From Enterobacteria phage SfI, in sequence record JX509734: DNA of 38,389 nt. One strand, written 5' to 3'. A program made the position numbers and the translations under genes. A model generated the notes under the pieces. The model did no database searches and was not told the DNA's origin. It saw nothing but the letters and a program-made list of their open reading frames with translations. Shown here piece after piece: positions 1-38,389 of this stretch (position 1 is its first letter; the number at the start of each line of letters is the position of its first letter).

Positions 1-50
1 GTCGTTTTTTTATACCCGCGAAAAATGAAATTTAACCAGGAGTGCCGCAT

Positions 51-545
51 ATGGCTGGAACGGCGGGGCGTTCCGGGCGTCGCCCCAAGCCAACGGCGCG
101 CAAGGCGCTGGCCGGAAACCCCGGCAAGCGAGCCCTGAACAAAGATGAACCTGTTTTTACGCCCATCAAAGGTGTTGAGCCACCGGAGTGGTTCGCAGAA
201 GAAGATCTCCCTCTCGCCACGATCATGTGGCAACTGACAACCAAAGAACTCTGCGGTCAGGGCCTGCTGTGCGTGACTGACCTTGCGGTACTTGAGCGGT
301 GGTGCGTGGCCTATGAGTTCTGGCGACGTGCCGTGAAAAATATTGCCAGACAGGGCAACACCATCACCGGTGCAATGGGTGGCATGGTTAAAAATCCGGA
401 GCTGACCGCCAAGAAAGAACAGGAGTCCGAGATGAGCAGCACGGGGGCAATTCTCGGACTCGACCCCAGCAGCCGCCAGCGTCTGATTGGCCTGGCGGGG
501 CAGAAGAAAGCCACTAACCCGTTTCTGAAAATCATCGAATCATGA
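51..545 (+). CDS. Terminase small subunit (P27/HK97-like TerS)
   Basis: Track ORF 42..545 starts at GTG; AGGAG at 37-41 favours the ATG at 51. Stop overlaps the terL start (ATGA at 542-545). Sits immediately upstream of the large terminase. Confidence 0.75.
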
Positions 546-2275
546 GCCGGAAATCTTACCCCAACGTAAATGCTGCCAATCAGTATGCCCGTGATGTCGT
601 GCGCGGAAAGATTGTGGCCTGCCAGTTTGTGATTCAGGCCTGCCAGCGCCATCTTGATGACCTGATGGCGGAAAAAAGTAAGTCGTTTCGTTACCGCTTC
701 GACAAGGACCTGGCTGAACGGGCCGCGAAATTTATTCAGCTGTTGCCACACACCAAGGGGGAGTGGGCATTCAAGAGGATGCCCATCACACTGGAACCGT
801 GGCAGCTCTTTGTGATCTGCTGTGCGTTTGGCTGGGTCAATAAAGGCTCCCGGCTGCGCCGCTTCAGGGAGGTGTATACCGAAATCCCCCGTAAGAACGG
901 CAAATCGGCAATCTCTGCCGGTGTTGCCCTGTATTGTTTTGCCTGTGATAACGAGTTTGGCGCGGAAGTGTATTCCGGTGCCACGACAGAGAAACAGGCG
1001 TGGGAAGTCTTTCGCCCGGCGCGACTGATGTGTAAACGCACACCCATGCTGACGGAAGCGTTCGGGATTGAGGTTAACGCCTCAAACATGAACCGTCCGG
1101 AGGATGGCGCGCGGTTTGAACCGCTGATCGGTAACCCCGGTGATGGTTCATCACCCCACTGTGCCGTGGTGGATGAATATCACGAGCACGCCACCGATGC
1201 GCTTTATACCACGATGCTTACCGGGATGGGCGCGCGACGTCAGCCACTGATGTGGGCCATCACCACCGCCGGGTACAACATTGAGGGGCCGTGCTACGAC
1301 AAGCGGCGGGGAGGTATCGAGATGCTCAACGGTTCGGTACCCAACGATGAACTGTTCGGGATCATCTATACCGTTGACGAAGGCGATGACTGGACCGACC
1401 CGCAGGTGCTGGAAAAAGCCAATCCAAATATTGGCGTGTCGGTTTATCGCGAATTTTTGTTAAGTCAGCAGCAGCGTGCGAAAAATAACGCCCGTCTGGC
1501 AAACGTCTTTAAAACAAAACACCTCAATATCTGGGTGTCGGCGCGTTCGGCGTATTTCAACCTGGTGAGCTGGCAGAGCTGCGAGGATAAATCACTGACC
1601 CTTGAGCAGTTCGAGGGGCAGCCGTGCATTCTGGCCTTTGACCTGGCGCGTAAGCTGGATATGAACAGCATGGCGCGACTTTATACCCGTGAGATTGACG
1701 GTAAAACGCATTACTACAGTGTGGCCCCGCGTTTCTGGGTACCGTATGACACGGTGTACAGCGTCGAGAAAACTGAAGATCGCCGGACCGCCGAACGCTT
1801 TCAGAAATGGGTGGAAATGGGCGTCCTGACCGTTACCGATGGTGCAGAGGTGGATTATCGCTACATCCTCGAAGAGGCCAAAGCGGCGAACAAAATCAGC
1901 CCGGTCAGCGAGTCACCCATCGACCCCTTCGGGGCGACCGGGCTCTCACATGACCTTGCTGATGAAGACCTGAATCCCGTCACTATCGTCCAGAACTTCA
2001 CCAATATGTCCGATCCGATGAAAGAGCTGGAAGCAGCGATTGAATCGGGACGTTTTCATCATGACGGCAATCCCATCATGACCTGGTGTATCGGCAACGT
2101 GGTCGGCAAAAACATGCCGGGTAACGATGATGTGGTGAAGCCTGTCAAGGAGCAGGCGGAAAACAAAATTGACGGTGCAGTTGCGCTGATTATGGCGGTT
2201 GGCAGAGCCATGCTGTACGAGAAAGAAGACACGCTGTCTGACCACATTGAGTCCTACGGGATCCGCTCGCTTTAA
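542..2275 (+). CDS. Terminase large subunit (ATPase/nuclease)
   Basis: 577-aa ORF translationally coupled to TerS; size and position typical of HK97-like TerL, followed by the portal gene. Confidence 0.88.
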
Positions 2276-2286
2276 CTGAGGTAATT

Positions 2287-2469
2287 ATGATCATGCTGAT
2301 TCTCGCGCCTCTGGTGGGCGTGCTGGGTGCGCTTTTGCTGGCATATGGTGCCTGGCTGATTTATCCCCCGGCGGGTTTTGTTGTTGCCGGGGCGTTGTGC
2401 CTGTTCTGGTCGTGGCTGGTAGCGCGATATCTCGATCGTACACAGCTGTCTGTTGGTGGAGGTAAATAG
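2287..2469 (+). CDS. Small hydrophobic protein (about 2 predicted TM helices), unknown function
   Basis: 60-aa ORF with GAGG RBS about 8 nt upstream; very hydrophobic sequence ([26 protein letters not shown]...); wedged between terL and portal. Confidence 0.4.
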
Positions 2470-3710
2470 TGTTCTTTTCGGGATTATTTCAACGAAAAAG
2501 TGACGCACCGGTGACCACGCCAGCAGAGCTGGCGGATGCCATCGGGTTGTCCTACGACACCTATACCGGAAAGCAGATCAGCAGTCAGCGGGCCATGCGA
2601 CTGACGGCGGTTTTTTCCTGCGTCAGAGTGCTGGCAGAGTCGGTCGGGATGTTGCCCTGCAATCTGTATCACCTGAACGGCAGCCTGAAGCAGAGAGCCA
2701 CCGGCGAACGTCTGCATAAACTGATCTCCACGCATCCCAATAGCTATATGACGCCGCAGGAGTTCTGGGAGCTGGTGGTCACCTGTCTGTGCCTGCGGGG
2801 AAATTTTTACGCCTACAAAGTGAAAGCATTTGGCGAAGTGGCTGAACTGCTGCCCGTCGATCCCGGTTGTGTGGTACCGAAGCTTAACAGTAGCTGGGAA
2901 CCGGTTTACCAGGTCACATTTCCGGACGGCTCCACGGATGTACTGAGCCAGGAAGATATCTGGCATGTGCGCACGCTGACGCTGGACGGTCTGGTGGGAC
3001 TGAATCCCATCGCCTATGCCCGCGAGGCAATATCGCTGGCGGCAGCGACCGAAGAGCACGGGGCCAGACTGTTCAGCAATGGCGCGGTGACGTCGGGTGT
3101 GTTGCGTACAGAGCAGACGCTGTCGGATCAGGCTTATGAGCGCCTGAAGAAAGATTTTGAGGAGCGTCACACCGGGCTTGGCAATGCTCACCGCCCGATG
3201 ATCCTTGAGATGGGGCTGGACTGGAAGTCGATGGCGTTGAACGCAGAGGACAGCCAGTTCCTGGAAACCCGCAAGTTTCAGCTTGAAGAAATCTGTCGTC
3301 TGTTCCGGGTGCCATTGCACATGGTGCAGAACACCGATCGCGCCACCTTCAACAATATCGAAGAACTGGGGCTCGGATTTATCAACTATTCACTGGTGCC
3401 GTATCTGACCCGCATCGAACAGCGGATCAACACCGGACTGGTACGAAAAAGTAAGCAGGGCGTTTATTACGCCAAATTTAACGCCGGGGCGTTACTGCGC
3501 GGGGATATGAAGTCCCGTTTTGAAGCCTACGCCACCGGGATTAACTGGGGAATTTACTCTCCCAATGACTGCCGCGACCTGGAAGATATGAATCCGCGTC
3601 CCGGTGGGAATGTCTATCTCACACCGATGAACATGACCACGAAACCCTCCGATGGCAGTAAAGCCGGTAAGCAGAAGGATAACGCCAATGCAGACGAAAC
3701 AACGTCTTGA
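2469..3710 (+). CDS. Portal protein (HK97 family)
   Basis: 413-aa ORF with GTG start preceded by GGAGG; length and position between TerL and prohead protease. Confidence 0.88.
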   Translation: MFFSGLFQRKSDAPVTTPAELADAIGLSYDTYTGKQISSQRAMRLTAVFSCVRVLAESVGMLPCNLYHLNGSLKQRATGERLHKLISTHPNSYMTPQEFWELVVTCLCLRGNFYAYKVKAFGEVAELLPVDPGCVVPKLNSSWEPVYQVTFPDGSTDVLSQEDIWHVRTLTLDGLVGLNPIAYAREAISLAAATEEHGARLFSNGAVTSGVLRTEQTLSDQAYERLKKDFEERHTGLGNAHRPMILEMGLDWKSMALNAEDSQFLETRKFQLEEICRLFRVPLHMVQNTDRATFNNIEELGLGFINYSLVPYLTRIEQRINTGLVRKSKQGVYYAKFNAGALLRGDMKSRFEAYATGINWGIYSPNDCRDLEDMNPRPGGNVYLTPMNMTTKPSDGSKAGKQKDNANADETTS

Positions 3711-4338
3711 TGTACCGCTGAGTCTGAAATCTGTCAGTGACTCCGGTGAGTTTGAAGGGTATGGCTCCGTCTTTGGTGTAAAGGACAGCCACGATGATGT
3801 GGTGATGTCCGGGGCATTTGCTGCTTCCCTGCGGGCGTGGAGTGACAGAAAAGCGTTACCTGCGCTGCTCTGGCAGCACCGCATGGATGAACCCATCGGT
3901 GTTTACACCGAAATGAAGGAAGACGATGTCGGGCTTTACGTCAGGGGACGGTTGCTTATTGATGATGATCCCCTCGCAAAACGCGCACATGCACACATGA
4001 AGGCCGGTTCGTTAACCGGCCTTTCTATTGGGTACGTCCTGAAAGACTGGGAATACGACCGGAGCAAAGAAGCCTTTCTGCTGAAAGAAATCGACCTCTG
4101 GGAAGTCAGCCTGGTGACGTTCCCGTCTAACGACGAGGCGCGGATCAGCGACGTCAAGAACGCACTGGCCCGCGGGGAAATCCCCGAACAGAAAAAAATC
4201 GAAAGAGTCCTGCGTGATGTCGGACTCTCCCGTACCCAGGCCAAAGCATTCATGGCCGGGGGCTATGGCGCACTGTCCCTGCGCGACGCTGAGGATGTGG
4301 GCTCTGCACTGAATGCACTGAAAAATCTGAACTTCTAA
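3652..4338 (+). CDS. Prohead maturation protease (HK97 gp4-like)
   Basis: 228-aa ORF between portal and major capsid; start could be the internal ATG near 3688 because 3652 overlaps the portal end. Confidence 0.8.
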   Translation: MAVKPVSRRITPMQTKQRLDVPLSLKSVSDSGEFEGYGSVFGVKDSHDDVVMSGAFAASLRAWSDRKALPALLWQHRMDEPIGVYTEMKEDDVGLYVRGRLLIDDDPLAKRAHAHMKAGSLTGLSIGYVLKDWEYDRSKEAFLLKEIDLWEVSLVTFPSNDEARISDVKNALARGEIPEQKKIERVLRDVGLSRTQAKAFMAGGYGALSLRDAEDVGSALNALKNLNF

Positions 4339-4352
4339 TCAGGAGAAATACG

Positions 4353-5558
4353 ATGGCGGTTGATATTAAAGATGTCGAACAGGTCGCGCAGGAGCTGCAG
4401 CAGAAGTTTGACGACTTCAAAGCAAAGAACGACAAGCGCGTGGATGCGATTGAGCAGGAAAAAGGCAAGCTTGCCGGGCAGGTGGAAACCCTGAACGGGA
4501 AACTCAGCGAGCTGGAAAATCTCAAAAGCGACCTTGAAAAAGAGCTGCTTGAGCTGAAACGTCCGGCAGGTGGTGCGCAAAATAAACTGGCCACCGAGCA
4601 TAAAGAGGCGTTTGTGGGCTTCCTGCGTAAAGGCCGTGAAGACGGTCTGCGCGATCTGGAGCGTAAGGCATTGCAGGTGGGTACCGATGAAGACGGTGGC
4701 TACGCCGTGCCGGAAGAACTGGATCGCAACATTCTTAACCTGCTGAAAGATGAAGTGGTGATGCGTCAGGAAGCCACGGTGATCACCGTTGGCGGTTCCG
4801 ACTACAAAAAACTGGTGAATCTGGGCGGTACGGCTTCCGGATGGGTGGGGGAAACGGATACGCGATCCCAGACTGCCACCTCCAGACTGGAGCTGATTGA
4901 ACCTCTCATGGGGGAAATTTACGGCAACCCGCAGGCTACCCAGAAAATGCTGGACGATGCCTTCTTCAACGTGGAGGCCTGGATCAACAGCGAGCTGGCA
5001 ACCGAATTTGCCGAACAGGAAGAAATTGCCTTTACCTCAGGCGATGGCACCAAGAAGCCGAAAGGGTTCCTGGCGTATGAATCCACTGATGAAACCGACA
5101 AGGTCCGGGCGTTCGGCAAACTTCAGCATATTGTATCCGGCGAAGCGACCGCGGTGACCGCAGACGCCATTATCAAACTGATTTACACGCTGCGTAAGGC
5201 ACACCGCACTGGCGCGAAGTTCATGATGAACAACAACAGCCTGTTTGCCATCCGTCTGCTGAAAGACACCGAGGGTAACTATCTGTGGCGTCCTGGGCTG
5301 GAACTGGGGCAGCCATCCTCTCTGGCGGGTTACGGTATCGCTGAAAACGAGCAGATGCCGGATATTGCCGCGGATGCGAAAGCCATTGCATTTGGTAACT
5401 TCAAACGGGGTTACACCATCGTTGACCGTATCGGTACCCGCATTCTTCGCGATCCGTACACCAATAAACCGTTTGTCGGTTTTTATACCACCAAGCGCAC
5501 CGGCGGCATGCTGGTCGATTCGCAGGCCATCAAACTGCTGAAGATTGCAGCGGCGTAA
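4353..5558 (+). CDS. Major capsid protein (HK97 fold) with N-terminal coiled-coil delta/scaffold domain
   Basis: 401-aa ORF; N-terminal about 100 aa is charged and coiled-coil-like (KLSELENLKSDLEKELLELK), as in HK97 gp5-type capsid precursors; follows the protease. Confidence 0.88.
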   Translation: MAVDIKDVEQVAQELQQKFDDFKAKNDKRVDAIEQEKGKLAGQVETLNGKLSELENLKSDLEKELLELKRPAGGAQNKLATEHKEAFVGFLRKGREDGLRDLERKALQVGTDEDGGYAVPEELDRNILNLLKDEVVMRQEATVITVGGSDYKKLVNLGGTASGWVGETDTRSQTATSRLELIEPLMGEIYGNPQATQKMLDDAFFNVEAWINSELATEFAEQEEIAFTSGDGTKKPKGFLAYESTDETDKVRAFGKLQHIVSGEATAVTADAIIKLIYTLRKAHRTGAKFMMNNNSLFAIRLLKDTEGNYLWRPGLELGQPSSLAGYGIAENEQMPDIAADAKAIAFGNFKRGYTIVDRIGTRILRDPYTNKPFVGFYTTKRTGGMLVDSQAIKLLKIAAA

Positions 5559-5565
5559 TCACTCA

Positions 5566-5585
5566 GGGGCGCGGAACCGCGCCCC
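5566..5585 (+). terminator. GC-rich stem-loop directly after the capsid gene (putative terminator or mRNA-stability hairpin)
   Basis: GGGGCGCG / CGCGCCCC 8-bp perfect stem with 4-nt loop, 8 nt after the capsid stop; the trailing U-tract is weak. Confidence 0.4.
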
Positions 5586-5607
5586 CTGTTCTGACGGGTG
5601 AAGAATC

Positions 5608-5808
5608 ATGATCCTGAAACAAGATCTGAAATGGTCACCGGACGGTATGCGTGTTGATGTCATTCGGGCCGGTGAGTATGACGACGGGACGCTTCCTGCC
5701 CGGGTGCAGGAGATTGCACTTCAGGCCGGGTTAGCAGAGCGCGGAACCAGTGCAAAAAGCAGTAAAGCGACAAAAGAGAAAAAAGCCACGACCAGTAAAG
5801 AGGGCTGA
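5608..5808 (+). CDS. Small hypothetical protein, Lys/Ser/Thr-rich C-terminus
   Basis: 66-aa ORF between capsid and connector genes; modest RBS (GGTGAAG). Confidence 0.35.
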   Translation: MILKQDLKWSPDGMRVDVIRAGEYDDGTLPARVQEIALQAGLAERGTSAKSSKATKEKKATTSKEG

Positions 5809-5810
5809 GT

Positions 5811-6163
5811 ATGCTTCTGACAATGGAAGAGATTAAAGCCCAACTCCGGCTGGATGAGGATTTCGATGCTGATGACGGCTGGATGAGGATTTCGATGCTG
5901 ATGCCCGCCATCTGCAACTGCTGGCCTGTGCGGCGCAAAAGCGGACGGAAACGTATCTGAACCGGAAGCTCTATGCTCCGGATGAAACCATTCCGGACAG
6001 CGATCCGGACGGGCTGCACCTGCCGGATGATATTCGTCTGGGGATGCTGATGCTTATCAGCCATTTTTACGAAAATCGCTCGTCGGTTACAGACGTTGAG
6101 AAAATGGAGTTGCCAATGAGCTTTAACTGGCTTGTCGGCCCGTACAGGTATTTCCCGCAATGA
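5811..6163 (+). pseudogene. Head-tail connector (gp6-like) gene disrupted by a 29-bp tandem duplication
   Basis: ATG at 5811 with GAGGG RBS. The 28-mer CGGCTGGATGAGGATTTCGATGCTGATG occurs at 5847-5874 and again at 5876-5903 (period 29). As written the frame stops at 5958-5960 (49 aa). Removing one copy gives a continuous gp6-like ORF (MLLTMEEIKAQLRLDEDFDAD...SFNWLVGPYRYFPQ) ending at 6163 with ATGA coupling to the next gene. Confidence 0.6.
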
Positions 6164-6570
6164 AAATTCGTCAGGCGCAGACCAGCGCAACCTACATTCT
6201 GCCGGACCCCGGTGAACTGAATAAACGCGTCCTGATCCGCCAGCGGGTGGATATGCCCGCGGATAACTTTGGCGTGGAGCCTCAATACCCGGTTGCGTTC
6301 CGGACATGGGCGAAGGTTGTCCAGACCAGTGCCACCACCTGGCAGGAAACCGCGCAGACCGGGGACGCCATCACCCATTACATCACCATTCGTTACCGCC
6401 GGGGGATCACCGCTGATTATGAGGTGGTCTGCGGTGACAGTGTGTACCGGGTGAAACGTCAGCGCGATCTGAACGGGGCGCGGCGCTTTCTGCTGCTGGA
6501 GTGTACGGAGCTGGGCGAATGTAGGCAGAGTCACGGAGGCAACAATGACGACTTCCTTTTTGCACGTTGA
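6160..6570 (+). CDS. Head closure / head-tail joining protein
   Basis: 136-aa ORF, ATGA-coupled to the connector frame; position in the head-tail adaptor block. Confidence 0.65.
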   Translation: MKIRQAQTSATYILPDPGELNKRVLIRQRVDMPADNFGVEPQYPVAFRTWAKVVQTSATTWQETAQTGDAITHYITIRYRRGITADYEVVCGDSVYRVKRQRDLNGARRFLLLECTELGECRQSHGGNNDDFLFAR

Positions 6571-7051
6571 TTTTCAGCAGCCCGCGGAGATGCGCTTTAA
6601 CCGCGCCCGTGTCCGGCGGGCGTTTGTCACGATTGGTCAGCGTCATATGCGTGATGCCCGTCGGCTGGTGATGCGCCGTGCGCGGTCGGCACCGGGTGAA
6701 AACCCCGGTTATCAGACCGGACGCCTGGCTCGTTCGATTGGTTACATGGTACCCAGAGCCAGTAAACATCGCCCCGGTTTTATGGCACGTATAGCCCCTA
6801 ACCAGCGTAATGGAGAGGGAAACCGCCGTATCACCGGTGATTTTTATCCGGCTTTTTTGTTCTATGGCGTGAGGCGAGGGGCAAAGCGTCGTCGCAGCCA
6901 TCATCGTGGTGCATCCGGTGGCAGCGGCTGGCGACTGGCTCCACGTAATAACTTCATGGTGGAAACGCTTGAAAAGAACCGCAGCTGGACACGCTATTTT
7001 CTGGCGCGGGAATTGCGTAAATCACTGAAGCCGGAGCGACGACACAGATGA
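6545..7051 (+). CDS. Tail component, HK97 gp10-like (basic C-terminus)
   Basis: 168-aa ORF in the adaptor block; family assignment from position and composition only. Confidence 0.55.
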   Translation: MTTSFLHVDFQQPAEMRFNRARVRRAFVTIGQRHMRDARRLVMRRARSAPGENPGYQTGRLARSIGYMVPRASKHRPGFMARIAPNQRNGEGNRRITGDFYPAFLFYGVRRGAKRRRSHHRGASGGSGWRLAPRNNFMVETLEKNRSWTRYFLARELRKSLKPERRHR

Positions 7052-7608
7052 AACTGACGCCTGTTATTGCTGCACTGCGTGCCCGCTGTCCGTATTTTGA
7101 AAACCGGGTGGCAGGCGCGGCCCAGTTCAAAAATCTGCCGGAGGTCGGAAAGCTGAGACTCCCGGCGGCGTATGTGGTACCGGGTGATGACTCTCCGGGA
7201 GAAAACAAAAGCCAGACCGACTACTGGCAGGAGCTGAAAGAGGGCTTCTCCGTGGTTGTCATACTGAGTAACGGGCGTGATGAGCGCGGTCAGTTTGCCT
7301 CGTATGATGTGGTGGACGATGTCCGGCAGATGCTCTTTAAGGCTCTGCTGGGCTGGAACCCGGAGGCGTGCGGTAACCCGATTACCTATGACGGCGGCAC
7401 GCTGCTGGATCTGAATCGTCATGAGCTGATTTATCAGTTCGATTTTTCGGTCATCAGCGAGCTGACTGAAGACGATACCCGCCAGCAGGATGATCTGAAC
7501 AGTCTGGATGAACTGCAAACGCTGGCGATTGATGTTGATTATCTCGAGCCCGGTAACGGGCCTGACGGCGATATCGAACATCACACCGAAATAACCCTTC
7601 CTTCCTGA
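7048..7608 (+). CDS. Neck / tail-completion protein, acidic C-terminus
   Basis: 186-aa ORF overlapping the previous stop by 4 nt; precedes the sheath module. Confidence 0.5.
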   Translation: MKLTPVIAALRARCPYFENRVAGAAQFKNLPEVGKLRLPAAYVVPGDDSPGENKSQTDYWQELKEGFSVVVILSNGRDERGQFASYDVVDDVRQMLFKALLGWNPEACGNPITYDGGTLLDLNRHELIYQFDFSVISELTEDDTRQQDDLNSLDELQTLAIDVDYLEPGNGPDGDIEHHTEITLPS

Positions 7609-7616
7609 GGATCCTC

Positions 7617-7787
7617 ATGTTTGTCAAACCTGTTAAAGGGCGGTCAGTTCCTGACCCTGCCCGCGGCGACCTTTTGCCCGCCGAGGGGCGAAATGTTGAT
7701 GAGAACAACTACTGGCTGCGCCGTGAAGCAGCGGGTGATATCCGGCGCGTGAATAAAAAGGTGAATACCGATGACGATAAGCTTTAA
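7617..7787 (+). CDS. Small protein preceding the tail sheath gene (DUF2635-like)
   Basis: 56-aa ORF (MFVKPVKGRSVPDPARGDLLPAEG...) with GAGGA RBS; overlaps the sheath start; not in the ORF track because it is under 60 aa. Confidence 0.45.
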   Translation: MFVKPVKGRSVPDPARGDLLPAEGRNVDENNYWLRREAAGDIRRVNKKVNTDDDKL

Positions 7788-9267
7788 CACCATTCCGTCG
7801 AATACGCTGGTTCCGTTGTTTTATGCGGAAATGGATAACCAGGCGGCGAATACTGCACAGGACAGCGGAGCATCGCTGCTGATTGGTCATGCCAATAACG
7901 GTGCAGAGATTGTTGCCAACAGTCTGGTGCTGATGCCATCGGCAGACTATGCACGCCAGATTTGTGGTGCGGGAAGTCAGCTGGCGCGTATGGTCGAGGC
8001 TTATCGCCAGACCGACCCGTTTGGTGAACTGTATGTGATTGCCGTTCCTGAATCCACGGGCGCGGCGGCAACAGTTACGCTGACGGTGACCGGCGCGGCA
8101 ACCGAAACCGGCACGGTGAATGTTTATGTGGGACGTACCCGCGTGCAGGCACCGGTGACCAACGGCGATAACGTCGCGACGATTGCCAGCAGTATCCAGG
8201 ATGCCATCAATGCCGTTCCGACCCTGCCGTTTACGGCTTCATCTTCGGCAGGCGTGGTCACACTGACCGCGCGTCATAAGGGGCTTTGCGGGAATGAAAT
8301 TCCTGTCAGCCTCAATTACTACGGCTTTGGTGGGGGCGAAGTGCTGCCAGCGGGCGTACAGATTGCCGTGGCGACGGGTACCGCCGGAACGGGCGCTCCT
8401 GTTCTCACCGGCGCGGTGGCTGCAATGGCGGATGAGCCGTTTGATTATATCGGCCTGCCGTTCAACGACACGGCCTCCGTTAACACGCTGGTGACCGAGA
8501 TGAACGATACCAGCGGTCGCTGGAGCTATGCGCGTCAGCTGTATGGTCATGTGTACACGGCAAAGATCGGCACGCTGTCAGAACTGGTGACCGCAGGTGA
8601 CCAGTTTAACCAGCAGCACATTACCCTGGCGGGATACGAAAAAGAGACCCAGACGCCTGCCGACGAGCTGGCGGCAAGCCGTACCGCCCGCGCAGCGGTG
8701 TTTATTCGCAACGATCCGGCACGTCCCACGCAGACCGGTGAGCTGGTGGGTATGCTGCCTGCGCCGAAGGGGAAACGGTTCACGATGACCGAACAACAGA
8801 CCCTGCTGTCTCATGGCGTGGCAACGGCGTATGTCGAAAGCGGGGTGCTGCGCATTCAGCGTGATGTCACCACGTACAGGAAAAACGCTTACGGTGTTGC
8901 GGATAACAGCTACCTCGACAGCGAGACGCTGCATACCAGCGCGTATGTACTGCGCAAACTGAAATCCGTCATTACCAGTAAGTACGGGCGTCACAAGCTT
9001 GCCAGCGACGGTACCCGCTTTGGTCCCGGTCAGGCGATTGTCACCCCGGCGGTGATCAAAGGGGAACTGCTGGCAACCTACCGTCAGCTTGAGCGTGCGG
9101 GGATCGTGGAAAACTACGAACTTTTTAAGCAGTACCTGGTTGTGGAGCGTGATGCCAGCGATCCGAACCGCCTGAACACGCTGTTCCCGCCTGACTATGT
9201 TAACCAGTTGCGTGTCTTTGCCGTGGTTAACCAGTTCCGTCTTCAGTATTCAGAGGAGTCCGCATAA
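7771..9267 (+). CDS. Contractile tail sheath protein (Mu gpL-like)
   Basis: 498-aa ORF followed immediately by a tube-sized ORF; sheath-like size and composition. Confidence 0.82.
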   Translation: MTISFNTIPSNTLVPLFYAEMDNQAANTAQDSGASLLIGHANNGAEIVANSLVLMPSADYARQICGAGSQLARMVEAYRQTDPFGELYVIAVPESTGAAATVTLTVTGAATETGTVNVYVGRTRVQAPVTNGDNVATIASSIQDAINAVPTLPFTASSSAGVVTLTARHKGLCGNEIPVSLNYYGFGGGEVLPAGVQIAVATGTAGTGAPVLTGAVAAMADEPFDYIGLPFNDTASVNTLVTEMNDTSGRWSYARQLYGHVYTAKIGTLSELVTAGDQFNQQHITLAGYEKETQTPADELAASRTARAAVFIRNDPARPTQTGELVGMLPAPKGKRFTMTEQQTLLSHGVATAYVESGVLRIQRDVTTYRKNAYGVADNSYLDSETLHTSAYVLRKLKSVITSKYGRHKLASDGTRFGPGQAIVTPAVIKGELLATYRQLERAGIVENYELFKQYLVVERDASDPNRLNTLFPPDYVNQLRVFAVVNQFRLQYSEESA

Positions 9268-9623
9268 TGGCCCGTATCGGGGGAACCTGTTATTTCAAAA
9301 TTGACGGTCAGCAGCTATCGCTGACCGGCGGCATTGAGGTGCCCATGAACAGGACGGTCAATGATGACATCATCGGCCTGGACGGTTCAGTGGACCGCAA
9401 GGAAACTCACCGTGCGCCTTATGTCAAAGGGACCTTCAAGGTGCCGAAGAATTTTCCGGTGAGCAAAATCACCTCGTCTGATGAGATGACCATCACTGCC
9501 GAGCTGGCGAACGGTCAGGTCTATGTATTGTCGTCCGCCTGGCTGCACGGAGAAGCGAACCATAATGCCGAAGAAGGCACGGTTGATCTTGAGTTCCACG
9601 GTGAAGAAGGGGATTACCAGTAA
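9267..9623 (+). CDS. Tail tube protein (Mu gpM-like)
   Basis: 118-aa ORF sharing a start/stop overlap with the sheath gene; canonical sheath-tube order. Confidence 0.78.
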   Translation: MARIGGTCYFKIDGQQLSLTGGIEVPMNRTVNDDIIGLDGSVDRKETHRAPYVKGTFKVPKNFPVSKITSSDEMTITAELANGQVYVLSSAWLHGEANHNAEEGTVDLEFHGEEGDYQ

Positions 9624-9892
9624 TGAAAGAGCTTGAGTTAAAGAAACCGATTACCGCTCATGGCGAGACACTCTCCGTACTGGAGTTTGATGAGCCCACC
9701 GGGAAAGATGTCCGCGAGCTGGGGTATCCCTACCAGATGAATCAGGATGAGTCCGTCAGACTTCTGGCGCATGTGGTATCGAAATACATTGTGCGGCTGG
9801 CGAAAGTGCCGCAAAGCTCTGTCGACCAGATGTCTCCGGCAGACCTGAATGCAGCGGCGTGGCTTGTGGCTGGTTTTTTCCTCCAGGCCTGA
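9623..9892 (+). CDS. Tail assembly chaperone, zero-frame product
   Basis: 89-aa ORF between tube and tape measure; ends ...AGFFLQA just downstream of a slippery heptamer. Confidence 0.7.
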   Translation: MKELELKKPITAHGETLSVLEFDEPTGKDVRELGYPYQMNQDESVRLLAHVVSKYIVRLAKVPQSSVDQMSPADLNAAAWLVAGFFLQA

Positions 9893-10041
9893 CGGCTGAA
9901 TACCTCACTGATCGCTTCTTTGACTGCGCCAGTTACTGGCGCATTAATCCTTTCGAATTGCTGAATATGCCGATCAGTGAAATTCCCTTACTGGTCAGTC
10001 AGGCAAACAGGATAGAGCAGGAGAAACGCACACATGGCTGA
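9859..10041 (+). CDS. Tail assembly chaperone -1 frame extension (expressed by frameshift as a fusion of about 139 aa)
   Basis: ORF in the -1 frame relative to 9623..9892, overlapping its 3-prime end and terminating just inside the tape-measure gene start; classic chaperone pair arrangement. Confidence 0.6.
   Translation: MACGWFFPPGLTAEYLTDRFFDCASYWRINPFELLNMPISEIPLLVSQANRIEQEKRTHG
9874..9880 (+). promoter_or_regulatory. Programmed -1 ribosomal frameshift slippery heptamer T TTT TTC
   Basis: Zero-frame codons GGT TTT TTC at 9872-9880; X XXY YYZ heptamer at 9874-9880; a -1 slip places ribosomes in the 9859..10041 frame. Confidence 0.6.
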
Positions 10042-11869
10042 ATTTGAGCTTAAGGCGTTGATCACCGGTGTCGACAGGCTTTCTCCCGCGCTGTCGAAAA
10101 TGCAAAAGAAAATCCGGGGATTTAAACGCCAGGCGGAAGAAGCGTCACAGGGTGGGCTGGCGCTTGGTGGCGGACTGGCAGCGGGTCTGACGCTTTCCCT
10201 GAAATCTTATGCCGATCAGGAAAACGCCGCCACCGGGCTGAAAGTCGCTATGATGGATGCGAACGGCGAGATTGGAAAGCGCTTTCAGGACATCAATAAA
10301 CTGGCTATTGGCCTGGGTAACCAGCTACCCGGTACAACGGCTGATTTCCAGAACATGATGCAGATGCTGGTGCGTCAGGGGATCCCGGCAGAAAACATTC
10401 TGAGTGGTGTGGGTAAAGCGACAGCTTATCTTGCGGTACAACTGAAAAAAACACCGGAAGCGGCTGCTGAGTTTGCTGCAAAGATGCAGGATGCTACCGG
10501 AACGGCGTCAGAAGACATGATGGGGCTGTTCGACACTATCCAGAAGGCGTTTTATCTGGGCGTGGACGATACCAACATGTTGTCCTTCTTCACTAAAACC
10601 AGCTCTGTTCTGAAGATGGTGAACAAGGACGGTCTTCAGGCTGCACAGAGCCTTGCCCCCATCAGCGTCATGATGGATCAGATGGGGATGAACGGGGAGT
10701 CGGCAGGTAACGCCCTGCGAAAAGTTATCCAGTCCGGATTAAGCGTTAAGAAAATCAGGGACGTCAATAAAGTCATGGCCCGCCAGAAACTCGGAGTGCA
10801 GCTCGATTTTACTGACGGCAAAGGGAGTTTTGGCGGTCTTGATAACATGTTCAGGCAACTGGCAAAGCTGCGAAAACTGACCGACGTTAAGCGAACAGGT
10901 GTACTTAAGGCAATATTTGGTGATGATGCCGAAACCCTTCAGGTGGTCAATGCTCTGATCGATAAAGGAAAGGATGGTTACGATCAGATCCAGCAGAAGA
11001 TGAATAAACAGGCCAGCCTGAATAAACGTGTTCAGGCACAGCTTGGTACGCTGTCCAACCTGTGGGAGGCAATGACGGGGACCGCAACTAACGGTCTTGC
11101 AGCTATTGGCGGCGCATTTTCTGGTGACGCTAAAAATATCACGCAATGGCTGGGGGAGTTGGGGGAGAAATTCACGAAGTTTGCGGATGAAAATCCCCGG
11201 GTTATTCGCGGCGTCGTCGGGCTTGCTGCTGGTCTTGCGATTCTGAAACTGGGATTGATGGGCGTTGGCGGTGCCATCAGTATTGTCAGCAGGATCATGT
11301 CGATGACGCCGATTGGCATGATTGCGACGGCGATAGCCCTGGCTGCGGGATTAATTATCACTAACTGGGATGTTGTCGGACCTTATTTTAAGAAACTCTG
11401 GGAAACCATTGGTCCTTATTTTGAGGCTGGCTGGGAACTCCTTAAGAAAGTTTTTGCCTGGTCGCCGCTGGGGATGGTGATCAATAACTGGGGGCCGGTT
11501 GTTAAGTGGTTTCAGGATATGTGGGACAAGCTGAAGCCAATTATTGAGTGGTTTACCGACAGTTCCGGTGACACGGTCGATGCCATTAACTCTGCGCAGT
11601 GGGGCGCGGGTGCTTATGATGCTTATGGGACGGGAATACCGGCGCGGGGATACACACCTTATCCGGCGGTAGATCCGGCTCAGTCAAACAACGCCTCCGG
11701 TGCCACAGGCCCGAATCCCTTCATGATTAACAAAGCTTCTGCGCCAAAAGTTGATGGTGAGATCAAGGTCTCTTTTATGAATTCGCCCCCGGGTATGCGG
11801 GTTATGGAAACGCGATCCAGCGGTTTTGATGTCAGCCATGATGTTGGCTATACGCGCTTTGGCAGGTAA
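10034..11869 (+). CDS. Tail tape measure protein
   Basis: 611-aa ORF immediately after the chaperone pair; Ala/Gly-rich with hydrophobic segments typical of tape measures. Confidence 0.85.
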   Translation: MAEFELKALITGVDRLSPALSKMQKKIRGFKRQAEEASQGGLALGGGLAAGLTLSLKSYADQENAATGLKVAMMDANGEIGKRFQDINKLAIGLGNQLPGTTADFQNMMQMLVRQGIPAENILSGVGKATAYLAVQLKKTPEAAAEFAAKMQDATGTASEDMMGLFDTIQKAFYLGVDDTNMLSFFTKTSSVLKMVNKDGLQAAQSLAPISVMMDQMGMNGESAGNALRKVIQSGLSVKKIRDVNKVMARQKLGVQLDFTDGKGSFGGLDNMFRQLAKLRKLTDVKRTGVLKAIFGDDAETLQVVNALIDKGKDGYDQIQQKMNKQASLNKRVQAQLGTLSNLWEAMTGTATNGLAAIGGAFSGDAKNITQWLGELGEKFTKFADENPRVIRGVVGLAAGLAILKLGLMGVGGAISIVSRIMSMTPIGMIATAIALAAGLIITNWDVVGPYFKKLWETIGPYFEAGWELLKKVFAWSPLGMVINNWGPVVKWFQDMWDKLKPIIEWFTDSSGDTVDAINSAQWGAGAYDAYGTGIPARGYTPYPAVDPAQSNNASGATGPNPFMINKASAPKVDGEIKVSFMNSPPGMRVMETRSSGFDVSHDVGYTRFGR

Positions 11870-11929
11870 TGAAAAATTAATCTGTTAATGAGTCCCACTC
11901 CGGTGGGATTTTTTATGTACGGAGTTTAT

Positions 11930-13258
11930 ATGACGTGGAAAGACAGACTTCAGGACGCGTCATTTCGCGGTGTGCCGTTTAAGGTTGAAGAAGAAAGTGC
12001 GGGAACCGGTCGTCGTGTGGAAACGCACGAATACCCGAACCGCGACAAACCCTATACCGAAGACCTGGGGAAAATCACTTTCCGCCCGTCCATCACAGCT
12101 TATGTGGTGGGAGATGACTGCTTTGACCAGCGCGATCGCCTGATTGACGCGCTGAATAAACCCGGTCCCGGCACGCTTGTCCATCCGACTTACGGTGAGC
12201 TGAAAGTCTGTGTTGACGGGGAAGTTCGGGTCAGCACATCGAAGAGTGAAGGGCGTATTGTCCGCTTTGACCTGAAGTTTGTCGAAGCGGGAGAACTCTC
12301 TTACCCCACTTCAGGTGCGGCGACGGCGCAGACGCTGATGTCATCCTGTTCTGCACTGGATGACTGCATCAGTGACAGCTTCAGTGGTTTCAGTATCGAT
12401 GGCGTGGCAGATTTTGTGCAGAACGACGTCGTCGGTAATGCCAGCACAATGCTTGGGTATGTTTCTGATGCGATGAAAGTGGTGGATTCTGCCGTATCGG
12501 ATGCCGCCAGGCTGTTGCAGGGGGATATCTCGGTACTTCTGCCACCGCCATCGTCAGGCAAAAATTTCGTTGAGCAGGTGCAGAAAATGTGGCGTACCGG
12601 GAAACGCCTTTATGGTAACGCCAGCGACCTGGTCACCATGATCAAAACGCTTTCCGGTGTCAGCCTCGGCAGCGATCTGCAACCGCGCGGCGTCTGGAAA
12701 ACGGACAGTAAAACCAACGCCACGGCGACGCAGCAGCGTAACGTGGTTGCCAGCACCCTTCGTACGACCGCAATCAGCGAAGCGGCGTATGCCGTCACAC
12801 GATTGCCTGCGCCCACAACTTCCGCGGTGATGCAGAATGCCACAATGGGGCAGTCAACAACACCCGCGCAGAGCACCGGCTGGCCTTCTGTCACGCATCC
12901 GGCACTGAACAATGCACCGGCGGTGAAAAACACGGTTGACCTGCCAACGTGGGAAGAACTGACCGACATTCGCGACACACTGAATACGGCAATTGATAAG
13001 GAGTTGTCCCGTACAACCAGTGATGCGTTGTTTCTGGCGCTGCGCCGGGTGAAAGCAGATCTGAATGCGGATATCAACACGCGCCTTGAACAGTCTGCAC
13101 GGATCATTCAGCGCACGCCGGATGAGGTTTTACCCGCGCTGGTGCTGGCGGCGACCTTGTTTGATAACGCGGCGCGTGACGCGGACATTATCCGGCGTAA
13201 TGCCATTACGCATCCCGGCTTTGTGCCGGTGATCCCTCTGAAGGTGCCAGTGCAATGA
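11930..13258 (+). CDS. Mu gpN-like DNA circularisation / tail protein
   Basis: Track ORF 11888..13258; GGAG RBS favours the ATG at 11930, giving the N-terminus MTWKDRLQDASFRGVPF. Confidence 0.68.
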   Translation: MTWKDRLQDASFRGVPFKVEEESAGTGRRVETHEYPNRDKPYTEDLGKITFRPSITAYVVGDDCFDQRDRLIDALNKPGPGTLVHPTYGELKVCVDGEVRVSTSKSEGRIVRFDLKFVEAGELSYPTSGAATAQTLMSSCSALDDCISDSFSGFSIDGVADFVQNDVVGNASTMLGYVSDAMKVVDSAVSDAARLLQGDISVLLPPPSSGKNFVEQVQKMWRTGKRLYGNASDLVTMIKTLSGVSLGSDLQPRGVWKTDSKTNATATQQRNVVASTLRTTAISEAAYAVTRLPAPTTSAVMQNATMGQSTTPAQSTGWPSVTHPALNNAPAVKNTVDLPTWEELTDIRDTLNTAIDKELSRTTSDALFLALRRVKADLNADINTRLEQSARIIQRTPDEVLPALVLAATLFDNAARDADIIRRNAITHPGFVPVIPLKVPVQ

Positions 13259-14334
13259 ACGACAATGTCACGCTACGGGTAAATGGCCGGGAGTGGAATG
13301 GCTGGACATCGGTGCGCATCGGTGCCGGTGTTGAACGACTGGCGCGGGATTTCAGTGTGGAGATCACCCGCCAGTGGCCGGGAGATGAGGGTATTACCAC
13401 GCTTCAGTCGCGCATTAAAAACGGTTCAAAAGTGGAGGTGCTGATTGGTGATGAGCTGGTGATCACCGGCTGGGTGGAGGCGACGCCCGTTCGTTACGAT
13501 GCCCGTTCGGTCAGCACCGGTATTGCCGGACGTAGTCTGACGGCTGACCTGATTGACTGTGCAGCCGAACCGACACAGTTTAACGGACGCTCGCTGGTGC
13601 AGATTGCGCAGGCGCTTGCTGCGCCTTTCGGCATTGAGGTGGTGAACAGCGGTGCGCCGTCGGGTGTTATTCCTGATGTTCAGCCTGATCACGGTGAAAC
13701 GGTGATTGAGGTAATCAACAAAATACTCGGTCAGCAGCAGGCACTGGCTTACGACGACCCGCACGGCAGGCTGGTGATTGGCGGTATTGGCTCAACGCGG
13801 GCACATACTGCGCTGGTACTCGGGGAAAACATCCTTTCCTGTGATACGGAGAAGAGTATCCGGGAGCGGTTTTCTGTTTACCAGGTGGCGGGGCAGCGTG
13901 CCGGAAACGACGATGATTTCGGTGAGGCCACCACCACCGCGCTGCGGGCCCGCACAGAGGACGCATTTATTGCCCGTTACCGTCCGATGTATATCAGGCA
14001 GACAGGGCAGGCTACGGGGGCAGGCTGTATTGCCCGTGCGGACTTTGAAGCCAGACAACGGGCGGCGCGGACGGATGAAACCACCTACGTGGTGCAGGGC
14101 TGGCGACAGGGTAACGGTACGCTGTGGCAGCCCAACCAGCGGGTGATTGTCTTTGATCCGGTCTGTGGTTTCGACAATACCGAACTGCTTGTTTCGGAAG
14201 TCACGTTTACTCAGGACCAGAACGGCACCCTGACGGAAATCCGTGTCGGCCCACCTGATGCTTATCTGCCTGAACCCGAAGCCCCCGGCGCGCGAAAAAA
14301 GAAAAAAGCCAGAGTACAGGAGGACCCGTTCTGA
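13255..14334 (+). CDS. Baseplate hub / tail protein (Mu gpP-like)
   Basis: 359-aa ORF coupled to the previous gene; position in the Mu-type baseplate block. Confidence 0.7.
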   Translation: MNDNVTLRVNGREWNGWTSVRIGAGVERLARDFSVEITRQWPGDEGITTLQSRIKNGSKVEVLIGDELVITGWVEATPVRYDARSVSTGIAGRSLTADLIDCAAEPTQFNGRSLVQIAQALAAPFGIEVVNSGAPSGVIPDVQPDHGETVIEVINKILGQQQALAYDDPHGRLVIGGIGSTRAHTALVLGENILSCDTEKSIRERFSVYQVAGQRAGNDDDFGEATTTALRARTEDAFIARYRPMYIRQTGQATGAGCIARADFEARQRAARTDETTYVVQGWRQGNGTLWQPNQRVIVFDPVCGFDNTELLVSEVTFTQDQNGTLTEIRVGPPDAYLPEPEAPGARKKKKARVQEDPF

Positions 14335-14882
14335 TGAGGACGATTGAAGCCATGCAGCGACAACTCCTCGGCCTGATTGGGCGGGCCGTGGTGAAAAGCA
14401 TCAGTGCCGCCACGAAATGTCAGACCGTGGATGTGTCTCTGATTGCCGGTGAACCCAAAGCTGGGGTTGAACATCTTGAACCCTACGGTTTTACCGCAAG
14501 GGCAAACAGCGGTGCGGAAGCGGTGGTGTTGTTTCCGGATGGCGACCGTTCTCATGCGGTGGTTGTTACGGTGTCGGACCGGCGCTACCGCCTGAAAGGG
14601 CTGCAGACGGGTGAGGTGGCTGTCTATGACGATCAGGGGCAGTCCGTGACGCTGACCCGGGAGGGGATCGTGGTGGACGGTGCAGGTAAAACGATCACGT
14701 TTCGCAATGCACCTGAAGCACGTTTTGAAATGGACCTGGAAGTGACAGGACAGGTGAAAGACCTGTGCGACTCCGGCGGCACCACCATGTCAGCGATGCG
14801 GCTTGCCTATAACGGGCATCGTCACAGAGAGAACGGTCAGGGCAGTAACACCGACAAACCTGATAAAGCGATGGAGGCATGA
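14334..14882 (+). CDS. Baseplate spike / assembly protein V-like
   Basis: 182-aa ORF, start overlapping the previous stop; baseplate block order. Confidence 0.65.
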   Translation: MRTIEAMQRQLLGLIGRAVVKSISAATKCQTVDVSLIAGEPKAGVEHLEPYGFTARANSGAEAVVLFPDGDRSHAVVVTVSDRRYRLKGLQTGEVAVYDDQGQSVTLTREGIVVDGAGKTITFRNAPEARFEMDLEVTGQVKDLCDSGGTTMSAMRLAYNGHRHRENGQGSNTDKPDKAMEA

Positions 14883-15307
14883 TGGAACTGTGGCTGACGG
14901 TGAACGGTAAACGCACCTGCGCCAGCGCACCGCTGGATCCGCTGACCCGCGCCGTGGTGATTTCCCTGTTTACCTGGCGGCGGGCGGAGCCTGATGACAA
15001 CGCCGACGTCCCGATGGGATGGTGGGGGGATACCTGGCCTGCGGTACAGAATGACCGTTACGGCTCCCGACTGTGGCTGCTTCAGCGCAGCAAACTGACC
15101 AATCAGCTGGTGCAGACGGTAAGGGGGTATATCCGCGAATGCCTGCAATGGATGATTGATGACGGCGTGGTGTCCCGTATTGATCTGGATATCCGCCGCA
15201 CCGGGATTAATGAACTGGGTAACAGTATCACTCTCTGGCGTCGTGACGGACCGGTAATGATTTCTTTTGATGATCTGTGGAGTGCGATAACGCATGGCGG
15301 ACAGTGA
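14879..15307 (+). CDS. Baseplate protein (Mu gp46 / gpW-like)
   Basis: 142-aa ORF with 4-nt overlap to the previous gene. Confidence 0.7.
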   Translation: MMELWLTVNGKRTCASAPLDPLTRAVVISLFTWRRAEPDDNADVPMGWWGDTWPAVQNDRYGSRLWLLQRSKLTNQLVQTVRGYIRECLQWMIDDGVVSRIDLDIRRTGINELGNSITLWRRDGPVMISFDDLWSAITHGGQ

Positions 15308-16352
15308 ATTTCAGCGCCCGACGCTGGCAGAAAATATCAGTATGCTCCGTAACGATTTATTCGCCAGGCTGGACGTCAGCGACACGCTCCGGCGCATGGA
15401 TGAAGACGTGCGGGCAAAGGTGTATGCGGCGGCGCTGCATACGGTTTACGGGTACATCGATTATCTGGCAATGAATATGCTGCCTGACCTGTGCGATGAG
15501 TCCTGGCTGGCGCGACATGCTGCGATGAAACGGTGTCCGCGCAAGGGGGCCACGGCTGCCAGCGGGTATATGCGCTGGGAAGGTGTCAGCGATGGCCTGA
15601 AGGTGACTGCCGGGAGCGTGATTCAGCGCGATGACCTGGTTCAGTACACGGCAACTGCCGATGCAACCAGCTCCGGTGGTGTCCTGCGTGTGCCGATCAC
15701 TTGCTCAACTACAGGCGCGGTCGGTAACGCTGACGACGGTACGGCATTAATCCTGGTCACGCCGGTGAATGGTCTGCCGTCTTCCGGTGTGGCTGACACC
15801 CTGACAGGCGGATTTGATACTGAAGAGCTGGAAACGTGGCGCGCCCGCGTCATTGAGCGGTATTACTGGACGCCTCAGGGCGGGGCTGACGGGGACTATG
15901 TCGTCTGGGCTAAAGAAGTGCCAGGCATTACCCGTGCATGGACATACCGCCACTGGATGGGAACGGGAACTGTCGGTGTGATGATTGCCAGCAGTGACCT
16001 GATTAATCCCATTCCGGAAGAATCAACGGAAACGGCAGCAAGACAACATATCGGGCCACTGGCCCCGGTGGCAGGCTCTGATTTGTATGTATTCAGGCCG
16101 GTGGCACATACGGTGGATTTTCATATCCGCGTGACGCCGGACACACCAGAAATACGGGCTGCCATTACCGCGGAGTTGCGTTCGTTCCTGCTGCGTGATG
16201 GTTATCCGCAGGGAGAACTGAAGGTGTCACGTATCAGTGAAGCGATTTCCGGTGCGAACGGGGAATACAGCCATCAGTTGCTTGCACCGGCGGACAATAT
16301 CTCCATTGCAAAAAATGAACTGGCGGTACTGGGGACGATTTCATGGACGTGA
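15294..16352 (+). CDS. Baseplate J-like protein (Mu gp47-like)
   Basis: 352-aa ORF; size and position typical of baseplate J. Confidence 0.78.
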
Positions 16353-16927
16353 CAAACGATGATTACATCCGTCTGTTGTCGGCACTGTTGCCACCCGGTC
16401 CGGCGTGGTCAGCCAGAGATCCGGCGATTGCCGGTGCGGCACCGTCATTAACCCGCGTTCATCAGCGTGCGGATGCCCTGATGCGGGAGCTGGATCCGCG
16501 CACCACCACTGAACTGATAAACCGCTGGGAGCGTCTGTGCGGTCTGCCGGATGAATGTATTCCCGCAGGGACACAGACCCTTCGCCAGCGTCAGCAACGA
16601 CTGGATGCGAAGGTTAACCTGGCGGGCGGCATCAATGAGGATTTTTACCTTGCACAGCTTGCTGCCCTGGGCAGACCAGACGCTACCATCACGCGATACG
16701 ACAAAAGCACGTTCACCTGCTCATCTGCCTGTACTGACGCGGTGAATGCACCGGAATGGCGGTATTACTGGCAGGTCAACATGCCAGTCGCCACCAACAC
16801 CACCTGGATGACATGTGGCGATCCCTGTGATTCCGCGCTGCGCTTCTGGGGGGACACCGTTGTCGAGTGTGTGCTTAACAAACTCTGCCCGTCGCATACC
16901 TATGTGATTTTTAAATATCCGGAGTAA
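16343..16927 (+). CDS. Tail protein, Mu gp48 / YmfQ-like (DUF2313)
   Basis: 194-aa ORF between baseplate J and the tail fibre gene. Confidence 0.65.
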
Positions 16928-16930
16928 TCC

Positions 16931-17581
16931 ATGCATCGTATAGACACGAAAACCGCGCAGAAGGATAAGTTCGGCGCGGGTAAGAACGGTTTTACCCGTG
17001 GTAACCCCCAGACTGGCACGCCTGCCACCGATCTGGATGATGACTACTTTGACATGTTGCAGGAGGAGCTTTGCAGCGTGGTGGAGGCATCCGGTGCCAG
17101 CCTGGAGAAGGGGCGGCACGATCAGTTGCTTACCGCACTTCGCGCGCTGCTGTTAAGCCGCAAGAATCCGTTTGGCGATATCAAATCGGATGGCACGGTG
17201 AAAACGGCTCTCGAAAACCTTGGTTTGGGAGAAGCAGCTAAAAGGAATGTAGGTACAGGGGCGAATCAGATACCTGATATGAGCCTGTTCGCGTCAAGTA
17301 ATACCGCAACGGCTGCTGCGCAAAAATTTCCGTCTGGATTAATTTTACAGTGCGGTCAGTTGAATGGCTCCCCTAATGTATCTTCAACATACGGGATGAG
17401 GTTCCCGATGACATTCTCAAGAGTCCTTGCTGTCACAGTTACATTGAACGTTACTGGCGCGTCAGGGCAGCCGACTGTATCGGCGACAAATGTCCATAAC
17501 ACTGGATTTGATATTACAGTGTCGCCCGGTTCAGGATATGGTTCATCTGCTGATGCGTATTACATTGCAATGGGATATTAA
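16931..17581 (+). CDS. Tail fibre protein (short; AT-rich receptor-binding C-terminus)
   Basis: 216-aa ORF with N-terminus [17 protein letters not shown]; the C-terminal half drops markedly in GC. Confidence 0.72.
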
Positions 17582-17585
17582 CGAA

Positions 17586-17993
17586 ATGTCATATTTTTAT
17601 TCTGCATCGACAAACGGATTTTATTCGACTGAATTTCACGGCACCAATATTCCTGATGATGCAGTGGAAATCTCGGAATCAGAGTGGAAAACACTGATTA
17701 ATTCGCAGAGTGTAACAAAAATGATTACCTGTGGTGAGAATGGTCACCCTGTCATTGTTGACCGTCCTTCTCCAACACCAGAACAATTAGCCTTAATAAA
17801 TAATGAAAAGAAATCTGCACTGATAGCAGAGGCAACGAATGTAATAGCGCCGCTTCAGGATGCGGTTGATTTAGATATGGCAACAGATGATGAAACGAAA
17901 CTGTTACTGGCATGGAAAAAATATCGCGCACTATTGATGCGTGTTGATATAAAAAATACAGAGTGGCCGAAAAAACCAGAGAGCAATCTATAA
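17586..17993 (+). CDS. Tail fibre assembly chaperone (Tfa-like)
   Basis: Track ORF 17490..17993; functional start taken as the ATG at 17586 (MSYFYSASTNGFYS...), 5 nt after the fibre stop. Confidence 0.68.
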   Translation: MSYFYSASTNGFYSTEFHGTNIPDDAVEISESEWKTLINSQSVTKMITCGENGHPVIVDRPSPTPEQLALINNEKKSALIAEATNVIAPLQDAVDLDMATDDETKLLLAWKKYRALLMRVDIKNTEWPKKPESNL

Positions 17994-18163
17994 GAGAAAA
18001 TTCGTTATTGGATGAAAAGCGAGACATCTAATTATAACAGCATATGGTTTTTCTAATGATAGCTCCTTCAACTTTATAGTATCTCATATACTCTAGAATA
18101 TAGCTCTAAATGAGGGTTTGTTGTATACGGCAACCACTCCATTTTTATTCCTGATAGGGATAT

Positions 18164-18185
18164 AACCCGTCGAAAAAGACGGGTT
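18164..18185. terminator. Stem-loop between convergent tfa and gtrC (possible bidirectional terminator)
   Basis: AACCCGTC / GACGGGTT 8-bp perfect stem with GAAAAA loop, between the convergent ends of tfa (+) and gtrC (-); U-tracts are weak. Confidence 0.4.
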
Positions 18186-18226
18186 ATTCATTCGTTAGTG
18201 TGGTTTATATGGTAGGGGGCAATTTA

Positions 18227-19747
18227 CTATAGGTTAAGTTTTTTGTTAAATACTAATATTACTCTTCCTTCAAAGTTCAAAACTTCGTCAGGCTTACCTA
18301 ATTGTTCTTGAATACCTGCAAGGCAGGATGTCATTTCTTTACATCGTTCAGGTTCGTTAGCTATGGAAACTGCTATAAACTGTCGCTCAGGAGCAGAATT
18401 GAACGCCTCCTTGCTATGCCAAGAAGCCAGTGTCTGTTGTCTCACGCCAGTAAAGTTAATTTTCCCCGAATCAGCATTAAAGAAAACAGGAGTTATCTGT
18501 ATGTCCCCACCAGATAACCAATTTACAGTCATTGACAAATCCCAAAAAGAGCCGTACCCATAATGGAGATTATTTTTTTTTAAAAAATCAATGTATGATT
18601 TAACAATCTTCTCCTGATCGTGTAATGGTGAAGCATTATTTGTGTAAGATTTAATTGAACTGATCGAAAATAAAAATGCGATTAGATAAAATAATATCTT
18701 TGCTTTTGTTGATGTACCGATACAGCACAATATCAGTGCGAAACAGGTAACATTCATAAAGAAACGCATGCTAATATAATCAGGGGATTTATAGCTCAGT
18801 ATGAATGATGAGACAATACCTGCGATAGATAATAATGAAAATAACACAATATAAATACGGTATGTGTTTTTTTTATTGTCCGATAAAACAAACCACGCAG
18901 ATGTAATAATGGCAATGAACCAAATGACAAATGAGGCGTAAGATGTTGCGTTATTGTCGACAACTAATAAATTAAGACTTTTTCCTATTAACAGAATGCA
19001 CCATTTTGCATTTAAAATCATATCATTGAGTGATACAATTTCAAATTGGTGGGGAGGTATGTTAAGTAGATTTTGCAATACATTGGAAAGAGAGATTAAA
19101 CATGCAAATAGTATTAATGCAGTATGCTTAAATAATTTTTTATCCCATACAGAGAATAAAAAGTAAGATATTAATAGTGGAATAAAAAATGCAGCTGTAA
19201 ACCACGGATCGGATACGCTGGAAAATAATGCTGTCAAACTTAAGAGGAGAGTGATAAATATATTTTTATACTGTATGTTGAAAACAGATATAAGCAAGCA
19301 TAAAAAGCCGAAAGCGTTTGTTGAATTATGAGAAAAAGGATGTGATACAAAACCATAAGTGTATGAAAAATATGGTATTAGAGATAGAAGTATAATAGAA
19401 AATAAAGCAGGGGTAAACCCGAATGCCTTACGTAGCGTTAACATCGCTGCTATTACTATAGCAATAGAGAAAACTGCAGTTGATAATCTTAATGCTACTA
19501 AGCCATCATCACCTAACAGCATATAAAATAAAAAGTTAATTGGGTAAACGGTGAAATACCAATTATCCACGGTTGGTTTCCAGTCGTGGATTGATGATAT
19601 ACCATTCTCTAAAATATGCCTCCATACAATTGGGCTGTTAGCAACATCCGGTTCAACTGGAAAGTATCTGGTAGTCAACCAAGTTATTAGGAGTGCTGAT
19701 AAAGCCAATAATATTTTTAATGCTGATTGTTTAATACATATGCTCAT
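18227..19747 (-). CDS. GtrC-family serotype-specific O-antigen glucosyltransferase (polytopic membrane protein)
   Basis: 506-aa very hydrophobic, AT-rich ORF directly downstream of gtrB in the same operon; gtrC genes are the variable, serotype-defining member of gtr cassettes. Confidence 0.72.
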   Translation of the reverse strand: MSICIKQSALKILLALSALLITWLTTRYFPVEPDVANSPIVWRHILENGISSIHDWKPTVDNWYFTVYPINFLFYMLLGDDGLVALRLSTAVFSIAIVIAAMLTLRKAFGFTPALFSIILLSLIPYFSYTYGFVSHPFSHNSTNAFGFLCLLISVFNIQYKNIFITLLLSLTALFSSVSDPWFTAAFFIPLLISYFLFSVWDKKLFKHTALILFACLISLSNVLQNLLNIPPHQFEIVSLNDMILNAKWCILLIGKSLNLLVVDNNATSYASFVIWFIAIITSAWFVLSDNKKNTYRIYIVLFSLLSIAGIVSSFILSYKSPDYISMRFFMNVTCFALILCCIGTSTKAKILFYLIAFLFSISSIKSYTNNASPLHDQEKIVKSYIDFLKKNNLHYGYGSFWDLSMTVNWLSGGDIQITPVFFNADSGKINFTGVRQQTLASWHSKEAFNSAPERQFIAVSIANEPERCKEMTSCLAGIQEQLGKPDEVLNFEGRVILVFNKKLNL

Positions 19748-19749
19748 GG

Positions 19750-20670
19750 TTATTTTCTACCTTTCTTCAAAATATACTTAGGTCTTGATTTTGTTTCTAA
19801 GTAAATTCTACCTATATATTCACCGAGAACACCAATCCCGATCAGTTGCACTCCACCCAAGAAAAGTATTGATACAAGCAGGGAGGGATACCCGCGTACT
19901 GGGTTACCAAAGACAAGGGTGTCTATAATCATCCATGCACCATATAAAAATGAAATGCTTGCAACAAACAAGCCTATATAAGTCCATACGCGAAGAGGAA
20001 AGGTTGAAAAACTTGTGATACCTTCCAGTGCCAGATTCCATAATTTCCAGCCATTAAATTTTGAGATGCCAGCAACACGCTCTGCGCGTACATATTCAAC
20101 GACATCCGTCTGACCACCCACCCAGCTCAGTATGCCTTTCATGAAAAGATTGCGCTCAGGCAACAGTTTAATGTTCTCCACAACCTCACGAGACATGAGT
20201 CGAAAATCTCCGACATTTTCCTCGATCTTTGGGGTGCTTATTTTGTTGTGTAATTTATAGAACCACTCAGCTGTCTTACGTTTCAGTCGTCCATCAGTTG
20301 AGCGGTCTGAACGTTTAGCAAGCACCATGTCAGCACCTGCCTGCCACTTTTCAATAAGATGAGGGATAACCTCAATTGGGTCTTGCAGGTCGACATCAAT
20401 AGGAATTACAGCATCGCCGCTTGCATGGTCTAACCCTGCAAATAAGGCTGGTTCTTTACCAAAGTTGCGTGTAAATGACAGCGGAACAACTAGCGGGTCT
20501 GAAACAGCCAGCGCGTTAATAATTGACTCTGTGGCATCTTTACTTCCGTCATTTATGAATACAATTTCTACTTCATATGGCTTCAACTCTTGGAATTCAC
20601 GTACCGTTTTATAGAAAACAGGTATCGCTTCTTCTTCATTGAAGACAGGAACGACAAGAGATATTTTCAT
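19750..20670 (-). CDS. gtrB: Bactoprenol glucosyltransferase GtrB (GT2 family)
   Basis: 306-aa ORF ([17 protein letters not shown]...) with C-terminal TM segments; coupled to gtrA upstream. Confidence 0.88.
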
Positions 20671-21029
20671 TTCGCATCCCTAAAGACAATGAACTTTGAA
20701 TAGACGAAACCGCACACCAGACTGATGGCGGAGAAGGTGATAAGAGTGACTATTGGAGGAAGTGAGCATTTATCAGCTGCCCAACCAACAATCACACTCA
20801 ATATTCCCATAAATCCCACGTATAACATGTAGCGCATCGCTGTAGTCGATGCTTTGAATGTGAATCTTGCATTCGCGAAGAAGCTAAAGCTCACAGCCAC
20901 TACGAAACCTGTGAAGTTTGCCAGAGCCTGACTGGTATGTGCGGCATAGATACATACACCAAAAACCACCCAGTGTATAAGTGTGTTCAGCACACCTATA
21001 GATGTGTACTTTACAAATAACTTTAACAT
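20667..21029 (-). CDS. gtrA: GtrA flippase for undecaprenyl-phosphate glucose
   Basis: 120-aa four-TM protein; first gene of the minus-strand gtr operon. Confidence 0.85.
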
Positions 21030-21230
21030 TTATTTAATCAATGAGCTCTGAAAGGCATGAAGTCTATCATCCAAGTCTCAATTGATCGATACTTGCTATG
21101 TCTGATGAGACAAAACTGAGACACATAAGGCCTCACAATGGCTTGCAAGGCTTTACATGTTTTGATGTGGTGGGACGTGTGAGCGCAGTGTTGATGGGAT
21201 AATCCTTTGAATTACAAGCGGATTCTTATA

Positions 21231-21276
21231 ATTCGTAATGCGAAGGTCGTAGGTTCGACTCCTATTATCGGCACCA
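21231..21276 (+). other. attP core: 3-prime 46 nt of tRNA-Thr (thrW-type), ending GGCACCA
   Basis: ATTCGTAATGCGAAGGTCGTAGGTTCGACTCCTATTATCGGCACCA matches the anticodon-to-CCA portion of enterobacterial thrW as I remember it; upstream sequence is not tRNA-like; integrase gene lies 15 nt away. Confidence 0.75.
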
Positions 21277-21290
21277 TTAAAATCAATAAG

Positions 21291-22454
21291 TTACACATCA
21301 TTAGTACCTTCCTTATTTTTTGACTGGGACAAATTTGGGACCGATGGGTTCAGGATCGAGTCTATTTGCCGTGCGTGTTCGGTAAGGTGATTAGGTGCAA
21401 GGTGAGCATATCGACGAACCATTTCGATAGACTCCCAGCCTCCCATTTCCTGTAACACTGACAATGGGACTCCGGCTTGAACCAGCCAACTTGCCCAGGT
21501 GTGTCTCAAGTCGTGAAATCTGAAATCATCAATACCAGCCCGTCTCAGCGCCGCTTTCCAGGCTGTGTTTGCGTCATACCGCATCTTCCTTACTGTTGGC
21601 GCTTTCGTTCCGTCTGGTTTGGTACAGCTTTCCTTGTATACAAATACCCAACGGTGATGATTCCCGATTTGTTTTTTCAATACGCGACATGCAGTATCAT
21701 TCAGCGCAACGCCAATTGCGCGGTTTGATTTACTCTCTTCCGGGTTTATCCATGCCACCCGGCGCTGCATGTCTATTTGTTGCCATTCAAGGTTGATGAT
21801 GTTCGAGCGTCTTAAGCCTGTTGCCAGTGCAAATTCAACAACAGACTTTAATGGCTCCGGACATTCATCAATCAGCCTTTGTGCTTCATGAGGCTCCAGC
21901 CAGCGGATACGTTTATTCTTCGGTTGAGGCACTTTAATAATTGGTGCCTTATCCAGCATTTTCCATTCACGCTCTGCGGCTCTTAGCAGGGCCTTTATAA
22001 ATGAAAGATGCGTAGCCTTCGTTGCAACGGACGCTGGTTTTGGCGTGTATTCTGGAACAGGTTTCCCTTTTTTTCTGCATGCTTCTGCCCTGAGTTTCCA
22101 GTTTTCCTCATGACGCCGGTTCGTCATTTTCTGCATTGCTGAATAAATTTTTGATTCAGTAATGTCTTTTAGTTGCATTCCTGCGAAATGTTGAAGCCAG
22201 AATCCGATCCGGCTTTTGTCATCGTCCAGTGATTTTTTATGTGCTTTCTCTTCGAGCCACCTGACACACGCTTCCTCAAACGTCATATCAGGTATTTCAC
22301 CAAGTTTGCTGACCCGCCATGCTTCAGCCTTTAGCTTGTCATGGAGCTCTGTCGCCTGCCTTTTGTCCTTTGTTCCAAGAGACTGTTTAAATCTTTTACC
22401 GTTCGGCAATGTGAAACTGGCGTACCATATTTCACTTCTGCGGAAGAGTGACAT
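21291..22454 (-). CDS. int: Tyrosine integrase (P22 Int-like)
   Basis: 387-aa ORF ([47 protein letters not shown]...) with C-terminal [11 protein letters not shown]...RYAHL catalytic signature; adjacent to attP. Confidence 0.9.
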
Positions 22455-22681
22455 TTTCTTTCCTCTGTTATGCCATCACCCGCGCTCACCTTGATAGTAT
22501 GCAGCGGAGACTGAAGCGCCGCAATGCAGGCTTGTCGCGTTGTGAGGTAAGGAGATTTTGGTTTAGTGGGGTCTTTGCGTGTTGCCTGTAGGCGGCCTGT
22601 TCGTATCCAGTTGGTGGCGGTTGGTCTGGATATCTTAAGAAACTGACAGGCCTCATCGAGTGTGAGGCTGTATGTTTCCAT
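22331..22681 (-). CDS. xis: Excisionase (P22 Xis-like)
   Basis: Track ORF 22331..22711; GAGG RBS favours the ATG at 22681 ([33 protein letters not shown]...); overlaps the int 5-prime end. Confidence 0.78.
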
Positions 22682-22931
22682 GGTTACCTCTGCTTTTTGA
22701 ACGCATGTCACGTAACTTCTTAATGTGTTCTGCCGTTTCGATCTCTTCTGCTATCCGATCTGCATCAGCTTTATTCACAGGTTCAAAGTCATGATTAAAG
22801 CGGAACATGCTGGCGATACATGTTCTGCCTTTTCGGATGTAGTGAACTTTGTTGTGGGTAGAACGCAGGATTTTGCAGGGAGTGCCGTGGTGGTCGACGT
22901 ACCAGGTGTTAGGCAAAATGATTCTGAACAT
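22653..22931 (-). CDS. Hypothetical protein
   Basis: 92-aa ORF with GAGGTG RBS; lies in the pL-distal accessory region. Confidence 0.5.
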   Translation of the reverse strand: MFRIILPNTWYVDHHGTPCKILRSTHNKVHYIRKGRTCIASMFRFNHDFEPVNKADADRIAEEIETAEHIKKLRDMRSKSRGNHGNIQPHTR

Positions 22932-22978
22932 TTTTACACCTCAGTTGGACGATGTTGAAATTTGCTGCCTTGAGGCCA

Positions 22979-23197
22979 TCACAGTCCCCATTGTTTGTTC
23001 TTAAGTTCGATCTCCTCCTGGCAACTTGCACAAGTCCGACAACCCTGAACAGCCAGGCGTCTTCGCTCATCTATCGGATCGCCACACTCACAACAATGAG
23101 TTGCGGATACAGTCTGGTAGTTCAGACGACGCATTTTTATTGCTGTATTGCGCTGTAATTCTTCGATTTCTGATGCTGAATCAATGATGTCTGCCAT
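22979..23197 (-). CDS. TraR/DksA-family C4 zinc-finger protein
   Basis: 72-aa ORF with CxxC-x17-CxxC (CECG...CRTC) and the size typical of phage TraR homologues. Confidence 0.68.
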   Translation of the reverse strand: MADIIDSASEIEELQRNTAIKMRRLNYQTVSATHCCECGDPIDERRRLAVQGCRTCASCQEEIELKNKQWGL

Positions 23198-23295
23198 CTT
23201 TCATTAATCCCTGAATTGTTGGTTAATACGCTTGAGGGTGAATGCGAATAATAAAAAAGGAGCCTGTAGCTCCCTGATGATTTTGCTTTTCATGT

Positions 23296-23511
23296 TCACC
23301 GTTCCTTAAAGACGCCGTTTAACATACCGATTGCCAGACTTAAGTGAGTCGGTGTGAATCCCATCAGCGTTACCGTTTCGCGGTGCTTCTTTAGTACGCT
23401 ACGGCAAATGTCATTGACGTTTTTATCCGGAAACTGCTGTCTGGCTTTTTTGATTTCATAATTAGCCTGACGGGCAATGCTGCGAAGGGCGTTATTATGT
23501 TCTATTGTCAT
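23296..23511 (-). CDS. Hypothetical protein (71 aa)
   Basis: Track ORF 23296..23649; RBS GAGG placed 9 nt upstream of the ATG at 23511, which sits 8 nt downstream of the preceding gene stop. Confidence 0.45.
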   Translation of the reverse strand: MTIEHNNALRSIARQANYEIKKARQQFPDKNVNDICRSVLKKHRETVTLMGFTPTHLSLAIGMLNGVFKER

Positions 23512-23518
23512 ATTGGCC

Positions 23519-24271
23519 TCACACTTCGAATGCCAGTTGAGGGGTAAAGACGTCCCGTTCAGCGTTGTAATTAAGTGAACTGGCACTGTTGAATGATTCA
23601 ATGCGTTCCACAAGAACTTGCGTACGGGTTTCTTTACTTGCGGGAGCATATGGCGAACCTACCCAGGATTTGTCGATGCCTATATTTCTTGCGACGTTCG
23701 TGCTGTCTGCAGACGAAAGCGGTACATGAGTAAAAATGTCTTTATTTAACATCCGTAACCCATGAATCTTGGTGATTGGGTAGCCGTACTGATCTACAAC
23801 ATGACGTATAAGATCGCGTAGTTTAGCCCGACACGCTCTCGGTCGTTTTGCATCGTATTCCCCCATCGAGCCGATGCAGACGCGGGGAAACTCATGGCAC
23901 AGACGAATAAATCGCTCATCTGGTTCGTTCATGTGCCACACCGGAGCACCAATAAATTTACCGTGAGGCCATGCCGCAATCAGGGCGTCATTCTCTTCAC
24001 TGGTTCCGCCGATAACATCCGGGATAACCGCGAATGAGAAACGAGGGTGATTGCCCCAGCGTTCAACAAATCTGTAATATTCATTCCAGTCTACGGCCTT
24101 GTTTTTTGTCCAGAATGTGAATGCACCATTATCAAGAGCAAATGATTGGGTGACTTCGGAAGCCAGATCAATCTGAGCTGGATTAGCAAAACTGATGAAT
24201 GCGTGTCTGCCTTTCCAGGCTTTCAACGCACAGGTATCGGGAGTTATTGGACCACCGTGAAAATGAATCAT
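23519..24271 (-). CDS. TGT-fold protein, candidate DpdA-like DNA-guanine transglycosylase (7-deazaguanine DNA modification)
   Basis: 250-aa ORF with GGGAGAG RBS. By eye it carries LDNGAF (compare DSGGFQ of tRNA-guanine transglycosylase), IGSMG (compare LMGVG) and SADSTNVARNIG (compare DCVMPTRNARNG) in the right order, and lacks the C-terminal zinc site, as phage DpdA proteins do. The gene is solid; the functional call is inference. Confidence 0.45.
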   Translation of the reverse strand: MIHFHGGPITPDTCALKAWKGRHAFISFANPAQIDLASEVTQSFALDNGAFTFWTKNKAVDWNEYYRFVERWGNHPRFSFAVIPDVIGGTSEENDALIAAWPHGKFIGAPVWHMNEPDERFIRLCHEFPRVCIGSMGEYDAKRPRACRAKLRDLIRHVVDQYGYPITKIHGLRMLNKDIFTHVPLSSADSTNVARNIGIDKSWVGSPYAPASKETRTQVLVERIESFNSASSLNYNAERDVFTPQLAFEV

Positions 24272-24432
24272 ACACTCTCCCGTTTATTATTTATCTCCTC
24301 AGCCAGCCGCTGGGCTTTCAGCGGATTTCGGATAACAGAAAGGCCGGGAAATACCCAGCCTCGCTTTGTAACGGAGTAGACGAAAGTGATCGCGCCTACC
24401 CGGATATTATCGTGAGGATGCTTCATCGCCAT
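24268..24432 (-). CDS. Lambda orf60a-like small protein
   Basis: 54-aa ORF ([54 protein letters not shown]) overlapping the exo stop and ATGA-coupled to the downstream gene; under 60 aa so absent from the track. Confidence 0.5.
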
Positions 24433-25103
24433 TGCTCCCCAAATACAAAACCAATTTCAGCCAGTGCCTCGTCCATTTTTTCGATGAACTCCGGCACCAT
24501 CTCGTCAAAACTCGCCATGTAATTTTCATCCCGCTCAACCACGACATAATGCAGGCCTTCACGCTTCATTCGTGGGTCATAGTTGGCAAAGTACCAGGCA
24601 TCTTTTCGCGTTACCCACATGCTGTACTGCACCTGGGCCATGTAAGCCGACTTTATGGCCTCGAAACCACCGAGCCGGAATTTCATGAAATCCCGGGAGG
24701 TAAACGGGCATTTCAGTTCAAGGCCGTTGCCGTCACTGCATAAACCATCGGGAGAGCAGGCGGTGCGCATATTTTCGTCGCGATAGATGATCGGGGATTC
24801 AGTAACATTCACGCCGGAAGTGAATTCAAACAGGGTTCTGGCGTCGTTCTCGTACTGTTTTCCCCAGGCCAGCGCCTTAGCATTAACTTCCGGAGCCACA
24901 CCGGTGCAAACCTCAGCCAGCAGGGTGTGGAAGTAGGACATTTTCATGTCAGGCCACTTCTTTCCTGAGCGGGGCTTTGCTATCACGTTGTGAACTTCTG
25001 AAGCGGTGATGACGCCGAGCCGTAATTTGTGCCATGCATCATCCCCCTGTTCGACAGCTCTCACGTCGATCCCGGTACGCTGCAGGATAATGTCCGGTGT
25101 CAT
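24423..25103 (-). CDS. exo: Lambda-type 5-prime to 3-prime exonuclease Exo (Red-alpha)
   Basis: 226-aa ORF ([53 protein letters not shown]...) matching lambda Exo as remembered; coupled to bet. Confidence 0.9.
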
Positions 25104-25885
25104 GCTGCCACCTTCTGCTCAGTGGCTTTCTGTTTCAGGAATCCAAGAGCTTTCACTGCTTCGGCCTGTGTCAGTTCTGACGATGCGCGAATGTCGCGGC
25201 GAAATATCTGGGAACAGAGCGGCAATAAGTCGTCATCCCATGTTTTATCCAGGGCGATCAGCAGAGTGTTAATCTCCTGCATGGTTTCATCGTTAACCGG
25301 AGTGATGTCGCGTTCCGGCTGACGTTCTGCAGTGTATGCAGTATTTTCGACAATGCGCTCGGCTTCATCCTTGTCATAGATACCAGCAAATCCGAAGGCC
25401 AGACGGGCACACTGAATCATGGCTTTATGCCGTAACATCCGTTTGGGATGCGACTGCCACGGTCCGGTGATTTCTCTGCCTTCGCGGGTTTTGAATGGTT
25501 CGCGGCGGCATTCATCCATCCACTCGGTAACGCAGATCGGATGATTACGGTCCTTGCGGTAAATCCGGCATGTGCAGGATTCATTGTCCTGCTCAAAGTC
25601 CATGCCATCAAACTGCTGGTTTTCATTGATGATACGGGACCAGCCATCAACGCCCACCACCGGAACGATGCCGTTCTGCTTGTCAGGGAAGGCGTAAATT
25701 TCTTTCGTCCACGGATTAAGGCCGTACTGGTTGGCGACGATCAACAATGCGATGAACTGCGCATCGCTGGCATCACCTTTAAATGCCGTCTGGCGAAGAG
25801 TGGTGATCAGTTCCTGTGGGTCGACAGAATCCATGCCGACACGTTCAGCCAGCTTCCCAGCCAGCGTTGCGAGTGCTGTACTCAT
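25100..25885 (-). CDS. bet: Bet single-strand annealing protein (Red-beta)
   Basis: 261-aa ORF ([66 protein letters not shown]...) matching lambda Bet as remembered. Confidence 0.9.
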
Positions 25886-25890
25886 CCGTT

Positions 25891-26307
25891 TTATACCTCT
25901 GAATCAATATCAACCTGGTGGTGAGCAATGGTTTCAACCATGTACCGGATGTGTTCTGCCATGCGCTCCTGAAACTCAACATCGTCATCAAACGCACGGG
26001 TAATGGCTTTTTTGATGGCCCCGTGGCGTTGCAAATGATCGAAGCATAGCGATTCAAACAGGTGCTGGGGCAGGCCTTTTTCCATGTCGTCTGCCAGTTC
26101 TGCCTCTTTCTCTTCACGGGCGATCTGCTGGTAGTGACGCGCCCAGCTCTGAGCCTCAAGACGATCCTGAATGTAATAAGCGTTCATGGCTGAACTCCTG
26201 AAATAGCTGTGAAAATATCGCCCGCGAAATGCCGGGCTGATTAGGAAAACAGGAAAGGGGGTTAGTGAATGCTTTTGCTTGATCTCAGTTTCAGTATTAA
26301 TATCCAT
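25891..26307 (-). CDS. gam: Gam, RecBCD inhibitor
   Basis: 138-aa ORF ([61 protein letters not shown]...) matching lambda Gam as remembered. Confidence 0.9.
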
Positions 26308-26405
26308 TTTTTATAAGCGTCGACGGCCTCACGAAACATCTTTTCATCGCCAATAAAAGTGGCGATAGTGAATTTAGTCTGGATAGCCATAAGTGTTTGA
26401 TCCAT
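26262..26405 (-). CDS. kil: Kil (host cell-division inhibitor)
   Basis: 47-aa reading frame [47 protein letters not shown] inside track ORF 26262..26531, with GGAG RBS; overlaps the gam start as in lambda. Confidence 0.72.
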
Positions 26406-26538
26406 TTTTTGGGACTCCTGGCTGATTAAGTATGTCGATAAGGCGTTTCCATCCGTCACGTAATTTACGGGTGATTCGTTCAAGTAAAGATTCGGAAGGG
26501 CAGCCAGCAACAGGCCACCCTGCAATGGCATATTGCAT
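26374..26538 (-). CDS. cIII: cIII, FtsH (HflB) protease inhibitor
   Basis: 54-aa frame read by hand ([54 protein letters not shown]), overlapping the kil start; under 60 aa so absent from the track. Confidence 0.8.
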   Translation of the reverse strand: MQYAIAGWPVAGCPSESLLERITRKLRDGWKRLIDILNQPGVPKNGSNTYGYPD

Positions 26539-26610
26539 GGTGTGCTCCTTATTTATACATAACGAAAAACGCCTCGAGTGAAGCGTTATTGGTATGCGGT
26601 AACGCCGCGC

Positions 26611-26979
26611 TCAGGCGGCTTTGATAGTCATATCATCTGAATCAAATATTCCTGATGTATCGATATCGGTAATTCTTATTCCTTCGCTACCATCCATTGG
26701 AGGCCATCCTTCCTGACCATTTCCATCATTCCAGTCGAACTCACACACAACACCATATGCATTTAAGTCGCTTGAAATTGCTATAAGCAGAGCATGTTGC
26801 GCCAGCATGATTAATACAGCATTTAATACAGAACCGTGTTTATTGAGTCGGTATTCAGAGTCTGACCAGAAATTATTAATCTGGTGAAGTTTTTCCTCTG
26901 TCATTACGTCATGGTCGATTTCAATTTCTATTGATGCTTTCCAGTCGTAATCAATGATGTATTTTTTGATGTTTGACAT
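26611..26979 (-). CDS. ea10: Ea10-like protein
   Basis: 122-aa ORF with GAGGA RBS, at the lambda ea10 position between cIII and ral; identity from memory of size and context. Confidence 0.6.
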   Translation of the reverse strand: MSNIKKYIIDYDWKASIEIEIDHDVMTEEKLHQINNFWSDSEYRLNKHGSVLNAVLIMLAQHALLIAISSDLNAYGVVCEFDWNDGNGQEGWPPMDGSEGIRITDIDTSGIFDSDDMTIKAA

Positions 26980-26995
26980 CTATTCATATCCTCAC

Positions 26996-27024
26996 AGAAA
27001 AAAATCGCCCTCACACTGGAGGGC
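26996..27024 (-). terminator. Rho-independent terminator (tL2-like) in the pL operon
   Basis: On the minus strand GCCCTC-CAGTGT-GAGGGC hairpin followed by GATTTTTTTCT, between ral and ea10. Confidence 0.5.
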
Positions 27025-27181
27025 AAAGAAGATTTCCAATAATCAGAACAAGTCGGCTCCTGTTTAGTTACGAGCGACATTGCTCCGTGTATTCACTCGT
27101 TGGAATGAATACACAGTGCAGTGTTTATTCTGTTATTTATGCCAAAAATAAAGGCCACTATCAGGCAGCTTTGTTGTTCTG

Positions 27182-27361
27182 TTAACCAAGTTCTCTGGCA
27201 ATCATTGCCGTCGTTCGTATTGCCCATTTATCGACATATTTCCCATCTTCCATTACAGGAAACATTTCTTCAGGCTTAACCATGCATTCCGATTGCAGCT
27301 TGCATCCATTGCATCGCTTGAATTGTCCACACCATTGATTTTTATCAATAGTCGTAGTCAT
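27182..27361 (-). CDS. ral: Ral-like restriction alleviation protein
   Basis: 59-aa frame read by hand (MTTTIDKNQWCGQFKRCNGCKLQSECMVKPEEMFPVMEDGKYVDKWAIRTTAMIARELG); lambda Ral as I remember it is a few residues longer at the C-terminus. Confidence 0.62.
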   Translation of the reverse strand: MTTTIDKNQWCGQFKRCNGCKLQSECMVKPEEMFPVMEDGKYVDKWAIRTTAMIARELG

Positions 27362-27431
27362 ACGGATAGTCCTGGTATTGTTCCATCACATCCTGAGGAT
27401 GCTCTTCGAACTCTTCAAATTCTTCTTCCAT
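27345..27431 (-). CDS. Small acidic peptide (28 aa), lambda orf28-like
   Basis: MEEEFEEFEEHPQDVMEQYQDYPYDYDY with GAGGTG RBS; overlaps the ral start. Confidence 0.3.
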   Translation of the reverse strand: MEEEFEEFEEHPQDVMEQYQDYPYDYDY

Positions 27432-27631
27432 ATATCACCTCAAATAAGTTGTTTGCTGCGAAAGTAAATACGCTTAAGTTACCTGTTATTTATTCCACCA
27501 AGTTCCGTATCTATCTATCCAGTTACACCAATCATCGACACTCCATTTTGTTGTGTCGCATTTTGGCAACTGGCATGAATATCTACCTTCTTTGTAAAGT
27601 CGGCGTTTGACTTTCTTGAGCATGGCTCACC

Positions 27632-27964
27632 TCAATCGTAATAAGCTGGAATTGATTTTCCGCGTTGCTTCTGGCGGCCTGAGCAAGTCACACCCATTTC
27701 ACAGCGTGGCTTGCTGTACCATGTGCGCTGATTCTTGCGCTCAATACGTTGCAGGTTGCTTTCAATCTGTTCGTGGTATTCAGCCAGCACCGTAAGGTCT
27801 ATCGGATTCAGTGCGCTTTCTACTCGTGATTTCGGTTTGCGATTCAGCGAGAGAATAGGGCAGTTAACTGGTTTTGCGCTTACCCCAACCAACAGGGGAT
27901 TTGCTGCTTTCCATTGAGCCTGTTTCTCTGCGCGACGTTCGCGGCGGCGTGCTTGTGCATCCAT
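27632..27964 (-). CDS. N: N antiterminator (lambda-type, Arg-rich motif)
   Basis: Track ORF 27632..28054; true start at MDAQARRRERRAEKQAQWKAANPLLVGVSAKPVN... (ATG at 27964, preceded by AGGAGAATCCAG); the C-terminal about 25 aa differ from lambda N as remembered. Confidence 0.82.
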   Translation of the reverse strand: MDAQARRRERRAEKQAQWKAANPLLVGVSAKPVNCPILSLNRKPKSRVESALNPIDLTVLAEYHEQIESNLQRIERKNQRTWYSKPRCEMGVTCSGRQKQRGKSIPAYYD

Positions 27965-28074
27965 CTGGATTCTCCTGTCAGTTAGCTTTGAGTAACGCGC
28001 CGTGATGCTTATCTCCACGGTTGCTGTCTTGCAGCTGCATTTCGCGCTACTCAAAGCCTTCTGCTTTGAATGCT

Positions 28075-28105
28075 GCCCTTCTTCAGGGCTAAATTTTTAA
28101 GAGCC
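28075..28105 (-). promoter_or_regulatory. nutL site (boxA-like GCTCTTA plus boxB GCCCTGAAGAAGGGC)
   Basis: On the minus strand GCTCTTAAAAATTTAGCCCTGAAGAAGGGC; boxB is a perfect 5-bp stem with GAAGA loop; boxA differs at one position from the lambda CGCTCTTA. Confidence 0.7.
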
Positions 28106-28145
28106 TCACCTTCAATGGTGGTCAGTGCGTCCTGCTGATGTGCTC

Positions 28146-28208
28146 AGTATCACCGCTAGTGGTATTTATGTCAACACCGCCAGAGATAATTTATCACCGC
28201 AGATGGTT
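28146..28208 (-). promoter_or_regulatory. pL promoter with oL1-oL2-oL3 repressor operators
   Basis: On the minus strand TTGACA (28169-28174) and GATACT (28146-28151) with 17-bp spacing; three 17-bp operators at 28148-28164, 28172-28188 and 28192-28208 with the TATCACCGC half-site. Confidence 0.8.
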
Positions 28209-28353
28209 ATCTGTATGTTTTTTATATGAATTTATTTTTTGCAGGGGGCATTGTTTGGTAGGTGAGAGATCTGAATTGCTATGTTTAGTGAGTTGTATCT
28301 ATTTATTTTTCAATAAATACAATTGGTTATGTGTTTTGGGGGCGATCGTGAGG

Positions 28354-28380
28354 CAAAGAAAACCCGGCGCTGAGGCCGGG
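28354..28380 (-). terminator. Terminator downstream of rexB (timm-like)
   Basis: CCCGGC/GCCGGG stem with 6-nt loop immediately after the rexB stop, followed on the minus strand by TTTTCTTTG. Confidence 0.45.
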
Positions 28381-28815
28381 TTATTCTTGTTCTCTGGTCA
28401 AATTATATAGTTGGAAAACAAGGATGCATATATGAATGAACGATGCAGAGGCAATGCCGATGGCGATAGTGGGTATCATGTAGCCGCTTATGCTGGAAAG
28501 AAGCAATAACCCGCAGAAAAACAAAGCTCCAAGCTCAACAAAACTAAGGGCATAGACAATAACTACCGATGTCATATACCCATACTCTCTAATCTTGGCC
28601 AGTCGGCGCGTTCTGCTTCCGATTAGAAACGTCAAGGCAGCAATCAGGATTGCAATCATGGTTCCTGCATATGATGACAATGTCGCCCCAAGACCATCTC
28701 TATGAGCTGAAAAAGAAACACCAGGAATGTAGTGGCGGAAAAGGAGATAGCAAATGCTTACGATAACGTAAGGAATTATTACTATGTAAACACCAGGCAT
28801 GATTCTGTTCCGCAT
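28381..28815 (-). CDS. rexB: RexB, membrane channel of the Rex abortive-infection/exclusion system
   Basis: 144-aa polytopic membrane ORF immediately downstream of rexA in the cI operon; AT-rich. Confidence 0.85.
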   Translation of the reverse strand: MRNRIMPGVYIVIIPYVIVSICYLLFRHYIPGVSFSAHRDGLGATLSSYAGTMIAILIAALTFLIGSRTRRLAKIREYGYMTSVVIVYALSFVELGALFFCGLLLLSSISGYMIPTIAIGIASASFIHICILVFQLYNLTREQE

Positions 28816-28830
28816 AATTACTCCTGATAA

Positions 28831-29670
28831 TTAATCCTTAACTTTGCCCACCTGCCTTTTAAAACATTCCAGTATATCACTTTTCATTCTTGCGTAGCAA
28901 TATGCCATCTCTTCAGCTATCTCAGCATTGGTGACCTTGTTTAGAGGCGCTGAGAGATGGCCTTTTTCTGATAGATAATGTTCTGTTAAAATATCTCCGG
29001 CCTCATCTTTTGCCCGCAGGCTAATGTCTGAAAATTGAGGTGACGGGTTAAAAATAATATCCTTGGCAACCTTTTTTATATCCCTTTTAAATTTTGGCTT
29101 AATGACTATATCCAATGAGTCAAAAAGCTCCCCTTCAATATCTGTTGCCCCTAAGACCTTTAATATATCGCCAAATACAGGTAGCTTGGCTTCTACCTTC
29201 ACCGTTGTTCGGCCGATGAAATGCATATGCATAACATCGTCTTTGGTGGTTCCCCTCATCAGTGGCTCTATCTGAACGCGCTCTCCACTGCTTAATGACA
29301 TTCCTTTCCCGATTAAAAAATCTGTCAGATCGGATGTGGTCGGCCCGAAAACAGTTCTGGCAAAACCAATGGTGTCGCCTTCAACAAACAAAAAAGATGG
29401 GAATCCCAATGATTCGTCATCTGCGAGGCTGTTCTTAATATCTTCAACTGAAGCTTTAGAGCGATTTATCTTCTGAACCAGACTCTTGTCATTTGTTTTG
29501 GTAAAGAGAAAAGTTTTTCCATCGATTTTATGAATATACAAATAATTGGAGCCAACCTGCAGGTGATGATTATCAGCCAGCAGAGAATTAAGGAAAACAG
29601 ACAGGTTTATTGAGCGCTTATCTTTCCCTTTATTTTTGCTGCGGTAAGTCGCATAAAAACCATTCTTCAT
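28831..29670 (-). CDS. rexA: RexA, sensor of the Rex exclusion system
   Basis: 279-aa ORF (MKNGFYATYRSKNKGKDKRSINLSVFLNSLLADNHHLQVG...) downstream of cI; matches lambda RexA in size and sequence as remembered. Confidence 0.85.
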   Translation of the reverse strand: MKNGFYATYRSKNKGKDKRSINLSVFLNSLLADNHHLQVGSNYLYIHKIDGKTFLFTKTNDKSLVQKINRSKASVEDIKNSLADDESLGFPSFLFVEGDTIGFARTVFGPTTSDLTDFLIGKGMSLSSGERVQIEPLMRGTTKDDVMHMHFIGRTTVKVEAKLPVFGDILKVLGATDIEGELFDSLDIVIKPKFKRDIKKVAKDIIFNPSPQFSDISLRAKDEAGDILTEHYLSEKGHLSAPLNKVTNAEIAEEMAYCYARMKSDILECFKRQVGKVKD

Positions 29671-29782
29671 AATTCAATCCATTTACTATGTTATGTTCTG
29701 AGGGGAGTGAAAATTCCCCTAATTCGATGAAGATTCTTGCTCAATTGTTATCAGCTATGCGCCGACCAGAACACCTTGCCGA

Positions 29783-30499
<717 letters not shown>

Positions 30500-30506
30500 T
30501 TAAATC

Positions 30507-30572
30507 TATCACCGCAAGGGATAAATATCTAACACCGTGCGTGTTGACTATTTTACCTCTGGCGGTGATAAT
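30507..30572. promoter_or_regulatory. oR3-oR2-oR1 operators with divergent pRM / pR promoters
   Basis: TATCACCGCAAGGGATA (30507-30523), TAACACCGTGCGTGTTG (30530-30546), TACCTCTGGCGGTGATA (30554-30570); pR -35 TTGACT 30544-30549 and -10 GATAAT 30567-30572; cro RBS AGGAGG follows. Confidence 0.88.
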
Positions 30573-30587
30573 GGTTGCATGTACTAA

Positions 30588-30797
<210 letters not shown>

Positions 30798-30804
30798 ATA
30801 ACCC

Positions 30805-30836
30805 CGCTCTTACACATTCCAGCCCTGAAAAAGGGC
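30805..30836 (+). promoter_or_regulatory. nutR site (boxA CGCTCTTA plus boxB GCCCTGAAAAAGGGC)
   Basis: CGCTCTTACACATTCCAGCCCTGAAAAAGGGC between cro and cII. Confidence 0.75.
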
Positions 30837-30915
30837 ATCAAATTAAACCACACCTATGGTGTATGCATTTATTTGCATACATTCAATCAATTGTTATCTA
30901 AGGAAATACTTACAT

Positions 30916-31209
30916 ATGGTTCGTGCAAACAAACGCAACGAGGCTCTACGAATCGAGAGTGCGTTGCTTAACAAAATCGCAATGCTTGGAACTGAGAAGA
31001 CAGCGGAAGCTGTGGGCGTTGATAAGTCGCAGATCAGCAGGTGGAAGAGGGACTGGATTCCAAAGTTCTCAATGCTGCTTGCTGTTCTTGAATGGGGGGT
31101 CGTTGACGACGACATGGCTCGATTGGCGCGACAAGTTGCTGCGATTCTCACCAATAAAAAACGCCCGGCGGCAACCGAGCGTTCTGAACAAATCCAGATG
31201 GAGTTCTGA
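30916..31209 (+). CDS. cII: cII transcriptional activator
   Basis: Track ORF 30856..31209; true start at MVRANKRNEALRIESALLNKIAMLGTEKTAEAVGVDKSQISRWKRDWIPKF... (97 aa). Confidence 0.9.
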   Translation: MVRANKRNEALRIESALLNKIAMLGTEKTAEAVGVDKSQISRWKRDWIPKFSMLLAVLEWGVVDDDMARLARQVAAILTNKKRPAATERSEQIQMEF

Positions 31210-31241
31210 GGTCATTACTGGATCTATCAACAGGAGTCATT

Positions 31242-32141
31242 ATGACAAATACAGCAAAAATACTCAACTTCGGCAGAGGTAACTTTGCCGGACAGGAGCG
31301 TAATGTGGCAGATCTCGATGATGGTTACGCCAGACTATCAAATATGCTGCTTGAGGCTTATTCGGGCGCAGATCTGACCAAGCGACAGTTTAAAGTGCTG
31401 CTTGCCATTCTGCGTAAAACCTATGGGTGGAATAAACCAATGGACAGAATCACCGATTCTCAACTTAGCGAGATTACAAAGTTACCCGTCAAACGGTGCA
31501 ATGAAGCCAAGTTAGAACTCGTCAGAATGAATATTATCAAGCAGCAAGGCGGCATGTTTGGACCAAATAAAAACATCTCAGAATGGTGCATCCCTCAAAA
31601 CGAGGGAAAATCCCCTAAAACGAGGGATAAAACATCCCTCAAATTGGGGGATTGCTATCCCTCAAAACAGGGGGACACAAAAGACACTATTACAAAAGAA
31701 AAAAGAAAAGATTATTCGTCCGAGAATTCTGGCGAATCCTCTGACCAGCCAGAAAACGATCTTTCTGTGGTTAAACCGGATGCTGCAATTCAGAGCGGCA
31801 GCAAGTGGGGGACAGCAGAAGACCTGACCGCCGCAGAGTGGATGTTTGACATGGTGAAGACCATCGCGCCATCAGCCAGAAAACCGAATTTTGCAGGGTG
31901 GGCTAACGATATCCGCCTGATGCGTGAACGTGACGGACGTAACCACCGCGACATGTGCGTGCTGTTCCGCTGGGCATGCCAGGACAACTTCTGGTCCGGT
32001 AACGTGCTGAGTCCGGCCAAACTCCGCGACAAGTGGACCCAGCTCGAAATCAACCGAAACAAGCAACAGGCTGGCGTGACAGCCGGCAAACCAAAACTCG
32101 ACCTGACGAACACTGACTGGATTTACGGGGTGGATTTATGA
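31242..32141 (+). CDS. O: Replication initiator O
   Basis: 299-aa ORF (MTNTAKILNFGRGNFAGQERNVADLDDGYARLSNMLLEAYSG...) containing the ori iterons; coupled to P. Confidence 0.9.
   Translation: MTNTAKILNFGRGNFAGQERNVADLDDGYARLSNMLLEAYSGADLTKRQFKVLLAILRKTYGWNKPMDRITDSQLSEITKLPVKRCNEAKLELVRMNIIKQQGGMFGPNKNISEWCIPQNEGKSPKTRDKTSLKLGDCYPSKQGDTKDTITKEKRKDYSSENSGESSDQPENDLSVVKPDAAIQSGSKWGTAEDLTAAEWMFDMVKTIAPSARKPNFAGWANDIRLMRERDGRNHRDMCVLFRWACQDNFWSGNVLSPAKLRDKWTQLEINRNKQQAGVTAGKPKLDLTNTDWIYGVDL
31591..31675 (+). repeat. Replication origin iterons (four O-binding repeats) with adjacent AT-rich region
   Basis: Four spaced repeats of the TCCCTCAAAACGAGGGA type at 31591, 31611, 31635 and 31658, followed by an A-rich stretch at 31676-31720, inside the O gene. 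Confidence 0.78.
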
Positions 32142-32839
32142 AAAACATCGCCGCACAGATGGTTAACTTTGACCGTGAGCAGATGCGCCGGATCGCCAAC
32201 AATATGCCGGAACAGTACGACGAAAAGCCGCAGGTACAGCAGGTAGCGCAGATCATCAACGGTGTGTTCAGCCAGTTACTGGCAACTTTCCCGGCGAGCC
32301 TGGCTAACCGTGACCAGAATGAACTGAACGAAATCCGCCGCCAGTGGGTTCTGGCTTTCCGGGAAAACGGGATCACCACAATGGAACAGGTTAACGCTGG
32401 AATGCGCGTAGCCCGTCGGCAGAATCGACCATTCCTGCCATCACCCGGGCAGTTTGTCGCCTGGTGCCGGGAAGAAGCATCTGTTAACGCCGGGCTGCCA
32501 AACGTCAGCGAGCTGGTTGATATGGTTTACGAGTATTGCCGGAAGCGTGGCCTGTATCCGGATGCAGAGTCTTATCCGTGGAAATCGAACGCGCATTACT
32601 GGTTGGTTACCAACTTGTACCAGAACATGCGGGCCAATGCGCTGGCTGACGCGGAATTACGGCGCAAGGCTGCCGATGAACTGACCTGTATGACAGCGCG
32701 AATTAACCGTGGTGAGACGATACCTGAACCAGTAAAACAACTTCCTGTTATGGGCGGTAGACCTCTAAATCGTGCACAGGCTCTGGCGAAGATCGCAGAA
32801 ATTAAAGCTAAGTTCGGACTGAAAGGAGCAAGTGTATGA
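32138..32839 (+). CDS. P: Replication protein P (DnaB helicase loader)
   Basis: 233-aa ORF ATGA-coupled to O, matching lambda P as remembered. Confidence 0.9.
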   Translation: MKNIAAQMVNFDREQMRRIANNMPEQYDEKPQVQQVAQIINGVFSQLLATFPASLANRDQNELNEIRRQWVLAFRENGITTMEQVNAGMRVARRQNRPFLPSPGQFVAWCREEASVNAGLPNVSELVDMVYEYCRKRGLYPDAESYPWKSNAHYWLVTNLYQNMRANALADAELRRKAADELTCMTARINRGETIPEPVKQLPVMGGRPLNRAQALAKIAEIKAKFGLKGASV

Positions 32840-33126
32840 CGGGCAAAGAGGCAATTATTCATTACCTGGGGACGCATAAGAGCTTCTGTGCACAGGACGT
32901 TGCCGCGGTAACAGGCGCAACCGTAACCAGCATAAATCAGGCTGCGGCTAAAATGGCGCGGGCAGGAATCCTGGTCGTTGATGGTAAGGTCTGGCGAACG
33001 GTGTATTACCGGTTCGCTACCAGAGAAGAATGGGAAGGAAAGGTGAGCACGAATCTGATTTTTAAGGAGTGTCGCCAGAGTGCCGCGATGAAACGGGTAT
33101 TGGCGGTATATGGAGTTAAAAGATGA
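32836..33126 (+). CDS. ren: Ren (Rex exclusion escape)
   Basis: 96-aa ORF coupled to P; MTGKEAIIHYLGTHKSFCAQDVAAVTGATVTSINQAAAKMARAGILVVDGK... Confidence 0.78.
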   Translation: MTGKEAIIHYLGTHKSFCAQDVAAVTGATVTSINQAAAKMARAGILVVDGKVWRTVYYRFATREEWEGKVSTNLIFKECRQSAAMKRVLAVYGVKR

Positions 33127-33151
33127 CCATCTACATTACTGAGCTAATAAC

Positions 33152-33183
33152 AGGCCTGCTGGTAATCGCAGGCCTTTTTATTT
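33152..33183 (+). terminator. Rho-independent terminator (tR2-like)
   Basis: AGGCCTGC / GCAGGCCT 8-bp stem with 8-nt loop followed by TTTTTATTT, between ren and ninB. Confidence 0.6.
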
Positions 33184-33199
33184 GGGGGAGAGGGAAGTC

Positions 33200-33640
33200 A
33201 TGAAAAAACTAACCTTTGAAATTCGATCTCCAGCACATCAGCAAAACGCTATTCACGCAGTACAGCAAATTCTTCCAGACCCAACCAAACCAATCGTAGT
33301 AACCATTCAGGAACGCAACCGCAGCTTAGACCAAAACCGAAAGCTTTGGGCTTGCCTTGGTGACGTCTCTCGTCAGGTTGAATGGCATGGTCGCTGGCTG
33401 GATGCAGAAAGCTGGAAGTGTGTGTTTACCGCAGCATTAAAGCAGCAGGACGTTGTTCCTAACCTTGCCGGGAATGGCTTTGTGGTAATAGGCCAGTCAA
33501 CCAGCAGGATGCGTGTAAGCGAATTTGCGGAGCTATTAGAGCTTATACAGGCATTCGGTACAGAGCGTGGCGTTAAGTGGTCAGACGAAGCGCGACTAGC
33601 TCTCGAATGGAAAGCGCGATGGGGAGATCGGGCTGCATGA
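33200..33640 (+). CDS. ninB: NinB (Orf family recombination mediator)
   Basis: Track ORF 33182..33640; start taken at MKKLTFEIRSPAHQQNAIHAVQQILPDPTKPIVVTIQERNRSLDQNRKLWA... Confidence 0.8.
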   Translation: MKKLTFEIRSPAHQQNAIHAVQQILPDPTKPIVVTIQERNRSLDQNRKLWACLGDVSRQVEWHGRWLDAESWKCVFTAALKQQDVVPNLAGNGFVVIGQSTSRMRVSEFAELLELIQAFGTERGVKWSDEARLALEWKARWGDRAA

Positions 33641-34164
33641 CTATCAAATCAAATACGCCAGCACACGACAAGGACTGCTGGCAAACGCCGCTTTGGCTTT
33701 TTGATGCACTGGATATTGAGTTTGGATTCTGGCTGGATTCGGCAGCGAGCGACAAAAATGCTCTGTGCGCTCACTGGTTAACTGAGGCCGACGACGCGCT
33801 AAATTCTGAGTGGATAAGCCACGGTGCAATCTGGAATAACCCACCGTACAGCAATATCAGGCCGTGGGTGGAAAAAGCCGCTGAGCAGTGCATACAACAG
33901 CGACAGACGGTAGTGATGCTTGTGCCAGAGGATATGTCTGTCGGATGGTTCAGCAAGGCTCTGGAGAGTATTGACGAAGTTCGCATCATCACTGATGGAC
34001 GGATTAATTTTATCGAACCATCGACAGGGCTGGAGAAGAAGGGAAACAGCAAAGGTTCCATGCTGCTGATTTGGCGACCGTTCATCAATCCTCGACGGAT
34101 GTTTACTACCGTATCCAAAGCGGCATTGATGGCGATCGGGCAGGGCGTCAGGAGGGCAGCATGA
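33637..34164 (+). CDS. Phage Dam-like DNA N6-adenine methyltransferase (NPPY motif)
   Basis: Track ORF 33577..34164; ATG at 33637 is ATGA-coupled to the ninB stop; the 175-aa product has the WNNPPYS motif typical of N6-adenine methyltransferases; occupies the position of lambda ninC. Confidence 0.68.
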
Positions 34165-34343
34165 GACGACAGCGACGAAGTATCACCGACATCATCTGCG
34201 AAAACTGCAAATACCTTCCAACGAAGCGCTCCAGAAATAAACGCAAGCCAATCCCAAAAGAATCTGACGTAAAAACCTTCAACTACACGGCTCACCTGTG
34301 GGATATCCGGTGGCTTAGAGAACGTGCGAGGAAAACAAGGTGA
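34161..34343 (+). CDS. ninE: NinE-like protein
   Basis: 60-aa frame ([60 protein letters not shown]) inside track ORF 34071..34343; coupled to the methyltransferase stop. Confidence 0.6.
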
Positions 34344-34510
34344 TTGACCAAAATCGAAGTTACGAACAAGGAAGTGTCGAGCGAGCTTTAACGTGCGCTA
34401 ACTGCGGTCAGAAGCTGCATGTGCTGGAAGTTCACGTGTGTGAGCACTGCTGCGCAGAACTGATGAGCGATCCGAATAGCTCGATGCACGAGGAAGAAGA
34501 CGATGGCTAA
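34340..34510 (+). CDS. ninF: NinF-like small Cys-rich protein (GTG start)
   Basis: 56-aa frame read by hand ([56 protein letters not shown]); overlaps ninE and ninG ends. Confidence 0.5.
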
Positions 34511-35114
34511 ACCAGCGCGAAGACGATGTAAAAACGATGAATGTCGGGAATGGTTTCACCCTGCATTCGCCAATCAGTGGTGGTGCTCTCCAGAGTGTGG
34601 AACCAAGATAGCACTCGAACGACGAAGCAAAGAACGCGAAAAAGCGGAAAAGGCAGCAGAGAAGAAACGACGACGAGAGGAGCAGAAACAGAAAGATAAA
34701 CTTAAGATTCGAAAACTCGCCTTAAAGCCCCGCAGTTACTGGATTAAACAAGCCCAACAAGCCGTAAACGCCTTCATCAGAGAAAGAGACCGCGACTTAC
34801 CATGTATCTCGTGCGGAACGCTCACGTCTGCTCAGTGGGATGCCGGGCATTACCGGACAACTGCTGCGGCGCCTCAACTCCGATTTGATGAACGCAATAT
34901 TCACAAGCAATGCGTGGTGTGCAACCAGCACAAAAGCGGAAATCTCGTTCCGTATCGCGTCGAACTGATTAGCCGCATCGGGCAGGAAGCAGTAGACGAA
35001 ATCGAATCAAACCATAACCGCCATCGCTGGACTGTCGAAGAGTGCAGGGCCATCAAGGCGGAGTATCAGCAGAAACTCAAAGACCTGCGAAACAGCAGAA
35101 GTGAGGCCGCATGA
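34503..35114 (+). CDS. ninG: NinG / Rap recombination endonuclease
   Basis: 203-aa ORF with N-terminal Cys cluster (CKNDECREW...CSPEC) and basic region, as in lambda NinG. Confidence 0.78.
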
Positions 35115-35157
35115 CGTTCTCAGTAAAAACCATTCCAGATCACAAGGGAGAAGGCGC

Positions 35158-35646
35158 ATGGGCATAAGAGAACTAAACCTCACCAAAGAACAGCACGAGT
35201 GGCTGAATGGCTGGCTTGAACTGTGGGGCGCATGGGTTTATTCAGGTCGTCTGGAAAAGCGCATGAGCAGCGTAATAGCTAAGTTCATGGAGAGCGTAGA
35301 GCCGGGAAGAGTTATGACAAGGCCAATGTGTAATGATGATGATGGAATGTTGATTTCTCAGGTCGTCGATTCCGTCATGTACATTGACAAGAAAGCCTTT
35401 GGTATCCTCCTCAGCTACTACGCCCACGGCTCTTCCAAGCACGCCATTGCATCTTACTATCATCGCGTCGCAAGACCTCGCAAGATGTTATGCCGGGGCG
35501 GCGGGCGCATTCAAAAACCATCGCTCGCAACCTGTCGACGGGAAGTTGACGAAATCCTCAATGCCTCGTTGTTTATGATTTACCCGGTTCTGGATAGTGC
35601 GTTTAAAAACCGGAAACGTGTAGAGAAAATTAAACATGTAGCATAG
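35158..35646 (+). CDS. Q: Late-gene antiterminator Q (non-lambda, phage 21/82-like type)
   Basis: Track ORF 35101..35646; GGGAGAAGG RBS favours the ATG at 35158; position after the nin genes and before the late promoter, tRNAs and lysis genes; the family call is from context. Confidence 0.55.
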   Translation: MGIRELNLTKEQHEWLNGWLELWGAWVYSGRLEKRMSSVIAKFMESVEPGRVMTRPMCNDDDGMLISQVVDSVMYIDKKAFGILLSYYAHGSSKHAIASYYHRVARPRKMLCRGGGRIQKPSLATCRREVDEILNASLFMIYPVLDSAFKNRKRVEKIKHVA

Positions 35647-35737
35647 AACGTGTTGACATCATTGAGCAAATGAGCAACACTATTCGCATAAGCTGCCGTT
35701 AGTGACTCTTAAGTTGCAACGGTGGCTTTTTTTATTT

Positions 35738-35812
35738 GGGTCAGTCGTATAAAGGTCATTACGGAAGGCTGTTAACCTTCTTATCGTGGTTCGAGTCCAC
35801 GCTGTCCCGCCA
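35738..35812 (+). tRNA. tRNA, anticodon GTT by hand fold (Asn-like); slightly imperfect stems
   Basis: 75 nt with CCA end; perfect anticodon stem GAAGG/CCTTC with loop CTGTTAA, T-arm CGTGG-TTCGAGT-CCACG, one T-T mismatch in the acceptor stem and a 3-bp D-stem. Confidence 0.5.
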
Positions 35813-35817
35813 AATAT

Positions 35818-35893
35818 GCTGGTTTAGCTCCAATGGTAGAGCGGTCGCCTTGTAAGCGAATGGGTAGCGGTTCAAGTCCGTTAACCAGCACCA
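35818..35893 (+). tRNA. tRNA-Thr (anticodon TGT) by hand fold
   Basis: 76 nt; perfect 7-bp acceptor stem (GCTGGTT/AACCAGC), D-stem GCTC/GAGC, anticodon loop CTTGTAA, T-loop TTCAAGT, 3-prime ACCA. Confidence 0.72.
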
Positions 35894-36011
35894 TAACTGA
35901 GCCGTAGTCACTGGATGTCCTGAATTCATCAGTGATAGTTATGCTGCGGTCTTCTTTTTCTCCCTTCCCAATATAAGAACTACGCAATCCGTTACTGGCG
36001 GAGGCGTTGCT

Positions 36012-36227
36012 ATGAAATCAATGGACAAAATCTCAACTGGCATTGCCTACGGAACATCCGCTGGTAGTGCGGGATACTGGTTTTTGCAGTGGTTGGATCA
36101 GGTCAGTCCATCACAGTGGGCTGCGATTGGGGTGCTTGGAAGCCTTGTGTTGGGCTTTCTCACCTATCTGACAAATCTGTACTTCAAAATCAGAGAAGAC
36201 AGAAGAAAGGCTGCGAGAGGTGAATAA
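36012..36227 (+). CDS. S: Pinholin S (phage 21 S21-type, dual-start motif)
   Basis: 71-aa [74 protein letters not shown] with Met1/Met4 dual start and two TM segments; matches S21 as remembered. Confidence 0.85.
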
Positions 36228-36724
36228 TGCCTCCATCATTACGAAAAGCCGTTGCTGCGGCTATTGGTGGCGGGGCTATTGCTATAGCATCTGTGTTAAT
36301 CACTGGCCCAAGTGGTAACGATGGTCTGGAAGGCGTCAGCTACTTACCATATAAAGATATCGTTGGTGTATGGACTGTATGTTACGGGCATACCGGAAAA
36401 GACATTATGCTCGGTAAAACGTATACCGAAGCAGAATGCAAAGCCCTCCTGAATAAAGACCTTGCCACTGTCGCCAGACAAATTAACCCGTACATCAAAG
36501 TCGATATACCGGAAACAACGCGCGGCGCTCTTTACTCGTTCGTTTACAACGTTGGTGCTGGAAATTTCAGAACATCGACGCTTCTTCGCAAAATAAACCA
36601 GGGCGATATCAAAGGCGCATGTGATCAGCTACGGCGCTGGACATACGCTGGCGGTAAGCAATGGAAAGGGCTGATGACTCGCCGTGAGATTGAGCGTGAA
36701 GTCTGTTTGTGGGGGCAACAATGA
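36227..36724 (+). CDS. R: SAR endolysin R (T4-lysozyme-like muramidase with N-terminal signal-arrest-release helix)
   Basis: 165-aa ORF with Gly/Ala-rich hydrophobic N-terminus ([18 protein letters not shown]) followed by a lysozyme-like domain; TAATG-coupled to S. Confidence 0.85.
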
Positions 36725-37164
36725 GTAGAGTAACCGCGATTATCTCCGCTCTGGTTATCTGCATCATCGTCTGCCTGTCATGGGCTGTTAATCATTACCG
36801 TGATAACGCCATGACCTACAAAGAACAGCGCGACAAAGCCACATCCATCATCGCTGACATGCAGAAGCGTCAACATGATGTAGCTGAACTCGACGCCAGA
36901 TACACAAAGGAGCTTGCTGATGCTAACGCGACTATCGAAAGTCTTCGTGCTGATGTTTCTGCTGGTCGTAAGTGGCTGCACGTCAAAGCAGTCTGTCCGG
37001 ACAAGCATAAAACCACCGCCGCCTCCGGCGTGGATGATGCTTCCAGCCCCAGACTTACTGACACCGCTCAACGGGATTATTTCGTTCTCAGAGAGCGCAT
37101 CGAAACCATAACTAACCAATTGAATGGCCTGCAAGAATATGTGAGATCACAGTGTTCATATTAG
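36721..37164 (+). CDS. Rz: Rz spanin, inner-membrane subunit
   Basis: Track ORF 36709..37164; ATG at 36721 overlaps the R stop; N-terminal TM helix then coiled-coil periplasmic domain. Confidence 0.75.
36914..37111 (+). CDS. Rz1: Rz1 spanin, outer-membrane lipoprotein, embedded in Rz in the +1 frame
   Basis: 65-aa ORF with signal peptide and lipobox LVVSGC followed by a proline-rich segment ([13 protein letters not shown]); wholly inside Rz. Confidence 0.58.
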
Positions 37165-37202
37165 AAAAGTCTTATCATAAGATTTTTGTATATGGATGCA
37201 TT

Positions 37203-37577
37203 ATGTCTCAATACGCTCACGTTGCTTTAATCGCTTATCATTTGGTGGCTGATAGCTCAATGACTCCTCGTGATGCATGGGATGCAGCTATCGCAGAGGT
37301 TACAGAAAGCGAATCGTCAAGAAAGAAGATATGCCCAAGGGCAACATTTCTCGCCCTGGCGGATAGCGGTTACCTGAAGAATGTAAAACCACTGCATGGG
37401 GAGAAAAAAGGCGGTAAGTTGTACCAAAGGGCAATTGAAGTTGCGAATCTGATTCTTGATTTACCCGGAATCAGTAAAGCTGAATTGGTTGATAAAACTG
37501 GTTACAAAGACAGGCAAGGGTCTTATGACCTGATTCTCGCTCTGTATCATCATGAGCAACTCCAGCGATCGGAATAA
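37203..37577 (+). CDS. Hypothetical protein (moron between lysis and packaging genes)
   Basis: Track ORF 37152..37577; start chosen at the ATG at 37203 to avoid overlap with Rz (37152 is also possible); followed by an AT-rich intergenic region. Confidence 0.45.
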   Translation: MSQYAHVALIAYHLVADSSMTPRDAWDAAIAEVTESESSRKKICPRATFLALADSGYLKNVKPLHGEKKGGKLYQRAIEVANLILDLPGISKAELVDKTGYKDRQGSYDLILALYHHEQLQRSE

Positions 37578-37694
37578 TTATCCCAGCATCAGTGTCAAAA
37601 ATAGGCAGTGATACGCTATTTTCCTGAAAATACTTTACTAACATTTTATGAGAATTATCCTAGTAATGTGTTTATTTAAAAGGAGTTTGGGTTT

Positions 37695-37898
37695 ATGAAA
37701 ATTCTCTGGGTCATCAGTCTTTTGTGTAGTGCTATTGGATTTATTGAAGGAATCCTCGGGGTTTTCGGTGCTCAGAGTGCTCCACAACAGGCTGCAGGTG
37801 CAGCAATGGGAGTAGCATGGGCAGTTATTCCATATTGTATTTGTCGTGCTATCCAACAATTGCGCCCTCGAGAAGTCATTATTAAAAAGGAAGAATGA
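37695..37898 (+). CDS. Small membrane protein (67 aa)
   Basis: GGAG RBS 8 nt upstream; hydrophobic N-terminus and a second hydrophobic segment; AT-rich; followed by its own terminator. Confidence 0.5.
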   Translation: MKILWVISLLCSAIGFIEGILGVFGAQSAPQQAAGAAMGVAWAVIPYCICRAIQQLRPREVIIKKEE

Positions 37899-37929
37899 CC
37901 AGATCTTATCCGGTGTTTTTTCTGTCTAA

Positions 37930-37951
37930 GCCTCGCGTCGCGGGGCTTTTT
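37930..37951 (+). terminator. Rho-independent terminator after the small membrane-protein gene
   Basis: GCCTCGC / GCGGGGC stem (one G-U pair) with 3-nt loop followed by TTTTTATT, 13 nt before the HNH start. Confidence 0.5.
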
Positions 37952-37963
37952 ATTGGAGCCAGC

Positions 37964-38314
37964 ATGCCACCACGAACCCCAAAAGCCTGCCGTGTTCGCG
38001 GCTGCCGCCATACCACAACTGACCCGTCAGGCTATTGCGAAAGCCACAAAAGTGAAGGCTGGAAGCAATACAAGCCGGGCCAGTCCAGACACCAGCGCGG
38101 TTATGGTTCGAAATGGGATGTTATCCGTGAACGTGTGCTCAAGCGTGACAAAGGACTGTGTCAGTTATGTCTGCGTGGTGGTGTGGTACGTGAGGCGAAA
38201 ACCGTTGACCACATCATCCCTAAAGCGCATGGCGGCACTGATGCCGACAGCAATCTGCAGAGCCTGTGCTGGCCGTGTCATAAGGCGAAGACGGCCCGTG
38301 AACGGTTGAAGTAA
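37964..38314 (+). CDS. HNH endonuclease (terminase-associated, HK97 gp74-like)
   Basis: Track ORF 37895..38314; start taken at the ATG at 37964 (GGAG RBS, downstream of the terminator); Cys-rich N-terminus and DHIIPKAHGG...N...CWPCHKAKT HNH motif; sits at the genome end opposite TerS. Confidence 0.8.
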   Translation: MPPRTPKACRVRGCRHTTTDPSGYCESHKSEGWKQYKPGQSRHQRGYGSKWDVIRERVLKRDKGLCQLCLRGGVVREAKTVDHIIPKAHGGTDADSNLQSLCWPCHKAKTARERLK

Positions 38315-38389
38315 GAACCAGTTCCCACTGCCAGAGGGGAGGGGCGGGTCAAATCTCTGTGACCTGACGTCTTCCGGACTGCCCGCCCC

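Follow-up and report, generated by a model that had tools for sequence, protein, structure and literature searches.

Temperate phages store genes that alter the lysogen, among them exclusion, defence and virulence genes, in elements called morons. Under the Juhala/Hendrix definition, a moron is extra DNA that closely related phages lack at that place; it has its own promoter and terminator, differs from the adjoining genes in base composition and is expressed from the repressed prophage (PMC3594210). The product of one such element, HK97 gp15, is a small inner-membrane superinfection-exclusion protein (PMC3594210, summarising Juhala et al. 2000; Cumby et al. 2012). In phage phi80, a prophage-expressed immunity gene, taiEcA, lies upstream of the packaging module and is paired with a Q-dependent late-operon gene, atiEcA (PMC11364771). 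E. coli K-12 carries, in DLP12, the genes ybcV and ybcW between lysis genes (essD-rrrD-rzpD) and the terminase remnant nohD. The lysis region of phages also encodes class II holins (S21 pinholin, PF04971), which are proteins of about 70 aa that have two transmembrane (TM) helices, carry motifs of small residues in TM2 and end in a charged C terminus.

A variable slot between lysis and packaging genes

The window analysed here is the whole stretch of 38,389 nucleotides of Enterobacteria phage SfI (JX509734). In this temperate phage of the SfII/SfV-like kind, an interval of 0.8 kb forms a slot of variable content, with the lysis cassette on one side and the HNH/terminase genes on the other. The slot, its anchors and the elements within it were as follows:

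36721–37164, + strand: Rz i-spanin gene, last lysis gene and left anchor of the cargo slot (Pfam Phage_lysis, E 2.3e-39; phrog_13; "lysis protein" in RefSeq)
36914–37111, + strand: Rz1, an ORF embedded within Rz, with lipobox VVSGC
37165–37202, + strand: Rz-ORF1 spacer of 38 nt, holding the palindrome TCTTATcATAAGA at 37170–37182
37203–37577, + strand: ORF1, 124 aa, DUF6979 (PF22399, E 2.6e-28; phrog_5039, E 8e-69)
37578–37624, + strand: junction DNA between the ORF1 and ORF2 modules, with blastn breakpoints on either side
37625–37954, + strand: whole ORF2 moron cassette (candidate promoter, Shine-Dalgarno sequence, ORF, terminator), delimited by the extent of homology to ORF2-only loci; about 330 bp, GC 0.40
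37634–37661, + strand: candidate sigma-70 promoter of ORF2, with -35 TTTACT (37634–37639), a 16-nt spacer and -10 TATCCT (37656–37661)
37680–37685, + strand: Shine-Dalgarno sequence AAGGAG of ORF2, 9 nt 5' of the ATG
37695–37898, + strand: ORF2, 67 aa, predicted two-helix membrane hairpin (phrog_12304, E 2e-44; no Pfam family; 45 homologues)
37928–37955, + strand: intrinsic terminator of the ORF2 cassette, with stem AAGCCTCGC / GCGGGGCTT, loop GTC, then TTTATT
37964–38314, + strand: right-hand anchor of the slot, an HNH endonuclease gene belonging to the HK97/P27-type packaging module (Pfam HNH, E 2.2e-16; phrog_144)

Genes for a P21-type holin and then a lysozyme lie 5' of Rz/Rz1. In an identical prophage, the HNH gene is followed by genes for a P27-family TerS and TerL; TerS is the first gene of the window (42–545). 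Two ORFs behind Rz/Rz1 had been reported in the first-pass annotation, and both proved genuine: median dN/dS values of 0.26 for ORF1 and 0.07 for ORF2 indicated purifying selection, and the two are therefore not chance ORFs. Because of the low dN/dS in the sense frame of ORF2, the antisense ORFs at 37638–37859 and 37772–38011 were treated as spurious. An Rfam search of 36900–38389 returned only noise. No promoter or terminator on the + strand was called by scan in the Rz-ORF1 spacer. The palindrome in this spacer was rejected as an operator, as it varied among relatives despite a near-identical Rz-ORF1 junction.

The description of this position as a site for accessory cargo was borne out by comparison with related phages. 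The slot is empty in SfV, in which Rz1 is followed by the HNH gene within 26 nt, and in SfII it holds IS911 and a different gene. Its content also differed in other relatives, including loci L148/149, and some of these carried a DUF6979 gene with a KilA-N gene. Both genes of the SfI slot are thus extra DNA that is missing from close relatives. Across 94 related loci the slot measured 731–5627 nt and contained dozens of recurring ORF clusters, a count that is partly noise, ORF calling having been crude. Since both genes lie on the late strand, just 5' of the packaging and head genes, they could in principle be conserved structural or assembly genes of the virion. This is scarcely credible: SfV has the same head, tail and packaging genes as the SfI window and has neither ORF1 nor ORF2, SfII carries other content in the slot, homologues were found in phages with lambda-type, DUF1441-type and HK97-type packaging, and the PHROGs matched by both proteins are of unknown function, none of them structural. 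The empty SfV site brings a role in the virion close to refuted.

A kinship with ybcV and ybcW, which the first-pass annotation had tentatively raised, did not survive comparison. The DLP12 genes occupy an equivalent position and encode proteins of similar sizes (136 and 68 aa), but ybcV is a DUF1398 gene on the opposite strand and ybcW has no homology to ORF2. BLASTP gave nothing for ORF1 with YbcV or for ORF2 with YbcW (K-12 DLP12), and the two pairs are positional analogues only.

Separate histories of ORF1 and ORF2

The ORF2 cassette was found in 52 of 5426 complete E. coli genomes, in 51 of them at >=99% identity, and the ORF1 region was carried by 249 E. coli genomes. Adjacent copies of the two were confined to loci with a 100% identical ORF2, all from one near-clonal lineage of E. 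coli. No ORF2 relative at <=82% identity had a DUF6979 gene next to it, and no DUF6979 copy at <=88% identity was accompanied by ORF2. Homology to phages with ORF1 only stopped at 37529–37578 (blastn; megablast break at 37529), and homology to cassettes with ORF2 only began at 37625–37651 (blastn); in one example of the latter, locus L004, it spanned 37632–37954.

These data bear on whether ORF1 and ORF2 form one cooperating system, such as a defence pair or a toxin-antitoxin-like operon, that was gained as a unit. The genes are neighbours on the same strand, no terminator separates them, and in this lineage the 3' end of ORF1 is a divergent allele from near 37529. However, 62 more distant ORF2 loci had no adjacent DUF6979 gene and some 30 DUF6979 loci had no ORF2, homology to each partner-less form broke in the spacer, and ORF2 has a promoter footprint of its own. 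Co-occurrence of the two genes across lineages was not observed, and a joint system is very improbable. Because adjacency is confined to one near-clonal lineage and the genes are separate elsewhere, they do not constitute one two-gene unit; judged from distribution and breakpoints, they are two accessory modules acquired independently. The earlier designation of the pair as a two-gene moron thus holds in part. Both genes are accessory cargo, and ORF2 is a mobile cassette with, as far as comparison with its relatives can tell, the hallmarks of a moron; they are not one unit, and ORF1, which has no supported signals of its own, does not show these hallmarks.

ORF1, a DUF6979 protein behind Rz

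The longest mechanical ORF for ORF1 (37152–37577) encodes 141 aa from a GTG. All homologues and the Pfam DUF6979 model begin at the ATG at 37203, and RefSeq annotates the gene likewise; on these grounds, 37203 is the true start and the protein has 124 rather than 141 aa. It is annotated by NCBI as a DUF6979 family protein, and it scored 99.1 bits against a gathering score of 27, over model positions 1–126 of 127. A soluble, all-alpha protein is predicted from the AF2 model, which has 7 helices and a pLDDT of 89.5. ORF1 shares its stand-alone architecture of about 125 aa with hundreds of bacterial and archaeal clusters of DUF6979/PHROG 5039. The enterobacterial phage clade differs from these in having lost the family's second cysteine (FLALADSG instead of FLGLCExG) and in its constant position behind Rz, the remaining members being dispersed over islands.

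In enterobacterial phages, ORF1 homologues lie 38 nt past Rz, whichever type of terminase follows. Rz was upstream of the homologue in nearly all of 47 IMG/VR loci, and the terminase downstream varied (Nu1, DUF1441-type or HNH/P27). The same Rz-DUF6979 linkage was seen in the lambda-like isolates 4C10, 4A7 and mEp460_4F5. Neither a consensus scan nor comparison with relatives supported a promoter or terminator belonging to ORF1, which is therefore probably read from the Q-dependent late transcript and made late in the lytic cycle only. A promoter candidate read by eye, TTCATA-17-TAAGAT, agreed with the consensus at 8 of 12 positions and was discarded, its -10 varying in relatives.

No literature was found on DUF6979, PF22399 or the RefSeq protein accessions, no structural match to ORF1 was significant, and the PADLOC-DB 2.0 defence models gave no match. 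Eight annotated DUF6979 contexts pointed to nucleases or defence islands. A wider sample comprised 112 metagenomic loci with 176 flanking ORFs, of which the nearest 150 were scanned against Pfam. Among these 150 neighbours there was no dominant partner family, only scattered defence-like ones; the commonest was a RecG-like helicase (4–5 of 150, partly duplicates). After this sample, a constant partner or nuclease association of DUF6979 was dropped as a firm claim.

A nucleic-acid-binding or defence-related accessory role of ORF1 is weakly favoured. A more specific possibility is a late counter-defence or self-immunity protein, in logic like phi80 AtiEcA, or another defence-related DNA-binding factor. 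ORF1 has the orientation of the late operon in which it lies and occupies the slot that holds ati in phi80 (PMC11364771). Distant homologues lie between Zorya (ZorB/C/D) and GmrSD, just 5' of an McrBC-like pair, downstream of an HNH gene, in the midst of toxin-antitoxin genes and in an archaeal integrated element. Weighed against the lack of a dominant partner and of PADLOC or structural matches, and against the absence of phi80 from the tblastn matches for ORF1, this role is rather unlikely. ORF1 is, moreover, charge-neutral by manual residue count and therefore not an obvious DNA mimic. The resemblance to phi80 tai/ati lies in the genomic slot and in the expression logic, as the latter would apply to ORF2 and ORF1 respectively. 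TaiEcA differs in being a 26-kDa protein, and phi80 was absent from the tblastn matches for either ORF, no homology being detected. Since ORF1 and ORF2 are inherited apart from each other, the former is no cognate antidote of the latter.

The ORF2 cassette and its product

The AT-rich spacer with a ribosome-binding site that had been noted upstream of ORF2 was recovered: GC was 0.31 over 37578–37694, and (A/T)GGAG is kept in ORF2 relatives. The hexamer pattern of the candidate ORF2 promoter occurred once in the window, with 0 occurrences expected from 100 shuffles. It agrees with the consensus at 8 of 12 positions and was thus left uncalled at the scan threshold of 9. Among 56 unique sequences from upstream of the gene in relatives, 41 had the hexamers at the same spacing, 30–33 nt 5' of the ATG. 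Variation of the -10 in these was limited to positions 4 and 5, and the spacer was 70% conserved; the figure of 100% for -35 conservation is partly built into the search pattern. Conservation of the footprint could in part reflect shared descent of the cassette.

The hairpin and T-tract described immediately before the HNH gene were likewise recovered. The hairpin (37928–37948) has 9 pairs, 6 of them G-C, and is the best of 7 terminator-like sites in the whole region (2.8 ± 1.6 in shuffles). Such a hairpin was present 18–32 nt past the stop codon in 49 of 57 unique downstream sequences of ORF2 relatives, with differing loops and, in some stems, compensatory changes. ORF2 thus has a terminator of its own, which ORF1 has not. 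Base composition also sets the cassette apart: GC was 0.40 in the cassette and 0.31 in the spacer, compared with 0.49 in Rz and 0.56 in the HNH gene (ORF1, 0.45; ORF2, 0.44; window, 0.50), and the trend to low GC recurred in most relatives. From these signals we infer that ORF2 is transcribed by host RNA polymerase in the repressed prophage. In the distant copies of Morganella, Edwardsiella phage Edno5 and Buttiauxella, promoter footprint and terminator were missing and the gene looks embedded in tail operons, so that a function in the infection cycle of the phage itself is conceivable.

The earlier assignment of ORF2 as a membrane protein agrees with its AF2 model, a two-helix hairpin with helices at residues 2–24 and 29–56 (pLDDT 87). 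The proposed topology is N-in/C-in, with both ends cytoplasmic, and a cytoplasmic N terminus is supported by an N-terminal Zn-ribbon in some relatives. The unchanging core of the family is SAPQQAAGAAMGxAWAVIPYC, and P30, Q31, Q32 and P46 are among the residues that do not vary. Beyond enteric bacteria, the family reaches Xanthomonadales, Pseudomonas, Bacteroidota and Acidobacteria, and some members are fused to a zinc ribbon. A PDB sequence-profile search with ORF2 found nothing.

The hairpin shape is also that of VirB2/TrbC-like pilins of type IV secretion systems (T4SS), and ORF2 might be a divergent pilin or a mimic that hinders conjugation or pilus-dependent phages. T4SS_pilin (PF18895) was matched by 36 of 41 family members at E <=1, with a best E of 6.5e-5. 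The highest score among 11 individually scored sequences was, however, 19.9 bits against a gathering score of 26.6 bits, with ORF2 itself at 13.9 bits, and several distant family members had no PF18895 match. The profile search yielded no solved pilin at E <=10, ORF2 has no signal peptide, no T4SS genes were nearby in the loci examined, and Ala/Gly-rich, low-complexity TM helices readily yield weak matches of this kind. Membership in PF18895 was rejected as sub-threshold, and a pilin-like function is highly improbable.

ORF2 relatives are concentrated in the late region. Of 80 IMG/VR viral contigs, 78 had the relative near a lysis or packaging gene and 53 near both, and many copies were directly behind spanin genes. 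Such placement, together with a size, two TM helices, small-residue TM2 motifs and a charged C terminus that recall class II holins like S21, might indicate a lysis accessory, either a holin- or antiholin-like timing factor or a spanin helper. Yet the lysis genes next to the relatives in these 80 loci were of at least four unrelated kinds, and the terminases were of three types. Others occurred far from lysis genes: between tail genes K and I (Buttiauxella, Pseudomonas), directly before the tape-measure gene (Pantoea), directly after it (Morganella, Edno5), beside icd in Ewingella and in non-enteric bacteria. Unlike a class II holin gene, ORF2 has its own promoter footprint and terminator, and SfV lyses without it. 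No match to PF04971 or other holin Pfam families reached threshold, and homology to the window's own S21-type holin was rejected (BLASTP, E 1.9). A function in lysis is accordingly unlikely.

A small hydrophobic hairpin with Gly/Ala-zipper-like motifs could also act as a toxin on the membrane or as an effector of abortive infection, which would stay harmless in the lysogen but, once infection occurs, collapse the membrane. Sub-threshold matches to 2-4TM effectors (S_4TM in 4 of 41 family members) and a weak match to CyanoTRADDas_TM in one family member and a Pseudomonas relative point in this direction, and the phage already has rexAB. Against this stand the lack of a partner sensor gene, ORF2 travelling mostly alone, a candidate promoter that looks constitutive and the lack of any PADLOC-DB 2.0 match other than PycC, which at E 0.026 and 12 bits is noise. 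The loop of ORF2 is, in addition, very strongly conserved, a pattern that points to contact with a particular protein and not to general damage of the membrane. An effector of this type is distinctly unlikely.

The HK97 gene 15 moron offers a parallel. It too is a small late-operon cassette with its own terminator (annotated in HK97) and deviating G+C, and it encodes a membrane protein of about 60–70 aa. Relatives of ORF2 are inserted at two equivalent places in tail gene clusters, 5' of the tape-measure gene and between K and I, both of which carry annotated morons in HK97. In contrast to ORF2, gp15 appears by eye to have a single hydrophobic helix and a long soluble tail, and gene 15 lies in the tail operon, whereas the SfI cassette follows the lysis genes. 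BLASTP gave no alignment of ORF2 with gp15, and no similarity to any characterised exclusion protein was detected. With its candidate promoter, its terminator and its mobility, the ORF2 cassette appears to be a textbook moron, a known kind of element.

On balance, we consider it slightly more likely than not that the locus consists of two independent modules, with ORF1 as a late passenger of Rz and ORF2 as a lysogen-expressed moron that protects the envelope. The ORF1 module would be inherited with Rz and made late, from the Q-antiterminated transcript. In the second module, the weak candidate sigma-70 promoter and the strong Shine-Dalgarno sequence would drive ORF2 in the repressed prophage, and its terminator would shield the downstream packaging genes. 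ORF2 probably serves the lysogen rather than the virion. The protein may form a hairpin in the inner membrane, its invariant SAPQQAAG turn at the periplasmic face, and may use the second helix, which is rich in Gly/Ala, to bind a partner in the membrane. Our best guess, by analogy, is that ORF2 is a lysogen-expressed envelope protection factor, possibly for superinfection exclusion, which would then act at the DNA-entry step of the superinfecting phage, like the non-homologous HK97 gp15. A bolder proposal, that members of the ORF2 family are superinfection-exclusion proteins of the inner membrane, form a new class with a wide distribution and block tape-measure-mediated DNA entry, is doubtful. 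If true, the recurrent placement of ORF2 relatives by tape-measure and tail-tip genes in several phages would reflect a direct link to the injection machinery, and the family would be among the most broadly distributed small exclusion factors.

Should neither gene have a phenotype, the locus would be an example of ordinary mosaic cargo. As it stands, a supposed two-gene unit has been split into a late-operon DUF6979 passenger and a delimited 330-bp cassette. Bacterial and archaeal DUF6979 genes often reside in defence islands or in mobile ones, and the phage copy behind Rz offers a tractable entry point to the family. The ORF2 cassette encodes a very strongly constrained 67-aa protein that moves among canonical moron sites of many Enterobacterales prophages; confirmation of a role in exclusion would add a new exclusion family.

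Gene content at the right end of the SfI genome

The sequence covers the whole genome of an SfII/SfV-like temperate myovirus in packaged order, starting with the gene for a P27-family small terminase (TerS_P27, 42-545) and ending with an HNH gene. ORF1, a DUF6979 (PF22399) gene, and ORF2, which encodes a 67-aa membrane protein, therefore lie at the far right end of the late operon, before the packaging genes.

Features from the antiterminator gene to the right end
35155-35646, antiterminator Q
35738-35893, tRNA-Asn (GTT) and tRNA-Thr (TGT), between Q and holin
36012-36227, P21-type holin
36227-36724, phage lysozyme
36721-37164, Rz, with embedded Rz1 at 36914-37111
37203-37577, ORF1, 124 aa
37634-37661, candidate ORF2 promoter footprint
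37680-37685, AAGGAG preceding ORF2
37695-37898, ORF2, 67 aa
37928-37955, ORF2 terminator (9-pair hairpin and T-tract)
37964-38314, HNH endonuclease, after ORF2

The first-pass annotation had described two ORFs, an AT-rich spacer, a ribosome-binding site and a hairpin with T-tract. This description was accurate. G+C fell from 0.49 in Rz to 0.45 in ORF1 and 0.31 in the spacer, and rose to 0.44 in ORF2 and 0.56 in HNH. The annotation's size range of 124-141 aa for ORF1 could be narrowed to 124 aa: a start at ATG 37203 was common to every homologue, to the Pfam model and to the RefSeq annotation, whereas 141 aa was a mechanical reading from a GTG within Rz.

Both ORFs are genuine genes. ORF1 matched Pfam DUF6979 with 99 bits (cutoff 27) and PHROG 5039 (E 8e-69), while ORF2 matched PHROG 12304 (E 2e-44), and its 45 homologues, found across many Enterobacterales, were 52-97% identical to it. 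Among pairs drawn from unique nucleotide sequences of related loci, median dN/dS was 0.07 for ORF2 (444 pairs), reflecting strong constraint on the protein, and 0.26 for ORF1 (336 pairs). In view of the gene evidence for ORF2, including dN/dS, antisense ORFs overlapping it were rejected as spurious.

Elsewhere in the mixed SfI genome, the head genes are HK97-like, the tail is contractile and the early region is lambdoid. Its left 22.5 kb showed 98.3% identity, over 92% of its length, to SfII, a serotype-converting phage of Shigella. At 18227-21029 and 21291-22454 (both minus strand), genes for gtrA (GtrA_DPMS_TM), gtrB (Glycos_transf_2) and a 506-aa gtrC-like protein without a Pfam match adjoin the integrase gene and constitute a module for O-antigen serotype conversion. 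Its gtrC-type gene is unlike those of SfII and SfV, whose matches span only 75-92% of the gtr stretch. At 28381-29670 (minus strand), full-length copies of rexB (E 8.5e-92) and rexA (E 1e-97) adjoin a cI-like repressor gene (29783-30496), forming a lambda-type Rex abortive-infection module within an SfV-like phage.

Two separate units in a variable slot

The ORF1 region was present in 249 of 5426 complete E. coli genomes and the ORF2 cassette in only 52, in 51 of these at an identity of at least 99%. In IMG/VR, ORF1 and ORF2 were adjacent only where ORF2 was 100% identical to that of SfI; all 62 more distant ORF2 loci lacked an adjacent DUF6979 gene, and every DUF6979 copy at 88% identity or less occurred without ORF2. 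Similarity to ORF1-only phages stopped at 37529-37578, and similarity to ORF2-only cassettes began at 37625-37651 and stopped at 37896-37954. ORF1 and ORF2 are two separate units, whose separate occurrence and homology breaks indicate that their pairing stems from one recent recombination event. ORF1 and ORF2 do not co-occur across lineages, which contradicts a cooperating two-gene system.

Morons have been defined as independent transcription units with deviating G+C content and their own promoter and terminator that are absent from relatives (PMC3594210). By this definition ORF2 is a moron, its promoter being a candidate, and ORF1 is not clearly one. The proposed two-gene moron thus held for ORF2 and failed as a single unit. 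The suggested accessory-cargo position was borne out: between Rz1 and HNH, the close relative SfV has an empty slot of 26 nt, and SfII carries IS911 and one other gene. The empty SfV slot also nearly excludes a virion function for either ORF. The ybcV and ybcW genes, mentioned in the same annotation, are positional analogues only. The annotation's observation was confirmed and its interpretation partly supported. The locus is ordinary but clean mosaic phage cargo, consisting of an Rz-linked DUF6979 passenger and the ORF2 moron. For the slot itself, the nearest precedent is phi80 tai/ati: upstream of the packaging module, an immunity gene expressed from the prophage sits next to a counter-defence gene of the late operon (PMC11364771). 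Homology of ORF1 or ORF2 to tai/ati was not detected.

ORF1 and the DUF6979 family

At IMG/VR loci, the DUF6979 gene followed Rz nearly without exception, 38 nt past its stop, with packaging genes of the lambda Nu1/gpA, DUF1441 or HNH/P27 type downstream. The lambda-like isolates 4C10, 4A7 and mEp460_4F5 showed the same Rz-linked placement, and the Rz 3' end and Rz-ORF1 spacer were nearly identical among ORF1-bearing phages. No plus-strand promoter or terminator was called between Rz and ORF2, and a possible weak ORF1 promoter was not conserved in relatives. ORF1 would be read from the Q-dependent late transcript. A 13-nt palindrome in the Rz-ORF1 spacer (TCTTATcATAAGA, 37170-37182) was altered in several relatives and is therefore probably not functional. 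In a phage of the same type (L084/L163, IMGVR_UViG_2879736954_000001; 99.5% identity), DUF6979 and HNH were each broken into two ORFs, probably by prophage decay or sequencing frameshifts.

Profile searches recovered 524 representative DUF6979 clusters (E <=0.001) and, in a second search, 834 proteins (E <=1e-5). Members occur in bacteria and archaea, are almost all stand-alone proteins of about 125-135 aa and share the consensus SSRKKGCPRxAFLGLCExG...NGQMDVVxALW; the phage members form a divergent branch. Distant members are often located in a defence island or a mobile element. Their neighbours were Zorya genes on one side and GmrSD on the other, an McrBC-like pair downstream, a preceding HNH gene or toxin-antitoxin genes, and a further setting was an archaeal integrated element. 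Since no neighbour family dominated among 112 metagenomic loci, this link to defence is a lead only. A late-expressed counter-defence or DNA-binding role for ORF1 is a low-confidence guess.

Individual loci showed further arrangements. A metagenomic defence island (L171, 1-9243) encodes OmpA-like ZorB, EH_Signature ZorC, SNF2/Mrr ZorD, DUF6979, GmrSD and an integrase, with DUF6979 beginning 70 nt past ZorD and stopping 11 nt before GmrSD. An Enterobacter-type prophage (L004, 1302-4035) carries an S-type pyocin DNase and immunity gene after Q; in its close relatives L005/L065 (3379-4035), DUF6979 replaces the DNase and lies upstream of the orphan immunity gene, 22 nt away. One protein of the representative search, P0146 (476 aa), is a rare DUF6979 fusion whose C-terminal domain of ~340 aa has no Pfam match and, by eye, a PD-(D/E)XK-like motif (PDFLV...VEVYT).

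The ORF2 cassette and its candidate function

Upstream of ORF2 relatives, TTTACT, exactly 16 nt and TAT(C/T/G)(C/A)T were found in 41 of 56 unique sequences, the footprint ending 30-33 nt before the ATG and the 16-nt spacer being only about 70% conserved. The footprint was unique in SfI, with none expected in shuffles; the candidate promoter agrees with the consensus at 8 of 12 positions and escaped a consensus scan. A G+C-rich hairpin with T-tract lay 18-32 nt past the stop in 49 of 57 unique sequences, with variable loops and, in a few stems, compensatory changes. Some of this conservation stems from shared descent. The cassette moves together with its signals, and we have high confidence in its anatomy as an independent module.

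Of 80 IMG/VR ORF2 loci, 78 had a lysis gene within 3.5 kb on the upstream side or a packaging gene within that distance downstream, and 53 had both; four lysis gene types and three types of terminase were represented. Other relatives occupied different sites.

Further sites of ORF2 relatives
Buttiauxella and Pseudomonas prophages (L028 3582-4126; L029 8001-8545; L030 8001-8923), between tail genes K and I
Pantoea, directly before the tape-measure gene and adjoining an antirepressor gene
Morganella and Edwardsiella phage Edno5, directly after a tape-measure or lytic tail protein gene
Ewingella, beside icd

A role in lysis timing, which the position and holin-like topology of ORF2 would suit, is weakened by the variety of lysis cassettes preceding the family, by copies far from lysis genes, by its own candidate promoter and terminator and by its lack of holin similarity. 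Two of the tail-region sites are those of annotated HK97 morons, including gene 15. In HK97 (L167, 6013-6335), the 320-nt K-I gap, used for insertion by ORF2 relatives in other phages, contains an annotated terminator and no annotated CDS. In Buttiauxella, a 111-aa lipoprotein gene (phrog_914) begins 9 nt past the ORF2-relative stop, and a 115-aa homologue lies ~400 nt downstream in Pseudomonas; the ORF2 relative and the lipoprotein may form a two-protein envelope module.

The ORF2 family has an invariant core, SAPQQAAGAAMGxAWAVIPYC, and the AlphaFold model (pLDDT 87) predicted a two-helix membrane hairpin (2-24 and 29-56) with a four-residue turn. Positive charges occur at both ends (K2; R51, R57, R59, K64, K65), and Dokdonella and Tahibacter relatives (L027, ~7797-8174; L036 and L037, around 7800-8200) carry an N-terminal CxxC...CxxC zinc ribbon fused to the hairpin. 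On these grounds, both termini probably lie in the cytoplasm and the conserved turn probably faces the periplasm. The cassette represents a new, well-delimited moron family encoding a highly conserved membrane hairpin protein. Weak T4SS_pilin matches in 36 of 41 family members suggested a pilin-like protein; among sequences with individually listed scores the best reached 19.9 bits versus a threshold of 26.6, and no solved pilin matched ORF2. A toxin or abortive-infection effector is possible.

In architecture and proposed function, the closest match is the HK97 gene 15 moron, whose product, a small inner-membrane protein without homology to ORF2, blocks genome injection (PMC3594210). Host RNA polymerase would transcribe ORF2 in the lysogen and its terminator would halt read-through into HNH and terminase genes, to be passed by Q-modified polymerase during lytic growth. 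In the inner membrane, ORF2 would touch a partner via its invariant turn and its second helix, which is rich in small residues. The likeliest benefit to the lysogen would be protection at the envelope through superinfection exclusion at DNA entry, by analogy with the gene 15 product, an assignment that we make tentatively and regard as possible rather than probable. Repeated siting beside tape-measure genes fits exclusion and is no proof of it. SfI has gtrABC and rexAB as lysogen-expressed protection modules, and another would be in character. The chief value of the locus lies in ORF2 as a candidate exclusion factor that is easy to test.
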